A DNA stretch of 64,000 bases. Source: Halorutilales archaeon Cl-col2-1 (GTDB lineage: Archaea > Halobacteriota > Halobacteria > Halobacteriales > Afararchaeaceae). The position numbers and the translations under genes are program-made. The DNA lies in NCBI GenBank assembly GCA_041891055.1, contig CP169074.1, forward strand, positions 1,440,001-1,504,000. The letters are read 5' to 3'. The notes beneath the pieces were generated by a model. It was not told the origin of the DNA. It saw nothing but the letters and a program-made list of their open reading frames with translations, and did no database searches. Shown here one piece after another: positions 1 to 64,000 of this stretch (position 1 is the stretch's first letter; each line of letters begins with the position of its first letter).

Positions 1-453
1 ATTTATAAGAGACTTGGCGTCGTGTCTCGCGCGGCTTGGGAGATAAACCTCAGAGTCTATTCCCGCACGTGCGGCGTACGCAGCAGCCGAGACCCCTCCG
101 TTTCCGGTGGAGAATAGAGAGACTCCCTCGGCTCCCTCAGAGGCGGCTACGGAGACTGCGACAGTCATACCCCTGTCCCTGACGCTCCCCGTCGGATTCC
201 TTCCCTCATCCTTGACGTAAAACTCGGAGACACCACACTCATCGGCGAGCTTAGGGGAGGCGACTAAGGGCGTGTCGCCCTCGCCCATCGAGACGGGATC
301 TACGGAGGGAAGGTCGGCGTACTCCCAGATCCCAGTGAGGTTGGCATCGGCGTCGGTTTCGTCACTCGGCTTCGGCTCTTTGTAGACGGGGTCGAGTATA
401 CCGTGTTCACAGTCGCAGTCCTCGTCTCTGCACGTGTAACAGACGGTCCTCAT
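1..453 (-). CDS. Threonine synthase-like PLP fold-type II protein, 5' part (runs off window start)
   Basis: Manual translation from ATG at 453: MRTVCYTC...IWEYADLP..VSMGEGDTPLV..YVKDEGRNPTGSVRDRG..STGNGGVSAAAYAARAG. ATGA overlap with the upstream HAD gene. Absent from the ORF track because there is no stop in the window. Confidence 0.8.
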   Translation of the reverse strand, partial: MRTVCYTCRDEDCDCEHGILDPVYKEPKPSDETDADANLTGIWEYADLPSVDPVSMGEGDTPLVASPKLADECGVSEFYVKDEGRNPTGSVRDRGMTVAVSVAASEGAEGVSLFSTGNGGVSAAAYAARAGIDSEVYLPSRARHDAKSLIN

Positions 454-1067
454 TCGAGACCCTCAACTATCTCCTCAACCTCAGTAACGTCGTCTATACG
501 GTAGTCGGGCTCCTCAACGACCTCCTCGTACGAGTTCTGTATCCAGACCGTCGTCGCGCCGAAGTAGTCAGCCATCAAGAGGTCGTCGTTTAGCTCGTCA
601 CTCACCATCACGGCATCGTCACGTCCGTCGATCGCTCTGACGTAGCCCTTCGGATGGGGCTTCTCCTTCGCTATCTCGCTCGACACTACGACGTCCTCGA
701 AGAGATCCGATATACCGAAGCTGTCGAGGGCTTCATCTATCCAAGGCTTGACCTGGTCAGTGAAGAGGACGAGTTCGTGGTCGTCGGAGAGACGTTCGAG
801 AGTCTGCCTTACCTCTGAGTCGAGCGTAGGCGCGGCGACCCTCTCGTCGAGGTACTCCCTACATCTCTCCTCCGGCACCCCCGTGAGACGTGAGAGGACG
901 GTTATGTACTCGTCGACTGTGTCAAGGAGACCGAGCGAGAACGCCTTGTAGGCTATGTATCCCGGGTACGGCACCGGATGTCCCTCGCTGACGTCGAGCA
1001 TACGTGTGTACTCGGTCTCGTCGACCTCGTCGATTACTGTTCCCCCGTAGTCGAAGATTAGTCTCAT
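450..1067 (-). CDS. HAD-superfamily hydrolase
   Basis: FDYGGT motif I, KPHP motif III, VSDELNDDL motif IV. Confidence 0.85.
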   Translation of the reverse strand: MRLIFDYGGTVIDEVDETEYTRMLDVSEGHPVPYPGYIAYKAFSLGLLDTVDEYITVLSRLTGVPEERCREYLDERVAAPTLDSEVRQTLERLSDDHELVLFTDQVKPWIDEALDSFGISDLFEDVVVSSEIAKEKPHPKGYVRAIDGRDDAVMVSDELNDDLLMADYFGATTVWIQNSYEEVVEEPDYRIDDVTEVEEIVEGLE

Positions 1068-1148
1068 CTACCGTAGATAGACGTGTGGCTTGTTTGTGTC
1101 TTTCTCTTGATCCGTAGACGTTATTCGTCGGGGAATCGAACTCCGTCC

Positions 1149-1691
1149 ATGAAGATACGGCGCGCTGTCTCCGACTGGTACGCCGTCGTGACTCAGCCTC
1201 GTGAGTTCTTCTCGCGTGTCAACCACGAGAGAGCGGGACAGAGAGACGCCCTCGTCTTCGTCGTACTCGTGGCTCTCGTCTCGGAGGTTCCGACGGCAGT
1301 CCCCGAGGGAGTCGTCGACGCCGCGGGGGTCTCTGTGGCTGTGCTCCTACTGTCTCCCGCAGTTCTACACATAGCGAGCGGCGTCGTATACGGTCTCGTA
1401 TGGCTAGCGACCGAGAGGGACGAAGGTGTAGACACGACCGTGAGGGCGGTGGCGTACAGCACAGCGCCCGCGGTCGTAAGCTGGCTCCCATATGTGAGGC
1501 TACCCGCGGCGGTCTACGGATTCTATCTTCTGTACACGGGTATAAGAGAGGGACACGGAGTAGGACGGGCGAGAGCCCTCGGAGTCGCGTCGGTTCCGGG
1601 ACTCCTCGTATTCGGGGTAGTCTTCTCGGGATTCGAGGGGGCTCGGGAGGTATTTGGGGCTCTACTCGGGGTCGGTGTTGGAGCGGCGTAA
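1149..1691 (+). CDS. YIP1-family membrane protein
   Basis: ATG at 1149; P.EFF N-terminal motif, AYSTAP, GIREGH; about 5 hydrophobic segments. Confidence 0.75.
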   Translation: MKIRRAVSDWYAVVTQPREFFSRVNHERAGQRDALVFVVLVALVSEVPTAVPEGVVDAAGVSVAVLLLSPAVLHIASGVVYGLVWLATERDEGVDTTVRAVAYSTAPAVVSWLPYVRLPAAVYGFYLLYTGIREGHGVGRARALGVASVPGLLVFGVVFSGFEGAREVFGALLGVGVGAA

Positions 1692-1727
1692 GCTTGATAA
1701 CTCCTAACACATTAGTTTCTGATATCA

Positions 1728-2057
1728 GTGTGTCCGAGAGTCGAGGAGATACAGACCACACCCAGCGTTCTGTCAGGCGAGATGGGTCTCGGTGAAGTCG
1801 TATACAGTGTCGAGAGGCTCGACGGCGTCCTATACAGAAGAGAGGGATCCTCTGAGTACCATCTCGTGGTCAACGAGAACACCGTGATAGTCTGGAAGGC
1901 TACGGTCGACGACGGATCTGTCAAGGCGGTTCTACTCTCACAGAAGGACATCTCGTCCGAGAGATACTCGAAGAAGGTGGAGGAAGGCTTCAAGAAGGTC
2001 GAAGTCGACGGCGGTATAGGCTCGGTGAAGGTCGATGTCGGCGGTATAAAAGAATGA
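1728..2057 (+). CDS. Hypothetical protein (start may be ATG 1782)
   Basis: ORF with host-like composition, ATGA overlap with the next gene. Confidence 0.5.
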   Translation: MCPRVEEIQTTPSVLSGEMGLGEVVYSVERLDGVLYRREGSSEYHLVVNENTVIVWKATVDDGSVKAVLLSQKDISSERYSKKVEEGFKKVEVDGGIGSVKVDVGGIKE

Positions 2058-2461
2058 GAAGACGTCTCTTCAAGATACAGGGGATACTGTTCACTGCTTT
2101 CGGAGTCACACTTGTTGTTCTCGGGGTTCTACACAACCCGGTTCTTGTCTTTCTCTCGTTTATATTCTTTCTCGCGGGGATCGTCTTTGTCTCTGTGGGT
2201 ATCAAGACTGAGACGAAGACGAGAAGACGCCGGGTAGGCGGAAGGGGATCGGGAGGATTCTCCGCGGCGGAAGGAAGAGAAAGAAGGAGTCAGCCCCACG
2301 AGATTCTAGGGGTCGAAAGAGGCGCTTCTGAAGACGAGATAGAGTCGGCGTACAGGGATCTCGTCAAGGAAGTCCATCCCGATCTCAACGACTCCGAGGA
2401 CGCAGATGAGGAGTTCAGGCGCGTCCAGGAAGCCTACGAGACCCTCAAGAACCGGGGCTAG
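2054..2461 (+). CDS. Membrane-anchored J-domain (DnaJ-domain) protein
   Basis: Two N-terminal TM helices; C-terminal J domain PHEILGV..AYRDLVKEVHPD..VQEAYETL with HPD motif. Confidence 0.85.
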   Translation: MRRRLFKIQGILFTAFGVTLVVLGVLHNPVLVFLSFIFFLAGIVFVSVGIKTETKTRRRRVGGRGSGGFSAAEGRERRSQPHEILGVERGASEDEIESAYRDLVKEVHPDLNDSEDADEEFRRVQEAYETLKNRG

Positions 2462-3462
2462 GGCTTCGGAGCCGCGGATTCGAGGGCGGTCTCGGCTATG
2501 TTAGCGCCGTAGTCGGCGGCTCTGTTTATGCTGTCTATCACGAGCCCGAGAGCCTGCGCGGTCTGGGGGTCGAGATCACGTATCTTCTTGTCTATCTCGC
2601 GTGTGTGTTCCTCCTCTATCTCGGAGACGGAGTCGAGTACCTCGTTCGCCCTCTCAGTCGCGGCGTCGTCGTCGAGATCCATGAGTGCGCTCACGGCGTC
2701 GTCGACTATCTCGACTGAGTCCTGACTCGCCTCGTATAGTGCCTCGCCTATCTCGTCGTCAATCTCGTCGTCGATCTCCCTCGATATCTCGGCGATCTTC
2801 GCGGCGTGGTCGGCTACCCTCTCAAGCTGTCTCGCCGTCGTGTAGTAGTCGAAACACGTGTCACGTGTCACCCCCATCTCCTCCTCCGACCTCGCGTCGT
2901 GTAGCGACGACCTGAAGGTGCGTGAGACCATCGCGAACATCCTGTCGACATCCTCGTCTCTCTCTACGACGTCGTCGGAGATTGCGTCGTCGTTCTCGAC
3001 GACTGCCTTGACCGAGTCCTCGAACATGCTCTCGGCTATGAGACGCATACGCGATACACTCCTGTGAATACTGAGCTGTGACGAGTCGAGTAGGTCCTGA
3101 AAGACGACGACATCCCCGGTCTCCTCTATGACTTCGAGCCCCGCTAATCTCTGACTCGCCTTTCTGAGGGTTCTTCTCTGGCTACTCGTGATCCTGTCGG
3201 ACTCAAACTTCATGACGTCGAATCCCGAGACGTACATCGTGATCACAGCACGGAGGAGATGATCTCCCTCTAAGCCTGTTATGTCCATCACACCCTCTCT
3301 GTCTTCGTCGGCGGGGTCGAGTGTCTCTATCACGAGAGACGAGTCGCTCGGGAACATCCCGACCTCGCTCCCACCCTCGACGTCATTCTCGCGCGCCCAG
3401 TCCTTGGGTATAGAAACCGTGTAGGTCGATCCACCCGTGACCTGTACCTTACGTGTCTCCAT
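2458..3462 (-). CDS. phoU: Phosphate uptake regulator (AbrB-like N-terminus plus PhoU domains)
   Basis: METRKVQVTGGSTYTVSIPKDWA N-terminus; ERVADHA and RAADYGANIAE PhoU repeats. Confidence 0.9.
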   Translation of the reverse strand: METRKVQVTGGSTYTVSIPKDWARENDVEGGSEVGMFPSDSSLVIETLDPADEDREGVMDITGLEGDHLLRAVITMYVSGFDVMKFESDRITSSQRRTLRKASQRLAGLEVIEETGDVVVFQDLLDSSQLSIHRSVSRMRLIAESMFEDSVKAVVENDDAISDDVVERDEDVDRMFAMVSRTFRSSLHDARSEEEMGVTRDTCFDYYTTARQLERVADHAAKIAEISREIDDEIDDEIGEALYEASQDSVEIVDDAVSALMDLDDDAATERANEVLDSVSEIEEEHTREIDKKIRDLDPQTAQALGLVIDSINRAADYGANIAETALESAAPKP

Positions 3463-3511
3463 ATACCTACTTGGGCAAAAGAATAAATAAACCTGCTGTC
3501 TCTAAGTTGTA

Positions 3512-3736
3512 TTAGTCACGTATATATAGCTTTGACCCAGGCTCGATACGTCTTCGTGAGTCTACGACGACTGAGACATACGGCTTCTCGACGGGCCCGA
3601 AGACATCGACCGTCCTCCCGACGCGGTCGAGCGACGAGTCGACGACGTCGACGTCGAGTGGAGGACGCGAGTCGAGTTCGGAACGGACGACCGTGACCGC
3701 GCCTACGGTGTGGAGACTCTTACCCAGACGTCTCAT
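3512..3736 (-). CDS. gar1: H/ACA RNP subunit Gar1
   Basis: MRRLG...VVD....VG..VDVFGPVEKPY motif; near srp19 as in other archaea. Confidence 0.85.
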   Translation of the reverse strand: MRRLGKSLHTVGAVTVVRSELDSRPPLDVDVVDSSLDRVGRTVDVFGPVEKPYVSVVVDSRRRIEPGSKLYIRD

Positions 3737-4377
3737 CTAGAATCGATCCTGTCGAGAAGCTCCTCCGAGTTACCGTCGACTACCTCTATAGCCCTCTCAC
3801 GGCTCAGACCCGCCGACTGCGCGACCTCTATAGCCTTCTCTCGCGTGATGAAGTCTGAGGGTGCGTGCGAGTCGGTGTTGACTATCAGGCTCGCGCCCTC
3901 CTCCTCAGCGAGTCTCGCGACGTGTCCGTTTGCGAGAGAGTGTCCGCGCCTCGACGAGAGTTCGAGGTAGACGTCTTTGTCGGCGGCGAGTCTGACGTCC
4001 TCACGGTCTATGAGTCCGGGATGTCCGAGTATGTCGACTCCCGCCTCTATCGCCGCACGGTTCGTGCCCTGAGTGACCGGCTCGGCGGTCGTCTCTCCGT
4101 GGGCTATCACGACGTCGGCGCCGGCATCCCTCGCCCTCTCGACGACTGAGGCGAAGTTCTCGGGAGGGACGTGTGTGACCTCGACCCCCGCGAGGAGACG
4201 TATCGAGGCGGTTTCCTTGGCGTCTAAGACACGTTCGACGGCGTCCTCGACGTTGCTACCGTCGGCGTGATCAGTAATTCCGACTACGTCGACGCCCTGT
4301 ACCTCGGCGCGTCTCGCCTGTTCGGCTGGGACTAGCTCTCCGTCGCTGTAGAAGGTGTGTGAGTGGAAGTCGATCAT
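3733..4377 (-). CDS. PHP-domain protein (histidinol-phosphatase-like)
   Basis: DFHSHT..SDG, ITDH, AHGET, LGHPG, NTDSH metal-binding motifs. Confidence 0.85.
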   Translation of the reverse strand: MIDFHSHTFYSDGELVPAEQARRAEVQGVDVVGITDHADGSNVEDAVERVLDAKETASIRLLAGVEVTHVPPENFASVVERARDAGADVVIAHGETTAEPVTQGTNRAAIEAGVDILGHPGLIDREDVRLAADKDVYLELSSRRGHSLANGHVARLAEEEGASLIVNTDSHAPSDFITREKAIEVAQSAGLSRERAIEVVDGNSEELLDRIDSR

Positions 4378-4655
4378 GTCTCTTGCCTCATAGCGTCTAT
4401 GTATGCGGCTACGGCTCTGAGTACGTCACGTTTCGAGTCGTCGGCGTCGAGACGGACACGTCCCTTTGCCTCCCACCACGACCTCGGGTACTTCTTGTCG
4501 GTCTCGACTACGGGGTCATAGCCTATCTGCCTCACGGCGTTAGCTACCTCCTGTAGAGTCGGAGAAGAGACCGCGGTGTCTTCGGGAATACGTCTGCCCT
4601 CCGACCTCGACTTGTCGGCGTCGAGATAAGCAGGCCAGATAATGGTCTCGGTCAT
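4374..4655 (-). CDS. srp19: Signal recognition particle protein SRP19
   Basis: IIWPAYLDA.KSRSEGRR and YPRSWWE..GRV motifs. Confidence 0.92.
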   Translation of the reverse strand: MTETIIWPAYLDADKSRSEGRRIPEDTAVSSPTLQEVANAVRQIGYDPVVETDKKYPRSWWEAKGRVRLDADDSKRDVLRAVAAYIDAMRQET

Positions 4656-4697
4656 ACTCTATATAGACGCTCGTAAATCATTTAGCTTACCATTCGC

Positions 4698-5201
4698 TCA
4701 CCGGAGATCGACCTTCTCGACGAAGTCGAGCGACGTGAGCTGGTTGACGAGCTCCCCCGGAACCTCGCCGTTAGTGATGACTGTGAACTTGGGCTCGTCG
4801 GTGAAGTAGGGGTCATCGCTGACAGCCTGACGTATAGAGACGTCGTGTTCGGAGATCACCGAAGCCATCTCGGCGAGTAGACCCGTCGACGACGCGTCTT
4901 TGACCTTTATCGTGAGAACCGAGAGACCGAGCACGGGAGCGACGTCCTTGAGCGACGGTATCGACGAGATGTTCTGGAAGATATCTCTGAGCTCTTCGTC
5001 TTCGAGTATAGTCGAGGTCGTCGAGTCGACTACACGTCTGTCTACGTCGATCTCGCGGGCTATCTGTGTGTTGGGTATCTCTATGCCTCCCGAGACGACA
5101 CGTCCCTCGTCGTTGACCGAGAATCCTCTTTCGAGAAGGAGTTTTATGACCTTCTTCTGGCTCGGCGATCCCTCGAACCTCTCGATTATGCTCTCCCACA
5201 T
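4698..5201 (-). CDS. trpY: TrpY-like regulator (N-terminal HTH plus C-terminal ACT domain)
   Basis: MW..I..RFEG.PS, IARE.DVDRRVV HTH, SIRQAVSDDP..EP..TVIT..PG ACT; matches the archaeal TrpY/COG2150 pattern. Confidence 0.75.
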   Translation of the reverse strand: MWESIIERFEGSPSQKKVIKLLLERGFSVNDEGRVVSGGIEIPNTQIAREIDVDRRVVDSTTSTILEDEELRDIFQNISSIPSLKDVAPVLGLSVLTIKVKDASSTGLLAEMASVISEHDVSIRQAVSDDPYFTDEPKFTVITNGEVPGELVNQLTSLDFVEKVDLR

Positions 5202-5202
5202 G

Positions 5203-5946
5203 TTACTTTGTTTCGAGTAGGGCTCGTCTGACTAAGTCGTTCTCCTTGGGACGGAAGAGGTTCGATCCTTTATCCGCGTCGAGGTCGAGTCCCGAGAGGG
5301 CGACTGCAGGGACACCGTCTCCGCCTTCCCCCATCAGAAGGTTGGCGAAGCCGGCTATCTCGTCGGCGGCCGCCTCGCGCGTGACCTCAAGCTCTCTTCC
5401 GTTTAGGTCAGTCTCGCCGCGCCATTCCCTCATGGGATCGAGACCGTGCCATCCGACTGCGACGCCTGTCTGCCCCTCACGGAATGGACGTCCGCACGTG
5501 TCTGTGATTACGACCGGAAGATCCACTTCGTCGGAGATACGCCGCGCGCTCTCGCTGGGGTCTTCGGGAAGAAGGAGGACTGTGTCGTCACCCTCAACGT
5601 TTGACCTGTCTATTCCGGCGTTGGGAGCGACGTGTCCGAAACTCGTGACAGCGAGCATGAAAGGGTCTTCTATCAGAAGCTCCACTGACTCGTCGAGGAC
5701 AGCCTCTACGAAACGCGGGTCGGCGTCTTCAAGGCTCTCGGATACCGAACGCGCGCGGTCGGATACGTCGTAGCTTTCGAGACTTCTTCTGCGTCCCTCG
5801 GACTTAGAGATGACTGTACTCGCCACACACAGAAGGTCGAAGTCGTCTCGGCAGCCGCGTAGACTGTCGTCGATCAGACTCCCGAGGTCGTGGCTCTCGT
5901 CTACGAGAGGGAGACCGTCGATACGTCTGGCTGTGACCGTGTCCAT
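5203..5946 (-). CDS. cofE: Coenzyme F420-0:L-glutamate ligase
   Basis: ASTVISKSEGR, NAGIDRSN, ITDTCGRPFR.GQTGVA, ADEIA..ANLLMGEG. Confidence 0.92.
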   Translation of the reverse strand: MDTVTARRIDGLPLVDESHDLGSLIDDSLRGCRDDFDLLCVASTVISKSEGRRRSLESYDVSDRARSVSESLEDADPRFVEAVLDESVELLIEDPFMLAVTSFGHVAPNAGIDRSNVEGDDTVLLLPEDPSESARRISDEVDLPVVITDTCGRPFREGQTGVAVGWHGLDPMREWRGETDLNGRELEVTREAAADEIAGFANLLMGEGGDGVPAVALSGLDLDADKGSNLFRPKENDLVRRALLETK

Positions 5947-6003
5947 GTAAGGGATACGACCCGAGCCTCAATAATACTGGAGAAAGAAGATGAGTACGAA
6001 TTC

Positions 6004-6134
6004 ATACTGGAGGACAGAAATAATTAGAGACTGAATACAGACCTGTCTGAGAAAATCGGATACTGTATCCGAATTAGCATCGGTATCTCTCTTTCAGACC
6101 GATTCCGTATTCAGGTTCTTCTGTCCTTGAGTAT
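6004..6134. repeat. Long imperfect nested inverted repeat / hairpin in divergent intergenic region
   Basis: ATACTGGAGGACAGAA (6004-19) pairs with TTCTGTCCTTGAGTAT (6119-34); CTGAATAC/GTATTCAG; GTCTGAGA/TTTCAGAC; central palindrome TCGGATAC-T-GTATCCGA (6056-72). Confidence 0.7.
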
Positions 6135-6185
6135 CAGTTAAGACGGGGGATAAGCTTTTAGACTAGCACGGAAAACTCTCAGAGT

Positions 6186-6881
6186 ATGTCTGACAGTCAG
6201 AGTGACGACGAAGAGGGTAATGCGACGACAGAGGCGGAGGAGGACGTCTTCGGCTACTCGAAGAAGGGAAGCTGGGACGATGTCGTCGAGTTCGCGAAGG
6301 AGATCACACGGTCTTTCAAGGACGCCGGCATCGACCCCGATGTCGTCGACGAGTGGGAAGGATGGCGTCCGAGATCGAAGGAAGAGGAAGGCAAGATGAG
6401 GGAAAAGACCGCCGAGAAGGCGAAGACAGAGAAAGGCAAGAAGCCCTCTGAGAAGGCGGGAGAGGCGGCTGAGCATCTCTCCGACACGAGCAGACACACC
6501 GCAGAGGGTGACGTGAGTAAGGCGGCTGAGAAGGCTACGAAGTCGGCAAAGTCGGCGGGTGAGGCGGCAGGAGGCGCGGGTAGGAGTGTTCTGCGTACCG
6601 TCGAGGACTGGGTTTACAAGAACATCACGACACAGACAAGCCCGCTCTACATCGACACTGAGAGTTTCAACGCGTCTCTGACCGTCCCCACCCCGATAGC
6701 TAAACGCATAAAGGGAATAGTGGGAAGTGGGAGCGAGGAGGAGTACACACTCTCGATCAACCCAGAGTCCGAGGATGTCGAGGACGCACTCGATGAGACC
6801 TTCGGCTCGGAAGCGGAGTCAGAGATATCGGAGGAGATGGCGAAGGACGACGATACCGAAACGGGTTCGGGGAACGAGTAG
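6186..6881 (+). CDS. Conserved haloarchaeal hypothetical protein (DUF5828-like)
   Basis: G.W.DVVEF...IT, EWEGWRP, LRTVEDWVY.NI..QTSPLY motifs. Confidence 0.65.
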   Translation: MSDSQSDDEEGNATTEAEEDVFGYSKKGSWDDVVEFAKEITRSFKDAGIDPDVVDEWEGWRPRSKEEEGKMREKTAEKAKTEKGKKPSEKAGEAAEHLSDTSRHTAEGDVSKAAEKATKSAKSAGEAAGGAGRSVLRTVEDWVYKNITTQTSPLYIDTESFNASLTVPTPIAKRIKGIVGSGSEEEYTLSINPESEDVEDALDETFGSEAESEISEEMAKDDDTETGSGNE

Positions 6882-6887
6882 ATCTGA

Positions 6888-7037
6888 CTACTCCTCGTAG
6901 CCCTCGTAGAACCCGCTTCCCTGTGACTCGTATATGTTGAGAAGCTCCTCTATGAACTCCTCGTAAGTCTCACCGTCTTCCTTGTGAATCTCCATCCTTT
7001 CCTTGAGTTCGTCACTGATCTCTATCTTAAAAGACAT
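6888..7037 (-). CDS. Small acidic protein, 49 aa (ribbon-helix-helix-like, haloarchaeal)
   Basis: Manual translation MSFKIEISDELKERMEIHKEDGETYEEFIEELLNIYESQGSGFYEGYEE; below ORF-track cutoff. Confidence 0.7.
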   Translation of the reverse strand: MSFKIEISDELKERMEIHKEDGETYEEFIEELLNIYESQGSGFYEGYEE

Positions 7038-7081
7038 ACACGAACAAAGTCCTTCGAGTCGCATATAACTTGCGCCAGTCT

Positions 7082-7116
7082 TCTCGTGAACAGTAACTCT
7101 TTTCGAGGTTGACAGA
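7082..7116. promoter_or_regulatory. Candidate BirA (biotin) operator upstream of bioY
   Basis: CGTGAAC-N16-GTTGACA resembles the BirA TGTnAAC-N16-GTTnACA dyad and straddles a T-rich TATA-like element. Confidence 0.4.
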
Positions 7117-7130
7117 TACTCTCATCTAAG

Positions 7131-8192
7131 ATGAAACAGAGAGACGAACTCAGACGTATGGTCTATGCGGCTCTGTTTGCCGCGCTCGCGGGAGCCGGGT
7201 CGCTTTTGGCTGTTCCGATAGGCCCCGTTCCGGTTACGCTTCAGGCTTTCTTCGTCTTCCTTCCGGGGCTGGTCTTAGGAGCGAGATGGGGCTTCATCTC
7301 GATATCTCTCTACCTTCTCTTAGGAGTCGTTGGATTCCCCGTCTACGCCGGGGGGTCGGCGGGTATAGGACATCTCCTGGGTCCGACGGCGGGCTACCTC
7401 TTCTCGTTCCCGATAGCCGCGGGGATTATAGGCTACGCGGGCGAGATGGGTAAGGGACGTCCGGGATTCCAGAGACTCGGCTTGAAGGTCGCCGGAGGAA
7501 TCGTGGGTCTCGGAGTCAACCACGGAATGGGAGTCGCACAGCTAATGAACTACTACGGCATGGGACTCAGCGCGGCGGTCGCGGCGGGCTCCCTGCCCTT
7601 CATAGTCCCTGACCTTATCAAGCTCGGCGCTGCGGTCGGTGTCTCGGAGAGTCTCGGGAAGTACGGCGTCGAGACAGAGTCGGGTGGACCTGACCTTAGA
7701 GGAAACGAGGAGAGGTCATTCTACGCGACCGTCCTCGGGATAGGTCTCGTTATGGGCGGTCTGATACCGTGGGCGTACCTAGAGAACTCCGAGGGGCTCT
7801 CAGCAGGTATAAAAGGCATCTCGTCGGGTGGCTCTGTGACACTCACGGGTGAAGAAGCCGAAGCGGTCGTGACAGGGGTTCCGTCGTTACAGCTCTACGG
7901 AGTCACAGCCATGGTTCTCGGAGCCGTAGTCCTCATGACCGCCTTCGCGGGTCTGAGATGGTTGGAGAGAAAGGAGGTGTACACAGCCGTCGTATACGGT
8001 ACCGCCGGTGTAGCAGGTGTTCTACTCGCGGCGGTATCGTACTCGGCTGTGTCGTCGTGGGAGTTAGGAGCTACCGCGAGCGTGGGTTACGGGGTCTATC
8101 TCGTCGGAATAATGGGTCTCGGACTCGTCGGACTCGGCGTCCACACGGTGAGATCGAAGGGAGAGGCGGGAGTCATATCGTCGTCGGCATGA
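7131..8192 (+). CDS. bioY: Biotin ECF S-component BioY with a ~170-aa extra C-terminal membrane domain
   Basis: PVPVTLQ, YLLLGVVGFPVYAGG, LLGPTAGYL, PFIVPDLIK; extra hydrophobic C-terminal half. Confidence 0.85.
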   Translation: MKQRDELRRMVYAALFAALAGAGSLLAVPIGPVPVTLQAFFVFLPGLVLGARWGFISISLYLLLGVVGFPVYAGGSAGIGHLLGPTAGYLFSFPIAAGIIGYAGEMGKGRPGFQRLGLKVAGGIVGLGVNHGMGVAQLMNYYGMGLSAAVAAGSLPFIVPDLIKLGAAVGVSESLGKYGVETESGGPDLRGNEERSFYATVLGIGLVMGGLIPWAYLENSEGLSAGIKGISSGGSVTLTGEEAEAVVTGVPSLQLYGVTAMVLGAVVLMTAFAGLRWLERKEVYTAVVYGTAGVAGVLLAAVSYSAVSSWELGATASVGYGVYLVGIMGLGLVGLGVHTVRSKGEAGVISSSA

Positions 8193-8992
8193 GCATAGTA
8201 GAGATCGACGGCCTCGTCCACAGATACGAGAACGACGGCGACGCAGCCGTTAGTGGCGTAAGTCTCTCGATCGACGAAGGTGAGTTCGTCCTCGTCTGCG
8301 GAAGAAACGGAAGCGGCAAGACGACACTTCTGCGCCATCTCAACGCCCTACTCGAACCCGACGAGGGTGAGGTCAAAGTCGACGGGAAGATAGCACACGA
8401 GAACAAGACCCACGCAAGGACGACTGTCGGTATGGTCTTCCAGGACGCGAGGTCACAGATAGTCGGAGAGACCGTCGAAGACGACGTCGCATTCGGTCCC
8501 GAGAACCTGGGTCTCGAAGACGACGAGATAAGGAGACGCGTTGACAGAGCACTCTCCGACCTCAGCATACGCCATCTTTCTGACAGGTCACCGAGGAGTC
8601 TTTCGGGAGGTGAGGTTAGACGCCTCGCAGTCGCTGGAGTCTTAGCAATGGAGCCGCGCGTCGTCGTCCTCGACGAGCCTCTCGCGGGTCTCGACTCCGA
8701 GGGTGTCGAAGACGTACTCGAAGCCCTCGAATCGCTCAAACGGAAAGGTATGACAGTACTCGTCGCCACCCACTCGACCGGCGATTTTATCGAGTCGGAT
8801 GTCCCCGACAGGATGGTAGTAGTCGACGACGGCAAGGTGGTCGAGGACGGCGAACCTTTCGAGACTCTATTCTCAGGTGTCGAGGAGTACGGAGTCCCCG
8901 AGCCCTACGTCGTGAGGCTTCTGAGACGTGCGGGAGTCGACGCCGAGGCTGTCGAAGGAGCACAGCCGAAGGAAGTCGTCGATCTAATATGA
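8189..8992 (+). CDS. ECF transporter ATPase (BioM/EcfA)
   Basis: ATG 8189 overlapping the bioY stop; GRNGSGKTT Walker A, VFQD Q-loop, LSGGE, LDEP. Confidence 0.9.
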   Translation: MSIVEIDGLVHRYENDGDAAVSGVSLSIDEGEFVLVCGRNGSGKTTLLRHLNALLEPDEGEVKVDGKIAHENKTHARTTVGMVFQDARSQIVGETVEDDVAFGPENLGLEDDEIRRRVDRALSDLSIRHLSDRSPRSLSGGEVRRLAVAGVLAMEPRVVVLDEPLAGLDSEGVEDVLEALESLKRKGMTVLVATHSTGDFIESDVPDRMVVVDDGKVVEDGEPFETLFSGVEEYGVPEPYVVRLLRRAGVDAEAVEGAQPKEVVDLI

Positions 8993-9720
8993 AGCCAAGA
9001 TACTCTAAGGACGAGACACATCTCCACGGTCTCGACGCGAGATCAAAGCTCGTGAGTCTGACACTCGTGTCGGTAGGCGTTATGGTCTCACCGCCCCAGA
9101 GCGGTCTACTTCTGGGTCTTACCGCAGTTGGCGTCGGTGTCGTACTCACAGGTATCCGTCTCGGAAGTCTACTTAGAGACATCTGGATAGCTCTTCCTAT
9201 AATGGTAGTCGGAAGCCTCGGAAGATGGTACACGACGGGATTCGCGACGTCGGGACTCATAGACGGCGGGGTCGCGAGCGCGCGTTTCGGTATAGTCCTC
9301 TCACTCGCGTACGTCTTCTCCTACACGACATCGCCGACAGAGACACGTCTCGCAGTCGAGTACTTCCTGGGACACGTGCCTTTCGTCAACGAGACCGACT
9401 GGGGGGCGATGGTCGAGGTCGCGGCGCGTTTTGTTCCTCTCGTATCCGACGCGACACGTGAGGTCAGGGAAGCAAATAAGGCACGTCTCGGGGACACGAG
9501 AGGCTGGACACGGAGAGTAAGATCGGTATCGATACCTCTCGTGACACGTATGGTCGAAAGGGCGGACACTCTCGTTCTTGCGATGTCGTCGCGCGCCTAC
9601 TCGGAGGACAGAACCAGTCTGAGAAGCCTCGGATGGAAAAGAGACGACACGGCTCTCGTCGCCGCGTCGGTGGTGGGTGTCGTGTTGTCGTTGTCTTTTT
9701 CTCTGTCCCAGTATCTTTAG
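8989..9720 (+). CDS. ECF transporter transmembrane T component (BioN/EcfT)
   Basis: LHGLDARSK, ARFVP, KARLG and MSSRAY coupling motifs. Confidence 0.85.
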   Translation: MKPRYSKDETHLHGLDARSKLVSLTLVSVGVMVSPPQSGLLLGLTAVGVGVVLTGIRLGSLLRDIWIALPIMVVGSLGRWYTTGFATSGLIDGGVASARFGIVLSLAYVFSYTTSPTETRLAVEYFLGHVPFVNETDWGAMVEVAARFVPLVSDATREVREANKARLGDTRGWTRRVRSVSIPLVTRMVERADTLVLAMSSRAYSEDRTSLRSLGWKRDDTALVAASVVGVVLSLSFSLSQYL

Positions 9721-9721
9721 T

Positions 9722-10012
9722 TCAGCCCGTGAGAAGGAGCGTCCACGATATGAACCAGAGGTCGAATGTCATGAAGCCTACGTAGAGCCAGTCCTTCGTG
9801 TCCATCTCTTCCTTTCCGAGGTACGGCAGAAGTGGCTTCTGTGCCCCTATGGCTCCGACGAGGAGGTAGAGACCCCAGATGTCGCCGAGTCCCATCGAGG
9901 TAGTCACGAACCAGGAGGCTGCTGCGGCAAGAATGCCGAAGACGGATGAGAGTGCGGTGACCTTGACGCCGCGTATGTGTGCCTCTCTCTTTTCGTGGGC
10001 TTTGGCTGCCAT
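9722..10012 (-). CDS. Archaeal EMC6-like small membrane protein
   Basis: 3 TM helices; KDWLYVGFMTF.LWFISWTLLL C-terminus. Confidence 0.7.
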   Translation of the reverse strand: MAAKAHEKREAHIRGVKVTALSSVFGILAAAASWFVTTSMGLGDIWGLYLLVGAIGAQKPLLPYLGKEEMDTKDWLYVGFMTFDLWFISWTLLLTG

Positions 10013-10105
10013 TAGGCTGACTCAGTCTTCGAGTTCCTTAATCCCTTTCTTTCGGTAGTCGGAACGTACCACTACGCTCATACGGCAAAGAGACGTACTC
10101 GGAAC

Positions 10106-11350
10106 ATGAACGACGTACTCGAAGAAGCCAGATGCGTCCTCGACGAGGGCGACGTCTGTGACTACTGTCTCGGGAGGAGGTTTGCGACTCTGTCGTACGG
10201 TCTGTCGAACCGTGAGAGAGGTAAGGCTGTCAGGACTGCTGTCGCCCTCGAAGACGACGACGAGTTCGAGGACGCAGCCAGCGACGACTGCTGGGTCTGT
10301 GACGGCGCGTTCACACGTCTCGACGACTGGGCGGAGAGAGTAGTCGAGAGCTTAGAAGGATACGACTTCGACAACTTCTTAGTCGGCACACGTACGCCGC
10401 CGCTCGTAGAAGAAAACGAGAGCCTCCTCGACAGTATCTGTGGCGACGACAACGCCAAGAGCTTCAGACACGACTACAACCGCGAGGTCGGAAAGAGGGT
10501 AGGCGAGAAGGTCGGAAAGGACGTCGAGTTCGAACGTCCCGATGTCGTCGGCATACTCAACCTCCAGGAGGACGAGGTCGAGGTTCAGATAAACCCGGTC
10601 TTCATCTACGGCAGGTACAGGAAGCTCGAACGGGGAATTCCCCAGACTGAATGGCCCTGTCGTGACTGTGGGGGAAGAGGCTGTGAGAGGTGTGACGGCA
10701 CGGGATATATGTACGACGAGAGCGTCGAGGAGATAATACGTCCCCACGTGATAGAGGCGACCGAGGGCGACGAGATGGTCTTCCACGGTGCGGGAAGAGA
10801 AGACGTCGACGCGAAGATGCTCGGATCGGGGAGACCCTTCGTAGCCGAGGTCAAGGAGCCCCGAGTGAGACGTCCCGGCTTAGACGAGATACGTCAGAAG
10901 GTCAACGGGACGGGTAAGGTCGAGGTCGAGGATCTCCACTTCGTGACGCGCGACACTGTCGAGAGGGTCAAGAGCCTCGACTCGTCGAAGAGATACCGCG
11001 CGAAGGTCGTCTTCTCCGAGGAGGTCTCCGACGACGAACTCGACGACGCCCTGAGTGAGATAGAGGGAGAGATAGAACAGAGAACACCCGACAGGGTCTC
11101 ACACAGACGCGCTGACAAGGTGCGAAGGCGTGAGGTCTACGACGCCGAGGGCGAAACAGAAGACGAGACGACCGCGACAGTCGAGGTACACGGCACGGGA
11201 GGTCTCTACATAAAGGAGCTTATCTCGGGAGACGGGGGCAGAACGAACCCGAGTCTGTCAGGTCTCTTGGGAGTCGACGCCGAGGTCGAGAGCCTCGATG
11301 TCGTCGACGTCATAGGCGACTACCTCAAGGACGACTACATCAAGGAGTGA
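10106..11350 (+). CDS. pus10: tRNA pseudouridine(54/55) synthase Pus10
   Basis: CDYCLGR Zn motif, YGRYRKLERGIPQT.W, HGAGREDVDA catalytic Asp, GGLYIKELISGD.GRT.PS. Confidence 0.95.
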   Translation: MNDVLEEARCVLDEGDVCDYCLGRRFATLSYGLSNRERGKAVRTAVALEDDDEFEDAASDDCWVCDGAFTRLDDWAERVVESLEGYDFDNFLVGTRTPPLVEENESLLDSICGDDNAKSFRHDYNREVGKRVGEKVGKDVEFERPDVVGILNLQEDEVEVQINPVFIYGRYRKLERGIPQTEWPCRDCGGRGCERCDGTGYMYDESVEEIIRPHVIEATEGDEMVFHGAGREDVDAKMLGSGRPFVAEVKEPRVRRPGLDEIRQKVNGTGKVEVEDLHFVTRDTVERVKSLDSSKRYRAKVVFSEEVSDDELDDALSEIEGEIEQRTPDRVSHRRADKVRRREVYDAEGETEDETTATVEVHGTGGLYIKELISGDGGRTNPSLSGLLGVDAEVESLDVVDVIGDYLKDDYIKE

Positions 11351-11381
11351 AAGCGGGGGAAATAGAGATAGTAGAACACAA

Positions 11382-11447
11382 GACGGCTCGGTTTGGGTTT
11401 TCATTCACACTCGGGCTCAGTGGGGGTAACGCGTCGTCATCGCCGTC
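11382..11447 (-). ncRNA. Box C/D 2'-O-methylation guide sRNA (predicted target 23S rRNA helix 69, G1909 E. coli numbering)
   Basis: Minus strand GACGG-CGATGA-CGACGCGTTACCCCCA-CTGA-GCCCGAGTGT-GAATGA-AAACCCAAA-CCGA-GCCGTC: terminal stem, C, D', C', D boxes; TTAA TATA element ~27 nt upstream. Confidence 0.75.
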
Positions 11448-11601
11448 AACTCGGCTACGTCGCTTAGGAGGATTAAGCCAGCGGTTTCTGCCGGCGTCAG
11501 GCAAAGTTTTTTAACCACAAAGCCGCGTGGTATAGATAGACACAAGAGATACGGTATAGCTCTATCTTAAAAGTTAAAGCCGTATAACTGACAGATCAAG
11601 T

Positions 11602-11883
11602 ATGATTGACCGTCTAGAGAAGGAAGTCGATATGCTGGAACGCCACCTGACCGTCCTCAAGATGGTCAGCGAGAACGCTCCGATAGGGATAGTAAAGCTG
11701 AGCGACGAGACGGGGTATCCCCACCACAAGATACGTTACTCGCTTCGTGTCCTTGAGGAGGAGAACCTCATAGAGCCGTCGTCACAGGGCGCTATAACCA
11801 CGGAGGACACTGAGGAGTTCATAGAGTCTCTCGACGACAAGATCGACGAGATGACTCAGCGTCTTCAGGACATGAAGATATAG
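11602..11883 (+). CDS. Winged-helix predicted transcriptional regulator (conserved archaeal)
   Basis: PIGIVKLS.ETGYP.HKIRYSLRVLEEENLIEPS..GA. Confidence 0.75.
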   Translation: MIDRLEKEVDMLERHLTVLKMVSENAPIGIVKLSDETGYPHHKIRYSLRVLEEENLIEPSSQGAITTEDTEEFIESLDDKIDEMTQRLQDMKI

Positions 11884-11885
11884 TA

Positions 11886-11921
11886 CAGAAACAGAAAAAG
11901 CGCGTGGATCTGTTTTTCTGT
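11886..11921. terminator. Putative bidirectional terminator between convergent genes
   Basis: ACAGAAACAGAAAAAG...TCTGTTTTTCTGT: T-tracts on both strands and an imperfect inverted repeat. Confidence 0.4.
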
Positions 11922-11923
11922 CC

Positions 11924-12904
11924 TCAGTATCCCTCGGCGGACTCTATCTTACCCCACATCGTGGTATAGAGTATTCCGAAGTAGACGAAGATGAGGGGCA
12001 TGAGTATAGCCGAGCCTATAGTCATCAGGTTGAGCGGAAGCGTCGAGACTATAGCCTCGTCGTATCTGAGCCCGGTCGCTGGGTCGACGAGAGGGAACAT
12101 CACCGCGGCGACGTAGGCGACGAGTCCGAAGGCGAGTCCCGCCGCCGACGCGAATGCGACGTAGTTCCTCTTTCTGGATACCGAGTAGACGTAGATGACC
12201 GTCAGACCGAGACTGAGTGCGACGAGTCCAAGGGGTAAGGGGGAGACTAGCGACCCCCTGATTCCGGGGTAGAAGACGTATATGTATCCGAGACCCGCGA
12301 CGAGGAGACCGAGGTACGCCACCGCCGAGATGACGCCGTACTTCGAGACGTCGATGTCGGTCTTGACGCTGAGGAAAGCCGCGCCGTCGAGAACCGTGAG
12401 TGCGACGAGGACGGCTCCGACGACTACTGCGGGGAGGTTGACTATACTCGTCGCGCCGAGGAGCCAGTTAGAGGTGAAGGCTCCGAGGAAGAAGGGCGAC
12501 GCCGTGCTTCCGAATATGAAGGCACGTCCCCACCACTTCTGCCACGTCTCGTCGTGTCTCTGTTCGTAGAACTCGGGTGCGAGCCCTCGTATTATGAGAG
12601 ATCCGAGAATGGCGAACATAAGGAGGTAGTTCCGGCTGAAGAGGTTGGCGTACACCTCGGGGAAAGCAGCGAAGAGGGCTCCTCCGAAGACGACTAACCA
12701 GACCTCGTTTCCGTCCCAGAAGGGTCCTATTGCGGCGAGTATCTTCTCCTGTGCCTCGTGATCCTCGAAGGCGAATATGATCCCCGCTCCGAAGTCGAAT
12801 CCGTCGAGGAAGACGAACATCCCGAGTATGAAGAAGATCAGACCGAACCAGATCTCCTGGAGCGGGAGTCCGAGTATGTGGTGTGTGCTTAGTGTGAGTA
12901 TCAT
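11924..12904 (-). CDS. cydB: Cytochrome bd oxidase subunit II
   Basis: LDGFDFGAG, IGPFWDGNEVWLV..GGALFAAFP. Confidence 0.95.
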   Translation of the reverse strand: MILTLSTHHILGLPLQEIWFGLIFFILGMFVFLDGFDFGAGIIFAFEDHEAQEKILAAIGPFWDGNEVWLVVFGGALFAAFPEVYANLFSRNYLLMFAILGSLIIRGLAPEFYEQRHDETWQKWWGRAFIFGSTASPFFLGAFTSNWLLGATSIVNLPAVVVGAVLVALTVLDGAAFLSVKTDIDVSKYGVISAVAYLGLLVAGLGYIYVFYPGIRGSLVSPLPLGLVALSLGLTVIYVYSVSRKRNYVAFASAAGLAFGLVAYVAAVMFPLVDPATGLRYDEAIVSTLPLNLMTIGSAILMPLIFVYFGILYTTMWGKIESAEGY

Positions 12905-12913
12905 TGTTGTCGT

Positions 12914-14353
12914 TTAGTCGTCACTCGGGACGCCGTAGGGCGTGTCTCTGTCTGTGTCCTTGTCGGTGTCGGTGCCTGCGTCTGTTCCTCTCCTGCCCTC
13001 CTCATCAACTCCGTCAACCTCGGGAGGACCCTCACGTATAATCCTGTATACGACGTACGAGTAGACGCCGAGTATCGCTGCGTATCCGAGGACGAAGCCC
13101 GTGAGTGTTAGAACTGCATCGCCTGAAGTAAGCGTGGGTGAGACTGCATCCTGTGTCTTCATGACTCCCTGTATGACCCACGGCTGTCTGCCGACCTCTG
13201 TGACGACCCAGCCTGTCTCTACTGCGACAATACCGAGAGGTGCCGAGGCTACCATCGCCTTGTGGAGTAGGTCGTCCTCGAAGAGTTCGTCCTTCCACCA
13301 TCTGTAGGCTCCCCAGAATGCGAGGACGACGAACCAGGTTCCTATCGCTACCATGACCCTGAACGCCCAGAAGACTATCGCTACGGGCGGAGCCTGGGTG
13401 TCGAATGACTCCAGACCCCGTATCTCGGCAGTCGGATCGCCCCCGCTCGCTAGCCACGAGGCTCCTCCGGGTATTCCTATTCCGAATATCTCCTTAGCGC
13501 GCGGGTTGGTTATCTGATCGAGACTCGTCGGAACAGCAAAGAGGTACTCGGGGACGTACGACTCGGTCTCCCAGACAGCCTCCATCGCCGCGAACTTCTG
13601 TGGCTGTGTCTCGACTACGTGGCGTCCGTAGGCGTCTCCGTGGATGACCTGGAACGGAGCGACGAGAACCATGACTAGGAGGGCTATCTTGAGAGTCTTC
13701 CTCCAGAACCGCGAGTCACGGTTAGTCCAGACGTGGTAGGCGGCGACGCCTGCCATGAAGACGGCGACCGAGAGGACGGCGGCACTCTGCATATGCGTGT
13801 ACATCCACGGGAACCTCGGGTTGGCGTATGCGGCTATCGGGTCGACGAGTGTGATTATGGGCTGTCCGTCCTCCATGACTGTCTCGAATCCCCTCGGCGT
13901 CTGCATCCATGAGTTGGCGATGAGTATCCAGAGCGCGGAGAGCCACGACCCGAGAGCGACCATCACTCCCGCGAAGAAATGGAGCTTGTCGGAGACTTTC
14001 TCCTTGCCGAAGAGGAAGATTCCGAGGAATGTGGCTTCGAGCATGAAAGCCATCATCCCCTCGACCGCGAGGGGTCCTCCGAATAGCTCTCCGACCGACT
14101 CCGAGAAGGCGGCGAAGTTGGTTCCGAACTCGAACTCGAGGACTATTCCTGTAACTGTGCCGACGACGAAGCTGACTGCAAATATCTTCGTCCAGAAGTC
14201 GCGGAGCTGTTCGTAGACTCCGTCGTCGGATCTCATGCTCTTCCACGTGAAGTAGACGAGGAACGGACCGAGTCCCATCGACATCACGGGGAAGATTATG
14301 TGTACGACCGTCGTCAGCGCGAACTGAAGACGGCTTGCGAATACTGGGTCCAT
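12914..14353 (-). CDS. cydA: Cytochrome bd oxidase subunit I
   Basis: SRLQFA...HIIFP, FEFGTN, ANSWMQTP, QPQKFAAME, GWVVTEVGRQPW. Confidence 0.95.
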   Translation of the reverse strand: MDPVFASRLQFALTTVVHIIFPVMSMGLGPFLVYFTWKSMRSDDGVYEQLRDFWTKIFAVSFVVGTVTGIVLEFEFGTNFAAFSESVGELFGGPLAVEGMMAFMLEATFLGIFLFGKEKVSDKLHFFAGVMVALGSWLSALWILIANSWMQTPRGFETVMEDGQPIITLVDPIAAYANPRFPWMYTHMQSAAVLSVAVFMAGVAAYHVWTNRDSRFWRKTLKIALLVMVLVAPFQVIHGDAYGRHVVETQPQKFAAMEAVWETESYVPEYLFAVPTSLDQITNPRAKEIFGIGIPGGASWLASGGDPTAEIRGLESFDTQAPPVAIVFWAFRVMVAIGTWFVVLAFWGAYRWWKDELFEDDLLHKAMVASAPLGIVAVETGWVVTEVGRQPWVIQGVMKTQDAVSPTLTSGDAVLTLTGFVLGYAAILGVYSYVVYRIIREGPPEVDGVDEEGRRGTDAGTDTDKDTDRDTPYGVPSDD

Positions 14354-14392
14354 ATTGGTTACCTCCTACTCTTGTAGTAGCTTCCGTAGACG

Positions 14393-14461
14393 CTTAACCC
14401 CTTCTTAAGAGCCAAGATTTAGTATGTGGATTGGTCTCAGCATGAAAGGAGCAATATTTGG
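14393..14461 (-). promoter_or_regulatory. cydAB promoter: TATA/BRE with two CAA-N3-TT(G/A) palindromes 39 bp apart
   Basis: GTTAAG TATA 14398-93; CCAAGATTTAG 14412-22; GCAATATTTGG 14451-61; SD AGGAGGT before the ATG; 30/37 ungapped identity to 50995-51031. Confidence 0.65.
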
Positions 14462-15586
14462 CTAGTTCTCGACTGGTACGTCGACGAGGTTACCCCACTC
14501 GGTCCAAGAGCCGTCGTAGTTGGCGACCATGCCGTAGCCGAGTAGCTCTGAGAGGACGAACCAGACGAGAGACGACCTTTCGCCTATGCTACAGTAGACG
14601 ATGACGTCCCTGTCAGGGGTGATACCGCGATCCTCGAATAACGACTTGAGTTCGTCGCGGCTCTTGAACCTGCCGTCGTCGTCTATCGTCTTCGACCAGT
14701 GGAAAGCCTCGGCACTCGGAATATGTCCACCGACCTCGACCTGAGGAACCTCTCCCGGCGGCGCGAGGCTCTCACCTCTGAACTCCGACGGACTCCTGAC
14801 GTCGAGTATCTTGGTGTCCTGTCTGAGAGCCGCCTTTACGTCGTCCCTGTACGCACGTATCTGTTCGAGTGTCTGTCCGGCGTCGTAGTCGCGCTGGGTG
14901 AAGTCGGGGGTATCACACGTCTGGTCGTAACATCTCTCGTCCCAGTAGTTCTTGCCGCCGTTCATGAGGTATACGTCGTCGTGTCCGTAGTAGGTCATCA
15001 TCCAGTAGGCGTACGCAGCGAACCAGTTCCACTGGTTACCGTAGAGAACAACAGTCGAGTCCTCGGTGATCCCCTTCTCACCCATTATCTCCTCGTACGA
15101 CTTCTTGTCGGGGACTCCACGGCAGTTCTTCTGGGCTATGTCCTCCTCCCACGTCATCCTCGCCGCACCTGGTATGTGCCAGTCGTCGTAGGTCTCCCTC
15201 TCGGAGTCGACCTCGACGAGGCGCATAGACGTGTCATCTGTGGCGAACTCCTCGAGACGATCCTTCACCCAGTCAGCCTCTACGAGGACGTCGTTGGCGT
15301 ACTCCGACTCCTTTCCGAGAGCCTCATCGGAGAGCTCGTAACACGTCTGTCTCGCGTCGTGGACAGCGGGACTCGTATCGACGAAGCCCTCCTCTTCGAG
15401 GCGTTTAAGACCGTACCTAGTCGTACGTGTCGAGAGAAGTGTCTCCTCGGATATCTTCTTCTGAGTCATCCGTCCACATCTCTCAAGTGTCTTGTATATG
15501 AACTTAGAACTAGGTGGGAGTTCACGGAGTCTTTCTGTGATGGAGGGAGTCTCGGAGTCGGTGTTGGGACTGGAGTCTGATGACAT
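14462..15586 (-). CDS. Winged-HTH / tandem-rhodanese sulfurtransferase fusion
   Basis: N-terminal LPPSSKFIYKTL..MTQKKISEETLLSTRTTRYGLKRL..DARQ HTH; then HIPGA, GHIPSA, YCSIGERSS active-site loop, YDGSWTEWG. Confidence 0.85.
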   Translation of the reverse strand: MSSDSSPNTDSETPSITERLRELPPSSKFIYKTLERCGRMTQKKISEETLLSTRTTRYGLKRLEEEGFVDTSPAVHDARQTCYELSDEALGKESEYANDVLVEADWVKDRLEEFATDDTSMRLVEVDSERETYDDWHIPGAARMTWEEDIAQKNCRGVPDKKSYEEIMGEKGITEDSTVVLYGNQWNWFAAYAYWMMTYYGHDDVYLMNGGKNYWDERCYDQTCDTPDFTQRDYDAGQTLEQIRAYRDDVKAALRQDTKILDVRSPSEFRGESLAPPGEVPQVEVGGHIPSAEAFHWSKTIDDDGRFKSRDELKSLFEDRGITPDRDVIVYCSIGERSSLVWFVLSELLGYGMVANYDGSWTEWGNLVDVPVEN

Positions 15587-15656
15587 GGCTAGATATACGG
15601 GCTGAGTTATAATACTCTATGGGTTCGTACATCTAGAGAAAGAACTATGAAACCCG

Positions 15657-15726
15657 GCAATAAATGTTGGAACTTCGGCGTTTCTCAGAAGTACTAAACA
15701 TATTTTGGGCTTAGAGAACGTATAAG
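15657..15726 (+). promoter_or_regulatory. Promoter of rhodanese-MBL/TSUP operon with degenerate CAA-N3-TTG sites
   Basis: GCAATAAATGT 15657-67, ACATATTTTGG 15698-708, TATAAG 15721-26; geometry similar to the cydA promoter. Confidence 0.45.
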
Positions 15727-15754
15727 CCCGAACGTGTAATAGATACACACGACT

Positions 15755-16942
15755 ATGGCAGATAAGATAACCGTAGAGGAACTCAGAGACAAGCAGGACA
15801 GTGACGACGACTACGTTCTCGTAGACACGAGGAACCAGGAGGACTACGAGAACTGGCACATCGGCGGCGCAGTCAACGTCGAGTACTCCCACTCCGACGA
15901 CGAACTCAGAGGTGACTGGGAAGGGCTCGTCGAAGACCTCGGAATAGAGACGGACGACGAGATAGTCACGATCTGTGCGAAGGGCAAGTCGGCGAAGTCG
16001 TTCGCCGAGTATCTCGAAGGAGAAGGCTATACAGACGTAAAGAGCGTCGAGGGCGGCATGGAGTCGTGGAGCATGGTCTACGACATAGTCCCCGTAGCCA
16101 CACAGAGTGACGAGATAGACATCATACAGCTTCAGAGGAGATCGAAGGGATGTCTCGGATACATAGTCGGTGACAAGGCGACCGGGGAGGCTGCGGCGAT
16201 AGACGTCACACGTGCGACCGAGACATTCAAGAACGCCGCCGCCGATTACGGCTACGACATCGCTTACGTCTTAGACACACACATACACGCAGACCATATC
16301 TCGGGAGGAAGAAGGTTCGCTGAGGAGCTCGGTGTTCCGTACTACCTCGGAGAGAGAGCGAGAACGAGAGACCCCGACTACGACTTCGACGGCTTAGACC
16401 AGAACGAGGTACTCGAAGTCGGAGAGAACGTAGACATCAAGGCGATCCCGACGCCGGGACACACGACGGGAATGACGTCTTATCTCATCAACGACGAGGC
16501 TCTGACGACGGGAGACACAGTCTTCGTCGAGTCGATAGGACGCACGGAGCTCCAGTTCGCGGGAGACGAGGCAAAGGGAGGTGCTGAGATGCAGTACGAC
16601 ACCCTCCACGACAAGATTCTGTCGGAGCCCGACACAGTCAAGATACTCCCGGGACATTTCTCGGTCACAGACGACGGCGAGTTCATCGACGTCACACCCG
16701 GTACACCGATGATGACGACTGTCGGTTACCTCAGACAGAACAACAGAGCGCTCCAGATGGACGAAGACGAGTTCGTCGATTACATGTTCGACAACATACC
16801 CTCGAAGCCCCCCAACTACGAGAAGGTCATCGCCACCAACAGCGGCGACTACGAGCCTGAGGACAAAGCCGAGGAAGACGAACTCGAACTAGGTCCCAAC
16901 CGCTGTGCCGCGACCGAGGAAAGTATGGTCGCTGACGACTGA
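15755..16942 (+). CDS. Rhodanese plus metallo-beta-lactamase (persulfide dioxygenase-like) protein
   Basis: Rhodanese ICAKGKS loop; DTHIHADHISG, TPGHT, TGDTVF..GR, LPGH; C-terminal GPNRCA. Confidence 0.85.
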   Translation: MADKITVEELRDKQDSDDDYVLVDTRNQEDYENWHIGGAVNVEYSHSDDELRGDWEGLVEDLGIETDDEIVTICAKGKSAKSFAEYLEGEGYTDVKSVEGGMESWSMVYDIVPVATQSDEIDIIQLQRRSKGCLGYIVGDKATGEAAAIDVTRATETFKNAAADYGYDIAYVLDTHIHADHISGGRRFAEELGVPYYLGERARTRDPDYDFDGLDQNEVLEVGENVDIKAIPTPGHTTGMTSYLINDEALTTGDTVFVESIGRTELQFAGDEAKGGAEMQYDTLHDKILSEPDTVKILPGHFSVTDDGEFIDVTPGTPMMTTVGYLRQNNRALQMDEDEFVDYMFDNIPSKPPNYEKVIATNSGDYEPEDKAEEDELELGPNRCAATEESMVADD

Positions 16943-17017
16943 GACGGCGAGACACACACATACACACAACGGTTTGAACCCAATAAACAAAAACAACACA
17001 ACAGAAAGGACAGATCA

Positions 17018-17167
17018 ATGCTCGGACTAGAGTCATTATCGGCGAACGTGAAAGCCCTCGCCATAATCGGGATACTACTGACGGAGGCTATCGTGCTGAA
17101 CGCCTTCTACGGATTTCTCGACCAGGCGTTTGCTCCAACCATAATGAAGTACATAAAGGGTGAATGA
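17018..17167 (+). CDS. Small single-TM protein, 49 aa, preceding TSUP (haloarchaeal)
   Basis: Manual translation MLGLESLSANVKALAIIGILLTEAIVLNAFYGFLDQAFAPTIMKYIKGE; below ORF-track cutoff. Confidence 0.65.
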   Translation: MLGLESLSANVKALAIIGILLTEAIVLNAFYGFLDQAFAPTIMKYIKGE

Positions 17168-17168
17168 G

Positions 17169-18170
17169 ATGGTATTAGGAGTAGGCACCTCAACGATAGC
17201 GATCTTCATTACGTTCGGGGTACTGATAGGAGTCCTCTTCGGATTCTTCGGTATGGGAGGCAGTCTCCTCATACTCCCTGCAATACTCGTAGCGGGATAT
17301 CCCGCAGACGTAGCCGCAGGTAACAGCCTCGCGTTCGTCTTCGGAACCGCAGTGATCTCGGTTCTCAAACACCGTGACCACGGACAGATAGACTACAAAC
17401 TCGGTGCCGTCTTCCTCTTAGGCGGCACGCTCTTAGGAGAGACAGTAGGACACGAGATACTCAACATGCTGAAGGCTCGCGGTCTCTCAAACGTCGTCGT
17501 GAGCCTCATACTCGTGACGATACTCGTCGTGATGGGAGTCATCATACTCAGGGACGCGCGTTCGAGCAGTGAGTCGGGAGATGGCGCCGAGTCGGGCGCG
17601 GGAATACAGGAGACTGTCGAGTCGTTCGACGTCCCACCGAAGATAGATATAAAAGGAGGCGTCGAGGTCTCGGTCTGGGTCACCCTCTCTATCGCTTTCT
17701 TCATAGGACTCCTCGCGGGTCTGATAGGCGTGGGCGGAGGCTTCCTCGTGATGCCCGCGATGACATACATACTCGGAGCCCCCGCGGCGGTCGCGGTCGG
17801 AACCGACCTCTTCCAGATCGTGGGTCTCGGAGCCTACGGAACCTTCCTCAACGTCTCGAAGATCAACCTCGGCATAGTGATGCCTCTCTTAGCCGGAAGT
17901 GCTCTCGGAGCACGTATCGGTGCGAGTGCAACGTCAGTCACAGACGGAGAGGAAATAAAGGAGTACTTCGCCGTGATGCTCCTGATATCGGCGGTCTCTA
18001 CCGCTAGTAAGCTCGCGGCTAACCAGTACGGCATCGAGATACTCAATACCGTGAGTATAGTCTTCGTCGTAGGTGCGGCGTTCCTCGTTACGGGCGTCAT
18101 ACTCTACACGAGCATACAGAACATAAGAGAGGAGAGTAGTTCGAGCACTGCTGCGGTCGCCGCGGACTAG
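17169..18170 (+). CDS. TSUP (TauE/SafE sulfite exporter) family transporter
   Basis: FGFFGMGG and GLIGVGGGF repeats, AVAVGTDLFQI. Confidence 0.88.
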   Translation: MVLGVGTSTIAIFITFGVLIGVLFGFFGMGGSLLILPAILVAGYPADVAAGNSLAFVFGTAVISVLKHRDHGQIDYKLGAVFLLGGTLLGETVGHEILNMLKARGLSNVVVSLILVTILVVMGVIILRDARSSSESGDGAESGAGIQETVESFDVPPKIDIKGGVEVSVWVTLSIAFFIGLLAGLIGVGGGFLVMPAMTYILGAPAAVAVGTDLFQIVGLGAYGTFLNVSKINLGIVMPLLAGSALGARIGASATSVTDGEEIKEYFAVMLLISAVSTASKLAANQYGIEILNTVSIVFVVGAAFLVTGVILYTSIQNIREESSSSTAAVAAD

Positions 18171-19228
18171 AACTCGAACTCGGAGTAGTCGGCGACGTAG
18201 CGTCTGTCTTTCTGTTCGTTTTCTCGTTCTCGCGTCTTCTCTTCGACGCTGTCGACGGAGTAAAACTGTATCTGTCTCTCGTGTTTGGTCATGACCTCGA
18301 AGCCGTAGTTCTCGGAGATGTACTTCAGGCTCCTGTCTGTCTCGTCCACGAAGTCGGTGTGTCTACCGAGACGTCTCCCAACGACTTCGTCTGACTTTTC
18401 CTCGACTCGGTCGAGTCTCCGCTCAAAGCTCTCGACGAGGTCTCTGCGTATCTCGTAGCCGACGGAGTTACGTCCCGCTACGACCGCCGCAAGCGACGTG
18501 GTTCCTGTTCCCCAGAACGGATCGAGAACCGTGTCGCTGTAGACCGAGTACATATTTATGAGACGGTAGGGGATCTCGAACGGAAACGCAGCCGACGTGT
18601 CACGGAGAGTCTCAGATCCGTCGTTGAGGTCGAGTGACTGCGACTCACCTCTGACGTCAGTCCAGACGTCCGAGAACCAGTCGTTGCGTTCCTCCCAGAA
18701 GTAGGCACTCTCGTAACGTCTCTCGGAGTGGGGCTCGAACTCCCTCTTCGACTTGCGGAAGACGAGTATATGTTCGTGTTCGAGTGTGACGTAGGCGTTC
18801 GTCGGAAGCATCCCCGACCCCATGAACTTGGCGGCGGAGTTGGTGGGCTTTCTCCACAGAACCGTGGGGAGTGGCTCGTACCCCATCTCCGAGAACTTAC
18901 GTGTTATACGTGAGTGGTTGGGGTATCTCTCGAAGGAGCCGCCGATCTTACGTGTAGCGTCGCCGACGTTTACACAGACTACACCGCCCTCCGAGACTAC
19001 GTCGTCGACCGACTCCCAGACCTCGTCGAGCTCTCGGTGCATGAGACTGAAAGCAGTCCGGTCATCGCCGTCGTCGAGCGCGTCACGTATCTCAGGGTTT
19101 AGATCCGAGAAGACGTCGTCCCACATCTCTATCATTGGATACGGTGGCGATGTAACCACGAGGTTGACATCTCGATCGGATCTCATACGTCTAGAGTCGC
19201 CGAAGAAGACGTCGTGTTGTGTCCTCAT
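18167..19228 (-). CDS. zim: Orphan N4-cytosine DNA methyltransferase, Zim-like (CTAG)
   Basis: VTSPPYPMIEMWD motif IV before DPFWGTGTT motif I (beta class); resembles haloarchaeal CTAG methylase; likely start MRTQHDV at 19228. Confidence 0.75.
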   Translation of the reverse strand: MRTQHDVFFGDSRRMRSDRDVNLVVTSPPYPMIEMWDDVFSDLNPEIRDALDDGDDRTAFSLMHRELDEVWESVDDVVSEGGVVCVNVGDATRKIGGSFERYPNHSRITRKFSEMGYEPLPTVLWRKPTNSAAKFMGSGMLPTNAYVTLEHEHILVFRKSKREFEPHSERRYESAYFWEERNDWFSDVWTDVRGESQSLDLNDGSETLRDTSAAFPFEIPYRLINMYSVYSDTVLDPFWGTGTTSLAAVVAGRNSVGYEIRRDLVESFERRLDRVEEKSDEVVGRRLGRHTDFVDETDRSLKYISENYGFEVMTKHERQIQFYSVDSVEEKTRERENEQKDRRYVADYSEFEF

Positions 19229-19356
19229 GTCTCGGCTACTCGACATCCAATCACGAGTTCGAGTATCGGCTCTGTCTCCGGGAGACACGCCACGCATAGA
19301 AACTTCGGTTTTTCAAGTGCGTAGTTCATACTTAGTTAAGAAGAGGTAGTCCGAGG

Positions 19357-19947
19357 TTACTTAACATCGGCGAGGCGAGCGAGAGCGGCGACCGATACGA
19401 GCGCGAGGACGGCGACTACGGCTCCGAAGCCGGGGAGCGAGTTAGCGTTCGATGTTGAATCCGACCCCGACGGCTCTGATGACGAAGAAGTAGTCGAGGC
19501 GTTAGACGAGTCCGAGCCCGAATCCGACCCCGACTCCGACTTCTGAGCCAGAGCGACTGCTGCCTCATCAAGCTGACTCTGTACCGTACGTGTCGTGTTC
19601 TCGACCTTCTCAACCGACGCGTTGTTCTCGATCTGGGACGGAAGCTTCTCGTGTATATTCCTCTCTAAACTTGCGACTAAGCCGGGGTCGATACGGCTTA
19701 GCTCAGCCTCGTATCCCGGGTCCTCCCAGTTGTCGTGGTGGGACTCGTGAGAGAGGTTGTGTGCCCTCTGTCTGTCACCCTGTCTGTAGAGTTCGAGTGC
19801 CTCGTCTAAGTCCGACTGAAGATTCTCGACTGTCTGAGTCACGTTCGAGTCGCCGCCCGTCTCCTGTGCCCCGACTGGCGCGGAGACGAGTCCAACTACG
19901 GCTATCAGTAACGCTAGTGTCACGGATACGGTATGATCGGCGTTCAT
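19357..19947 (-). CDS. Secreted PGF-CTERM surface protein with a putative metal-binding helical bundle
   Basis: Signal peptide from ATG 19947; ALELYRQGD..HESHHDNWE..IDP.L...LE domain; Ser-rich linker; LPGFGAVVAVLALV + basic tail (ArtA sorting signal). Confidence 0.8.
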   Translation of the reverse strand: MNADHTVSVTLALLIAVVGLVSAPVGAQETGGDSNVTQTVENLQSDLDEALELYRQGDRQRAHNLSHESHHDNWEDPGYEAELSRIDPGLVASLERNIHEKLPSQIENNASVEKVENTTRTVQSQLDEAAVALAQKSESGSDSGSDSSNASTTSSSSEPSGSDSTSNANSLPGFGAVVAVLALVSVAALARLADVK

Positions 19948-19948
19948 T

Positions 19949-19988
19949 TTAGGCTGACCTAATACGACCTTCAATTAGGTAAGCCTAA
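19949..19988. promoter_or_regulatory. Tandem DtxR/SirR-type metal boxes
   Basis: TTAGGCTGACCTAA (19949-62) and TTAGGTAAGCCTAA (19975-88), i.e. TTAGG-N4-CCTAA twice, directly upstream of the start codon. Confidence 0.75.
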
Positions 19989-20055
19989 AAGATTGTGGTT
20001 CGAGTTTGGGTGTCCGACAGTATTATTGAGCGACCGATGTAACTAAGCAGTAATA

Positions 20056-21264
20056 ATGCGAAAACAGCACGGTTTCAGAAGTAACACACGTCTCGACGAC
20101 GCCCTCGACGTCTTTCTCGACCACGTCTCACGTATCGAGAGGTCGGAGACCGTCGGGCTCGAAGATGCCGACCGCAGAGTTGCGGCGAGCGACGTCGAGG
20201 CGGAGAGGGACGTTCCGGGCTACGACAGAGCGGCAATGGACGGCTACGCCGTGAGGGCGAAAGACACCTACGGCGCGAGTACGGAGTCGCCCTCGTCACT
20301 CGAAATCACCGAGGGAGAGGTCGAAGAAGGCGAGGCAGTGGCTGTGAGCACGGGAGAGGAGATACCCGACGGAGCCGACGCAGTCGTGATGGTCGAGGAC
20401 ACGAGACAGGTCGGCGGGATGGTCGAGGTCGAGACCGGGGTGTCGAGGGGAAAGAACGTCGGCGAGGCGGGCGAGGACGTCGCTGTGGGGGACTCCGTCG
20501 TCGACGAGGGGCACCGTCTGCGTCCGAGTGACATAGCGGTTCTGAGGAGTCTCGGAATGGACGAGGTCGAGGTCTACGACAAGCCCGAGGTCGCAGTAAT
20601 TCCGACGGGCGAGGAGCTCGTCGAGTCAGACCCCGATCCGGGTGAGATCATAGAGACAAACGGCGAGATGGTCTCGAACTACGTCGAGAGATGGGGTGGA
20701 AGACCGCGTTACGAGGATATAGTCGAAGACGACTTCGATGCTATCTCGGAAGCCGTCGTAGACGCCGCCGACGCCGATCTGGTCGTGACTACGGGGGGGT
20801 CGAGTGTGGGCGAGAGAGATCTGACCCCGGAGGTCATAGACGAAAACGGCGAGATACTCGTCCACGGAGTCGGAATAAAGCCCGGACATCCCGTGGGTCT
20901 CGGTGTCGTCGAGGGTACACCGGTCGTGATGCTTCCCGGATACCCCGTGTCTTGTGTGGTCAACTCGTTCCTTTTCGTGCGCCCCGCCGTCCGCGAACTC
21001 GGAAGCATAGACGCGCCGCCAGACCCGACGGTCGACTGTGTCTTAGACGAGAAGATAAACTCCGAGGTCGGAAAGAGAACATTCACACGTGTGAGTGTAG
21101 AGAGACGTGACGGAGAACACGTTGGGGTTCCGACGAGAACGAGCGGCGCGGGAGTCCTGTCGAGTGTCTCGGAGGCTGACGCAGTTATCGAGACGGGCGA
21201 GGAGAACGAGGGCTACGACGCGGGTGAGGTCGTAGAGGCAGTCTACTGGGAGTGGGGATGTTAA
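20056..21264 (+). CDS. moeA: Molybdopterin molybdotransferase MoeA
   Basis: RAAMDGYAV, GADAVVMVED, TGEEL, TTGGSSVGERD, KPGHP, LPGYP. Confidence 0.92.
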   Translation: MRKQHGFRSNTRLDDALDVFLDHVSRIERSETVGLEDADRRVAASDVEAERDVPGYDRAAMDGYAVRAKDTYGASTESPSSLEITEGEVEEGEAVAVSTGEEIPDGADAVVMVEDTRQVGGMVEVETGVSRGKNVGEAGEDVAVGDSVVDEGHRLRPSDIAVLRSLGMDEVEVYDKPEVAVIPTGEELVESDPDPGEIIETNGEMVSNYVERWGGRPRYEDIVEDDFDAISEAVVDAADADLVVTTGGSSVGERDLTPEVIDENGEILVHGVGIKPGHPVGLGVVEGTPVVMLPGYPVSCVVNSFLFVRPAVRELGSIDAPPDPTVDCVLDEKINSEVGKRTFTRVSVERRDGEHVGVPTRTSGAGVLSSVSEADAVIETGEENEGYDAGEVVEAVYWEWGC

Positions 21265-21265
21265 G

Positions 21266-23149
21266 ATGAGCACGAGAAAAGAGTTCAGGGACTTAGCGAG
21301 TCTCGAAGAGGCTGTCGAGGTCGTAGAGGAGCTAAAGACCGAGAGACGTACCGAGACAGTCGGTATAAGAGAAGCCGACGGACGTGTTCTGTCGGAGGCT
21401 GTCGACTCGCCGATAGACGTTCCTGGATTCGACCGGTCGGTGATGGACGGATACGCTGTGAGAGCGGAGGACACCTACGGAGCGACAGAGGACGACCCCG
21501 TCGAACTCGAAGACACGGGGACGGTACGCGCGGGAACTCGTCCCGAGATAGCCGTAGACGAAGGCGAGGCAGCCGAGATACCCACCGGAGCGGTGATACC
21601 TGAGGGTGCCGACGCAGTCGTGATGGTCGAGGAGACTCAGGAGACCGACGGAGGTGTCGAGGTCTACAAGGCGGTCGCACCCGGCAACAGCATAATGTCA
21701 GCGGGCGCCGACGTTGCCGCGGGCGAACGTGTCCTCTCGAAGGGTACACGTCTCACGCCGCGCGAGATTGGTCTCCTCGCGGCGCTCGGGTTCGACGAGG
21801 TTGACGTCTACGAGAAGCCAAAGGTCGGCATCGTGAGCACGGGAGACGAGATAGTCAGACCCGGAGGGGGTCTCGAAGCCGGACAGATCTTCGACGTCAA
21901 CACATTCTCTGTCGCCGCCGCGGTCGAGGAAGCCGGCGGAGACCCGGTCGTATACGAACACGTCGGCGACGACTACGACAGGATGGAGGAGGTACTGAGA
22001 AAGGCGAGCGAGGACTGTGACCTCGTCCTCTCAAGCGGTTCGACGAGCGCGAGTGCAGTCGACGTAGTCTACCGAGTTATAGAGGAGAAAGGCGAGATGT
22101 TACTCCACGGAATCGCCGTAAAGCCCGGAAAGCCGACTATATTCGGAAGACTCGGCGACGCGTCGTATATCGGTCTTCCCGGGAACCCGATCAGCGCCCT
22201 ATCGATCTTCCGTCTCTTCGCGTCGCGCGTGGTAAGACACGCCGCGGGTCTCCCCGAGGTACCCGAGTCGCGGAAGACAGAGGCAGTGATGGCGGACTCG
22301 GTGCGCTCGGACGTCGGAAGGACACGTCTCCTTCCCGTCGGTCTCGTCGAGTCGCCCGAGAGAGGTCTCCTCGCGTACAGCCTCGACAAAGGAAGCGGAG
22401 CGACGACTTCTCTCTCGGAGGCGGACGGATACGTCGTCGTAGAGTCAGAGGTCAACTACCTCGCTGACGGCGACGAAGTCGAGGTGGTTCTCCTCGGAGA
22501 CAACGTCGAGGCTCCGGCTCTTCTCGGCGTGGGCGGGGCGGACAGCGTCGTAAACGAGGCAGTCGAAGATACCGACGCAAGGTCCAGATGGCTCGACGTC
22601 GGATCTGTCGCTGGAGCGAGGAAAGTCAGGGACGGCGTCGCGGACATAGCGGGGGTTAACCTCTCCCCCGACTACCTAGACAGCCTCGGTGTCGAGGACG
22701 CGTGTCTCGTAAGGGGATACGAGAGACATGTGGGTCTCGTAGTCGAAGAGGGTAATCCCGAGGGGTACGAAGGAATAGGGGATATCGAAGACGGCGTCAG
22801 GTTCGCGGGACGCACCGACGCGTCGGGTACACGCGTCCTACTCGACGAGATTCTCGAAGAAGACGAAAAAGAAGTCGAGATTCTGAGCTTCAGGTCACAC
22901 GACGGGGTCGCCAACGCAGTCAAGAACGGGAAGGCAAAGGTCGGCATAGGTCTCGAAGACGTCGCCGAGGAACACGGTCTCGGGTTCGTGCCTCTGAGAT
23001 GGGAGAGCTTCGACTTCCTCGTCGCCGAACCGCGCGCCTCGAAGGACGGTGTCGAGAGATTCTTGGAGACCGTAGAGTCGCTGGATCTCGAAGACGAGGT
23101 CGGCTACAGGTCGGTCGAGAACGCCGGAGAGGTCGTCGAGGACTGGTAG
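21266..23149 (+). CDS. moeA: MoeA with C-terminal periplasmic-binding-protein-like domain
   Basis: DRSVMDGYAV, SGSTSA, KPGKP, LPGNP; C-terminal PBP domain (SGTRVLLD, HDGVA, GLGFVPL.WE.FD). Confidence 0.9.
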   Translation: MSTRKEFRDLASLEEAVEVVEELKTERRTETVGIREADGRVLSEAVDSPIDVPGFDRSVMDGYAVRAEDTYGATEDDPVELEDTGTVRAGTRPEIAVDEGEAAEIPTGAVIPEGADAVVMVEETQETDGGVEVYKAVAPGNSIMSAGADVAAGERVLSKGTRLTPREIGLLAALGFDEVDVYEKPKVGIVSTGDEIVRPGGGLEAGQIFDVNTFSVAAAVEEAGGDPVVYEHVGDDYDRMEEVLRKASEDCDLVLSSGSTSASAVDVVYRVIEEKGEMLLHGIAVKPGKPTIFGRLGDASYIGLPGNPISALSIFRLFASRVVRHAAGLPEVPESRKTEAVMADSVRSDVGRTRLLPVGLVESPERGLLAYSLDKGSGATTSLSEADGYVVVESEVNYLADGDEVEVVLLGDNVEAPALLGVGGADSVVNEAVEDTDARSRWLDVGSVAGARKVRDGVADIAGVNLSPDYLDSLGVEDACLVRGYERHVGLVVEEGNPEGYEGIGDIEDGVRFAGRTDASGTRVLLDEILEEDEKEVEILSFRSHDGVANAVKNGKAKVGIGLEDVAEEHGLGFVPLRWESFDFLVAEPRASKDGVERFLETVESLDLEDEVGYRSVENAGEVVEDW

Positions 23150-23805
23150 TCGCCTGAGTTCGAAATACGTGCCGCGTCAAGAGACGCGATCTCGTCGACT
23201 GACTCGACGTTTATGTCGGCTTCTACGGGATGTCCGAGACGGTCGATATGGCTCGCAGTAATACCTGCGTTCCAAGCGCCTTTGACATCGGAGGTCGAGT
23301 CGCCCACCATGACGGTAGACTCGGTGTCAGCGTCCGACGAGGGCTCGGCACCGATCTCAGACATACATCTCTGTATCGGATTAGGGTCGGGCTTGAAGCC
23401 TATGTCGTACGAACACGAGACGACGGTGTCGAAATGGTGGTCGAGTCCCGCCTTTTCGAGAGCGGGGACGGCGAGTTCAGGTGGTGAATGTGTCACGACC
23501 CCCTTCTTCGCGTCGATCTCCTCTATCGAGTAGGCGTCGTCGTAGGCGTAGGTGTACTCTAAACGTCTCTCGACTGTGTCGACCTCGTCGAAGACGTCCC
23601 AGAAATCCCGCGGCTCGTCGTACCCCCACGACCGGAGTATCTCGTCACGTGAGTCTTCGCCGATTCCGTGCCACAGATTACGTATCTGGTCGTCGGAGAA
23701 GGAACGCCCGAGACGATCCTCGACCTCGTCGAAGACTGCCCTCCTGTACTCTTCCTCGACGTCGACTATGACACCGTCGAGGTCGAAGAGGTAGTAGTCG
23801 AACAT
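23104..23805 (-). CDS. HAD-superfamily hydrolase
   Basis: FDLDGV, KPDP, VGDSTSD; 3' end overlaps moeA2 by 46 bp. Confidence 0.85.
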   Translation of the reverse strand: MFDYYLFDLDGVIVDVEEEYRRAVFDEVEDRLGRSFSDDQIRNLWHGIGEDSRDEILRSWGYDEPRDFWDVFDEVDTVERRLEYTYAYDDAYSIEEIDAKKGVVTHSPPELAVPALEKAGLDHHFDTVVSCSYDIGFKPDPNPIQRCMSEIGAEPSSDADTESTVMVGDSTSDVKGAWNAGITASHIDRLGHPVEADINVESVDEIASLDAARISNSGDYQSSTTSPAFSTDL

Positions 23806-23898
23806 CTACTTCTACGTACGTCTCCACCGATATAATGCCTTGTGCCTTCTGCTAAAATCCGATACATTCTTTAATCCGAGAGACTAAGATGTGGGTGA

Positions 23899-23972
23899 GG
23901 GTTCGTGGTCTAGCTGGTTATGACACCTCCTTGACATGGAGGAGGTCCCCAGTTCGAATCTGGGCGAACCCA
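23899..23972 (+). tRNA. tRNA-Val (GAC)
   Basis: GGGTTCG/CGAACCC acceptor stem, CCTCC-TTGACAT-GGAGG anticodon arm, CCCAG-TTCGAAT-CTGGG T arm, discriminator A; TTTAAT TATA upstream. Confidence 0.97.
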
Positions 23973-24944
23973 TGAACGATTTTACGAGTGAATGGTGAGA
24001 ACAGATTCGGATCAGGGAACGTCGTGACCGTGGTTCAAATCTGGGCGAACCCATGAACGATTTTACGAGTGAATGGTGAGAACAGATTCGGATCAGGGAA
24101 CGTCGTGACCGTGGTTCAAATCTGGGCGAACCCATGAACGATTTTACGAGTGAATGGTGAGAACAGATTCGGATCAGGGAACGTCGTGACCGTGGTTCAA
24201 ATCTGGGCGAACCCATGAACGATTTTACGAGTGAATGGTGAGAACAGATTCGGATCAGGGAACGTCGTGACCGTGGTTCAAATCTGGGCGAACCCATGAA
24301 CGATTTTACGAGTGAATGGTGAGAACAGATTCGGATCAGGGAACGTCGTGACCGTGGTTCAAATCTGGGCGAACCCATGAACGATTTTACGAGTGAATGG
24401 TGAGAACAGATTCGGATCAGGGAACGTCGTGACCGTGGTTCAAATCTGGGCGAACCCATGAACGATTTTACGAGTGAATGGTGAGAACAGATTCGGATCA
24501 GGGAACGTCGTGACCGTGGTTCAAATCTGGGCGAACCCATGAACGATTTTACGAGTGAATGGTGAGAACAGATTCGGATCAGGGAACGTCGTGACCGTGG
24601 TTCAAATCTGGGCGAACCCATGAACGATTTTACGAGTGAATGGTGAGAACAGATTCGGATCAGGGAACGTCGTGACCGTGGTTCAAATCTGGGCGAACCC
24701 ATGAACGATTTTACGAGTGAATGGTGAGAACAGATTCGGATCAGGGAACGTCGTGACCGTGGTTCAAATCTGGGCGAACCCATGAACGATTTTACGAGTG
24801 AATGGTGAGAACAGATTCGGATCAGGGAACGTCGTGACCGTGGTTCAAATCTGGGCGAACCCATGAACGATTTTACGAGTGAATGGTGAGAACAGATTCG
24901 GATCAGGGAACGTCGTGACCGTGGTTCAAATCTGGGCGAACCCA
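23973..24944 (+). repeat. Tandem array, 12 x 81 bp, each unit ending in a 21-nt copy of the tRNA-Val 3' end
   Basis: Unit TGAACGATTTTACGAGTGAATGGTGAGAACAGATTCGGATCAGGGAACGTCGTGACCGTGGTTCAAATCTGGGCGAACCCA; 972 bp; the antisense ORF shows 12 identical 27-aa repeats. Confidence 0.97.
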
Positions 24945-25052
24945 CTGATCTAACTTTTGTGAGGGGAATACTGAATACAGTTCGAACCAGAGAAGAGAGC
25001 GCGCTGTGACCTTATTCTTCTAACAGAGTTAGACTCTTATCCCACCAGCACC

Positions 25053-25080
25053 CTTAAGGTGTATGGCTACGTCCATACAC
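25053..25080 (+). promoter_or_regulatory. TATA plus inverted-repeat operator of the TA-like operon
   Basis: CTTAAG (25053-58) followed by GTGTATGG-N6-CCATACAC (25059-80), 4 nt before the ATG. Confidence 0.65.
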
Positions 25081-25084
25081 ATAG

Positions 25085-25387
25085 ATGCAAGACGGGGGTG
25101 TAGACGAGGAGCCCGACTACCGTATAAATCTACCATCGGGTACTGTCGTCGACGTAACCATAAACAAAGTTGAACCTTGGGAGAAGTATCCAGAAGGATG
25201 GCATTACGGTCTCCATTACGGAACACGCGAGGGTGAAACACTCCTACGGTATGACAACGGACACAACGACGACGAACACCACCGCCACACCCCAGACGGT
25301 GACGAGACTGTGGAGTTTCCGGGTATGGAAGAGCTATACAGACGTTTCCTCGAAGAGGTGAGACAGCATGAACAAGAAAGAAACTGA
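25085..25387 (+). CDS. DUF6516/TumE-like putative toxin
   Basis: YGLHYG...ETLLRYDNGH...HHRH...EFPG...L..RF..EV pattern. Confidence 0.7.
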   Translation: MQDGGVDEEPDYRINLPSGTVVDVTINKVEPWEKYPEGWHYGLHYGTREGETLLRYDNGHNDDEHHRHTPDGDETVEFPGMEELYRRFLEEVRQHEQERN

Positions 25388-25769
25388 ATCCGAGACAGAG
25401 ACCGAGACCACGCTTCACGTCAAGTATATGGAGTCCGACAAGGCTCTCGAAAAGCCGCTCGAAGGCATAAGGGAGATGGAAGAGGGCGGCGAGCCCGACG
25501 AGACACCGATGGTGATCGTCACCACGAAGGAAGACCTCAACCGCGTGACACGTGACACGACTATCGACCTCATAAACGCCGTCGCGAAACACGAGCCCGA
25601 GAGCATACGTCAGACTGCACGTCTCGTCGACAGGTCGCCGATAGACGTAAAGAAAAACCTCGACGAACTGGAGAGAATAGGTCTGATCCGTCTCGAGGAG
25701 GAGGACGGCGCGAAACGTCCCGTCGTATGGTACGATACGCTCGACCTCGAAGTTCCGGTTTCGGCGTAA
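25368..25769 (+). CDS. HVO_A0114-like HTH putative antitoxin
   Basis: EPESIRQTARLVDR....KKNLDELERIGLI......KRPVVWYD; overlaps the upstream gene. Confidence 0.7.
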   Translation: MNKKETESETETETTLHVKYMESDKALEKPLEGIREMEEGGEPDETPMVIVTTKEDLNRVTRDTTIDLINAVAKHEPESIRQTARLVDRSPIDVKKNLDELERIGLIRLEEEDGAKRPVVWYDTLDLEVPVSA

Positions 25770-25882
25770 GCGTCAGACTCGTCTGACATACGGTTACGTT
25801 TAGATCTATCTCAAGACGGATAATTCTACTCGACACTACGCAACCTGTAAAGAGTTAAACCCGAGATACGTCTATCTTCTGT

Positions 25883-27304
25883 ATGGGAGAACTCCGTATC
25901 ACGAACACGCTCACGGGCGAGAAGGAGGTCTTCGAGCCGCGCGACTCGGACTCGGAAGACAGTGTTGTCTCTCTCTACGTCTGCGGACTCACGGTTAGTG
26001 ACGACCCACATCTCGGACACGCACGTACGTGGGTCTCCTTCGATGTCCTTCACAGGTACTTGGAGCACAAGGGCTACGAGGTCAGGCATGTCGAGAACAT
26101 CACCGACATCGACGACAAGATCATAGACAGAGCCCACGACGAGGACGTCTCCCCGAGCGAGGTCGCGTCGAGGTACTCGCACCAGGTCTACGACGACATG
26201 AGGGCTCTCAACCTCAGACGTGTCAACGTCCGTCCGCGCGTGACACAACACGTCGACGACATAGCCGAGATGGTAGGGACTCTGATCGAGAAGGGCTATG
26301 CCTACGAGTCAGGCGGCGACGTCTACTTCGACGTCTCGGAGTTCGAGGAGTACGGCAAGCTCTCGGGACAGAAGCTCGAAGAGCTCGAGTCGCAGGGCGA
26401 GGAGTCTGGAAAGAAACGCGATCCCGCCGACTTCGCTCTCTGGAAGAAGTCGAAGGAGGGCGAGCCTTCGTGGGAGTCGCCGTGGGGCGAGGGACGTCCG
26501 GGATGGCACATAGAGTGCTCGGCGATGAGCACGACACATCTCGGCGAGAGTATCGACATACACGGAGGCGGACGTGATCTAGTCTTCCCCCACCACGAGA
26601 ACGAGATAGCACAGACAGAGGCAGCGACCGACCACGACTTCGCGCGGTACTGGATGCACGTCGGTCCTCTCAGGGTCGAGGGCGAGAAGATGTCGACGTC
26701 TCTCTCGAACTTCTGGACCGTACACGACGCACTCGACGAGTACTCGGCGAACGAGATACGTGCCTTCCTGATATCGACACAGTACGCTAAGCCACAGAGC
26801 TTCGACGACGGGTCTCTCGAGGAGGGCGCGAAGAGATGGGAGAGGATCGAGAACGCCGTACGTACGTGTGAGGACGCGATGGACTCCGACGCCGCGAAGG
26901 CTAAGGAGACCGACGAGAGCCTGAGGGAGACAGCCTCGGTAGCCGAGGAGAGATTCGAGGAGGCGATGGACGACGACCTCAACACCCCCGAGGCACTCGC
27001 AGTTCTCTTCGATCTCGTCAACGAGGTAAACGCCCACGTCGAGGACAACGAAGTCTACGACTACGAGGGACTCTTCGAGGCGTGGAGGACTCTGAGAGAA
27101 CTCGGCGAGGTTCTCGGATTCGACTTCTCGGAGGGACGCAGTACTGAGGGTCTGTCTGACAGCCTCATAGAACTACTCCTCGACCTGAGAGAGGATGAGA
27201 GGCAGAAGGGCAACTACGAGACAGCCGACTCCATAAGGGACGGTATACGTGACCTGGGGGTTGAGGTCGAGGACACCGACGAAGGCACGACGTATAGATA
27301 CTAG
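25883..27304 (+). CDS. cysS: Cysteine--tRNA ligase
   Basis: YVCGLTV..PHLGHAR, DFALWK, GRPGWHIECSAM, DIHGGG.DL.FPHHENE, KMSTS. Confidence 0.96.
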   Translation: MGELRITNTLTGEKEVFEPRDSDSEDSVVSLYVCGLTVSDDPHLGHARTWVSFDVLHRYLEHKGYEVRHVENITDIDDKIIDRAHDEDVSPSEVASRYSHQVYDDMRALNLRRVNVRPRVTQHVDDIAEMVGTLIEKGYAYESGGDVYFDVSEFEEYGKLSGQKLEELESQGEESGKKRDPADFALWKKSKEGEPSWESPWGEGRPGWHIECSAMSTTHLGESIDIHGGGRDLVFPHHENEIAQTEAATDHDFARYWMHVGPLRVEGEKMSTSLSNFWTVHDALDEYSANEIRAFLISTQYAKPQSFDDGSLEEGAKRWERIENAVRTCEDAMDSDAAKAKETDESLRETASVAEERFEEAMDDDLNTPEALAVLFDLVNEVNAHVEDNEVYDYEGLFEAWRTLRELGEVLGFDFSEGRSTEGLSDSLIELLLDLREDERQKGNYETADSIRDGIRDLGVEVEDTDEGTTYRY

Positions 27305-27888
27305 ACATCGACGGGACAGCCAGCGACCTCGCCGCCCCTCATTCCGTCGGCGATCCAGTAGACAGAGACTAGGAGAGCGAGCGCCGCAAGGACGGAAAAC
27401 TCGACGCCGTCAAACGGCAGGAAGGCGAGACCTCCGACGACTCCAAAGACCGAGAGGATTCCGGCGAGAACGGCGGTTCCACACGCCGCACATCCGGCTC
27501 CGAGGACGCCGAGAAAGAGACCCACAGCACTTCCGGAGCCCTCACGTACCGAGACTCCGTTTTCCTTGAAATGGTAGGCGAGCATCGAGAGGTTGACCCC
27601 GAAGAGTCCTGCGACGCCTACGATGAAAGTCGACATCACGAAGGGGTACGAAGGGCTCACGAAGGGGTAGAGACCCTGGAGGATTCCGAGGCGCGCGCCG
27701 AGGGGCAGGCTTCCGGTGACAACTGTGTCTAAGAAGAGCGCCATGTTCTGTGAGATTACGAGGACGTTTAGACCCACGAACCCCGCGACGGCTGCGAGTA
27801 CGGCATAGGCGGGGATCGAGAGAACGAGACGCGCAGTCCTCGCCATGAGACGGAAGTCATCCTTACGTTTGGGTACCGTGAGACTCAT
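27301..27888 (-). CDS. Membrane protein with CxxC (GAGCAACG) and C-terminal GCP
   Basis: About 4 TM segments; apparently co-transcribed with the DsbA-like gene (7-bp gap). Confidence 0.7.
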   Translation of the reverse strand: MSLTVPKRKDDFRLMARTARLVLSIPAYAVLAAVAGFVGLNVLVISQNMALFLDTVVTGSLPLGARLGILQGLYPFVSPSYPFVMSTFIVGVAGLFGVNLSMLAYHFKENGVSVREGSGSAVGLFLGVLGAGCAACGTAVLAGILSVFGVVGGLAFLPFDGVEFSVLAALALLVSVYWIADGMRGGEVAGCPVDV

Positions 27889-27895
27889 TGTTATG

Positions 27896-28624
27896 TTATA
27901 GCTGGAGAGCGTTCTCGAAGACGGAGTAGCCTCTCGCTCCCTCTACCTTGGTGACGTACTCGCCCGACTTGAAGAGTGTGAAGGTCGGAGTCGCCCTTAT
28001 ACCCGAGTTCCTTCCAGCCTCCATGTCGTCCTGTATCTCCTCGTCGTAGCCGTGGTTCCTCGCTTCCTCAACGACCGCCGCGGCATCGAGGTCGGTGTTC
28101 TGGCTGAGATACGACTGGGTCTCGTCGAGGACGTTGTCGGTCGATATCGAGTCCTGGTTCGAGAAGTAGAACTCCTTGAGATCCCAGTATGCGTCGGCGT
28201 CACGCGAGTAGACGGCTTCGAGCGACTGCGCCGCGGGATTGCCCCAGTCCTTGACTATGGGCATGAGACGTGAGTAGTAGGTTACCTTGCCCGTGTCTAT
28301 GAGCTCCGACTTTATCTGAGGGAGAGTGTTGTCGTCGAACCTCGCACAGAATGGGCACCCCGGACCCTCGAATGAGACAATGACCGCCTGTGTCTCGGAC
28401 GGCGGGTCTCCGAGGTGGGGCTCGTCTTGTATTCCGACGGTCGACGAGTGGCTCTCGAATGTCTCTGTCGCGTCGGACTGAGATTCAGAACCAGATCCAG
28501 ACCCGGAGTCAGAAGCCCCTGTCTCAGAACCGCCCCCACCTGTCATTCCTGTACATCCCGCGACCGAGACGGCTCCTACGGCACCCGCTATACGGAGGAA
28601 GTTTCTTCTGCGTCTGTCGTCCAT
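27896..28624 (-). CDS. Tat-exported DsbA-family thioredoxin lipoprotein
   Basis: RRNFL twin-arginine, VAGC lipobox, CPFC, ATPTF cis-Pro loop. Confidence 0.88.
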   Translation of the reverse strand: MDDRRRRNFLRIAGAVGAVSVAGCTGMTGGGGSETGASDSGSGSGSESQSDATETFESHSSTVGIQDEPHLGDPPSETQAVIVSFEGPGCPFCARFDDNTLPQIKSELIDTGKVTYYSRLMPIVKDWGNPAAQSLEAVYSRDADAYWDLKEFYFSNQDSISTDNVLDETQSYLSQNTDLDAAAVVEEARNHGYDEEIQDDMEAGRNSGIRATPTFTLFKSGEYVTKVEGARGYSVFENALQL

Positions 28625-28675
28625 ACTCAGTCTTGTACTTCGAGTAATAAATCCCTGTTCCCTCTTTCGGGTTCT

Positions 28676-29236
28676 CTACTCACACAGAGAGATGAAGTTC
28701 TCGAATACTTCGAGACCCATCTCGGTGTGTGACACCTCGGGGTGCCACTGGACGCCGTATAAGGGAAGAGACTCGTGGCGCATAGCCTCTATCTCACAGA
28801 TCTCACTCGTCGCTGTCTTGACGAAGTCGTCGGGTAGCTCCTTGACCTCGTCGCCGTGGGACGCCCACGTCGATATACTGTCGTCGAATCCCTCGAACAG
28901 ACCCTCTTTTTCGAGTATCTCGACCTCGACGTCGGCGAAACCTCCGTAGTTCCCCTCGTCGACTACCCCTCCGAACTCGTCGGCTATTATCTGATGACCG
29001 AGACAGATTCCGAGGACTGGAACCTGTACGTCGGGCGAGAGGTAGTCGCGCGAGTTCCCCGCCTCTTCGATAGAGGGTCCGCCGCTGAGTATTATGCCGT
29101 CGGGGTCGTCGGTGAGGACGTTCTTGGACGGAACCGAGTTGTCGACTATATCGTGTTCGACTCCCAGGTCGCGCATCGCCCTGCCTTCGAGATGTGTGAA
29201 CTGTCCTCCGTTGTCGACTATAACGATACGTGTCAT
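28676..29236 (-). CDS. guaAa: GMP synthase glutamine amidotransferase subunit A
   Basis: DNGGQFTH, LSGGP, GICLGHQ, QWHPEV. Confidence 0.92.
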   Translation of the reverse strand: MTRIVIVDNGGQFTHLEGRAMRDLGVEHDIVDNSVPSKNVLTDDPDGIILSGGPSIEEAGNSRDYLSPDVQVPVLGICLGHQIIADEFGGVVDEGNYGGFADVEVEILEKEGLFEGFDDSISTWASHGDEVKELPDDFVKTATSEICEIEAMRHESLPLYGVQWHPEVSHTEMGLEVFENFISLCE

Positions 29237-29292
29237 TGGTGGCTCTTAGTCCCGTCTCACATTAACGTCTGTCATTCAGTCTTCTGTGCTCG

Positions 29293-30039
29293 TCATGCAC
29301 CCGAAGCCTCGGGGGGCTCTTCCTCGGCTGAGCCGGACGTGAACCTCAGGAGAAAGAGTGTAAGCTCGAAGAGTGTGACCATAGTAGCCGCGACGATTAT
29401 CGCCGCCATTCCGCTCGGGTCGGGAGCGAACAGGAAGGCGACGCTCAGGAAAGTGAGCCAGACGATTATCCTCTTCGAAGCTAGCCAGTCGCGCGAGGTG
29501 ACGTTCATCTTGACAGCGAGGAAGATCACGAGAGGAATCTGGAAGACTACACCGAGTCCGAGAGACAGGAGGATTATGAGGCTGAATGTCTCGGAGAGTC
29601 CAAGACCCGAGTCGGCGACTGGCTCGGAGTACCTCAGGAAGTAGTCGAAGACCGCGGGAAGTGCGACGAAGTAGGAGAATACGAGTCCGAGTGCGACGAG
29701 GATCACCGAGACGGGCGCGACAGCGATGTAGTACTTTCTCTCGTGGGGGTAGAGTCCGGGCTTCATGAAAGCGAATGTCTCGTAGACGAGAACGGGTACC
29801 GCCGCGGCTACGCCAGCCATCGCACTGAACTTGAGACGCGTAAGTATCAGACCGAACGGCTTGTAGACACGTATCTCGGTGTTCGGGAGGAAGTTGTACC
29901 AAATCGTCCGTATCATCTCGGTCGAGAAGTAGAAGACGACGATCATTCCGACCGAAATCACGAAGAGGACGACGAGGAGACGTCTGACCATCTCCTCTAT
30001 GTGTGCGGTGAGAGGGAGCTCCTCGTCCTCAAGCGACAT
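29293..30039 (-). CDS. tatC: Twin-arginine translocase TatC (single-domain, TatCo)
   Basis: PL..HIEEM..RL, FMKPGLYPHE, FQIPL, PDP. Confidence 0.9.
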   Translation of the reverse strand: MSLEDEELPLTAHIEEMVRRLLVVLFVISVGMIVVFYFSTEMIRTIWYNFLPNTEIRVYKPFGLILTRLKFSAMAGVAAAVPVLVYETFAFMKPGLYPHERKYYIAVAPVSVILVALGLVFSYFVALPAVFDYFLRYSEPVADSGLGLSETFSLIILLSLGLGVVFQIPLVIFLAVKMNVTSRDWLASKRIIVWLTFLSVAFLFAPDPSGMAAIIVAATMVTLFELTLFLLRFTSGSAEEEPPEASGA

Positions 30040-30178
30040 TACGAAGGCGTAGTCGTCAGATGGGTTTATAGCTTGTGTCTCACGTCAGACCGTCCTACTC
30101 GGGTCTGTGGAATGTACGGTGTCGTCCGAGTTCGAGTAAGTCGAAAGAGTTGATAGTCTCAAGAAGAAAGACACGGTA

Positions 30179-31927
30179 ATGGCTGAGGGTCTCGACGCCG
30201 GCGTCTTCTACAACGGTGTCGCCGAAGTCGCCGACTCGGCGCGGAAGCATCTCATCAAGATAGTCGTGACTTTCCTGATCGGGATGCTGGCGACGATAGC
30301 CTTTCTACGTGTCTACTTCTTCGAAGCCGTCGAGAAAGAGCAGTTGGCTCTCGTCAAGGGCGTCAGGATAGTCTATGTCGAGCCTTTCGAGGTCATACTT
30401 CTTCAGGCGAAGATAGGTATGATCGCAGGCGCGATACTCGTTCTACCTCTGGTTGTCTACTACGGCAGGAAGCCTCTCAGAGAGAGAGGTGTGCTACCGG
30501 ATCCGAGCGATATACCCAACAAGAAGACGTTAGCCGTCTTCGGTGTCTTCGTGGTAGCTCTCTTCGTCGGCGGCGTGGCGTATGCCTACCTCTTCATGCT
30601 GCCGTTCATATTCCGTTTCGTCTCACAGGCGGCTACACAGCAGGGAATCGAGCCCACCTACCGTATATCGAAGTTCGTGACCTTTGTACTCGCCTACTCG
30701 GCAATATTCGGCTTCGCTGCGGAGCTGCCGTTGGCTATGACGTTCGCGGTCAAGTCAGGAATCACGACCTACGACTTTCTCAAGTCGAAGTGGAGACATT
30801 TCACCGTAGTCGCGGCGTTCGTCTCGGCTATGATCACTTCTCCCGACCCGATGACTCAGTTAGTCGTCCTGGGTCCGATAGTCGGAATCTACTTCGTGGG
30901 TCTCGGCGTCATAAGAGTGGTCGCACCGAGAAAGATCAAGCGCGACAGGGAGATGAGACGTAATCTCTCCGACGAGGACTCGGGTCTTGGACTCTTCGAG
31001 GGGTCGGACGACAGTAGCAGTGACAGTGAGAGTGTAGTCGAAGGGTCGGAGACGGAGTCCGAGGCTTCGAGCGGGACTGAGAGTGGAGACACGGAGGACT
31101 CAGAGCCGAAGTCCTTAGAGGACAGGGGTCTGATAGACGTAGCTTCGTCGGTCGGAGGTGCTCTTAGGACACACACCGCAAAGCTTCTGGGTGTCTTCTT
31201 AGTTGTCACGGGTGGCGTCTTCTACTGGCTCCTCTACGCGGGTATAGAGATTATACAGAGGCAGACTGTGTCGCACATGTCGGGGAGTCTCCAAAGCCAA
31301 GTTAACCTCGTGATGCTAGAGCCCTTCGAGATGGTCTTCCTCGTTGTCAAGATCAGTCTCATAGCGGGCGTCGTCGCGCTGGTTCCCGTGGTACTCTACT
31401 ACTCGTGGAGTATACTCGTCTCCGAGGGCATCGTCTCAGGAGACGGCTCGAAGCTATTCTACGTCTCACGCGCCCTGATACTCGCGGCTCTATTCGCGGG
31501 CGGAGCCGCCTACTCGTACTTCGGGATGGTTCCTGTCCTCGTGAGTCTTCTGTCACAGTCGATAGTCGACAGCGGTATGCTCGCGACCTACACGATACAG
31601 GAGTTCATCAACTTCGTCCTGATGATCTCGTTCGTCTTCGGCGTAATAGCCGAAATGCCGGCGGTGATGTACGTACTCGTCTCGACGAAGGTAGTGAAAT
31701 ACGAGACGCTCAAGTCGAAGTGGCGCGAGTTCACTGTAGGAGTCTTCGCACTCGGAGCTATAATCACCTCGCCCGACCCGTTCACGATGGTAGTCGTCGC
31801 GGTTCCGCTCTCGGGGTTCTACCTCGTCTCTCTCGGAATCACGAGAGTGGTCTGCCACACCAAGATAAAGGAGGTGCGTGAGGAGAACGAGAGCTTCGGA
31901 GTCGTAGAGGACGGAGGTGGAGAGTAG
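30179..31927 (+). CDS. tatC: Twin-arginine translocase TatC (tandem-domain, TatCt)
   Basis: Two TatC repeats (EPFE, AELP/AEMP, KWR.F, TSPDP) joined by an acidic linker. Confidence 0.9.
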   Translation: MAEGLDAGVFYNGVAEVADSARKHLIKIVVTFLIGMLATIAFLRVYFFEAVEKEQLALVKGVRIVYVEPFEVILLQAKIGMIAGAILVLPLVVYYGRKPLRERGVLPDPSDIPNKKTLAVFGVFVVALFVGGVAYAYLFMLPFIFRFVSQAATQQGIEPTYRISKFVTFVLAYSAIFGFAAELPLAMTFAVKSGITTYDFLKSKWRHFTVVAAFVSAMITSPDPMTQLVVLGPIVGIYFVGLGVIRVVAPRKIKRDREMRRNLSDEDSGLGLFEGSDDSSSDSESVVEGSETESEASSGTESGDTEDSEPKSLEDRGLIDVASSVGGALRTHTAKLLGVFLVVTGGVFYWLLYAGIEIIQRQTVSHMSGSLQSQVNLVMLEPFEMVFLVVKISLIAGVVALVPVVLYYSWSILVSEGIVSGDGSKLFYVSRALILAALFAGGAAYSYFGMVPVLVSLLSQSIVDSGMLATYTIQEFINFVLMISFVFGVIAEMPAVMYVLVSTKVVKYETLKSKWREFTVGVFALGAIITSPDPFTMVVVAVPLSGFYLVSLGITRVVCHTKIKEVREENESFGVVEDGGGE

Positions 31928-32007
31928 TGGGTCACGGATACGGGGACGAGGGAAGCGAGGAGGACTCTGTCCGTCAGTATAAGTAAGACGAGCGCGAACT
32001 GGGGAGT

Positions 32008-33174
32008 ATGTCCAAAGAGGGAGAACACGAGTTCGGAGAGTACGGAGGACGTTATGTCCCCGAGATGTTAGAGGAGCCTCTCGAAGAGCTCGCCGACGAC
32101 TACGACGAGATAAAGGACAGTCCCGAGTTCGAGGAGAAGCTAGACGGTCTTCTGCGTGACTTCGCGGGACGTCCGACACCTCTCTACCACGCAGAGACAC
32201 TCTCCGAGAGGTTCGGCGCGAAGATATACCTCAAACGTGAGGATCTCCTACACGGCGGCGCGCACAAGATCAACAACGCCCTCGGTCAGGCTCTCCTCAC
32301 TAAGGAGGCGGGAAAGAGCCGTCTCATAGCCGAGACGGGCGCGGGACAGCACGGTGTGGCGACTGCGATGGTGGGAGCGCTCTTAGACCTCGACACCGAG
32401 ATATACATGGGGAGGAAAGACGTCGAGAGACAGACGATGAACGTCTTCCGTATGCGTCTGATGGGAGCGGAGGTCAACGAGGTAACGAGGGGCGGCGAGG
32501 GGCTCGCCGATGCGGTCGACGCCGCTCTTGAGGACTTCGCTCAGAACATGGACGACACACATTACTTAGTCGGGTCGGTCGTAGGTCCCGATCCCTACCC
32601 GCGTATGGTTCGTGACTTCCAGTCGGTGATAGGCAAGGAGGCGCGCGAACAGATACTCGAAAAGGAGGGCGAACTCCCCGACGCCGCGGTGGCGTGTGTC
32701 GGAGGCGGCTCGAACGCCATAGGTCTCTTCCACGCCTTCAGGGACGACGACGTCGAGTTTTACGGAGCTGAGGGAGGCGGAGAAGGCAAGGGATCGGAGA
32801 GACACGCCGCGCCGCTTGCCGAGGGAGAGGAAGACGTACTCCACGGAATGAAGACACGTGTGATAGAAGACGACGTCGAGGTACACTCGGTCTCTGCGGG
32901 TCTCGACTACCCCGGCGTAGGACCCGAACACGCCATGTTCCGTGAGGTCGGACGGTGTGACTACCGCGCAGTAGAGGACGACGACGCTCTAGAGGCGTTC
33001 AGAAGCCTGAGCGAGGCAGAAGGCATAATTCCGGCTCTCGAATCGAGCCACGCTATAGCTCTCGCCGAGGAGATCGCTCAGGATATGGACAGAGACGATG
33101 TGATGATAGTCAACCTCTCAGGGAGGGGAGACAAGGACATGGAGACGGCGTCACAGAAGTTCGAACTGTCTTAA
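32008..33174 (+). CDS. trpB: Tryptophan synthase beta chain, stand-alone TrpB1-type paralog
   Basis: [19 protein letters not shown] lysine, [37 protein letters not shown]. Confidence 0.92.
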
Positions 33175-33183
33175 ACTTCTATT

Positions 33184-34029
33184 CTATTCTCTGAGCTGTC
33201 TTATTCTCTGTATGTTGTCGGAGTAGTCCTTGTCGTCGTCGACGGGGGTTTCGAGTATCATCGGAAGATCCTCGAAGACATCCGAGTTGACTAAGTTCGA
33301 GAAGCCGTCGTCTCCTATCTCGCCTTCGCCGATGTGCTGGTGGTTGTCCTTCTCGCTCCCGAGAGGATCCTTCGAGTCGTTGAGATGTAGTACCTCGACC
33401 TTGTCGAGACCTATCCCGTCTTCGACCGCCTCGACGGTATCTGCGAATCCGTCGGTGTCTGCGAGGTCGTAGCCAGCGGCGTGGGCGTGGCACGTGTCGA
33501 TACAGACGCCTAAGCTGTCGTCGTCTGTCTCTGCTTTCTGTATCATCTCGTCTAGCTCGTCGAATGTCTTCCCGAGAGTCGTCCCCTTTCCGGCGGTGTT
33601 TTCCAGCAGGAGGGTAACCGACTCAGGTATGTCGATCTCGTCGATACCCTCGGCGACCCTCTCGATGCCGTTGTCTCTCCCCGATCCTGTGTGCGCGCCG
33701 GGATGGAAGACGAAGTACTCTATGCCGAGTTTCGCGGCGGACTCTAACTCGGATTCGAGGCAGTTGATCGACTTCTCGAAGAGGTCGTCCTTCGGTGTCG
33801 CTAGGTTGATGAGGTAGGTCGAGTGTACGACGTAGGGATGCTGATCCGCCTCGTCTACTGCGGCTCTGAAGGCGTCGGCTTCGGCGTCGTCGTAGTCGGC
33901 GACCGACCACGTCCGGGGCGATCCCACGAATATCTGTCCACAGTTGCCGCCGTACTCCTCCTCCCTCTCTATCGCGTTCTCGACGCCGCCCGCGACTGAG
34001 ACGTGTGCTCCGACTTTGAAACCGGTCAT
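33184..34029 (-). CDS. nfo: Endonuclease IV
   Basis: GAHVSVAGG, HSTYLINL, FHPG, LLENTAG, IDTCH, HLNDSK, KDNHQHIG; start MTGFKV at 34029. Confidence 0.93.
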   Translation of the reverse strand: MTGFKVGAHVSVAGGVENAIEREEEYGGNCGQIFVGSPRTWSVADYDDAEADAFRAAVDEADQHPYVVHSTYLINLATPKDDLFEKSINCLESELESAAKLGIEYFVFHPGAHTGSGRDNGIERVAEGIDEIDIPESVTLLLENTAGKGTTLGKTFDELDEMIQKAETDDDSLGVCIDTCHAHAAGYDLADTDGFADTVEAVEDGIGLDKVEVLHLNDSKDPLGSEKDNHQHIGEGEIGDDGFSNLVNSDVFEDLPMILETPVDDDKDYSDNIQRIRQLRE

Positions 34030-34087
34030 AGACGGAGTTGGGTGGCTTAAGCAAAACCTGTTTCCCTTGTCCCCGAGAAGGGTCACC

Positions 34088-34720
34088 ATGGACGAGACAG
34101 ACGAACGCGAGAGGTGGGATGCGAAACACTCGAGCGACGAGTTCGAGCTTCCCGAGAACCCTGTACCTGAACTCGAACGCCTCGTCGACGAGTTCCCCGA
34201 CGGACGCGCGCTAGACGTCGCGACGGGGACGGGGAGAAACGCCGTCTTCCTCGCCGAGAAGGGCTACGAGGTCGACGCCTTAGACATCTCCGAGACGGCA
34301 CTCTCGGAGGCTCGTGAGACGGCGAAGGAGAGGGGGGTCGACGACGCCGTAAACTGGATACTCGCCGACGTAGACAGCTTCGACGTTCCGTGCGAGTGTT
34401 ACGACGTCGTCGTAGTGAGCTTCTTCCACGATCTCGGACTAATACCCGACCTAAAGGAGAGCCTCAGAGACGGCGGCGTGGTCGTCTACGAGCACCATCT
34501 CAGGTCGACTGACGAGGTCGACTACGGGCCTAGCGAAGACAGACACCGCCTGAGGTCGAACGATCTCCTTCGTGCTTTTCTGGACATGACTGTGCTCGTC
34601 TACAGGGAGGAGACACGCGTGGAGCACGAGGACGGCGAGGAGAGACGTGGCGCGGTAGCTACCGTAGTGGCGAGAAAGAGTTCCGGTGGAAGACAGTCGT
34701 ACCCCGAAACCGAGTACTAG
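34088..34720 (+). CDS. Class I SAM-dependent methyltransferase (TehB-like)
   Basis: ALDVATGTGRNAVFLA..GYEVDALDIS; ATG at 34088. Confidence 0.85.
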   Translation: MDETDERERWDAKHSSDEFELPENPVPELERLVDEFPDGRALDVATGTGRNAVFLAEKGYEVDALDISETALSEARETAKERGVDDAVNWILADVDSFDVPCECYDVVVVSFFHDLGLIPDLKESLRDGGVVVYEHHLRSTDEVDYGPSEDRHRLRSNDLLRAFLDMTVLVYREETRVEHEDGEERRGAVATVVARKSSGGRQSYPETEY

Positions 34721-35052
34721 CCCCGACGTTCACGTAGCTCGTCGAGGAGGTCGTCGAGTTGGATCTCCTTCGCGGCGAGGAGAACGAGTAGATGGTAGAT
34801 GAGGTCGGCGGACTCCTCGACTACCTCGCCGGTATCGTCGTCCTTCGCAGCTAAGACGACCTCGGTCGACTCCTCGCCTATCTTTTCGAGTACGGCGTTT
34901 ATCCCCTTCTCGTGTTCGAGGAGCGACGACGTGTAGCTCTCGGGCGAGGGGTTTTCACGTCTGTCCTCGACGACCTCGAAGAGTTCACGGAGTATCTGTG
35001 CCTGTGTGTCTGTGTCCCTGTCTCCGTCTTGGTCGGTGTCAGTATCAGTCAT
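34717..35052 (-). CDS. hisE: Phosphoribosyl-ATP pyrophosphatase
   Basis: ESYTSSL, KIGEESTEV, ESADLIYHLLV; ATG at 35052. Confidence 0.93.
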   Translation of the reverse strand: MTDTDTDQDGDRDTDTQAQILRELFEVVEDRRENPSPESYTSSLLEHEKGINAVLEKIGEESTEVVLAAKDDDTGEVVEESADLIYHLLVLLAAKEIQLDDLLDELRERRG

Positions 35053-35653
35053 TCTCAGTCTCCGTCTTGTCTTGGTCTTCGAGTACCATCCTGTGTATCC
35101 TGTAGTCTCCCGTAAGCTCGGGATGGAAGCTCGTTCCGACGACGGAGCCGTCACGTACTGCGACTACCGAGCCGTTGACCTCGGCGAGAGTCTCGACGTC
35201 GTCGCCGACCTCCTCGACAGCGGGCGCACGTATGAAGACGGCGTGGAACGGCTCGTCAAGTCCCTTGACGTCTATCTCTGCCTCGAACGACTCCTTCTGT
35301 CTCCCGAAGGCGTTCCTGTCGACGACTGCGTCTATGACACCGAGGCTCTCGACCCTGTCGTCCTGTGGGTCTCTCGACGATACTATGAGACCCGCACACG
35401 TCGCCAGCATCGGCTTTCGGTCATCGACGTGGGCGAGTATCTCGTCGGCGATTCCCTCCTCAGTTACGAGAGACGAGATCGTCGTACTTTCGCCCCCGGG
35501 GAGAACCAGAACGTCACAGTCGGGGACTACACCCGACGAACGTATCACGACAGTCTCGACATCTATCCCGAGGTACTCGCCCGCCTCCCTGACCGCGGTC
35601 TCGTGTTCGGAGACGTCCCCCTGGACTCCGATTATACCCACTTTGGTCGTCAT
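35045..35653 (-). CDS. pdxT: PLP synthase glutaminase subunit
   Basis: QGDVSEH, PGGESTT, ATCAG, RNAFGRQ, FIRAP, FHPEL. Confidence 0.95.
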   Translation of the reverse strand: MTTKVGIIGVQGDVSEHETAVREAGEYLGIDVETVVIRSSGVVPDCDVLVLPGGESTTISSLVTEEGIADEILAHVDDRKPMLATCAGLIVSSRDPQDDRVESLGVIDAVVDRNAFGRQKESFEAEIDVKGLDEPFHAVFIRAPAVEEVGDDVETLAEVNGSVVAVRDGSVVGTSFHPELTGDYRIHRMVLEDQDKTETEND

Positions 35654-35691
35654 GTGGTAAGAAAGAGTTAGATCTTCAGTTTTATTTTATT

Positions 35692-36606
35692 TCAGTTTCC
35701 GCGGTACTGGAGACGTTCTTCCTCCGAGAGTCCCGACGACGAACGTCCCTTCATTCCTCCGCCGACGTTCCTGGCGATGTCGGCGAGTTCGTCGGGGTCG
35801 TCGTAGTTGTTGACAGCCTCGACGACTGCGCGTCCCATCCTCTCGGGGTCTTCTGCGCCGAATATTCCGCTGCCGACGAATATTCCGTCACAGCCTAACT
35901 GCATCATGAGTGCGGCGTCTGCGGGTGTCGCAATTCCTCCCGCGGCGAAGTTGACGACAGGGAGACGTCCTTTCTCAGCGGCTTCGTTGACGAGGTCGAT
36001 GGGAGCCTCCATCTCACGTGCGAAGTTACGTCTCTCCTCCCAGTTCATGCCTTCGAGCTTACGTATCGCGCTCTTTATCCTCTTCTGGTGCTTGACGGCT
36101 TCGAGGACGTCTCCGGTACCCGCTTCTCCCTTCGTACGTATCATAGCCGCGCCCTCGTCTATACGTCTGAGAGCCTCGCCGAGGTCACGTGCTCCACAGA
36201 CGAAAGGCGTCGTGAACTCGGTCTTGTTGATGTGGTTTTTCTCATCGGCGGGTGTGAGAACCTCCGACTCGTCGAGCATGTCCATGCCTATCGACTCGAG
36301 TATCTGGGCTTCGGCGGTGTGTCCTATACGCACCTTGCCCATAACAGGTATAGAGACGGCGTCGAGTATCTCCTCGTTCTGTTCGACGGGTGCCATCCGT
36401 GCGACACCGCCTCTCTTCCTTATGTCGGCGGGGACTGCTTCGAGTGCCATGACGGCGACCGCACCGACCTCCTCGGCGATCTTCGCCTGTTCGGCGTTGA
36501 CGACATCCATTATGACGCCGCCCTTCTGCATGCTAGCGAAGCCGCGTTTCACGAGATCGGTCCCGCGTTTGAGGTTCTCTATATCCGTCTCTTGGGTTTC
36601 TGCCAT
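35692..36606 (-). CDS. pdxS: PLP synthase lyase subunit
   Basis: [49 protein letters not shown]; ATG at 36606. Confidence 0.96.
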
Positions 36607-36727
36607 TACTGAATTATCGGCGAGAATCCGCTTAAGAATTACGACTCCGCGGACAGTTACCGCGATCCGAAACATGTCATAGCAAATAGGAATAGCTTTT
36701 GTCGTGTCCCGGTGAAGTTCGAGACAG

Positions 36728-37342
36728 ATGTTACGGTTACCCGAGCGCGTCGTGAGTCTCGCTCTGAGGCACTCGAAGAAGATAGCGGGCATCAACATAG
36801 CGGGTACTCTGTTCGGATACTGGTACTACCGGTTCCAGTTCGCTGAGACTCCTATCTATCTCTGGATGCTCGTGAGTGACTCGCCGAACGCCACCCTCCT
36901 CATAGCGGTCTCGCTCCTTCTCTACTCGTTCGGCAGCGAGTCAGAGGTCGTCGACTCTCTCGCCTTCTTCGGCAACCTCAAGTACGGTCTCTGGACCGCG
37001 GGAGTCCTCGCGGCTTTCCCCGACGCCTTCCTGGGCTATAACTCGGTTCCGATGTATGCCTTCCTCCTCTTCTCACATCTCGGGATGGGGATACAGGCGT
37101 TCTTAGTCTTCGAGTACGCCGACATAGGAAAGAGAGGCTTCGGTGTCGCGTCGGCGTGGTTCATCCTCAACGACGCCGTCGATTACAGCCTGGGAATACA
37201 TACGTCACTCCCATCGGGAGCCGACGTCGGCTTCGCACGTACTCTCGCATTCGGACTCACCGCGGTGAGCCTCGTCCTACTCTACTACTTAGGCGTCAGG
37301 GGAGAGCCTCGGTCTCGGATTCGTTCTCAGTCTCGTCCTTAG
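36728..37342 (+). CDS. DUF1405-family membrane protein
   Basis: [31 protein letters not shown]. Confidence 0.75.
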
Positions 37343-38813
37343 AGACACGCAGGTGACAGCCGAGGCTCTCGTCGTTTTCGAGTGCCGCCTCGGTGATCAG
37401 GAGACCCACGACTGTGGCGTTCCTGAGTGAGTATAGCTCGGGGTCGACACGTCCACGTATGAAGGATCTCGCCTCTCCGAGTACCCTCTGTACCTCCGTG
37501 AGAGCCTCCTCTAAGCCGTCCTCGGATCTCCTCAGACCGACTTTCTCCCACATCACAGACTGGAGCCTCTCGAACTTCGCGTCACAGAAGCCCTCGGGGA
37601 GGTCGCGGTCTATCTCTACGGAGTCGAACTCCTCGACCTCGAAGCCTCCGACCTCCTTTCGTGAGGCGTCTCTTCCCGCCCTTAGACCCCAGACGAGACC
37701 TTCAAGGAGTGAGGTCGACGCGAGTCGGTTAGCGCCGTGGACACCCGTGCGTGCGGTCTCGCCGACTGCGTAGAGACGGTCTAGTGACGTGCGTCCGTGG
37801 GTGTCTACGTCGACGCCCCCACACAGGAAATGTTCGGCGGGCTTTACGGGGACTAAGCCCGTCTCGAACTCTTCGTCTGTGAGGTTCGAGTAGGCTGACG
37901 GGAACCTCTCCTCGAAGTCAAACTTCTCGATAACGGGGTTTATGTCGAGATAGACCTCTCGGTTCTTCCTCTCGTCGTCGACGGCTCTGGCGACTACGTC
38001 ACGCGGTGCGAGTTCGAGGTCGTCGTGGTACTCCGACATGAACCTCTCGCCGTCTTCGTTTACGAGCTTCGCACCCTCTCCCCTGAGAGACTCGGAGAGT
38101 AAGAACTCCCTATCGGCGTGGACGGTAGGATGGAACTGGACGTACTCGGTGTCTTCGAGACGCGCGCCCTTGAGAGCCGCCATCGCTATGCCGTCGCCCG
38201 TGGCTACGTCGGGGTTAGTCGTGTGTCCGTAGACCTGTCCGACGCCTCCCGTGGCGAGTACGGTCGCGCCAGCCTTGACACTGAAGACATCCCTTCTCTC
38301 TCGGTCGGCTACGACGGCTCCGTGTACCTCGTCGTCTCCTAAGAGTTCGAGAGCGGTGTGTCCGTCGAGTATCTCGACGTCGGTCGAGTCGAGGTAAGAG
38401 ACGAAGTCTCTGAGTATCTCGGCACCGGTCTCGTCGCCCCTGTGGAGTATACGTCTGCGTGAGTGTGCCGCCTCCTTCGTGAGGTCGTAGTCTCCGTCGC
38501 GTGTGTCGAAGCCGACTCCGACCTCGTCTATGAGGACGTCACGTATAGCCTCGGCTCCCTCCTCCACGAGTACCTCGGCCGCCTCCTCGTTGGACTCTCC
38601 ACAGCCAGCCTCGACGACGTCCTCGACGAATCTCTCGACTGAGTCGTCGTCTCCGACGGTAGCTATGCCCCCCTGTGCGTACCTCGTGTTAGACTCCTCG
38701 GGACGTCTCGCCTTCGTGACGACGGTGACGTCCGCGCCTTCTTCGAGCGCGGAGTACGCCGCCGCACAGCCCGAGATTCCCGAGCCTATTACGAGTACGT
38801 CGGTCTCTATCAT
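37296..38813 (-). CDS. nadB: L-aspartate oxidase
   Basis: GSGISG, YAQGGIA, EAAHSRRRILH, VQFHPT, LAPRDVVARA, TGVHGANRLASTSLLEG. Confidence 0.93.
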   Translation of the reverse strand: MIETDVLVIGSGISGCAAAYSALEEGADVTVVTKARRPEESNTRYAQGGIATVGDDDSVERFVEDVVEAGCGESNEEAAEVLVEEGAEAIRDVLIDEVGVGFDTRDGDYDLTKEAAHSRRRILHRGDETGAEILRDFVSYLDSTDVEILDGHTALELLGDDEVHGAVVADRERRDVFSVKAGATVLATGGVGQVYGHTTNPDVATGDGIAMAALKGARLEDTEYVQFHPTVHADREFLLSESLRGEGAKLVNEDGERFMSEYHDDLELAPRDVVARAVDDERKNREVYLDINPVIEKFDFEERFPSAYSNLTDEEFETGLVPVKPAEHFLCGGVDVDTHGRTSLDRLYAVGETARTGVHGANRLASTSLLEGLVWGLRAGRDASRKEVGGFEVEEFDSVEIDRDLPEGFCDAKFERLQSVMWEKVGLRRSEDGLEEALTEVQRVLGEARSFIRGRVDPELYSLRNATVVGLLITEAALENDESLGCHLRVSKDETENESETEALP

Positions 38814-39943
38814 ATCGACATCATCCTCTCAAGCGCGACGTTCGCTAGGTCTTCCTCGTGGTCGTCGACGTCTATCCTGTTGACGACGTTTCCGTCGGCG
38901 AGCTCCTCTAAGGCGTAGACGAGGAAGTCGGGGTCTATCTGACGCATCGCGTTACAGTCCATACACTCCTCGCCACAGAGACCGAATATCTCCTTGTCGG
39001 GGTTCTCGCGCGCGAGCCTCTTGACGAGATGTAGCTCGGTACCGATTGCCCACGTCGATCCCTCGGGAGCGTTCTCGACCTTCTCGATTATCTGTGAGGT
39101 CGATCCGTCGTAGTCGGCAGCCTCGACGACCTCGTGTTTACACTCGGGATGTACCATGACGTTGACGTCGGGATGGAGTTCGCGGGTCTCCTCGATGTCG
39201 GAGACGTCGAACCTCTCGTGAACCTGGCAGTAGCCCTCCCAGAGTATGAAGGTCGCGTTCTCTATCTCCTCGCGCGTGTTTCCGCCGAGTTCCTCCTCCC
39301 ACGGGCTCCAGATGACGTAGTCGTCCTCGCCGTAGCCGAGCTTATGTAGGGTGTTACGTCCAAGGTGCTCGTCAGGGAGGAAGAAGACCTTCTCGCCCTC
39401 GTCGAGTGCCCAGTCGAATATGCGTTCGGCGCTCGACGACGTACAGCACGAGCCTCCCTGCTCCGCCGTGAAAGCCTTGAGCGAGGCGTACGAGTTGACG
39501 TACGTGATGGGTATCACGTCGTCCTCATCGACGACTCCAGTGAGTTCCTCCCACGCGCCGTCGACCTGTATGTTCTCAGCCATTCCCGCCATCGGACACG
39601 ACGCCTCCATGCTCGGGAGTATGACCTTCTGGTCGTCGTCTGTGACTATGTCGGCTGTCTCAGCCATGAACGTCACGCCCGCGAAGACTACGTACTCGGC
39701 GTCCGCCTCGGCGGCGAGACGTGAGAGCTGTAACGAGTCTCCTAGATGGTCGGCGAACCGGGTGACTGAGTGACGCTGGTAGTTGTGCCCGAGTATGACT
39801 ACGTCGTCGCCCAGCTCCTCCTTGGCTGCGCGGGTTCTCTCGATCCTCTCGTCCTCGGGTATATCGCGGTACTCGTCGGGGAGTGCTCCGAGGGCGTCGC
39901 TGTACTTCCAGAAACTGAGTGTGGCATCGTTGGTGAGGGACAT
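38810..39943 (-). CDS. nadA: Quinolinate synthase
   Basis: LGHNYQ, GVTFMAE, SCPMA, YVNS, GYCQVH, HPEC, CNAM; probable ATG 39943. Confidence 0.93.
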   Translation of the reverse strand: MSLTNDATLSFWKYSDALGALPDEYRDIPEDERIERTRAAKEELGDDVVILGHNYQRHSVTRFADHLGDSLQLSRLAAEADAEYVVFAGVTFMAETADIVTDDDQKVILPSMEASCPMAGMAENIQVDGAWEELTGVVDEDDVIPITYVNSYASLKAFTAEQGGSCCTSSSAERIFDWALDEGEKVFFLPDEHLGRNTLHKLGYGEDDYVIWSPWEEELGGNTREEIENATFILWEGYCQVHERFDVSDIEETRELHPDVNVMVHPECKHEVVEAADYDGSTSQIIEKVENAPEGSTWAIGTELHLVKRLARENPDKEIFGLCGEECMDCNAMRQIDPDFLVYALEELADGNVVNRIDVDDHEEDLANVALERMMSI

Positions 39944-40132
39944 ATTTTGAATAATATTTTTCTTCAAAGAGTGTTTTCTAACTCTTTTTGTCTTCGTCGT
40001 TATTTAACGAAGACGGGTTTTGAATATATAGGGGTTTCGGTCGTTTGTGACGTGACAACACGCAGGTATATTATTTTCGAATATGAGATTTCTGGCGGAA
40101 CTCCCTAATAAGACGAACCCGTCAGTTATGGC

Positions 40133-40726
40133 ATGGATCTCAGACTCAGACGTGATCTCGCGAGTGGACTCGTAATACTCGCACCCGTGGCGGTGACCGT
40201 CTACATCGCCTACTGGCTCTTCGACAAGGTCGCGTCTCTCCCGGGGGCGAAGTTCTTCAGGATAACGCCGTACGCGTCAATCAACCAGTTCGTACGTGTC
40301 GTGGTCTCGGTCTTTGTGATAATCGTTCTACTCGGCGTCGTCGGACGTCTCGTGAGGACGGCTATGGGGGTCGTCGTTGAGAGACAGGTAGACAGGCTCG
40401 CAAACAGCATACCCGGACTGCGTATGGTCTACAACGCCACGAAGATGGGTGTCGAGACGGCGATAGGAGGAGCCGACGAGTTCCAGAAGCCCGTCAAGGT
40501 AGAGTTCGCGGGCGCACGTCTCACGGCTTTCGAGACGGGCAACACGACCGACGACGGGAGGGAGATACTCTTCCTTCCGACAGCACCCAACATAACAACG
40601 GGATTCGTCCTAGAACTCGAACCCGAGAGGATAGAGGAGACAGACGAGTCAGTCGAGGACGCCTTGACACGTACGCTGAGTGCGGGGTTCGGTGACGCAA
40701 ACAAGGACAAGGATAAACGCGGCTGA
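40133..40726 (+). CDS. DUF502-family membrane protein
   Basis: GL..LAP..VT, IPG...VY..K, FLPTAPNITTGF. Confidence 0.85.
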   Translation: MDLRLRRDLASGLVILAPVAVTVYIAYWLFDKVASLPGAKFFRITPYASINQFVRVVVSVFVIIVLLGVVGRLVRTAMGVVVERQVDRLANSIPGLRMVYNATKMGVETAIGGADEFQKPVKVEFAGARLTAFETGNTTDDGREILFLPTAPNITTGFVLELEPERIEETDESVEDALTRTLSAGFGDANKDKDKRG

Positions 40727-40741
40727 GTCACGTTTCACGTG

Positions 40742-41656
40742 TCAGTACTTCTTGAGTAGCTCCCCGAAAGGGTAGTAGAAGTAGAGATGTTCGTGGCTCA
40801 GGCTTCCGGGGTCGGGGCGTCCTCTCGTCTCGCCGTCGACGAGTGACCGCGCGACTTCGTGCGAGTAGACGTAGTTGAGACGGAAGTAGTCACGTACGAG
40901 ATCCTCGGAGACGACATCTGTAAGTGCGTCGTAGACCTGTCTTCCCTTCTCTATCGCGTTTTCGCAGTCGGGTTCGGGGAAGAACTCGCGCGAGAAGAAG
41001 GCATATATGTAGTCGTCCTCGTCGAAGACACCGGGGAGAATCTCTTCGAGACTCGCTTCTCCCACGAGGTCCTCGTTGAGGACGTCGGAGAGAGGCTCGA
41101 CGGATCGCCACTCGGGAGGGTCACCGCGCGTCCTCTCGCCGAAGCTCTCGACACAGCAGTCTGGGTAGCCGTGGAGAGTTCCCTGGTATCTCTCGAATCC
41201 CCTTTCTTCGTCAGAGACGACTCCCTCGACGTTCCTGCGTAGTATCTCGGAGGGATCGATGTCTGAGTCGGAGCCGAAGAAGTAGGTGCGTGCGCCGTAG
41301 TCGAGGTTCTTGGCGTGGCGCACCCACTCGGGTACAGTGAAGGAGTCACCGGGATGCTCGTCTTCGAGAAAGGGTATCTCGGGTATCTGAGAGAAGGCAT
41401 CGCGCATCTCGTCGGACGTACTCATCAGCGACTCCTCGTCGAACGACTCGGGGTTGACACGGAGACCCGTCAGCATCTTGTAAGACTGGTGGAGACCTCT
41501 CTCGCGGTTCTGATAGCTACCGAGGTCTCTGACAGCTTCTATGTTGCCCTCGAAGTAGGTCGAGTCTATCTGGACACTCGCTCCCTTCTTGACGCCAGCG
41601 AGGACGGGGATCGTCTCAAGTGCTACGAAGCCGGGGAGTCTGGGACTAACTCGCAT
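40742..41656 (-). CDS. Hypothetical protein with GYPDCC motif
   Basis: 304-aa acidic ORF 6 bp downstream of the aldehyde dehydrogenase. Confidence 0.6.
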   Translation of the reverse strand: MRVSPRLPGFVALETIPVLAGVKKGASVQIDSTYFEGNIEAVRDLGSYQNRERGLHQSYKMLTGLRVNPESFDEESLMSTSDEMRDAFSQIPEIPFLEDEHPGDSFTVPEWVRHAKNLDYGARTYFFGSDSDIDPSEILRRNVEGVVSDEERGFERYQGTLHGYPDCCVESFGERTRGDPPEWRSVEPLSDVLNEDLVGEASLEEILPGVFDEDDYIYAFFSREFFPEPDCENAIEKGRQVYDALTDVVSEDLVRDYFRLNYVYSHEVARSLVDGETRGRPDPGSLSHEHLYFYYPFGELLKKY

Positions 41657-41662
41657 CTGAAC

Positions 41663-43030
41663 TCAGTCTATCCAGACAGTCTTCCGGTTGACGAACTCCT
41701 TTATTCCGTGTTCGGAGAGTTCACGTCCATAGCCCGAGTCCTTGACGCCGCCGAAGGGGAGACGTGGATCGGACTTGGTGAGTTCGTTGACGAAGACACA
41801 GCCTGCCTCGATCTCGTGGGCGATTCTTTCGCCACGTTCCTTGTCACGTGTCCAGACGCTCGCACCCAAGCCGTAGTTCGAGTCGTTCGCCATCTCTAGA
41901 GCCTCTTCCTCGTCGGCTACCTCGAAGACCGCGGCGACGGGTCCGAATACCTCCTCGTCGGCGGCGGGGCAGTGTTCGGGGACGTCCGTGAGAAGCGTCG
42001 GAGGGTAGTAGAAGCCGTCCCTGTCGAGGGGCTCTCCCCCGAGATGTAGCTCAGCCCCCGCTTCGACGCTCGCCTCGACCTGTTGGTGTAGAGACTCCAT
42101 GAGGTCTTGCCTCGCCTGTGGACCTATCTCAACATCCTTGTCTATCGGATCGCCGATAGCGAGCGATCCCATCTCGTCCTTGAGACGGTCGACGAACTCG
42201 TCGTAGACGTCCTCGACGACTATGAACCGTTTGGCGGCTATACACGACTGTCCCGAGTTCTGGTTCCTCGCGCTCGCACCCTTCTCGGCGGCTTGGTCGA
42301 GGTCGGCGTCGTCAAGGACTACGAAGGGATCACTCCCTCCGAGTTCGAGTACGGTCTTCTTGAGGTTCCTGCCCGCGGTCTCGGCTACCGTCCTTCCCGC
42401 CCTCTCGCTTCCGGTGAGTGTGACAGCCTTTATCCTGTCGTCACCTATGAAGCCGTCTATGAGGGACGACGGAGCCATCAGACTCCTGAATACGTCGTCG
42501 GGAAAGCCCGCCTCCTCGAAGACCTCCTCTATGGCTCTCGCACAGCCCGGGACATTCGACGAGTGTTTGAGAAGACCAGTATTCCCCGCCGTGAGGGTCG
42601 GGGCGGCGAAACGGAAGACCTGCCAGAAGGGGAAGTTCCACGGCATCACAGCGAGGACTGATCCGAGAGGCTCGTACGAGACGTAGGTCTTCGTTCCCGG
42701 AGTTGCACCTACGACATCGTCCTGGAGATGTTGGCTCGCGTTCTCGGCGTAGTAGTCACAGACCCAAGCGCATTTCTCGACCTCGGCGACCGACTGTGTT
42801 ATCGGCTTCCCCATCTCGTTCGTGATCACTTCGGCGTACTCCTTCTTGTTGTCGCGGAGTACGTCGGCGGCGTCCGCCATCAGCGACTCACGTTCCTCGA
42901 TACTGACATCGCTCCAGTCTTCGAAAGCTTCGGCAGAGAGATCCAGAATACGGTCGACATCTTCGGAGTCGTGTTCTTCAAACGTCTTTATAGTCTCACC
43001 CGTCGCGGGGTTGACAGATTCGAGAGCCAT
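41663..43030 (-). CDS. NAD(P)-dependent aldehyde dehydrogenase (succinate-semialdehyde dehydrogenase-like)
   Basis: MPWNFPFWQ, TGSERAG, LELGGSD, NSGQSCIAAKR, EEVFGP, PFGGVK.SGYGRE. Confidence 0.9.
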   Translation of the reverse strand: MALESVNPATGETIKTFEEHDSEDVDRILDLSAEAFEDWSDVSIEERESLMADAADVLRDNKKEYAEVITNEMGKPITQSVAEVEKCAWVCDYYAENASQHLQDDVVGATPGTKTYVSYEPLGSVLAVMPWNFPFWQVFRFAAPTLTAGNTGLLKHSSNVPGCARAIEEVFEEAGFPDDVFRSLMAPSSLIDGFIGDDRIKAVTLTGSERAGRTVAETAGRNLKKTVLELGGSDPFVVLDDADLDQAAEKGASARNQNSGQSCIAAKRFIVVEDVYDEFVDRLKDEMGSLAIGDPIDKDVEIGPQARQDLMESLHQQVEASVEAGAELHLGGEPLDRDGFYYPPTLLTDVPEHCPAADEEVFGPVAAVFEVADEEEALEMANDSNYGLGASVWTRDKERGERIAHEIEAGCVFVNELTKSDPRLPFGGVKDSGYGRELSEHGIKEFVNRKTVWID

Positions 43031-43133
43031 GCGTGAGTCTTCTCGGGATTCTCGGATATAGTTTGGGGTAGGTCAAAAGACACGACGACATACACTACAC
43101 TAAGTTGAAGTACCCCGGATAGCAATACGCGGT

Positions 43134-44651
43134 ATGGACGACATCGGAGGAAGGGTCGAGGAGATACTCGAAGTCGACGCTGATGACTACGACGCACGCG
43201 TGAGGGAGGACGCCGAGTTCGTGAAGCACGAGCTCAGCAGGGGGACGTTCAACAACCCTCAGGCTATAATCGGTCTCGAACACGAGTTCTACGCGGTCGA
43301 CGAAACCGCCGAGAGTCCATATCTCGCGAGGGTTCCACGTCCTCTTCTGAGTTACATAGGCTTCGAAAAGGAGCTGGGTCTCCACAACGCCGAAATGGTG
43401 ACTTCTCCCCAGCCCCTCAACGGATACGGCATAAGGGCACAGGAGAACGAGGTCAAGTCGAAGCTCAAGATCGCCCTCGAGACGCTCAAGACAGACAGGC
43501 TCCGTCTCGTGTCGAGCGGAATATGGACGATTCCGCCACAGGGAGAGACTGCGCGCGAGTATCTCTTGGCGGGGGCGGAGGACGACGGCGTGCATATAGC
43601 CTCGAACATGTCCCCGAGCGTGAGATACCAAGCGATGAGCAACCAGATGCTCCGTATGGAAGGCGACATAGAGCTTGAGGCTCCCCACGTCTCGCTCGGC
43701 TCGAAGACTGTTATGCCCGAGTCTCTGATTACTTCCATACAGCCCCATTACCAGGTTCCCCAAGCATCGGAGCTTCCGACGTATTTCTCGTACGCACTCA
43801 GGATAGCTCCCGCTATACTCTCTCTCGGGGTCAACTCGCCCTTCTTCCCCCCCGACCTCTACGACGACGTCCCCGCGAACCTAATAATCGAGGACGCGTG
43901 GGACGAGTCACGCATAAACGTCTTCGAGAGTGTCCTCAACTTCCGCGACAAGACAGAGAAGGTCTCGTTCCCACGTGACATAGAGACAGTCGAGGAGGCG
44001 GTCGATGCTATAGCCGACGACGAGGTATATGTCCCGATGCCAATAGACGGCGGATCGAGGTTCGACGACGAGTTCGGACATCTCAAGATGAAAAGAGGGA
44101 CCTACTGGAGATGGATAAGACCCGTCTTCGAGGGCTCTACGAGGAGCGACGCCCACGTCCGTGTCGAGTTCCGTCCACTCGCGGGACAGCCCACGATAAG
44201 AGACACGATAGGCTTCCAGGCTCTCTACGCCGGACTACTCACCGCACTCACGAGACTCGACCATCCCCTGATAGACCTGGCGTGGGAGAAGGCGCGCGAC
44301 TCGTTCTACGACGCCGCCGAGAACGGCTTGGACGCCGAGATAGACTGGATAGGCTCCGACGGAAGCGAGTTAAACGGCGATGAGATCTACGACGAGATGA
44401 TCGAACTCGCGTCACGGGGTCTCCAGTCGTACGGAATAGACGGCGACGAGGCTTACAGATATCTCTGGCCCCTCAAGAAGAGGTACGAGGAAGGTATAAC
44501 GCCTGCCGACTGGAAGAAAAAAGAGGTCAAGAGACGCCTCTCAGAGGGCGAGGAGTTCGAGACCGCCTTGAGGGAGACAGAGAGGAAGTACATAGAGCTT
44601 CAGAAGGAGACACTGTTCGAGGGGTCGTTCGCCGACTGGCTTGAGAAGTAG
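43134..44651 (+). CDS. Glutamate--cysteine ligase (GCS2)-like protein, long form
   Basis: GLEHEF, KELG.HN.E, SIQPH.QV, NSPF, WRWIRP, RVEFRPL..QPT. Confidence 0.65.
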   Translation: MDDIGGRVEEILEVDADDYDARVREDAEFVKHELSRGTFNNPQAIIGLEHEFYAVDETAESPYLARVPRPLLSYIGFEKELGLHNAEMVTSPQPLNGYGIRAQENEVKSKLKIALETLKTDRLRLVSSGIWTIPPQGETAREYLLAGAEDDGVHIASNMSPSVRYQAMSNQMLRMEGDIELEAPHVSLGSKTVMPESLITSIQPHYQVPQASELPTYFSYALRIAPAILSLGVNSPFFPPDLYDDVPANLIIEDAWDESRINVFESVLNFRDKTEKVSFPRDIETVEEAVDAIADDEVYVPMPIDGGSRFDDEFGHLKMKRGTYWRWIRPVFEGSTRSDAHVRVEFRPLAGQPTIRDTIGFQALYAGLLTALTRLDHPLIDLAWEKARDSFYDAAENGLDAEIDWIGSDGSELNGDEIYDEMIELASRGLQSYGIDGDEAYRYLWPLKKRYEEGITPADWKKKEVKRRLSEGEEFETALRETERKYIELQKETLFEGSFADWLEK

Positions 44652-44653
44652 TC

Positions 44654-45454
44654 CTACCAGTCGGGGGAGAAATCGGGATCTACGAGCCTCTCTTCTCTTT
44701 TTATCGAGTCTATCTTCTCTATGTCCTCGTCGTCGAGTTCAAGCTCTAGAGCGGCGTAGTTGTCCCTTATGTGGTCGGAGCTAGTCGCCTTCGGAATCGG
44801 ATGTGCGCCCTTCTCGTCTATCCACGCGAGGCTGACCTGTGCCTCGTCGGCGTTGTGTTTGTCGGCAATCTCGGTAATCTCGGGTATGTCGAAGACCTTT
44901 CCACGTGCGAGAGGCGAGTAGGCTACTACCTCTATACCGAGTTCGTCGGCGTAACCGAGGATCTCGTCCTGCTGGAGAAGAGGATGCATCTCGACCTGGT
45001 TGGCAAGTATCGGAGCGTCGGAGACCTCTACGGCTTCTTCGAGATCTTCGGGGGTGAAGTTACTCACGCCTATGTTACGTATCTTACCGTCGTCGTATAG
45101 CTCGTTGAAGGCTCGCATAGTCTCCTCGGTATCGTAGTCGCCAGCAGGCCAGTGGACGTAGAGTATGTCGACGTAGTCGACTCCGAGCTTTTCGAGGCTC
45201 TCTTGGGTACTCGACAGGACGTCGTCGTACCCGAGGCTGTCTATCCAGACCTTCGTGGCGAGGAAGTACTCCTCCCTGTCGACGTCCGCCCTCGCCAAGC
45301 CATCTCCGACGTACTCCTCGTTGTCGTAAGCCTGCGCTGTGTCTATGTGACGGTATCCGTAGTCGAGAGCGAACGATACCGAGTCGGCACACTGTTCGGG
45401 GTCTGTGTTCTGCCACGTTCCGAGTCCTATCGGGGGTATCTCTCTGTCATTCAT
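44654..45454 (-). CDS. Aldo/keto reductase
   Basis: [40 protein letters not shown]. Confidence 0.93.
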
Positions 45455-45568
45455 GTTCTCACGTCGCGGATAGACAAGCGAGACACAAGGCTCTTGCGCA
45501 GGTTCAGGTGGAGGTGTGGATGCCGGAAAGCCGGTAAACGTTTTAGGACAGATGGAACTGTATACTAT

Positions 45569-48343
45569 GTGAAAGAAGAGACGCGTGACAGGGACTCGGA
45601 AGACGGCGAAGCGGACGCGGACACGGATTCGAAAGACGAGAGGGGGGTCACGGGTGCTCCGAGTAAGATGGAGGAGAACCGTGACGACCTAACTCCGATG
45701 ATGGAACAGTACTACGAGCTGTGTAACGAGTACGACGACTCAGTCGTTCTGTTCCAGGTCGGCGACTTCTACGAGACCTTCTGTGAGGCTGCTGAGGAGA
45801 CGGCGCGCGTCCTCGAACTCACGCTGACACAGAGAGAGGACAACTCGGGCGAGTACCCGATGGCAGGGATTCCGATAGACTCAGCCGACTCGTACATAGA
45901 GGGACTTCTCGACGAGGGATACAGGGTGGCTGTCGCCGACCAGGTTCAGGATCCCGACGAGACTACGGGTGTCGTGAGAAGGGCGGTCACACGCGTAGTC
46001 ACACCCGGCACTGTCGTCGAGGACGAGCTACTCGAAGACGACGACAACAACTACATCGTCTCCCTCTGGGACGACGCACTCGGATTCATGGACGTCTCGA
46101 CGGGCGAGTTCCTCGTTACCTCCTCGGAGAGCGACGAGATTCTGAGGGACGAGGTCGAACGTTTCGAGCCGTCGGAGGCAGTCGTAGGAAGGGACGACGA
46201 CTCCGACTTCTTCTCCGAACACGGGTACGGCGGTATGGTCACTCGACACGACGGATTCGGAAGAGACGAAGCCGAGGAGATAGTCGAGTCCTACTTCGGC
46301 GACCCCGGGATACTCCTCGACGGCGACGACGAGGTGAGGGCGGCGGGAGGTCTCCTGTCCTACGCCGAGTACACACAGGGCGACGACGAGGAACTCGACT
46401 ACGTCAACCGTCTGAGGAGGTACGACCCCCACGACTACATGGTTCTCGACCCCGTGGCTCTCAGGAGCCTCGAGATCTTCGAGTCAAGGAGGAGCGGACG
46501 TACGCTCGTCGACGTACTTGACCAGACGGCTTGTGCGATAGGCAGCAGGAAGCTCAAGAACTGGCTCAGACAGCCTCTCGTCGACGTCGAAGAGATCCGG
46601 GCGAGACACGACGCAGTCGAGGAGTGGACACGTCTCACGCTTCCGAGGGAGGAGGTACGTGATCTTCTGAGGGACGTCTACGACATAGAACGTCTCATCA
46701 CGAGGGTGTCGAGGGGACGCGCGAACGCGAGAGACCTCCTGTCGCTCAAACAGACACTCGACGTCGTCCCACGTGTCAAGAACGCGATGGAAGGCGTCGA
46801 GTCGGAGAGACTGAGAGAGCTCCACGACGCACTCGACGAGATGGAGATGGAGGAGGTTCGGGGTCTGATAGGTAGAGCAATAGACGAAGACCCGCCGATC
46901 GAGATCACAGAGGGCGGCATAATAAAGGAGGGCTTCGACGACGAGTTAGACGATCTGAGACGTACCGAGAGAGAGGGCAAGGAATGGATCGCTGAGTTGG
47001 AGGAGAAAGAACGCGAGAGGACGGGTATCGACTCGCTCAAGGTCGGCTTCAACAAGGTTCACGGCTACTACATAGAGGTCACTAACCCCAACCTCGAAAA
47101 GGTACCCGACGACTACACGAGGAGGCAGACTCTCAAGAACTCCGAGAGGTTCTACACTCCCGATCTCAAGGAGAGGGAGGACGAGATACTCGGAGCGGGC
47201 GAGAAGGCGGACAAGTTAGAGTACGAGCTTTTCAAGGAGGTGAGGAGCGAGGTCGCCGAGGAGTCGGAGAGGGTACAGAGACTCGCCGACGTCTTAGCCG
47301 AGATTGACGTCCTGACTACCTTGGGCGGCGTCGCAGTCAGGAACTCCTACTCACGTCCCGAGGTCAACACGGGCGACAGTATAGAGATCGAGGGAGGTCG
47401 CCATCCCGTCGTAGAGACGACACAGGACTCGTTCGTCCCCAACGACGCTGAGATAGACGGAGGCGGCTTCGGTGTTATCACGGGCCCCAACATGTCGGGG
47501 AAGTCGACCTACATGAGACAGGTCGCACTCACAGCCGTGATGGCTCAGACGGGGAGCTTCGTCCCCGCCGACTCCGCCAAGATAGGTGTGATCGACAGGA
47601 TATTCACCCGCGTCGGGGCGAGCGACGACATCGCGGGGGGGCGGTCGACATTCATGGTCGAGATGGTCGAGCTATCCAACATACTCCACGGAGCGACAGA
47701 CGACTCTCTGGTTCTCCTCGACGAGGTCGGAAGAGGCACGAGTACCGCCGACGGTCTCTCGATAGCGAGGGCGGTGACGAGGTTCATACACGACGAGATA
47801 GGCGCTAAGACGATGTTCGCGACCCATTACCACGAGCTCACCGAGATTGCCAACGAGCTCAACGACGTCTTTAATCTTCATGTCGCGGCTAAGGAGAAGG
47901 GAGACGAGGTCGTCTTTCTCCACGAGGTAGCCGAGGGCGCCGCCTCGGAGTCATACGGAATAGAGGTCGCCGAACTCGCCGGGGTTCCCCAGAAGGTAGT
48001 CGACGACGCGAGGGAGTTCCTGAGACAGAAGGAAGATGATGCCGGTAAAGACAGGGAAGAAGATGAGGCGGCGGTCTCCGAGACTCAGGTCGGCGTCCCC
48101 CTCGAACCAGACCGTGGGAGAGACAACGGCGAGACGAAGAGGGATGAGAGGCAACACAGAGACAGAGACGGAGGCGGAGACGAGACGGGGACGGAGTCGG
48201 AATCGGAGGAAGGGAGAACGCATAAGAGCGACGACGACCCAGATACTGATGAGATAATCGAAGAGATTCGGGAGACAGATGTAGCGAACACGACGCCGAT
48301 GGAGGCTCTCGAAAAGCTCGACTCCTTAAAGAAGAAACTCTGA
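45569..48343 (+). CDS. mutS: DNA mismatch repair protein MutS1 (start uncertain; GTG 45569 proposed)
   Basis: [56 protein letters not shown]. Confidence 0.95.
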
Positions 48344-50058
48344 TGCCCGAGATAAGAAAGCTCGACACCGATACGGTCGAAAGAATCGCCGCGGGCGAGG
48401 TCGTCAAAGACCCGAGTAGCGTCGTCAAGGAGCTCGTCGAGAACTCGTTAGACGCCGGAGCCTCAAGGATAGAGATCGAAATAGAGAACGGCGGACGTGA
48501 CCTGATACGTGTCTCCGACGACGGTGAGGGTATGGACGAGGAAGACGCCGTCCGTGCCTTCGACAAACACGCCACGAGCAAGATAGACGACGCCGACGAC
48601 CTCAGATACGTCACTAGCCTCGGGTTCAGGGGAGAGGCACTCCCGAGCATAGCGAGAGTCTCTCAGGTCGAGATGGTCACGAGGTCAGAAGACGCCGACG
48701 TCGGAGGAACGCGCGTCGTGGTCGAGGACGGGGGCGACGAGAGACGTACCGAGGAAGCCGGGAGAGGAGTGGGTACGACCGTCGAGGTCTCCGATCTCTT
48801 CTACAACACGCCCGCGAGACGTTCGACACTCGGGTCGCCGAAACGTGAGTTCTCGAAGATAAGCGACGTCGTGACTAAGTACGCTCTGACCCATCCCGGC
48901 GTGGGCTTCGAACTGACCCACGACGTCAGGGAGGTTCTCAACACTCCCGGATCGGGGAACTACGTCGATCCTGTCTTCGAGGTCTACGGAAAGGAGGTCG
49001 CAAACAGAGCCGTCGAGATAGACCACGGAGGCGGAGACGAGGACGGGATAGACGTCGAGGTCGAGGGGATAGTCGTACGTCCGGGAGTCACGAGAAGCTC
49101 CAAGAGCCACGTCTACACCGCCGTGAAGGGACGTGCACTCGACGACGAGACGGTCAGGCGCGGAGTCATAGAAGGGTACGGCACTCTCTTAGACGGAGAC
49201 AGGTACCCCATCGCTGTCGTCGATGTCGATCTTCCGGCTGAGAGGGTCAACGTCAACGTCCATCCGTCGAAAGACGAGGTGCGTTTCGACGACGAGGGTG
49301 CCGTGAAACGCGTTGTGAGAGATACCGTGAGAGACGCACTCTCGACTCAAGACCTCTCACGTGTCTCCGAGATAGAGTTCTCGGTAGACGCCGAGGCGGA
49401 CGGCGAGACGGAGTCGCGTTTCTCGTCGGTCGAGGTCATAGGACAGTTCCGGGGTCTCTACCTCCTGTGTGAGTCGGAAGACGACCTTCTCGTGGTGGAT
49501 CAGCACGCCGCACACGAGAGGGTCAACTACGAACGGCTCAGGGACGAGTTCGCGGGCGAGGATATACCTTCGGTCGAGCTGGAGTCCCCAGAGACTGTGA
49601 ACTTCACTCCGACAGAGAAGTCGGTGATAGAGGAGAGGTCAGACCTCCTGTCGTCGCTCGGCTTCGAGCTAGAGGAGTTCGGCGGAGGCACCTACAGGGT
49701 GAGGAAAGTCCCGGCTCCCCTCGGAAGGGTCGAGGACAAGGAGTCTCTACACGACGCTCTCGACAGGATAGCCGACGGAGACGAGCCGAGAGAGGCGAGA
49801 GACGAGATACTCAAGGACGTCGCGTGTCATCCGTCGCTCAAGGCGGGCGACTCGCTCACGAAGGAGAAGGCGGAGGATCTCATAGACGAACTCGGCTCTT
49901 GCTCGGAGCCGTTCGCGTGTCCCCACGGACGTCCCACGGTTCTCTCCGTAAACGAGAGGGAGATAGCGAAGGGATTCGGGAGAGACAGCGTGAGGATGGC
50001 TACCGACGGAGTAGATGGAGACGACGAAGATGAAGACGAGGGGGGCGGAGATGTCTGA
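48343..50058 (+). CDS. mutL: DNA mismatch repair protein MutL
   Basis: IAAGEV, KELVENSLDAGA, LGFRGEAL, NVHPSK, DQHAAHERVNYE, ACH, CPHGRP. Confidence 0.95.
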   Translation: MPEIRKLDTDTVERIAAGEVVKDPSSVVKELVENSLDAGASRIEIEIENGGRDLIRVSDDGEGMDEEDAVRAFDKHATSKIDDADDLRYVTSLGFRGEALPSIARVSQVEMVTRSEDADVGGTRVVVEDGGDERRTEEAGRGVGTTVEVSDLFYNTPARRSTLGSPKREFSKISDVVTKYALTHPGVGFELTHDVREVLNTPGSGNYVDPVFEVYGKEVANRAVEIDHGGGDEDGIDVEVEGIVVRPGVTRSSKSHVYTAVKGRALDDETVRRGVIEGYGTLLDGDRYPIAVVDVDLPAERVNVNVHPSKDEVRFDDEGAVKRVVRDTVRDALSTQDLSRVSEIEFSVDAEADGETESRFSSVEVIGQFRGLYLLCESEDDLLVVDQHAAHERVNYERLRDEFAGEDIPSVELESPETVNFTPTEKSVIEERSDLLSSLGFELEEFGGGTYRVRKVPAPLGRVEDKESLHDALDRIADGDEPREARDEILKDVACHPSLKAGDSLTKEKAEDLIDELGSCSEPFACPHGRPTVLSVNEREIAKGFGRDSVRMATDGVDGDDEDEDEGGGDV

Positions 50059-50734
50059 GAAAGACAGAGACGGGGACACGGAGACAGACACAGAGACCGA
50101 GGAGAAACTCGATCTGAGACGTGTATTCGAGGAGATCTCCGACGAGTTCACCGAGACGCGTCAGAGACCGTGGGACGAGGTCGTCGGGTTCGTAGACGGG
50201 GTAGAGGGAGATCTCTGTACCGACCTCGGCTGTGGAAACGGACGCCACATAGAGACGGCGTCGGGAGATTTCGAGACCGTAGTCGGGGTCGACTTCTCTA
50301 GACGTCTCCTCGAACGCGCGCGGGACAAGGGCGAGGTCGTAGAGGGCGACGTCTCATGTCTTCCGGTGCGTGACGGCGTAGCCGACGCCTTCGTCTACGT
50401 CGCCGCACTACACCATCTCCCGTCACACGACGAACGTCTGAGGAGTCTCAACGAGGCGGAACGTGTTCTACGTGACGGCGGAGAAGGTCTCATCTCCGTT
50501 TGGGCGATAGAGCATCCCAAGTTCGACGGCGCGAGGGACGAGATACGTGCGAAGAACCACGACATCTACGTGCCATGGAAGTCGGAGACAGGAGAAGAGT
50601 ACGACAGGTACTACCACATATACGGGAGGGACGGCTTCGAGTCGGTTCTCGAGGAGTCGAATCTCGAAGTCGGCGATGTCTGGCTCTCGTCAGGGAACTA
50701 CTATGCGCGCGTGAGCACGTCAGAAAAGGCTTAG
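50051..50734 (+). CDS. SAM-dependent methyltransferase, Trm9/ALKBH8-like
   Basis: F..TRQRPW, DLGCGNGRH, AALHHL, ISVWA, YVPW, RYYHIY. Confidence 0.7.
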   Translation: MSEKDRDGDTETDTETEEKLDLRRVFEEISDEFTETRQRPWDEVVGFVDGVEGDLCTDLGCGNGRHIETASGDFETVVGVDFSRRLLERARDKGEVVEGDVSCLPVRDGVADAFVYVAALHHLPSHDERLRSLNEAERVLRDGGEGLISVWAIEHPKFDGARDEIRAKNHDIYVPWKSETGEEYDRYYHIYGRDGFESVLEESNLEVGDVWLSSGNYYARVSTSEKA

Positions 50735-50744
50735 CTGTTCAGTT

Positions 50745-50969
50745 TTAGTTGGGGCGTCCGTCTGGAGTCTCCGACTGCGACCTCGACGCCGACGATCTGC
50801 TTATTCCTATGTAGAGGAGACCGCTCACGACGAAGAGGAGGAGACCGCCTCCCATCGCGGGGTCGCCCTCGTAGAAGCTCCAGATCGATCCGACGGCACC
50901 CATCAGTGTGACGACGACTCCCAAGGTCAGCAGGCTGAGGTTCGTGTTTCTGGTTTCTACCTTTGACAT
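50745..50969 (-). CDS. Small two-TM membrane protein
   Basis: 74 aa, two hydrophobic helices; TATA 26 nt upstream (probably leaderless). Confidence 0.6.
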   Translation of the reverse strand: MSKVETRNTNLSLLTLGVVVTLMGAVGSIWSFYEGDPAMGGGLLLFVVSGLLYIGISRSSASRSQSETPDGRPN

Positions 50970-50994
50970 ACTACTAGTGTAGTACTGTAGTAAG

Positions 50995-51062
50995 TTAACG
51001 GCTTCTTATGAGCCAAGTATTGGTATGTTGAAGCTTCCCGGGGAGAAACGCACAATAATTGT
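50995..51062 (-). promoter_or_regulatory. Promoter near-identical to the cydA promoter, with paired CAA-N3-TTG palindromes
   Basis: CCAAGTATTGG 51013-23 and ACAATAATTGT 51052-62 (39 bp apart), 13 nt from the TATA. Confidence 0.65.
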
Positions 51063-51068
51063 GAGGTT

Positions 51069-52097
51069 TCAGACGCCGATATCTCCGACGGCTTCGCGTA
51101 TGCTCATTCCCTCAGCGACGACGTCACGTCTGTAATGCATATAGAGGGCACCGATGGGTGTCTGGAGTATGTAAGCGAGGGCTATCGGAAGTACCGCCTC
51201 CGAGGGAAGGAAGTCGGACGCAGCCACGATTCCGACGGCTATAGACAGGTTGCGCATGCTGGTGGCGTAGACGAAGGCGACCGACTGTTCGGTTTCGAGG
51301 AGAGCTCTTCCGACGACTGAACCCACTCCGAGTATGACCGCGTAGAATATAACGAGAGGGACGACAGTGGCTCCCGAGGCGACGGGGTCTGCGAGTATGC
51401 TCTGTGACCGCATCGACATAGCTATGAAGACTATCAGCATGACACCCAGAGAGCTCAGACCGCCGAGGCGCGGCTTTATCGTCTTGAAGCCGTCGGAGCC
51501 GTACCTTCGGAGAAGGAGATGACGTATGGCGGTTCCGAGAACCATCGGAACCACGACGACGACTGCGAGCTGACGGTAGAGTGACGCGGGGTCGAAGTCG
51601 ACTGCGCCCTGTACGAGGAACGAGAGGTATGTCGGGAGTACCAGAACCGCGGCTATCAGGTTGACTGCGACTGCGACGAGTGAGGCTTCGAGGTCGCCTC
51701 CGGCTAATCCCGTCCACGCCGCGGTCATTCCCGAAGTGGGTATGAGGGCGATGAAGTAGAGTCCGACAGCGTAGGCGGGAGATCCCCCGAAGAAGGTCTG
51801 AGAGAGACCGACCGCGAGAAGCGGTACGAAGGCGAAGTTGAACACGAGGCTCAGAACGACGGGCTTGGCGTGTCCACGTATATTCACTAGTTCTTCGAGG
51901 TCTATGTTGACCATCATGGGGACGATCATCACGAATATCACGGGAAGAACCGCCGACTTGAGAACGGATCTGAGACCCGATCCCATGAACTGTCCCGCCA
52001 CGAGACCCGCTACGAGGGAGGTCACGATTACGTATATGAGGTTCTGCTTGAGTCCCTCTAATAAGTCTCCGACGGCTCCGAGTAGTCTCGTCCTCAT
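51069..52097 (-). CDS. ACR3/bile acid:sodium symporter family transporter
   Basis: MIVPMM, NF...P, PTSGMT.AWT.LAGG, MRNLSIA; about 10 TM. Confidence 0.8.
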   Translation of the reverse strand: MRTRLLGAVGDLLEGLKQNLIYVIVTSLVAGLVAGQFMGSGLRSVLKSAVLPVIFVMIVPMMVNIDLEELVNIRGHAKPVVLSLVFNFAFVPLLAVGLSQTFFGGSPAYAVGLYFIALIPTSGMTAAWTGLAGGDLEASLVAVAVNLIAAVLVLPTYLSFLVQGAVDFDPASLYRQLAVVVVVPMVLGTAIRHLLLRRYGSDGFKTIKPRLGGLSSLGVMLIVFIAMSMRSQSILADPVASGATVVPLVIFYAVILGVGSVVGRALLETEQSVAFVYATSMRNLSIAVGIVAASDFLPSEAVLPIALAYILQTPIGALYMHYRRDVVAEGMSIREAVGDIGV

Positions 52098-52102
52098 ACT
52101 CG

Positions 52103-52567
52103 TCAGTCCTCCGTGTTCGACGTCTGGGTGTCGTTGGTGTCATCTGTGCGCCAGTAGAGATGTGTCTGTCCCGACTTACGCCGTTCGAGAACTCCGTCGT
52201 CACAGATCGAGTTGAGCTTACATCTCGCGCCCTCGGTGGTTATCTCGAAGGTCTCGGAGACGTCCGACGTGGTTATGACAGGTCCAGGAATCCTTTCGAG
52301 GAGTCCGAGTATGTCTTTCCGTGTAACAGTCTCGACGTACTGACCGCGCGAGTCTCGGCATCTCCTGCCGTGTCCGTCCTCTTTTCTTCGGCGTCGTCGG
52401 TCGGGATCGTCTCTTTGTCTCGGAGTCTTACCGTCTTCACAGCCCCTATCCGAGGAGTCTCCCGAGTTCGAATCCGAGTCTGAAGCCGATTGCGAACGCC
52501 GGTGTTTCGATAGCTGTCTTCGTCTCTTTCCTCCTCCCCTCTTAAACGACTCTTGTTTCCTCCGCAT
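52103..52567 (-). CDS. HTH-domain protein (start uncertain, possible frameshift)
   Basis: C-terminal GQYVETVT..GPVITTSDVSE.F..TTEGAR.KL......LERRKSG...YW winged HTH; N-terminal half Arg-rich and atypical. Confidence 0.5.
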   Translation of the reverse strand: MRRKQESFKRGGGKRRRQLSKHRRSQSASDSDSNSGDSSDRGCEDGKTPRQRDDPDRRRRRKEDGHGRRCRDSRGQYVETVTRKDILGLLERIPGPVITTSDVSETFEITTEGARCKLNSICDDGVLERRKSGQTHLYWRTDDTNDTQTSNTED

Positions 52568-52596
52568 ACATCGGACAACGGCTTAGCTTAAGATAG

Positions 52597-52618
52597 CCAT
52601 TTGGGAACCCCCAAATGG
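52597..52618. promoter_or_regulatory. Perfect 9-bp inverted repeat next to TATA of the HTH-ACR3 unit
   Basis: CCATTTGGG-AACC-CCCAAATGG, 4 nt from CTTAAG (52587-92). Confidence 0.5.
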
Positions 52619-52662
52619 AGGTTGTAAGGAGTTCTCGGTAGGTGGGAACCGGAAATAACTAG

Positions 52663-53298
52663 TCAGAAGACAGATCTTGAAGCCGCGGTGTAAATGAAGA
52701 AGACGCCGAACGCGGCGAGAATCCCACCACTGAGGTAGGTGACGCCTCTCGCGAAGCCTCCGTCAAATCTCTCAGATCCGAGGCTGAGACCCGTGGGGAA
52801 GACTGTGATCCAGACGAGGATTCCGACGAAGAAGCCGACAAGGGCAACGGGTCTCGACTCTACGAGTGTGACACCGGCTGTGAGCCACCAGGCTATCTGG
52901 TACGGGTTGGTGAGTGCGAGGACGAAAGCCTTCGTGAAGCCTCTTCTTCCCCCGTCCTCGGCGTGGGTATCGGCGTCAGCGCGAAATCCGAACGTGTCGC
53001 CCGAACGTATGTCAGACACAGCCGAGTATCCGAAGTAGAGCATCAGAAGACCTCCGAGTGCATAGAGTAGGGTTCTGGTGCGTGACCCTACGACTGCGAG
53101 CAAACCCGCGACCGAGAGGACACAGAAGACAGTGTCAGCGGTGAGTGCTCCGAGTCCCGCTCTGAAGCCGTCTCTCAGCGATCCGAGAGCCGTCTCCTCG
53201 GCTATGACGGCGTTCATAGGTCCGGGAGGCGCGGCGAGAGAGAGTCCGAGTAATACGCCCGACACAAGAGATCCGGCTATGGTGGAAAGCATGGGCAT
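52663..53298 (-). CDS. LysE-family translocator
   Basis: GLSLAAPPGPMN, GLGA.TAD, LALTNPYQIAWW. Confidence 0.88.
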   Translation of the reverse strand: MPMLSTIAGSLVSGVLLGLSLAAPPGPMNAVIAEETALGSLRDGFRAGLGALTADTVFCVLSVAGLLAVVGSRTRTLLYALGGLLMLYFGYSAVSDIRSGDTFGFRADADTHAEDGGRRGFTKAFVLALTNPYQIAWWLTAGVTLVESRPVALVGFFVGILVWITVFPTGLSLGSERFDGGFARGVTYLSGGILAAFGVFFIYTAASRSVF

Positions 53299-53303
53299 GG
53301 ATG

Positions 53304-53555
53304 TCAGACGTGTGACCTGTAACTCTCGAAGACCATGACCGTCCCCACGAGTATAAAGCTAAAGCCGACGACTAATCCGAGTACCATCGATGCATCGTCT
53401 GAGATGGGAACACAGACACCATCGGGAAGAGGCGAGGCGTCTGTCGGAGTCATATCTGTGATTCCACCTGCGTCGGCGCACTGCCAGAGACCCGGGTTCA
53501 TGCCTACCCCGAGTACCAAGAAGCCGACGACGAAGATGAAGACACCGAACTTCAT
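53304..53555 (-). CDS. Small two-TM hypothetical protein
   Basis: 83 aa; two TM helices flanking a loop with two Cys; tight spacing in the operon. Confidence 0.55.
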   Translation of the reverse strand: MKFGVFIFVVGFLVLGVGMNPGLWQCADAGGITDMTPTDASPLPDGVCVPISDDASMVLGLVVGFSFILVGTVMVFESYRSHV

Positions 53556-53556
53556 C

Positions 53557-54171
53557 TCAGAAGAACTTGAGGAGGTCGTGTCTGTTCTGGTGTCTGAGCT
53601 TCTCGCCGACTGCCGAGTTGAGAGCCTCTATGTTGCCTCTCTTCGCAGAGATGGGTGCGATTGTGTCGTCCCACTGATCCCACGGCGGAAGGAGACCCAG
53701 ACGTTCGCCTATCTCGTCGAGTTCGGAGTCACGGTCGTCGATCTTGTCGGTCTTGTTGACCGCAACGACCGTCGGAATTCCGAGGTCTGTGAGGAACCGG
53801 AACATGTCGACATCGTGGGGAACCTCTCCTCTCTCAGTCCATCTGTCGACTATCTCGACGAAAGAGTTGCCGTCTACGACCTCGACGGCGACGAGTATCC
53901 TGTCGGAGTTCGACTCGACGTACTCGACGACGCCGTCTTTTATCTTCTCGCGTCGCGACTCCTCGACTCCGTTCATGAATCCGAATCCAGGGAGGTCGGT
54001 GACAGCAAAGGACTCCGCCGACCAGTCGTACGAGTTGGGTTCAAGAGTTACCCCCGGGCGTCGTCCCGTGTCGTACTGCTTCCCCGTGATCTCGCGCATA
54101 AGCGTAGTCTTGCCGACGTTCGACCTCCCGACGAGGACGACCTCGGAGTCGACATCCGGTCCTTCGAACAT
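53557..54171 (-). CDS. engB: GTP-binding protein EngB/YihA
   Basis: [27 protein letters not shown]; ATG at 54171. Confidence 0.9.
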
Positions 54172-54229
54172 ACTGTGTCTATGTCGCAGACGCTCAAAAG
54201 CTTTTAAGAGACGGACTCCAAGACAGACC

Positions 54230-55528
54230 GTGCGACTAATACACGTCGGTGTTCCCTCGGGAAAGCTTGAAGCGGTAGTTGAGGCACTCGAAGACGCCGG
54301 CGTCGAGTACACTGTCACAGCCACACACGAGACGTCTAACGGAGAGTACTCCGACGTCATTGTGTTCCCCGCCGAGGACGAAGAAGTCGAGAATCACCTC
54401 GAACGTCTGAGGGAGGCGGGCGTCGAGAAGGACGGATACGCCGCTGTGACCGACACCGAGACGGTGATATCGAGAAAGCTGGAGGAGAGACGCGAGGAGA
54501 AAGAGGAAGAAAAAGAGAATGAGAATGGGGGGGGAGAAGACGAAGAAGAGAGCGACACACGTATCTCACGCGAGGAGATGATCTCGACGGCGCGGGAGAT
54601 GACACGGAGTACGTCGAAATACGTCATATTCACCCTACTGAGCGCGGTCGTCGCGACTGCGGGTCTCCTGACTGACTCCGCCGCGGTCGTCGTGGGAAGT
54701 ATGGTTATAGCTCCCCTAATAGGACCTCCTATAGCCTCTAGCGTCGGCACGGTCGTGAGGGACGACGAACTCTTCTACGACGGTGTCCGTCTCCAAGTAA
54801 TAGGTGTTATCGTCGCGGTCGTGAGTGCGGCAGTCTTCGCGGCTTTCGCGCGTTTCGTCGCAGTTCCACATATAGACCTGCGTCTCCTGAGACAGGTCAA
54901 CGAGAGGGTCAACCCGGGGATACTCTCGCTCACGGTCGCGCTGGGTTCGGGAATAGCGGGCGCGCTCTCTCTGACCTCGGGGATGAGTACGGCACTCGTG
55001 GGAGTCATGATAGCCGCCGCACTCATTCCTCCCGCCGCGACCGTCGGACTTGGAATAGCCTACTTCGACTACCCGATGGCTGTGAGCGCGAGCATACTCG
55101 TACTCGTCAACGTCCTCTCTATAAACCTCGCAAGCCTCGCGACCTTCTGGGCGGAGGGCTACCGTCCGAAGCACTGGTTCGAGGAGGAGAAGGCGAAGAG
55201 CACGACACTGAGACGGATGGGAGTTCTCCTCATAGTCGTTCTAATTATGTCGTCGGTTCTCGGAGCGACGACTGGGAAAGAGAGACAGAACGCCGAGATT
55301 GAGGAGACTGTGAGAATGATAGGCGACGAGATGGGTGTCGAGGTTCTGTCTGTCGAGGTGTCTTACAGTTCGGGTGTCGTCTACAGAGATCCCGAGGAGA
55401 TCGTCGTGAGAGTCGCCGACGACGAGAGGGGTATAGCTGAGGAGATGAAAAGTCGGCTCACCGAGAGGATCGGCAGAAACGACATACGTCTCGTCGTGAT
55501 ATACGAGAACGCTGAGTCGGCGGGTTAG
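54230..55528 (+). CDS. TIGR00341/DUF389 family membrane protein
   Basis: GTG start 54230; [30 protein letters not shown]. Confidence 0.85.
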
Positions 55529-56880
55529 TCAGTAAACAGGGTCTTTTTCTCGGGTATCTCGTCTCCCGAGAGCGAGAGAAGATGTCTGGCGATCTTATAT
55601 GCGAGAAGCGGAGGAACTGCGTTTCCTATCTGCTGGGCTATGCTCTTGAAGCTACCACGGAAGACGAAGTCGTCGGGGAAGCCCTGTATACGCGCGCCCT
55701 CTCTTAGAGACAGTCCCCTGTCCTCGGTGGGATGTAGCTTCTCCCTCGGGTTGAAAGACTGAGTGTCGAGTGTGTTCGAGACGTCGTGTCTGTCGAGACG
55801 CATGTACTTGGGTCTCACACCGCTCTTGGTGTTGATGTCGTAAGCCTCGTCGTAGCCGTTGTACTCCGTCTTCCTCCTGAGCCAGCCGTCATCGTAGAGA
55901 CTTCTGACGACCTCCGGATCTGCGTCTATCCTCTCGATAGGTACGTAGTCGGGTCCAGAGCCGTCGGTCGCTTTGTACTTCTTACGTGTCCGGTGTCTCG
56001 ACACGAACCAGAGGACGTGTTGTTCGTCGTCAGTCAGGACGTCGTCGTAGAGATCCCAAGCCTGAACGTACTTCTCCCCAAACCTGCTAGACCTGTACAT
56101 CTTGCCCTCAGGTATCCTCCGGACGAGGTCGATGTCGTCTTCGGTCGGGAGCCTCGCCGTGTGGTTCTCGACGGTGTCACCGTCTCTAACCCATCTCTGG
56201 AACACGTTTCCAGGTTCGGTGTCGACTGTGACGACACCGTCTTGGGTGACCTCAGGGAGGTCGGTGATTGCATCGCCGACGAGAACGGCGTCTCTCGTGT
56301 CGCTCCCGTCGAGATCGTCGAGTGTCGTCTGTGTGTCACCCGGAAGCCTGTGGGTGGTTGAGGGAAGAGAAGGTGAGGCGTCTTCCGACTCCTTCACGCC
56401 TAAGAGGAAGTAACGCTCCCTCTTCTGAGGAACACCGTACTCGGCACTGTTGAGAACCCCGTCACATACCTCGTACCCCATATCCCTGTACTCGTCGCGC
56501 ACGGTGTCGAGGAAGCCGTCGGATATGTTACGGATACCCGCTACGTTCTCCATGACGACGTATTCGGGCTGTATCTCGTCGACCCAGTCGGTAAAGCTGA
56601 ATACGAGGCTGTTACGTTCGTCACCTTCCTCGCGCTCCCCTTTGGCGTGGCTGAATCCCTGACACGGAGGACTGCCGAAGACCAGGTCGAAGTCATCCCG
56701 AACCGTGTCGAGAACTCCGTCGGATATGTCGTGGTTGATAGCCTCAGAGGAAGGATGGTTGTGCGAGAATGTCGAGAGGGCGTCTTCGTCGATGTCGATT
56801 CCGTGTGTGACATCGATTCCCGCCATCTCGAAGCCACGGCTGAAGCCCCCGCATCCGCAGAATAGATCTATAGCTTTCAT
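55525..56880 (-). CDS. C5-cytosine DNA methyltransferase (type II R-M)
   Basis: DLFCGCGG, GSPPCQGFS, MENV, YGVPQKRER, REGARIQGFPD, QIGNAVPP. Confidence 0.93.
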   Translation of the reverse strand: MKAIDLFCGCGGFSRGFEMAGIDVTHGIDIDEDALSTFSHNHPSSEAINHDISDGVLDTVRDDFDLVFGSPPCQGFSHAKGEREEGDERNSLVFSFTDWVDEIQPEYVVMENVAGIRNISDGFLDTVRDEYRDMGYEVCDGVLNSAEYGVPQKRERYFLLGVKESEDASPSLPSTTHRLPGDTQTTLDDLDGSDTRDAVLVGDAITDLPEVTQDGVVTVDTEPGNVFQRWVRDGDTVENHTARLPTEDDIDLVRRIPEGKMYRSSRFGEKYVQAWDLYDDVLTDDEQHVLWFVSRHRTRKKYKATDGSGPDYVPIERIDADPEVVRSLYDDGWLRRKTEYNGYDEAYDINTKSGVRPKYMRLDRHDVSNTLDTQSFNPREKLHPTEDRGLSLREGARIQGFPDDFVFRGSFKSIAQQIGNAVPPLLAYKIARHLLSLSGDEIPEKKTLFTD

Positions 56881-56944
56881 CTGAGGTATCGGCTTCTTCG
56901 TGACCTACCCCTAAATGTTTATCTGTGCTTCGCCTCGAAGTAGT

Positions 56945-57901
56945 ATGGGCGAGGAGATATCCGACCTGGAGTATGGCTTTCTCGACAGTCTGTTACAGGA
57001 GATAGACGGGGTTGGAAAGGCGACTGCGGCACGGATCATAACCCGGAAAGAGGAGTTCGGTGAGTTTGGAGAGGTCTCAGCCGGAGATCTGGTCGAAGTA
57101 AACGGTATCACCGAGGAGAAGGCTGAGAGAGTCGTCGAGAAGCTCCGGGGGGTAGACTTCACCAAGGAGGTCGAGACGGTCTACACTGAGAAGATAATCA
57201 AGGACTTCCTCGACAGCCAGTACGAGAAGCTACGAAGTCTGGGGTTAGAAGACCTCGACATCAACGTCCTCCTTATCAAGGCACTCGGGTTCACGACAGC
57301 CGAGGAGGCTATAGAGTTCTACGTCTACCAGAGGATAACACGTTCGTCGGTGACAGAGTGGGGTCAGTCAGCGGTGGAAGACATCTGTTTCGTCTCGGGT
57401 GCCGAGGAGATCCCCGCAGACGAGAACGTTAGTGTGAGTGGAAAGAGGTTCGACATGAAGAAAGAGAAGGGATCTGAGACCTACTACATACAGCTCAAGT
57501 CAGGTCCCAACACTATGAACGTCGGAATGGTGAACTCGCTCAACGAGATGGTAGCGAGGATAGAGGAGAAACACGAGGACGCCGTAGGTATGTTGGGAAT
57601 GACATACGGAACCAAGTCACAGGTGTCGAGCCAGATACGTGACAACCTCGACGGCTTCGACGAGAGGTCTCTTATAGGCGAGGATTTCTGGGAGTTCCTG
57701 ACGGGAGACGAGGAGTACTACGGTAGTCTGATCCGTCTTATAGACGGTCTTTCGACAGAGTACGAGGACGAGTACAGACAGACATACCTCGAACTCGTCG
57801 AGTCCCAGACGGAGAGGCTCGAAGAAGAGTGGGAAGAGAGATACGGGAGTCTGGGTAGGGAAGGTCTCGACAGGTTCGTCGAGGAGTACACGGGAGTCTA
57901 A
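56945..57901 (+). CDS. Type II restriction endonuclease (EcoO109I/PmeII-like) with N-terminal tandem HhH
   Basis: EIDGVGKATA and EVNGITEEKA HhH motifs; FD..(n)..IQLKSGPNTMN PD-(D/E)xK-like core; GEDFWEFLTG; divergent from the MTase. Confidence 0.7.
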   Translation: MGEEISDLEYGFLDSLLQEIDGVGKATAARIITRKEEFGEFGEVSAGDLVEVNGITEEKAERVVEKLRGVDFTKEVETVYTEKIIKDFLDSQYEKLRSLGLEDLDINVLLIKALGFTTAEEAIEFYVYQRITRSSVTEWGQSAVEDICFVSGAEEIPADENVSVSGKRFDMKKEKGSETYYIQLKSGPNTMNVGMVNSLNEMVARIEEKHEDAVGMLGMTYGTKSQVSSQIRDNLDGFDERSLIGEDFWEFLTGDEEYYGSLIRLIDGLSTEYEDEYRQTYLELVESQTERLEEEWEERYGSLGREGLDRFVEEYTGV

Positions 57902-58248
57902 GCTACGAGAGATCCGAGCCAGACAGCCGTGAGCGACAAGAATAGATTGGCGGCGGCGTTGAGAGCCGACCGTGGTTTCTCGCCCGTCTCCCAGAGACGG
58001 AAGGTCTCGAACGAGAACGACGAGAAAGTAGTGAAGGAGCCACACGCTCCCGTGCCGACGAGAAGTGTTAGCTGGCTTCCGGCGTCGGAGAAGGTCACGA
58101 GTGCGAGTACGAAGCTACCTACTGTATTCACGACTAAAGTCGAAAGAGGGAACTCCCTCATGCTTACTACTCTTGAGACCGAGTACCGTGTGACTGCGCC
58201 GATAGCACCGCCGACACCGACGAGTAAGGCGGGCTGGATAGAACTCAT
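57898..58248 (-). CDS. crcB: Fluoride efflux channel
   Basis: GGAIGAVTRY, TLVVN..GSF, TG.CGSFTTFSSF. Confidence 0.92.
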   Translation of the reverse strand: MSSIQPALLVGVGGAIGAVTRYSVSRVVSMREFPLSTLVVNTVGSFVLALVTFSDAGSQLTLLVGTGACGSFTTFSSFSFETFRLWETGEKPRSALNAAANLFLSLTAVWLGSLVA

Positions 58249-58643
58249 CGATCACACCTCGTTGTTCTCAGAATCACTTCGCGTCCGAGATACACAGCAG
58301 TGAGACCGAGGACGTAGTTGGCACCGACGTTGGCGACTGTATACGTGACGGTAGGCTGTGTGAACGTCTCGACTCCGAAGGTGCTGTAAGTCGTGAGTGA
58401 CGACAGAAATCCCGTCGAGACGACATAACGTGACTCCTCCGAGATGAAGTCAATATCGACGTGGATAGACTCGTACATCACGACGCCGAGGAGGAAGCTC
58501 CCGACGACGTTGACCGCGAGAGTGCCGAGAGGCGATGCGAGAGAAGCCGAGACGACATATCGGAGACCCGCACCGGCGAATCCGCCTAAGCCGATCAGAG
58601 AGGAAGCCTTGGCATACGACAGACGGCGCGAGGGCTTCGACAT
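58245..58643 (-). CDS. crcB: Fluoride efflux channel (second subunit)
   Basis: GGFAGAGLRY, GTLAVN..GSF, TGFLSSLTTYSTF. Confidence 0.9.
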   Translation of the reverse strand: MSKPSRRLSYAKASSLIGLGGFAGAGLRYVVSASLASPLGTLAVNVVGSFLLGVVMYESIHVDIDFISEESRYVVSTGFLSSLTTYSTFGVETFTQPTVTYTVANVGANYVLGLTAVYLGREVILRTTRCDR

Positions 58644-58650
58644 GCTATCC

Positions 58651-59901
58651 CTACCCTATCTCGACCTTCTCACCGAGCTTCGGCGCGTGTGCATCGACGC
58701 CGAGACTCTCGCGAACCCATTCAGCGAAGGAGACACAGTCGTCGTCGTCGCCGTGGACACACAGAACCTCCTCGACTCCGTTCTCGACTGCCTTCTCGAC
58801 GTAGGACTTGAGACCGTCGCCATCGGCGTGGGCGGAGAAGTCGTGTAGCTCGACCTGTGCCGAAATCGGGAGTATCTTGCCGTCGATCTCGGCGCGGCTC
58901 GATTCGAGTGCACGCCTGCCGGGGGTTCCCTCGACCTGGTAGCCCGTGAGACAGATCTTGTTCGCGGGATTGTCGAAGAGACCTTTTATGTAGTACATAG
59001 CGGGTCCGCCCGTGAGCATACCGCTCGTGGTGACGACTGCTGCACCGTTTCCGAGGACTCGGTCTCTCTTCGATGGGTCGACCTTTCTCGCGTGGTTCCA
59101 CGCTCTCTTGAGAGCCCCGGGATCACGGACGTAGTCGGGATGTTCGCGGAGTATAGTCGTGACGTCACAGCCCATTCCGTCGACATAACACGGTATGTCG
59201 TTTTCGGCGAGCACCATCAGAATCTCCTGAGTGCGTCCTATCGCGAAGACGGGTATCAGTACGTCGCCGCCCTGGTGGAGAGTCTCCCTCACCGACCTCA
59301 CGAACTCTTCCTCGACCTTCTCGCGGTCTTCGTGTTCGTAGTTAAAGTAGGTGCTCTCGACCACGAGGGCGTCGGCAGGGGGCGGCGGCGAAGCGGCTTC
59401 TAAGAGACGTGTCTGTGTCGTGTTTATGTCTCCGGTGTAGAGAAGTCTCGTCTCGCTGTCGTCGATCCTGACCGAGGCACTTCCGGGTATATGTCCAGCG
59501 TGGTGGAAGTCACAGTCGAAGCCCGCCGCCTCGAACCCCTCTCGGTCTCCGTAACCGTGGAGACGTGAGACCTCCGAGAGACGTGAGACGTCCTCGCGTG
59601 AGAAAGGTGCTCTGTAGGACCCGGATCTCTGGACAATCTTGAGAGTGTCGTTGGCGAGTAGCTCCGAGAGGTTACGTGTCGGAGGTGTCTGGTGGACGGG
59701 TGGGTAGTCGTGCATCAGGGTCGGGAGCGCGCCGACGTGGTCGAGATGTCCGTGTGATATAATGACCTCATCGGGGTCGGCACGTGAAAGAGGGAACTCG
59801 GGCGGATTTCCCGTCTTCATTCCGTAGTCAACGAGGAGACCGTCGATAAGGAACGCACTCCTGCCGACTTCGCGAGCACCCCCGAGACAGCTTATTCTCA
59901 T
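58651..59901 (-). CDS. Beta-CASP metallo-beta-lactamase ribonuclease (aCPSF2-like)
   Basis: GGAREVGRS, HGHLDHVG, AGHIPGS, YTGD, ESTY, FAIGRTQE, FSAHAD, VHGD. Confidence 0.88.
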   Translation of the reverse strand: MRISCLGGAREVGRSAFLIDGLLVDYGMKTGNPPEFPLSRADPDEVIISHGHLDHVGALPTLMHDYPPVHQTPPTRNLSELLANDTLKIVQRSGSYRAPFSREDVSRLSEVSRLHGYGDREGFEAAGFDCDFHHAGHIPGSASVRIDDSETRLLYTGDINTTQTRLLEAASPPPPADALVVESTYFNYEHEDREKVEEEFVRSVRETLHQGGDVLIPVFAIGRTQEILMVLAENDIPCYVDGMGCDVTTILREHPDYVRDPGALKRAWNHARKVDPSKRDRVLGNGAAVVTTSGMLTGGPAMYYIKGLFDNPANKICLTGYQVEGTPGRRALESSRAEIDGKILPISAQVELHDFSAHADGDGLKSYVEKAVENGVEEVLCVHGDDDDCVSFAEWVRESLGVDAHAPKLGEKVEIG

Positions 59902-59985
59902 GGAGGTCGTAAGAGATAGGCGTCCTAATCAGTTCGGTTCTGCCGGTAGGTAGTAGTAGCCGCGTGTAGTAGTTAGGACAAGAAG

Positions 59986-60774
59986 ATGACTGTGAACGAC
60001 GAAGACGGCGAGATACATCCCGACGTGAGGGATATACTCAAAGACGCGAGAAAACGAGCCAACGAAGCCGAGAGAAGGATAGATGAGGTCGAAGCGAGGA
60101 GCTTCGAGGACGCAGTCGAAGACGCGAACGACGACAACAGAACACCACTGATAGCGGAGGTCAAGCCGACTTCCCCGACGACTCAGGGAGTGAAAGAGAC
60201 AGACCCCGTCGAGGCGGCGAGGGAGATGGTCGAGGGCGGTGCTTCGGCTCTCTCAGTACTCACGGAGCCCGAACATTTCGGGGGGAGCCTCGAAAACCTG
60301 AGACGCGTGAGGGACGCCGTCGATGTGCCCGTACTGCGGAAAGACTTCATACTCGACTCTTCTCAGCTATACGAGGTCGAGACCGACATGGTACTCCTGA
60401 TAGCCGCGTTCCTCGACGACGAACTCGGCGAACTCGTCGACGAGGCTCTAAGTCTGGGTCTACAGCCCTTAGTCGAGGTACACACACACGAAGAGCTCGA
60501 ACGCGCGCTCGATACAGACGCAGGTCTGATAGGGGTCAACAGCCGTGACCTCAAGCAGTTGGAGGTCGACCTCTCAGTCTCGGAGGATCTTTTACCAGAG
60601 GTGCCTGACGACAGAATAGGTATCGCCGAGAGCGGAATAGAGACGCGCGAAGACGTCAAGAGGATGGTCGAGGCAGGAGCCGACGCGCTCCTCGTCGGAA
60701 CGGCTATAATGCAGGACGAAGACGTGAGCGGGACGACACGGAGGCTCGTGGGGGCGCGCGAAACACAAGCTTAA
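59986..60774 (+). CDS. trpC: Indole-3-glycerol-phosphate synthase
   Basis: [44 protein letters not shown]. Confidence 0.95.
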
Positions 60775-60810
60775 TGTACAGATAAGTACATAGATGAACA
60801 AGAAAGAACA
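60770..60810 (+). promoter_or_regulatory. Internal trpBA promoter with four phased TRP boxes (TrpY operator)
   Basis: CTTAAT, then TGTACA-N4-AGTACA-N4-TGAACA-N4-AGAACA at exact 10-bp period, ending at the trpB ATG. Confidence 0.7.
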
Positions 60811-61994
60811 TGACTGCTAACTCAGAGGGCAAGTTCGGGGATTACGGAGGTCAGTACATTCCCGAGGTTCTGATGCCCGCGATAGAGGAGCTTGAGGAAG
60901 CTTACGACGAGTATCTGAGTGACGACGAGTTTCTCGACGACCTCAACGCGAAGCTCAGAGACTACGGAGGACGTCCGACGCCCCTCTACCACGCGCCCGA
61001 ACTCAGCGAACGCGTGGGTTCGAAGGTCTACCTCAAGCGCGAGGATCTACTCCACGGAGGCGCGCACAAGCTCAACAACGCCCTCGGACAGGCACTCTTA
61101 GCGAAGAGGATGGGGAAGGACAGGATAATCGCCGAGACAGGGGCGGGACAGCACGGGACTGCGACAGCGATGGCTGCGGCGGCACTCGGAATCGACTGTG
61201 AGATATACATGGGAGCGAAGGACATAGAGAGACAGAAGCCCAACGTCTTCCGTATGCGTCTGATGGGGGCGGAGGTCAACCCCGTCGAGACCGGGACGGG
61301 TACTCTCAAAGACGCCATAAACGAGACTCTGCGTGACTGGGCTACGAACGTCGAGGACACACATTACGTCATAGGATCGATAGTGGGTCCCCATCCATTC
61401 CCCGCGATGGTACGTGACTTCCAGAGCGTGATAGGCAGAGAGATACGTCAACAGTCGGTAGAGAAAGAGGGTCGTCTCCCCGACTCGGTAGTTGCGTGTG
61501 CGGGTGGCGGGTCGAACACGATGGGGGCTTTCTACGACTTCATAGACGATGAGGAGGTCGACCTCTACGCCGTAGAGGCGGGGGGTTCGTCACTCGAAGT
61601 CAACGAGGAGAGGGCACCCAACTCGGCTTCGCTCAACATAGGTGAGGAGGGCGTCCTCCACGGCGCGCGTACTAAGATTCTCGAAGATGAAGACGGACAG
61701 ATACTCGAAAGCCACTCTCTGAGCGCGGGTCTCGACTACTCGGGCGTCGGACCCGAACTCGCCTACCTCGTCGACTCGGGCAGGGTCGAACCGAGGACAG
61801 CCGACGACGACGAGGCACTCGAAGCATTCCATCTCGTGAGTGAGACTGAGGGAATAATCCCCGCTCTCGAATCGAGCCACGCGGTCGCTCTACTCGAAAA
61901 GGAAGACCTCGGAGACTTCGTCGTCGTCAACCTCTCGGGAAGAGGAGACAAGGATCTCGACACAGTCATGGAGAAGTCGGGGGTGGAGGTATGA
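60810..61994 (+). CDS. trpB: Tryptophan synthase beta chain
   Basis: [45 protein letters not shown]; within trpCBA. Confidence 0.96.
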
Positions 61995-62758
61995 TCGAGT
62001 TCCCCGACGAGCCCGCTCTGATACCCTACTTTACAGCGGGCGACCCTTCGGTCGAGTCGGTGCCCGAGATAATAGAGGCACTCGAAGACGGAGGCGCGGA
62101 CGTGATAGAGGTCGGACTCCCTTTCAGCGAGCCCGTCGCAGACGGTCCGACTATACAGGAGGCGATAGCCCGCGCACTTGACAACGGAATGACACCCGAT
62201 GTCTTCTTCGAGAAGGTCAGCGAGGCGGAGGTCGAGGTTCCTCTCGTCGTGATGACCTACTACAACATCATATTCCACAGAGGGGTCGAGGAGTTCGTCG
62301 AGGACTGTGCCGAAGTCGGAATAGAAGGTATAATCGTCCCCGACCTGCCGGTCGAAGAGTCGGACGAGCTCTACGAGGCGTGCCGAAAGAACAACATCGA
62401 CCTTATCTTCATAATCGCTCCGACGACAGACGACGAGAGAATAGAAGGTATCATGGAACGTGTCTCGGGCTTCGTCTACGTACAGGCACGTCTCGGCACG
62501 ACGGGGGCGCGCGAAGACGTCTCGGGGACGACCTACGACGTACTCGAAAGACTCGAAGGATACGACGTCCCGAAGGCTGTCGGATTCGGCGTCTCGAAGG
62601 AGGAACACGCCCGGTCGATAATCGAGGGGGGTGCCGACGGCGTCGTAGCAGGGAGCGTCTTCGTCGAGACTGCGGCAGAAAGCGAAGAGTACGCCGAGGC
62701 TGTCGAGGAGAAGGCGCGCGAGTTAAAGAGAGGTGCTGTCTCAGGCGAGGAAAGATAA
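61991..62758 (+). CDS. trpA: Tryptophan synthase alpha chain
   Basis: [45 protein letters not shown]. Confidence 0.95.
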
Positions 62759-62832
62759 TATCCTCACATTCGATCCTTGAGATAAGAAAGCTTGAAGTTA
62801 AGGGGGGTTGGTAATGTATGTAAAACATTAGC

Positions 62833-64000
62833 ATGAAGCCCCTGTCGTATCTCGCCCCTCTGCTTCGCGGGTCGAGTATTGGATGGAGAAGATGGCTCTC
62901 GAACACCTCGAACCTCGTCCATATCTCGGTTCTCGTCTTCGTGCCCGCACTCCTCGTTCTCATAATAGAGATAGGTGTAATGAGTCAGATCAGTTACTTC
63001 CTCTTCCCTCCGCTTGCTTCAGCTTCGTTTACGCTCTTCTCAGACCCTGACGGCGACTACTCGAACCCGAGAAACCTGATAGGTGGTCTCACACTCGGCG
63101 CGTTCATAGGCTGGGCTTCGTTCACAGCCTTCGGCTACGGCGGCGTCGCGGCGGGAATCGCCCTCTTCGTCACAGGTACAGTAACCTGGTTCGGGGGATT
63201 CGAACATCCGAGTGCTTTCTCGGCGACACTACTCGCTGTGGTTCTCAAAGCCGACTCTTACCTCTATGTCATCTCGGTTCTGGGTGCGACAGCCGTGGTC
63301 GGAGGAGTCTTCTACGTCTGGAAGACACGTTTCTACGACGTGAGGTCGGAGTACCTCTACGAACACACATGGAGCGACGACCGTGTCCTCGTGCCTATAC
63401 GCCAGAGAGAGGACACGTGTATCACCGACTTCGCCGCACAGATAGCGGGGGCACACGAGGCGGGAAGGGTCGTACTCCTAAACGTCACCGAGGACGAGAA
63501 CGTGATAGAAAACGCGAGGAAGTTAGAGGATCTCGCAAACGAGATCAGAGAGGGGTACGACGTCAACGTCGAGGTCTCTATACTCGAAGCAGAGCTCGAC
63601 GACGCACGTGCTGTCCTGGACGCCGCCGAGAGGTACTCGTGTGACCTCATAGCGGTGCCGTGGGAAGGCGAGTCAGGAGTCTCCGACTACATCAGCAGCC
63701 TCTTCGGGGGAGACAGGGACGTAGTCGTCTACCGTCCGTCGCTCGACGAAGAGAAGCAGGACTCGGGACCATGGCACGACGTACTCGTTCCCGTCAAGGG
63801 AGACGACGAGCTATCGCGTCTGATGGTTGACTTCGCGTCACGTCTCGTGGGAAAAGGGGCAATAAGCGTCTCGAAGATTATCTCTAACGAGAGCGAGAGG
63901 AGAAGTGCAGAGAAGGATCTCTTCGACCTCGTCGACGGATTCACAGGGAGGTTCGAGACACGTGTCACGAACGTCTCGAATATATCACGTGAGGAGTTCA
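62833..64000 (+). CDS. HPP-family membrane domain plus universal stress protein domains (partial, runs off window)
   Basis: Manual translation from ATG 62833: FLFPPLASASFTLFSDP..YSNP, FEHPSAFS, then DDRVLVP..AHEAGRVVLL and DVLVPV USP-like segments. Confidence 0.75.
   Translation, partial: MKPLSYLAPLLRGSSIGWRRWLSNTSNLVHISVLVFVPALLVLIIEIGVMSQISYFLFPPLASASFTLFSDPDGDYSNPRNLIGGLTLGAFIGWASFTAFGYGGVAAGIALFVTGTVTWFGGFEHPSAFSATLLAVVLKADSYLYVISVLGATAVVGGVFYVWKTRFYDVRSEYLYEHTWSDDRVLVPIRQREDTCITDFAAQIAGAHEAGRVVLLNVTEDENVIENARKLEDLANEIREGYDVNVEVSILEAELDDARAVLDAAERYSCDLIAVPWEGESGVSDYISSLFGGDRDVVVYRPSLDEEKQDSGPWHDVLVPVKGDDELSRLMVDFASRLVGKGAISVSKIISNESERRSAEKDLFDLVDGFTGRFETRVTNVSNISREEF

Follow-up and report, generated by a model that had tools for sequence, protein, structure and literature searches.

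The window analysed here is a 64,000-nt stretch of the Halorutilales archaeon Cl-col2-1 genome. It includes a reverse-strand gene (P0001; Table 1) that begins with ATG, contains no internal stops, and encodes a 374-aa protein in which an N-terminal MarR-like winged helix (residues ~16-86) is connected through a short linker to a complete tandem rhodanese. The motifs LPPSSKFIYKTL, RTTRYGL, HDARQTCY, and YCSIGERS (residues 331-338) are all present. Directly downstream on the same strand are cydAB (11924..14353), encoding a cytochrome bd quinol oxidase; on the other side, and divergently oriented, is a gene for a rhodanese fused to a metallo-beta-lactamase domain, and beyond it one for a TauE-family exporter. 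PDB sequence matches for the rhodanese-metallo-beta-lactamase protein (3r2u, E 1.1e-24; 3tp9; 5ve3, BpPRF; 4chl, ETHE1) suggest a persulfide dioxygenase (PDO)-like enzyme related to CstB, BpPRF, and ETHE1.

Table 1. Coordinates of the fusion gene, its parts, and associated features in the window.
Feature	Position	Strand	Basis
Winged helix-tandem rhodanese fusion gene (P0001)	14462..15586	-	ORF list, translation, Pfam, AlphaFold2 (AF2)
MarR-like winged helix-turn-helix, residues ~16-86	15329..15541	-	AF2 secondary structure, Foldseek
Codon of Cys82, wing strand beta-3 (RQTCY)	15341..15343	-	Alignment
Variable acidic/Gly-rich linker, residues ~87-98	15293..15328	-	Length and sequence vary in alignments
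N-terminal non-catalytic rhodanese domain, residues ~99-220	14927..15292	-	First Pfam Rhodanese stretch
C-terminal catalytic rhodanese domain, residues ~245-370	14477..14854	-	Best Pfam stretch, 248-365
Codon of catalytic Cys332	14591..14593	-	Sequence, translation; invariant
Divergent spacer, fusion/rhodanese-PDO, 168 nt	15587..15754	.	Sequence
Rhodanese + metallo-beta-lactamase protein, persulfide dioxygenase-like	15755..16942	+	Pfam Rhodanese + Lactamase_B
TauE/SafE-family exporter, putative sulfite/sulfonate efflux	17160..18170	+	Pfam TauE, E 2.9e-39
Fusion stop-cydA spacer	14354..14461	-	Palindrome-like CAATATTTG at 14452-14460
cydA	12914..14353	-	Pfam Cyt_bd_oxida_I, E 9.7e-150
cydB	11924..12904	-	Pfam Cyt_bd_oxida_II, E 2e-68
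Second cydA-type promoter module, 76% identical, with CAATAATTG and CAAGTATTG	50956..51080	-	nhmmer: two copies genome-wide

Architecture and distribution of the fusion

Pfam matches to P0001 include Rhodanese in two stretches (E 2.2e-31; 108.7 bits, cut-off 22.2) and HTH_24 at residues 30-69 (30.8 bits, cut-off 21.9). The AlphaFold2 model, built on a 65-row alignment of the family (51 fused and 14 unfused rows), has a pLDDT of 88.1 and a pTM of 0.77; its predicted elements are H16-21, H25-37, H42-49, H53-65, E69-73, and E81-85, followed by both rhodanese domains. The intact reading frame, Pfam, and the model thus agree with the preliminary description of this gene as a winged helix joined to a complete tandem rhodanese with its catalytic Cys. 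A complex prediction for two copies of P0001 as a homodimer scored 0.18, against a mark of 0.42, a result that favors neither a dimer nor a monomer.

The fusion might have been an artefact joining two genes (by stop-codon loss, frameshift, or mis-assembly) and peculiar to this strain, but this reading is refuted. The same architecture, at ~352-399 aa, is found in ~50 cluster representatives from many genera, and in 21 of 301 sampled Halobacteria genomes (the 21 belong to five families), with two copies in the genome studied here. Independent metagenome contigs from two runs (a relative, ~93% identical) span the whole fusion gene unbroken; the linker keeps the reading frame and is modelled with confidence (pLDDT 79-88 over residues 71-100). 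Nothing was found in favor of an artefact. The one related oddity is in a sister genome (G025), whose orthologue has TGA at the codon of the invariant residue W297, ahead of the catalytic Cys; either there is an error in that sequence, or it is a hint that copy 1 can be dispensed with.

The two parts are usually separate in haloarchaea, as originally noted: a whole-protein query matched 293 of the 301 genomes at E<=1e-30, of which 21 have the fused form. Among the matches listed, 24 rows, from those 21 genomes, start at or before query residue 19, while the others start at residue ~82-94 and represent the unfused form; the fused winged helix is matched at E<=6e-23 in the same 21 of 301. The winged helix alone has a match in all 301 genomes at E<=1e-8. 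The listed rows outside fused genes are ~47-56% identical to it and mostly correspond to open frames of ~90-150 aa. (A word-index protein search with the winged helix alone found nothing, reflecting a limit of the index rather than absence.) One free-standing winged helix, 56% identical and next to a flavoprotein gene in genome G265, was considered as a possible split form of the system and rejected, the neighbor being NDH-2-like rather than a sulfide:quinone reductase (SQR).

Five of these free-standing proteins were aligned (~90-100 aa, LPPSAKLVYKVLE...ARQxLY; 44-50% identical to the fused domain). They share with the fused members the invariant positions P10, P11, S12, K14, R40, T41, R43, Y44, D63, R65, and Y69 (alignment numbering). 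P0001 differs from this group in being fused to a rhodanese and in having Cys in place of Leu in wing strand beta-3.

The winged helix and the rhodanese active site

Modelled alone, the winged helix has a pLDDT of 91.8, and the Foldseek matches listed for it are nearly all MarR-family or MarR-like regulators (TMq 0.69-0.82), several of them on operator DNA, and including AbfR, MexR, and MarR. By sequence, ZitR and OhrR are matched weakly. The Pfam helix-turn-helix matches are limited to HTH_24, MarR, MarR_2, HTH_27, and HTH_36, with MarR (20.5 vs 24.6) and MarR_2 (22.1 vs 27) below their cut-offs. P0001 has no Pfam match to the ArsR/SmtB-type HTH_5 or HTH_20 at E<=0.01, and none to the CsoR-like DUF156 family, the model being a winged helix. 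A few P0001 homologues carry a precomputed PF12840 label.

Within the recognition helix (H53-65), R54, T55, R57, and Y58 are invariant in all 51 fused members, as are D77 and R79 in the wing; all are common to the free-standing paralogues. The domain is also nearly neutral (net charge per residue -0.019, vs -0.109 for the rhodanese part) within a very acidic protein. Together with the MarR-like fold, these properties are consistent with predicted DNA binding. What P0001 lacks are the N- and C-terminal helices through which MarR proteins, of ~140-150 aa, form dimers: its helical part stops at residue 65 and its wing at 85.

The preliminary description had pointed to two Cys in this domain as possible partners of the catalytic one. 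Both C37 and C82 are present, but their conservation is very different: C37 is found in 1 of 51 fused members, while the wing Cys is found in all of them (as Cys82 in 49, and as Cys80, within RCSFY, in 2). There is no CXXC motif in residues 1-98. In all five aligned free-standing paralogues the wing position is Leu. Cys82 may simply be a substitution tolerated at a hydrophobic position, and not a thiol that senses. P0123, a distant fused member (45% identical) with a different recognition helix, also has Leu here; the fusion can evidently persist without the wing Cys.

In Foldseek comparisons the rhodanese part aligns to the tandem rhodaneses 1uar, 3hzu, 3aay, and 3hwi with TMt 0.84-0.93 and 41-44% identity, and the N-terminal domain is among the parts aligned (to 1uar, 3hzu, and 3aay). 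The active-site loop, C332-S-I-G-E-R-S, is of the six-residue type and lies in the C-terminal domain; C332, G335, R337, and S338 are invariant in all 65 rows, fused and unfused. Sulfurtransferase activity would be expected of such a protein. With this query, the genome gave no match to an unfused tandem rhodanese at E<=1e-30, so an enzymatic role for P0001 is probably needed.

The loop does depart from the housekeeping haloarchaeal sequence, C-R-I-G-E-R-S, at the residue following the Cys. All 14 unfused rows have R at position 333, whereas all 51 fused ones have H, N, S, or G (S in P0001). A tree of the rhodanese part, a quick tree rather than a careful maximum-likelihood one, has a single branch splitting fused from unfused sequences (SH-aLRT 100).

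This substitution raises the possibility that P0001 is purely a sensor, its rhodanese part changing conformation on persulfidation of Cys332 alone or on binding of thiosulfate or sulfite, with little metabolic flux and no relay to Cys82. In a yeast rhodanese, the loop Arg is used for thiosulfate decomposition (PMC8533005), and it is this residue that every fused member has lost. The Cys-less wing of P0123 would fit as well, as would P0134, in which a tandem rhodanese is fused to PAS, HisKA, and HATPase_c domains, indicating that tandem rhodaneses recur as inputs to signalling modules. One argument against a pure sensor is the complete conservation of Cys332, G335, R337, and S338, and of the rest of the fold; another is that no unfused tandem rhodanese is left in this genome for the metabolic job. 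The near-universal wing Cys of the main clade would also be unexplained. On balance a pure sensor of this kind seems unlikely.

Genomic context and candidate operator sites

The fusion is closely associated with genes for sulfide oxidation. In the window, its neighbors are the PDO, TauE, and cydAB genes; the second copy in the genome is beside PDO, SQR, and DUF1641 genes, and each of the two copies has a divergent PDO. Among 20 fused loci fetched from other genomes, SQR adjoins the fusion in 18, a divergent rhodanese-PDO is found in 12, and cydA is downstream in 2 (L006 and L020). The single cluster of L056 includes both cydA and TauE; cydA, TauE, PDO, the fusion, SQR, and DUF1641 make up one cluster in Natribaculum breve. 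The gene order fusion, SQR, DUF1641 holds in 6 of 6 named loci. In nine fetched unfused loci, there were no SQR or metallo-beta-lactamase-domain matches.

The SQR, identified by a PDB sequence match to human SQOR (E 3e-61), is a putative type II enzyme. Its orthologues (61-67% identical outside the window's own genus) occur in exactly the 21 genomes that have the fusion, while the remaining 280 have none; in one of the 21 (G012) the two genes are ~108 kb apart.

Another possibility for P0001 is that it is only the sulfurtransferase of the pathway, its winged helix having lost DNA binding to become an intramolecular sulfur acceptor or carrier, through Cys82 (as TusA is elsewhere), or a docking module for SQR or PDO. 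In an alternative haloarchaeal sulfide module (L043), TusA and an HTH_10 regulator are separate proteins and the rhodanese is unfused; no TusA was found in the fused modules examined. A carrier domain would require a Cys such as this clade-specific one, and an enzymatic role is probably required in any case in a genome with no other tandem rhodanese (at E<=1e-30). However, the residues predicted to read DNA are invariant in the fused family and common to the free-standing paralogues, which would be unexpected had DNA binding been lost, and the domain has remained near-neutral within an acidic protein. The fused modules have no other conserved regulator gene within the flanks examined, and P0123 is still fused without the wing Cys. 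This account, too, we consider improbable.

The preliminary description held that the fusion shares promoter DNA with genes bearing CAA-N3-TTG sites, which is true in part: there is one such site, CAATATTTG, before cydA, ~45 nt upstream of a TTAAGAAG box, but no exact CAA-N3-TTG in the 168-nt spacer between the fusion and PDO genes. A sister genome retains the cydA site as CAATTATTG. The window contains two CAAWWWTTG sequences, vs 0.07 expected. Among 20 non-redundant upstream regions, exact CAAT-N0/1-ATTG palindromes occur in 8 (N1 in 5, N0 in 4), while in 40 Markov shuffles every palindrome occurred in at most 3 sequences; this enrichment is not phylogenetically independent, since the carriers are largely one related group. 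The paralogous locus (L005) has no exact palindrome, nor do most of the divergent-PDO loci, and at 9 bp the palindrome is short for a dimeric winged helix; these points count against it. These palindromes and CAA-N3-TTG sites are candidate operators for the fusion protein. Their upstream position would fit activation and repression alike.

Neither of two broader regulon markers was useful. The short motif has 19 matches in the 2.06-Mb genome, and was rejected as a genome-wide marker: the other 17 are inside long ORFs, or near unrelated genes (a TPP enzyme, TnpB, Mrr, FdtA, Lrp, and HNH). Also rejected was the extended cydA promoter module, with only two copies by nhmmer, and none at the SQR locus. 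The second copy is upstream of a 74-aa membrane ORF (50745..50969); its membership of the same regulon is conjectural. An Rfam search of four loci, including a ~1-kb ORF-poor stretch upstream of the Natrialbales-type copies, gave no match.

A possible trigger enzyme for sulfide detoxification

Since the gene travels with those for sulfide detoxification, its product is probably an enzyme that also switches these genes when reactive sulfur builds up. The reading we propose is that P0001 is a bifunctional trigger enzyme, both the module's tandem-rhodanese sulfurtransferase and, through its fused winged helix, a reporter of sulfane-sulfur load to the module's promoters. We would put its probability at about one half. 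The observations behind it are the architecture and its conservation, linkage to the module, co-occurrence with SQR, clade-specific residues, and a MarR-like fold; enzyme activity, DNA binding, a relay between Cys82 and Cys332, the direction of regulation, and the identity of the operator are what we infer. Counting against it are the Cys-less P0123, the TGA in the sister genome, Leu in the free-standing paralogues, and the missing MarR dimerization helices.

In outline, SQR would convert sulfide to persulfide or polysulfide, and sulfane sulfur would be loaded onto the catalytic Cys332. When acceptors were saturated, wing Cys82 might capture the persulfide, leaving the wing persulfidated or bridged by a di- or polysulfide, with altered DNA binding by the winged helix as the consequence. 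Transcription would then shift for the fusion/SQR operon and the divergent PDO-TauE genes, and here for cydAB as well. A role for the last would make some sense, as cytochrome bd supports sulfide-resistant respiration in E. coli (PMC4815019).

It is possible, if rather doubtful, that this would be the first archaeal sulfane-sulfur (persulfide) sensor to be described, and one of a new design: the rhodanese Cys would load sulfur and pass it to, or bridge to, the wing Cys, in a switch coupling SQR/PDO detoxification to expression of the sulfide-insensitive cytochrome bd. If so, enzyme chemistry, not thiol reactivity, would be what distinguishes sulfane sulfur from other oxidants.

Sensing of persulfide and sulfide is well worked out in bacteria, with CstR, SqrR/BigR, FisR, and others as examples. 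CstR is a separate repressor of the CsoR family, a four-helix bundle with two sensing cysteines. The haloarchaeal module resembles the cst operon in having a sulfurtransferase, a PDO-rhodanese, a type II-like SQR, and a TauE exporter beside a dedicated regulator; in Staphylococcus aureus, tauE, cstA, cstB, and sqr are induced by sulfide and in a cstR deletion strain (PMC5480029). Unlike CstR, P0001 has a predicted MarR-like winged helix as its DNA-binding domain, covalently fused to the sulfurtransferase, and one member of its candidate sensing pair is the catalytic Cys of the enzyme. SqrR and BigR are free-standing ArsR dimers, with both sensing cysteines in the regulator itself. They too are winged-helix regulators associated with a sulfurtransferase/dioxygenase, the gene for which, in bigR-blh, adjoins that of the regulator and is needed for respiration under sulfide (PMC5823870); P0001, by comparison, has a single conserved Cys in its DNA-binding domain, plus a whole enzyme. 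By sequence and model P0001 is in none of the CstR, SqrR/BigR, and FisR families, and the original suggestion of a distinct design stands, given its HTH_24/MarR-type Pfam matches and predicted MarR-like fold.

The sole archaeal sulfur-responsive switch found cited is SurR of the Thermococcales (PMC7278568), a winged-helix protein whose DNA binding is switched by sulfur-dependent cysteine oxidation at a CXXC disulfide, with elemental sulfur switching hydrogen and sulfur metabolism (PMC7278568). P0001 differs from it in having an enzyme domain, no CXXC in its helix-turn-helix, and sulfide-oxidation genes as neighbors. It appears from its model to share a DNA-binding fold with MarR-family thiol-switch regulators (such as OhrR, AbfR, MexR, and SscR), but unlike these it has a domain of only ~70 residues, without dimerization helices.

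Trigger enzymes such as PutA, BirA, and NadR combine an enzyme with a fused DNA-binding domain that controls its own pathway. P0001 is like them in using one polypeptide for catalysis and for predicted DNA control of a pathway; the difference is that its signal would be a covalent persulfide intermediate, not a bound substrate or cofactor. No rhodanese or other sulfurtransferase was found among the trigger enzymes described in the literature searched. Rhodaneses are regular members of bacterial sqr-pdo clusters, and have been classed there as SQR-fused, PDO-fused, and dissociated; the words "regulator" and "HTH" are absent from the main text of that survey (PMC9163753). The literature searched yielded no paper on the architecture seen here, and no description of a haloarchaeal regulator of sulfide oxidation.

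If confirmed, the fusion family would be an archaeal way into reactive-sulfur signalling, and a case in which an enzyme's covalent intermediate acts as a regulatory signal; as a compact, self-contained module responsive to sulfane sulfur, it would also be a possible biosensor for high salt. The genes around it make up a mobile haloarchaeal sulfide-detoxification module, in which the fusion is joined by a type II SQR and DUF1641, and in some genomes by PDO, TauE, and cytochrome bd; the module marks haloarchaea equipped for life beside sulfidic sediments.

Architecture and distribution of the fusion

The gene starts at an ATG and reads through 374 codons as one uninterrupted frame, and its translation holds all the motifs named in the preliminary description, including YCSIGERS with the catalytic Cys332 and both cysteines of the HTH part (C37 and C82). 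In Pfam it scores as rhodanese over two stretches (E 2.2e-31), and residues 30-69 pass the cut-off of HTH_24, a winged helix, with MarR and MarR_2 scoring just under theirs; the NCBIfam matches, to 3-mercaptopyruvate/thiosulfate sulfurtransferase models and, faintly, to the archaeal redox regulator MsvR, are all sub-threshold. A confident AlphaFold2 model (65-row alignment; pLDDT 88.1, pTM 0.77) places four helices and a wing of two strands at residues 16-85, joined by a short linker to the tandem rhodanese. In Foldseek, the whole model retrieves tandem rhodaneses only (1uar, 3hzu, 3aay, 3hwi; identity 41-44%, TMq <=0.68); since the aligned lengths are about 275-287 columns, these matches span the rhodanese part only. 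Nearly all matches of the winged helix modelled by itself (pLDDT 91.8) are DNA-binding domains of MarR-family or MarR-like proteins, several with structures determined on operator DNA. In charge the two parts differ: the winged helix has a mean net charge of -1.3 (-0.019 per residue, near neutral), the rhodanese part one of -30 (-0.109 per residue, strongly acidic).

A strain-specific artefact, one of the doubts raised beforehand, is ruled out. About 50 cluster representatives of 352-399 aa align to 94-99% of the fusion at 47-61% identity, those with names coming from Haladaptatus, Natrialba, Natrinema, Natronorubrum, Halorientalis, Haloferax profundi, Halorussus, Halolamina, Halobellus and others; the fused form occurs in 21 of 301 sampled Halobacteria genomes, in five families; metagenome contigs (two runs of one study) carry the whole gene unbroken at ~93% identity; and the window's own genome (2.06 Mb) encodes two copies that share 51% identity. 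The family, though real, is small. It forms one archaeal cluster of 53 members in the ESM Atlas (automatic name “Sulfurtransferase”), and of the best 150 hits in 1.84 billion cluster representatives, P0002, P0006, and P0123 are the only ones whose alignment starts at the N-terminus.

The expectation that the two parts are usually separate in haloarchaea is borne out by the same genome sample. Almost every genome has an unfused tandem rhodanese (~288 aa; loop C-R-I-G-E-R-S): the fusion as query matches 293 of 301 genomes at E<=1e-30, most of the matches listed beginning at query residue 82-94. The winged helix alone matches all 301 at E<=1e-8, typically three to eight times per genome; matches listed outside fused genes have ~47-56% identity and are mostly open frames of ~90-150 aa, and three of five fetched examples adjoin an ABCE1-like gene. 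In the window's genome these two queries find the two fused copies only, with no unfused housekeeping tandem rhodanese and no free-standing winged-helix paralogue.

Several variants lie at the margins of the family. The orthologue in the sister genome (same genus) is 96% identical but has TGA for the invariant Trp297, before the catalytic Cys, which points to a sequencing error or to a pseudogene in that strain; database entry P0002 (299 aa) is its truncated product. A 498-aa frame in genome G116, with a 51%-identical winged-helix match, may be another, more divergent fused variant. P0134 (765 aa) and P0187 (553 aa) represent tandem rhodaneses with other partners, namely PAS, HisKA, and HATPase_c (a rhodanese-histidine kinase) and NIR_SIR sulfite/nitrite reductase domains; PMC11237513 mentions the NIR_SIR type for Halobacteria.

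In a comparison of 51 fused and 14 unfused sequences, Cys332, G335, R337, and S338 are invariant throughout. The residue following the catalytic Cys is Arg in all the unfused sequences and His, Asn, Ser, or Gly in all the fused ones. R54, T55, R57, and Y58 of the recognition helix and D77 and R79 of the wing are invariant in the fused set, and common to the free-standing paralogues too. Of the 51, 49 have Cys82 on wing strand beta-3; in the remaining two, residue 82 is Phe and the Cys is at position 80, two residues earlier and so on the same face of the strand. All five free-standing paralogues have Leu at this position, and C37 is not conserved across the 51. The distant fused protein P0123 (45% identity) has Leu for Cys82 and a different recognition helix, which counts against a universal role of Cys82. 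A quick maximum-likelihood tree built from the rhodanese part separates fused from unfused rows by one branch (SH-aLRT 100), a split compatible with a single fusion event.

Gene neighborhood and sulfide:quinone reductase

In the window, a rhodanese plus metallo-beta-lactamase gene is transcribed divergently from the fusion; its closest solved relatives are multidomain persulfide dioxygenase (PDO)-rhodanese proteins and ETHE1 (3r2u, 3tp9, 5ve3, 4chl), and it is followed by a TauE exporter gene; cydA and then cydB lie downstream of the fusion on the same strand. The second copy in this genome is likewise divergent from a rhodanese-PDO gene, followed there by a type II sulfide:quinone reductase (SQR; best solved relative human SQOR, E 3e-61) and a DUF1641 protein. 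Other genomes supplied 20 fused loci for comparison: 18 have SQR next to the fusion, 12 a divergent PDO, and two cydA downstream. The order fusion-SQR-DUF1641 recurs in all six named loci, and Natribaculum breve has cydA, TauE, PDO, fusion, SQR, and DUF1641 in a single cluster. Nine unfused loci gave no match to SQR or to a PDO-type metallo-beta-lactamase; they have a second, 30%-identical rhodanese.

The fusion and the orthologous SQR (61-67% identity outside the window's genus) have one and the same distribution: 21 genomes have both, and the 280 others have neither; in one of the 21, G012, the two genes are ~108 kb apart. They are kept or lost together, a pattern inflated by kinship and co-transfer.

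A second SQR clade (54-57% identity) adjoins cydAB in genomes that lack the fusion. One such locus, L043, contains cydAB, an HVO_2928_N/HTH_10 regulator, an unfused CRIGERS rhodanese, TusA, an SQR of this clade, and DUF1641; similar modules are found at loci L041, L042, and L044. L043 is the “split” design, with a separate regulator from a different transcription-factor family.

Coordinates of the features discussed (L, fetched loci; other positions are those of the window unless a genome is named)
Feature	Location	Remark
Fusion gene	14462..15586 (-)	
CAAWWWTTG site 1	14452	between fusion stop and cydA
CAAWWWTTG site 2	51053	in second promoter-module copy, upstream of 74-aa membrane ORF
Promoter module, first copy	14340-14470 (-)	upstream of cydAB
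Promoter module, second copy	50956-51080 (-)	upstream of 74-aa membrane ORF, just after SBF/ACR3-like gene
74-aa membrane ORF	50745..50969	
SBF/ACR3-like transporter gene	51069..52097	
N6/N4 DNA methylase gene	18167..19297 (-)	Pfam N6_N4_Mtase, E 1.8e-35; abuts end of TauE gene
DUF1641-type protein, ~366 aa	L005:9765-10865	second-copy locus; internal repeats, C-terminal DUF1641 match; after SQR in both SQR clades; equivalents in L022, L041-L043, L056-L061
Sister-genome fusion orthologue	L006:237-1370	G025
Natrialbales-type upstream stretches	L009:2584-3500; L011:350-1485	upstream of fused gene
Winged-helix match in 498-aa frame	G116:C65:127621-130222	directly upstream of second SQR copy
Second sulfide module (L043)	G251:C38:31831-42985	

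Candidate cis elements

In one large group of aligned upstream regions a BRE/TATA-like block, GAAAGAnCTGTATAG, is strongly conserved ~30-40 nt before the start codon. Farther upstream are A/T-centered palindromes (CAAT-N0/1-ATTG) and a TTAC-N12-GTAA repeat. Of 20 non-redundant upstream regions, eight have exact CAAT-N0/1-ATTG (N1 in five, N0 in four) and five have TTAC-N12-GTAA; in 40 Markov shuffles no palindrome appeared in more than three sequences. Because the carriers largely belong to one related group, this enrichment is only suggestive. In the Natrialbales type, ~1 kb without a convincing ORF precedes the fused gene and contains the conserved series CAATTATTG, TTAC-N12-GTAA, GCAATATTCG; Rfam gave no match to it.

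The CAA-N3-TTG sites reported earlier do exist in the window, where CAAWWWTTG is seen twice against 0.07 expected; their link to the fusion protein is conjecture. Both are in ~115-nt promoter modules, 76% identical and with no other copy in the genome, in each of which ~45 nt separate CAA-W3-TTG from a downstream TTAAGAAG/ATAAGAAG box, and the start codon has a TACTAC..GTAGTA-like repeat near it. In the sister genome the cydA site is retained, reading CAATTATTG. The site is absent upstream of cydA in three fusion-less genomes, two of which (L041 and L042) have a different inverted repeat in its place (TTGGCGCA(A/G)GACAA / TTGTCCTGTGCCAA). Elsewhere in the genome the short motif adjoins unrelated genes, and the paralogous SQR locus lacks the exact palindrome. 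The position of the candidate sites upstream of TATA-like boxes would fit activation by the fusion, which may be an activator or a repressor.

Known systems and proposed function

As had been suggested, the fusion differs from CstR (CsoR), SqrR/BigR (ArsR), and FisR, a sigma-54 activator; by Pfam it is not in those families. It lacks a SurR-like CXXC, and its model has a MarR-like fold but not the MarR dimerization helices; its scores are under the Pfam MarR cut-offs. The main text of PMC9163753, on rhodaneses of bacterial sqr-pdo operons, describes SQR-fused, PDO-fused, and free forms without mentioning regulators, and that of the archaeal fusion survey (PMC11237513) gives only a NirA-rhodanese fusion for Halobacteria. 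A full-text literature search, covering main text for both surveys, returned no description of a winged helix-rhodanese fusion. Family proteins are already named in databases (“rhodanese-like domain-containing protein,” “MarR family transcriptional regulator”), so that the sequence family is not new; the functional reading is.

The module's gene set (SQR, PDO, rhodanese, sulfite exporter) is that of the bacterial/mitochondrial sulfide-oxidation pathway, and gene for gene it matches the Staphylococcus aureus cst regulon (tauE, cstA, cstB, sqr; tables of PMC5480029). Here, however, regulator and sulfurtransferase are one polypeptide, and the fusion is therefore read as a trigger enzyme. The protein is genuine and conserved, of narrow distribution among haloarchaea, and part of a sulfide-oxidation module; we put the probability that it belongs to the pathway itself at about 0.9. 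That it also regulates transcription is somewhat favored, and a specific switch from Cys332 to Cys82 is a tentative proposal. The analysis itself establishes the architecture, conservation, linkage, co-occurrence, clade-specific residues, and fold; catalysis, DNA binding, the cysteine relay, and the operator are what we infer.

As proposed, the fusion would transfer sulfane sulfur within the pathway; once persulfidated, probably with a relay to Cys82 of the wing or a bridge to it, the protein would change how its winged helix binds DNA, and this in turn would set expression of the module. In the window's genome the module includes cytochrome bd, which sustains sulfide-resistant respiration in E. 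coli (PMC4815019). The fusion proteins may be read as akin to thiol/persulfide-switched one-component regulators and to trigger enzymes.

Follow-up and report, generated by a model that had tools for sequence, protein, structure and literature searches.

Short hairpin units behind tRNA genes of haloarchaea, with a 12-copy array at a tRNA-Val(GAC) gene

Behind an intact tRNA-Val(GAC) gene on a haloarchaeal chromosome stands an array of identical 81-bp units which, judged by sequence, is the most extensive case in this analysis of a hairpin element that is linked to tRNA genes and widespread in haloarchaea. The units of this element form a family with a common anatomy, restricted to the flanks of tRNA genes, that is polymorphic in presence and in copy number, occurs in tandem sets and falls into lineage subtypes. 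We propose that the units represent a non-autonomous insertion element that targets the 3' ends of tRNA genes and was amplified behind tRNA-Val by unequal recombination, and give this proposal an even chance of being correct. The family appears to be undescribed: in the openly accessible full text searched we found no description of haloarchaeal units of this kind, and the nearest literature, which concerns a palindromic motif behind tRNA genes of Methanopyrus, is unrelated (PMC5217627).

The array and its surroundings

The window, that is, the whole 64,000-nt stretch analysed (G000:C1:1440001-1504000), was taken from the source genome G000, whose four contigs, a chromosome of 1.94 Mb and three replicons of 116, 10.3 and 3.3 kb, total 2.06 Mb with a GC content of approximately 55%. 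According to both ARAGORN and Rfam, tRNA-Val(GAC) is the sole tRNA of the window, and a search of Rfam 15 (E≤1) across positions 20000-29000 returned the tRNA itself as the only match. Immediately behind the gene, Tandem Repeats Finder (TRF) reports a repeat of period 81 with 12.3 copies (23952-24944, score 1979). The earlier note on this DNA, made from the letters alone, had described 12 identical 81-bp units, each ending in the last 21 nt of the tRNA with a single G-to-A change. For the assembly this holds in full: a script comparing the 12 units found just one distinct sequence among them, and the 3' end of every unit, GTTCAAATCTGGGCGAACCCA, is tRNA positions 53-73 carrying G-to-A at T-loop position 57 (G57A). 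When the whole genome, all four contigs, was searched with the 81-mer, 12 of 12 matches fell inside the array.

Each unit consists of a variable spacer (X), an arm antisense to the T-loop (D'), a conserved apex (M) and a copy of the tRNA 3' end (D2), and this order recurs every 81 bp as far as position 24944 (Table 1). In the arm of the Val unit, AGATT is the counterpart of the Val-specific AATCT. The tRNA-distal neighbours of the array are a TumE / HVO_A0114 pair, which in comparison with the sister species is an insertion of approximately 870 bp in G000, and then cysS.

Table 1. Features of the tRNA-Val(GAC) locus (window coordinates; R1 is the covariance model described in the text).
Feature	Position	Strand	Basis
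HAD hydrolase, neighbour of the array	23104-23805	-	
tRNA-Val(GAC), intact	23899..23972	+	ARAGORN; Rfam RF00005, 65 bits
Direct-repeat copy D1, the last 21 nt of tRNA-Val (positions 53-73)	23952-23972	+	
Array of 12 identical 81-bp units	23973..24944	+	TRF; 12 model R1 hits, 60.8 bits each
Unit 1, spacer X, 30 nt, with GAAC..GTGA-like words and a T4 run	23973..24002	+	
Unit 1, arm D' (AGATTCGGATC), imperfect reverse complement of the tRNA-Val T-loop and first T-stem bases	24003..24013	+	
Unit 1, conserved apex M (AGGGAACGTCGTGACCGTG)	24014..24032	+	Pattern hits; invariant GG..GA/GA..CC; compensatory apical pairs
Unit 1, D2, tRNA positions 53-73 with G57A	24033..24053	+	
Native tRNA-distal flank (CTGATCTAACTTTTGTG)	24945..24961	+	Also in the sister species, after the last tRNA-end copy
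TumE / HVO_A0114 pair, neighbour of the array	25085-25769		
cysS	25883-27304		

Family members in the source genome and across Halobacteriales

Downstream copies of their own 3' ends were sought behind all 43 tRNAs that ARAGORN finds in G000. Eleven tRNAs, namely Phe, Thr(ggt), Lys(ctt), Ser(tga), Leu(caa), Tyr, Val(gac), Ile, Arg(gcg), Leu(tag) and Gln(ctg), have an exact copy of positions 53 (or 52) to 73 located +41 to +140 nt downstream, whereas Leu(gag) and Met are each followed by a truncated copy; in every case the left border lies at 52/53. Directly upstream of the copy the units have in common the motif AGGGAA-N4-7-TGACCG-N1-4, and this apex motif is itself preceded by the T-loop in imperfect reverse complement, as in GGATTTGAAC. 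The word GAAC-N3-GTGA occurs 12 times within 300 nt downstream of tRNAs, where 0.43 occurrences are expected. Together, modules of the family are found behind at least 14 of the 43 tRNA genes, so that the inspection proposed in the earlier note, of other tRNA loci for units whose tRNA-derived part matches the local tRNA, gave a positive answer.

In order to search for relatives we built a covariance model, R1, from the untrimmed alignment A1 of 18 hairpins, low-information flanks included. In G000 the model makes 26 hits, all at tRNA genes. Twenty-four are forward hits behind 13 tRNA genes, 12 of them at Val and 12 at other loci; the remaining two are a reverse-strand echo and a 21-bit match on tRNA-Arg(tcg) itself. 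No R1 hit in G000 lies away from tRNA genes or on any of its three plasmids. The units are always on the strand of the tRNA and begin right after its discriminator base.

The family is not peculiar to G000. Among 150 Halobacteriales genomes of at least 90% completeness, 127, representing 44 of 47 genera, contain R1 hits at E≤1e-5, with 1-20 hits per genome. In a phylum-wide sample hits were obtained in 11 of 12 other Halobacteriales compared to none of 88 genomes from other families, and these 88 serve as the control for the specificity of R1. Ten of the R1 loci in Halobacteriales, examined by alignment and inspection of the sequence, follow the same module plan. In G022, 17 of 20 hits follow a tRNA on the same strand at a distance of up to 450 nt, and 16 different tRNAs are represented. 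An apex of the GAGC type is carried by 18 of the 20 G022 units compared to 1 of 13 in G000; subtypes are thus common to different tRNA loci within a lineage, as expected for lineage-internal bursts. Searching instead with a strict apex pattern gave matches in only 5 of 401 Halobacteriales genomes (and 0 with a reversed-pattern control), at 10 loci on genome contigs, 4 of which are non-haloarchaeal chance matches or matches to true tRNAs, and at 18 loci in metagenomes, mostly chance. The pattern is too narrow because in most genera the apex is 10-12 nt longer.

Hairpin structure of the units

We aligned 18 distinct units, drawn from G000, from its sister species G001 and from a further eight sources, among them genomes, MAGs and contigs of metagenomes. 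The consensus hairpin has 16 pairs, six of which show compensatory changes. Across the alignment 91.6% of paired cells can pair, compared to 84.3% in shuffled alignments, none of 500 of which reaches 91.6%; when the partners are slid against each other the figure falls to 18-50%. The arm D' tracks the local tRNA. The pair 25/57, formed by T-loop position 57 and its partner, is UA in 10 and CG in 6 of the 18 units, and the tRNA-specific bases 61-63 are mirrored in D', as AGATT for Val and Met and as GAGATT in G141.

The tracking of the local tRNA by D' is also the starting point of a bolder account, homing by base pairing, which would make D', carried on the apex as a scaffold, a built-in guide to the target tRNA. 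The arm would anneal to the displaced sense strand of a tRNA gene under transcription or replication, it would be rewritten from the new target whenever the unit jumped between tRNAs by way of the T-loop that they have in common, and arrays of the 12-copy type would follow from repeated self-targeting of the duplicated tRNA end. We judge this account decidedly unlikely.

The apex GG..GA / GA..CC is invariant, although R1 detection favours units with an intact apex, so that this conservation is partly built into the sample. Two pairs above it covary (CG in 11 units, GC in 4 and UA in 1), and the apex as a whole would fit a helix with tandem G.A mismatches. Readings of the apex as a C/D-box guide or as a K-turn were rejected on visual inspection, which showed neither a RUGAUGA box nor a 3-nt bulge beside the tandem G.A. 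The stem extends into the acceptor strand in 16 of 24 units, which pair at least 5 of the 7 bases there. The Val unit of G000 pairs just 4 of the 7. Folded as RNA it gives -23.0 kcal/mol (z = -2.3), with a C.A mismatch resulting from G57A; as single-stranded DNA it gives -7 kcal/mol (z = +1.06), which is no significant structure. The Val unit is therefore a weak and poor example of the hairpin.

A stem of this form raises the possibility that the units act at the level of RNA, as a 3' trailer co-transcribed with the tRNA, in which the hairpin draws the duplicated acceptor strand into a minihelix-like stem that tRNase Z could cleave 3' of the discriminator base. In that case the array would produce a ladder of 81-nt RNAs, and the products might be stable regulatory or sponge RNAs, or else signals for processing or termination. 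The strand and the starting point of the units are those of a trailer, and the extension of the stem into the acceptor strand and the compensatory pairs of the apex point the same way. So does a hand count of non-canonical pairs in the core stem (columns 22-30), where G.U (approximately 15) exceeds A.C (3), which suggests pairing of the sense strand. A precedent, to be taken as a lead only, is the stable tRNA-His 3' trailer of approximately 60 nt in Haloferax volcanii, seen on a northern blot (PMC3495736). Set against these observations, the units are present at only about one third of tRNAs and are dispensable, differing as they do between sister species; in G022 the distal tRNA-end copy decays freely, with 10-23 nt remaining exact; several units stand behind T-rich stretches that may end transcription; none of the Rfam families matches; and the Val unit is poorly paired on the acceptor side. 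On balance we see a function of this kind as a real but minor possibility.

It is also conceivable that the inserts are mobile introns of the T-loop whose 3' exon has been duplicated, since splice pairs at equal positions of the two copies regenerate the tRNA, and splicing from the first copy to the second would restore the mature molecule. T-loop introns are known in other archaea. When, however, all tRNA-regenerating splice pairs in 11 units were evaluated against the hBHBh' motif, none was consistently present: at 59/60 the central helix has 2 of 4 pairs wherever that site ranks among the best, and the only full BHB score falls outside the tRNA. Nor does circular-RNA sequencing in H. volcanii offer support: apart from the introns already known from tRNA and rRNA, it detected a single mRNA leader (PMC7714728). 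We consider an intron most improbable.

Copy number, polymorphism and origin of the units

Comparison with G001, a member of the same genus, gives some indication of the age of the array. The Val locus of G001 contains, in order, tRNA-Val, a single unit (98% identical and with G at T-loop position 57), approximately 170 bp of unrelated sequence, a third copy of the tRNA end that has diverged slightly, the 17-nt flank also found in G000, and cysS. Because the unit is present in both species, it is older than the split between them. The change G57A and the amplification are, on the assemblies compared, specific to G000: all 12 copies carry A, while the tRNA and the single unit of the sister species do not, which supports the recent amplification that the earlier note had offered, beside homogenisation, as an implication of the perfect identity of the repeats.

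Whether the array truly contains 12 units deserves separate consideration, given that short reads are unable to resolve identical 81-bp repeats over 972 bp; the copy number used here is the number as assembled. Public short-read metagenome contigs of related strains contain the tRNA and one unit, and then a flank of the sister-species type. Tandem repeats collapse in contigs of this kind, and the one unit may be a collapsed array or a real singlet in a strain that resembles the sister species. An over-expanded repeat, assembled from one or two real copies, is nonetheless very unlikely in our estimation: assemblers collapse rather than expand such repeats, four contigs with a 1.94-Mb chromosome suggest a long-read assembly, and other assemblies hold tandem sets of 2-4 units. 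These tandem sets of related units make the array plausible, short of proving its 12 copies.

Tandem multiplication has arisen independently at other loci. In G190, a one-contig genome, four identical 111-bp units stand behind tRNA-Lys(ttt). Behind the four is an older unit, whose spacer is orthologous to that of the first unit of G090; the distal position of the older unit implies that new units adjoin the tRNA. At least three tandem units follow tRNA-Gln in a MAG, and one tRNA-Gln locus has two units on one metagenome contig and one on another. Closely spaced pairs of R1 hits occur in G046, G015, G148, G178, G037 and G137, and in the two pairs inspected, those of G046 and G015, the neighbouring units differ in spacer.

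Presence and absence of units also vary between the sister species. In G001 a downstream copy of the tRNA's own 3' end was found at 10 of the 31 distinct tRNAs examined, with only a partial copy at Arg-tct. Six loci polymorphic between G000 and G001 were aligned, and their flanks are near-identical. The Gln(ctg) unit is found in G000 only, and G001 has a clean empty site; the Gln(ttg) unit is found in G001 only, and here it is G000 that has the clean empty site. At Lys(ctt) the apex and the copy are deleted in G001, and at Arg(tcg) G000 has a deletion between 9-bp repeats. These differences are unpolarised, and all of them could be losses, which counts against mobility.

Four features nevertheless speak for a mobile element: the apex is conserved, the arms match the target, subtypes are specific to lineages and the units are restricted to tRNA flanks. 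On this explanation, our preferred one, the module would be moved in trans by an enzyme and would insert at the boundary of T-loop and 3' end in tRNA genes, with the junction presumably at 52/53 or at 73/74. The module does behave as a discrete entity, flanked by 21-22 nt of tRNA end as a direct repeat and with the tRNA kept intact, and D' and D2 form a long imperfect hairpin capped by the apex (AGG-GA-NN...NN-GA-CCG). The 12-copy array would be secondary. The two 21-bp repeats would permit unequal exchange between chromosome copies, and it is between these that homologous recombination, or slippage, would first have acted; after one duplication the 81-bp homology would have driven further expansion. 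This probably happened recently, after G57A had arisen in the displaced copy. A crossover to the right of position 57 would bring the A variant into the new junction copy, and A in 12 of 12 copies together with G in the tRNA fits such a crossover. Two further considerations tell against the explanation as a whole: a target duplication of 21-22 bp far exceeds the length usual for transposases, and the complementarity of D' and D2 could reflect inverted copying rather than selection.

The earlier note had offered, as one inference, a minimal non-autonomous element of 60-bp cargo plus att site amplified in tandem. This came nearest the mark, given the analogous units elsewhere in the genome, but the 60 bp are not arbitrary cargo, consisting as they do of an arm antisense to the T-loop and an apex found throughout the order, and no link to an integrase was found. 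For its second suggestion, an array of decoy att sites, we found nothing in support.

The length of the direct repeat does recall tyrosine integrases, and the units might be scars of integration, in which attL and attR remain at the tRNA while the insert has been deleted down to tens of bases; the units would then be immobile and the array a later duplication. Real haloarchaeal proviruses do show duplications of 21-22 nt of tRNA 3' end, which would explain the repeat length; in Haloquadratum walsbyi C23, for example, a provirus has a 22-nt tRNA-Ala repeat beside an integrase (PMC3119063). PF00589 gives 11 hits in G000, tRNA-Glu(ctc) is the site of a 57-kb island with integrase genes beside the tRNA, and the unrelated segment of 170 bp at the G001 Val locus, ending as it does in a third tRNA-end copy, indicates that other inserts use the site too. 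Random decay, however, would not leave the same apex and antisense arm behind dozens of tRNAs in 44 of 47 genera. Moreover, the island at tRNA-Glu(ctc), the one clear integrase island of G000, uses a different att of approximately 39 nt that starts in the anticodon stem, and the apex motif is absent from it. The units all measure 41-140 bp, and no kb-sized intermediates with the motif were seen. No tRNA 3' end (18 nt, up to 2 mismatches) was found on plasmids C2-C4, and two scans of 2.9 million viral contigs revealed no virus-borne site: of the matches, one is fortuitous and falls within a coding frame, and the other falls in the flank of a tRNA in host-like sequence. Scars are, we think, unlikely.

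If the preferred explanation of a non-autonomous element is correct, then an enzyme should exist that acts on it. The candidates tested were Y1_Tnp, PF00589 and TIGR02249, and none of these transposases and recombinases could be linked to the units. Y1_Tnp is found in 4 of 5 unit-bearing genomes, G027 having a unit and no Y1_Tnp hit (at 91% completeness), and PF00589 is found in 5 of 5, so neither discriminates unit-bearing genomes; the integron integrase TIGR02249 is above cut-off in 0 of 5. All 11 PF00589 hits of G000 fall outside the window and none adjoins a unit-bearing tRNA, in agreement with the earlier statement that no integrase is nearby. An IS200/IS605 origin was tried and rejected: the flanks of four Y1_Tnp loci are without the apex motif, and the inverted repeats at the Y1_Tnp locus of G000, the only locus searched for them, are unrelated to the apex. 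No longer element with the ends of the family was found in G000 or among the loci examined, and no free, autonomous or non-tRNA copy.

Several known systems share part of this anatomy. The tyrT repeats of E. coli consist of a 178-bp unit in about three copies, each containing the 3' end of tRNA-Tyr, and are thought to be due to unequal recombination between the repeated tRNA ends. Like the Val family they are tandem units right behind a tRNA gene, each closing with a tRNA 3' segment; unlike it, tyrT is a single bacterial locus that has neither an antisense T-loop arm nor a conserved apex, nor a spread over many tRNAs and genera. Among the att sites of tyrosine integrases that target tRNAs, one class is sublocated in the T-loop. 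With att duplications the units have in common a direct repeat running from T-loop to 3' end (a 21-nt repeat of the tRNA 3' segment lies on both sides of the insert), a tRNA left intact and newer inserts that adjoin the tRNA, but they are only 41-140 bp long and gene-free, with a hairpin common to different tRNAs, and neither an integrase nor an attP-bearing replicon was found for them.

As in MITEs, REP/REPIN sequences and IS200/IS605-derived palindromes, the units are small, non-coding, multi-copy and hairpin-forming, fall into lineage subfamilies and are presumably moved in trans; the inverted terminal arms D'/D2 are of the kind that defines MITEs. They differ from all three in standing strictly at tRNA 3' ends, with arms copied from the target. 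They differ from MITEs in that the duplication is 21-22 bp rather than short and fixed, with no parent element found that has the same ends, and from the IS200/IS605-derived elements in that there is a target duplication and the ends of the local Y1 transposase are unrelated. Integrons provide a further parallel: like attC, the units form an imperfect hairpin with inverse-core and core arms and a junction at G|TT of GTTCRAAT, and like cassettes they are serial units behind one fixed site, the newest nearest. The differences are that the integron integrase reaches cut-off in none of the five unit-bearing genomes tested, that reading frames are absent from the units and that their arms correspond to the local tRNA.

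Should the proposal of a tRNA-targeted element be correct, then in many haloarchaea as many as one third of tRNA genes harbour a small element, absent from annotation, which by re-supplying the tRNA 3' end would gain a harmless landing site. Selfish DNA would thereby have a novel means of targeting tRNA genes. The proposal would also mean rapid change of copy number beside essential genes, and the units would be a possible source of stable trailer RNAs. If the arm D' did act as a guide, then most haloarchaea would possess nucleic-acid-guided insertion without a known enzyme. Since genetics is available in haloarchaea, the family is a tractable model for how such inserts move. A more practical consequence would be a trap for annotation: owing to the 81-bp period, a frame of 353 codons stays open through the array.

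Units and neighbouring sequence at other loci

At two leucine tRNA genes of the Cl-col2-1 genome, those for Leu(gag) and Leu(tag), the 92-nt unit is nearly identical: the copies differ at one position, which points to the tRNA and its unit having been duplicated together, or gene-converted, between the two loci. At the tRNA-Val locus of the sister species an extra segment of about 170 bp lies behind the single unit; this segment lacks the apex motif, and at its end the tRNA-Val end appears for a third time, slightly diverged.

Apex subtypes differ by lineage, as seen in G022, another genome of the Halobacteriales (loci L111-L129), where 18 of 20 units carry an AGGGAGC..GCGACC apex with a nested GAAC-N3-GTGA loop. 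For three of the 20 matches in this genome no tRNA was called within 450 nt.

Across and downstream of the array

The 353-codon frame that spans the array stays open because its repeat length, 81 bp, is divisible by three. Such a frame could easily be annotated by gene callers as a repeat protein.

Compared with its counterpart in the sister species, the locus has about 870 bp inserted after the native tRNA flank and ahead of cysS; this insertion holds a TumE toxin / HVO_A0114 (TumA-like) gene pair. Its left edge contains a degraded look-alike of the antisense arm and apex, reading GTTCGAACC AGAGAAG..TGTGACC; the look-alike has no copy of the tRNA end and is not matched by R1, the covariance model of the mini-unit hairpin (E<=0.1).

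Feature coordinates (W, window; C1, Cl-col2-1 chromosome)
Feature	Location	Strand
tRNA-Leu(gag) with unit	C1:136223-136400	
tRNA-Leu(tag) with unit	C1:1916083-1916266	
Sister-species segment	L010 (G001:C48), about 1320-1480 (locus coordinates)	minus
353-codon frame	W 23884-24945	minus
Insertion	W 24962-25834	
Look-alike	W 24980-25011	
TumE/HVO_A0114 pair	W 25085-25387, 25368-25769	
tRNA-Glu(ctc) island	C1:1277886-1335129 (outside window)	
Palindromic words, trailers of tRNA-Ile; Pro(cgg); Glu(ttc)	C1:1656390; 182186; 372195	
C run	C1: about 242845-242860	

Other tRNA-associated sequences

Unlike the mini-units, the 57-kb island at tRNA-Glu(ctc) is a classical integrated element: its borders are the tRNA and a direct repeat, about 39 nt long, beginning in the anticodon stem, and three tyrosine-recombinase matches adjoin the tRNA.

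A second family of small palindromic words, AAATC-N3-GATTT followed by GCGRAC, occurs in three tRNA trailers and again at two non-tRNA sites. Downstream of tRNA-Met, immediately 3' of a truncated tRNA-end copy, there is a run of at least 10 C, downstream of which lies a further remnant of arm and apex.
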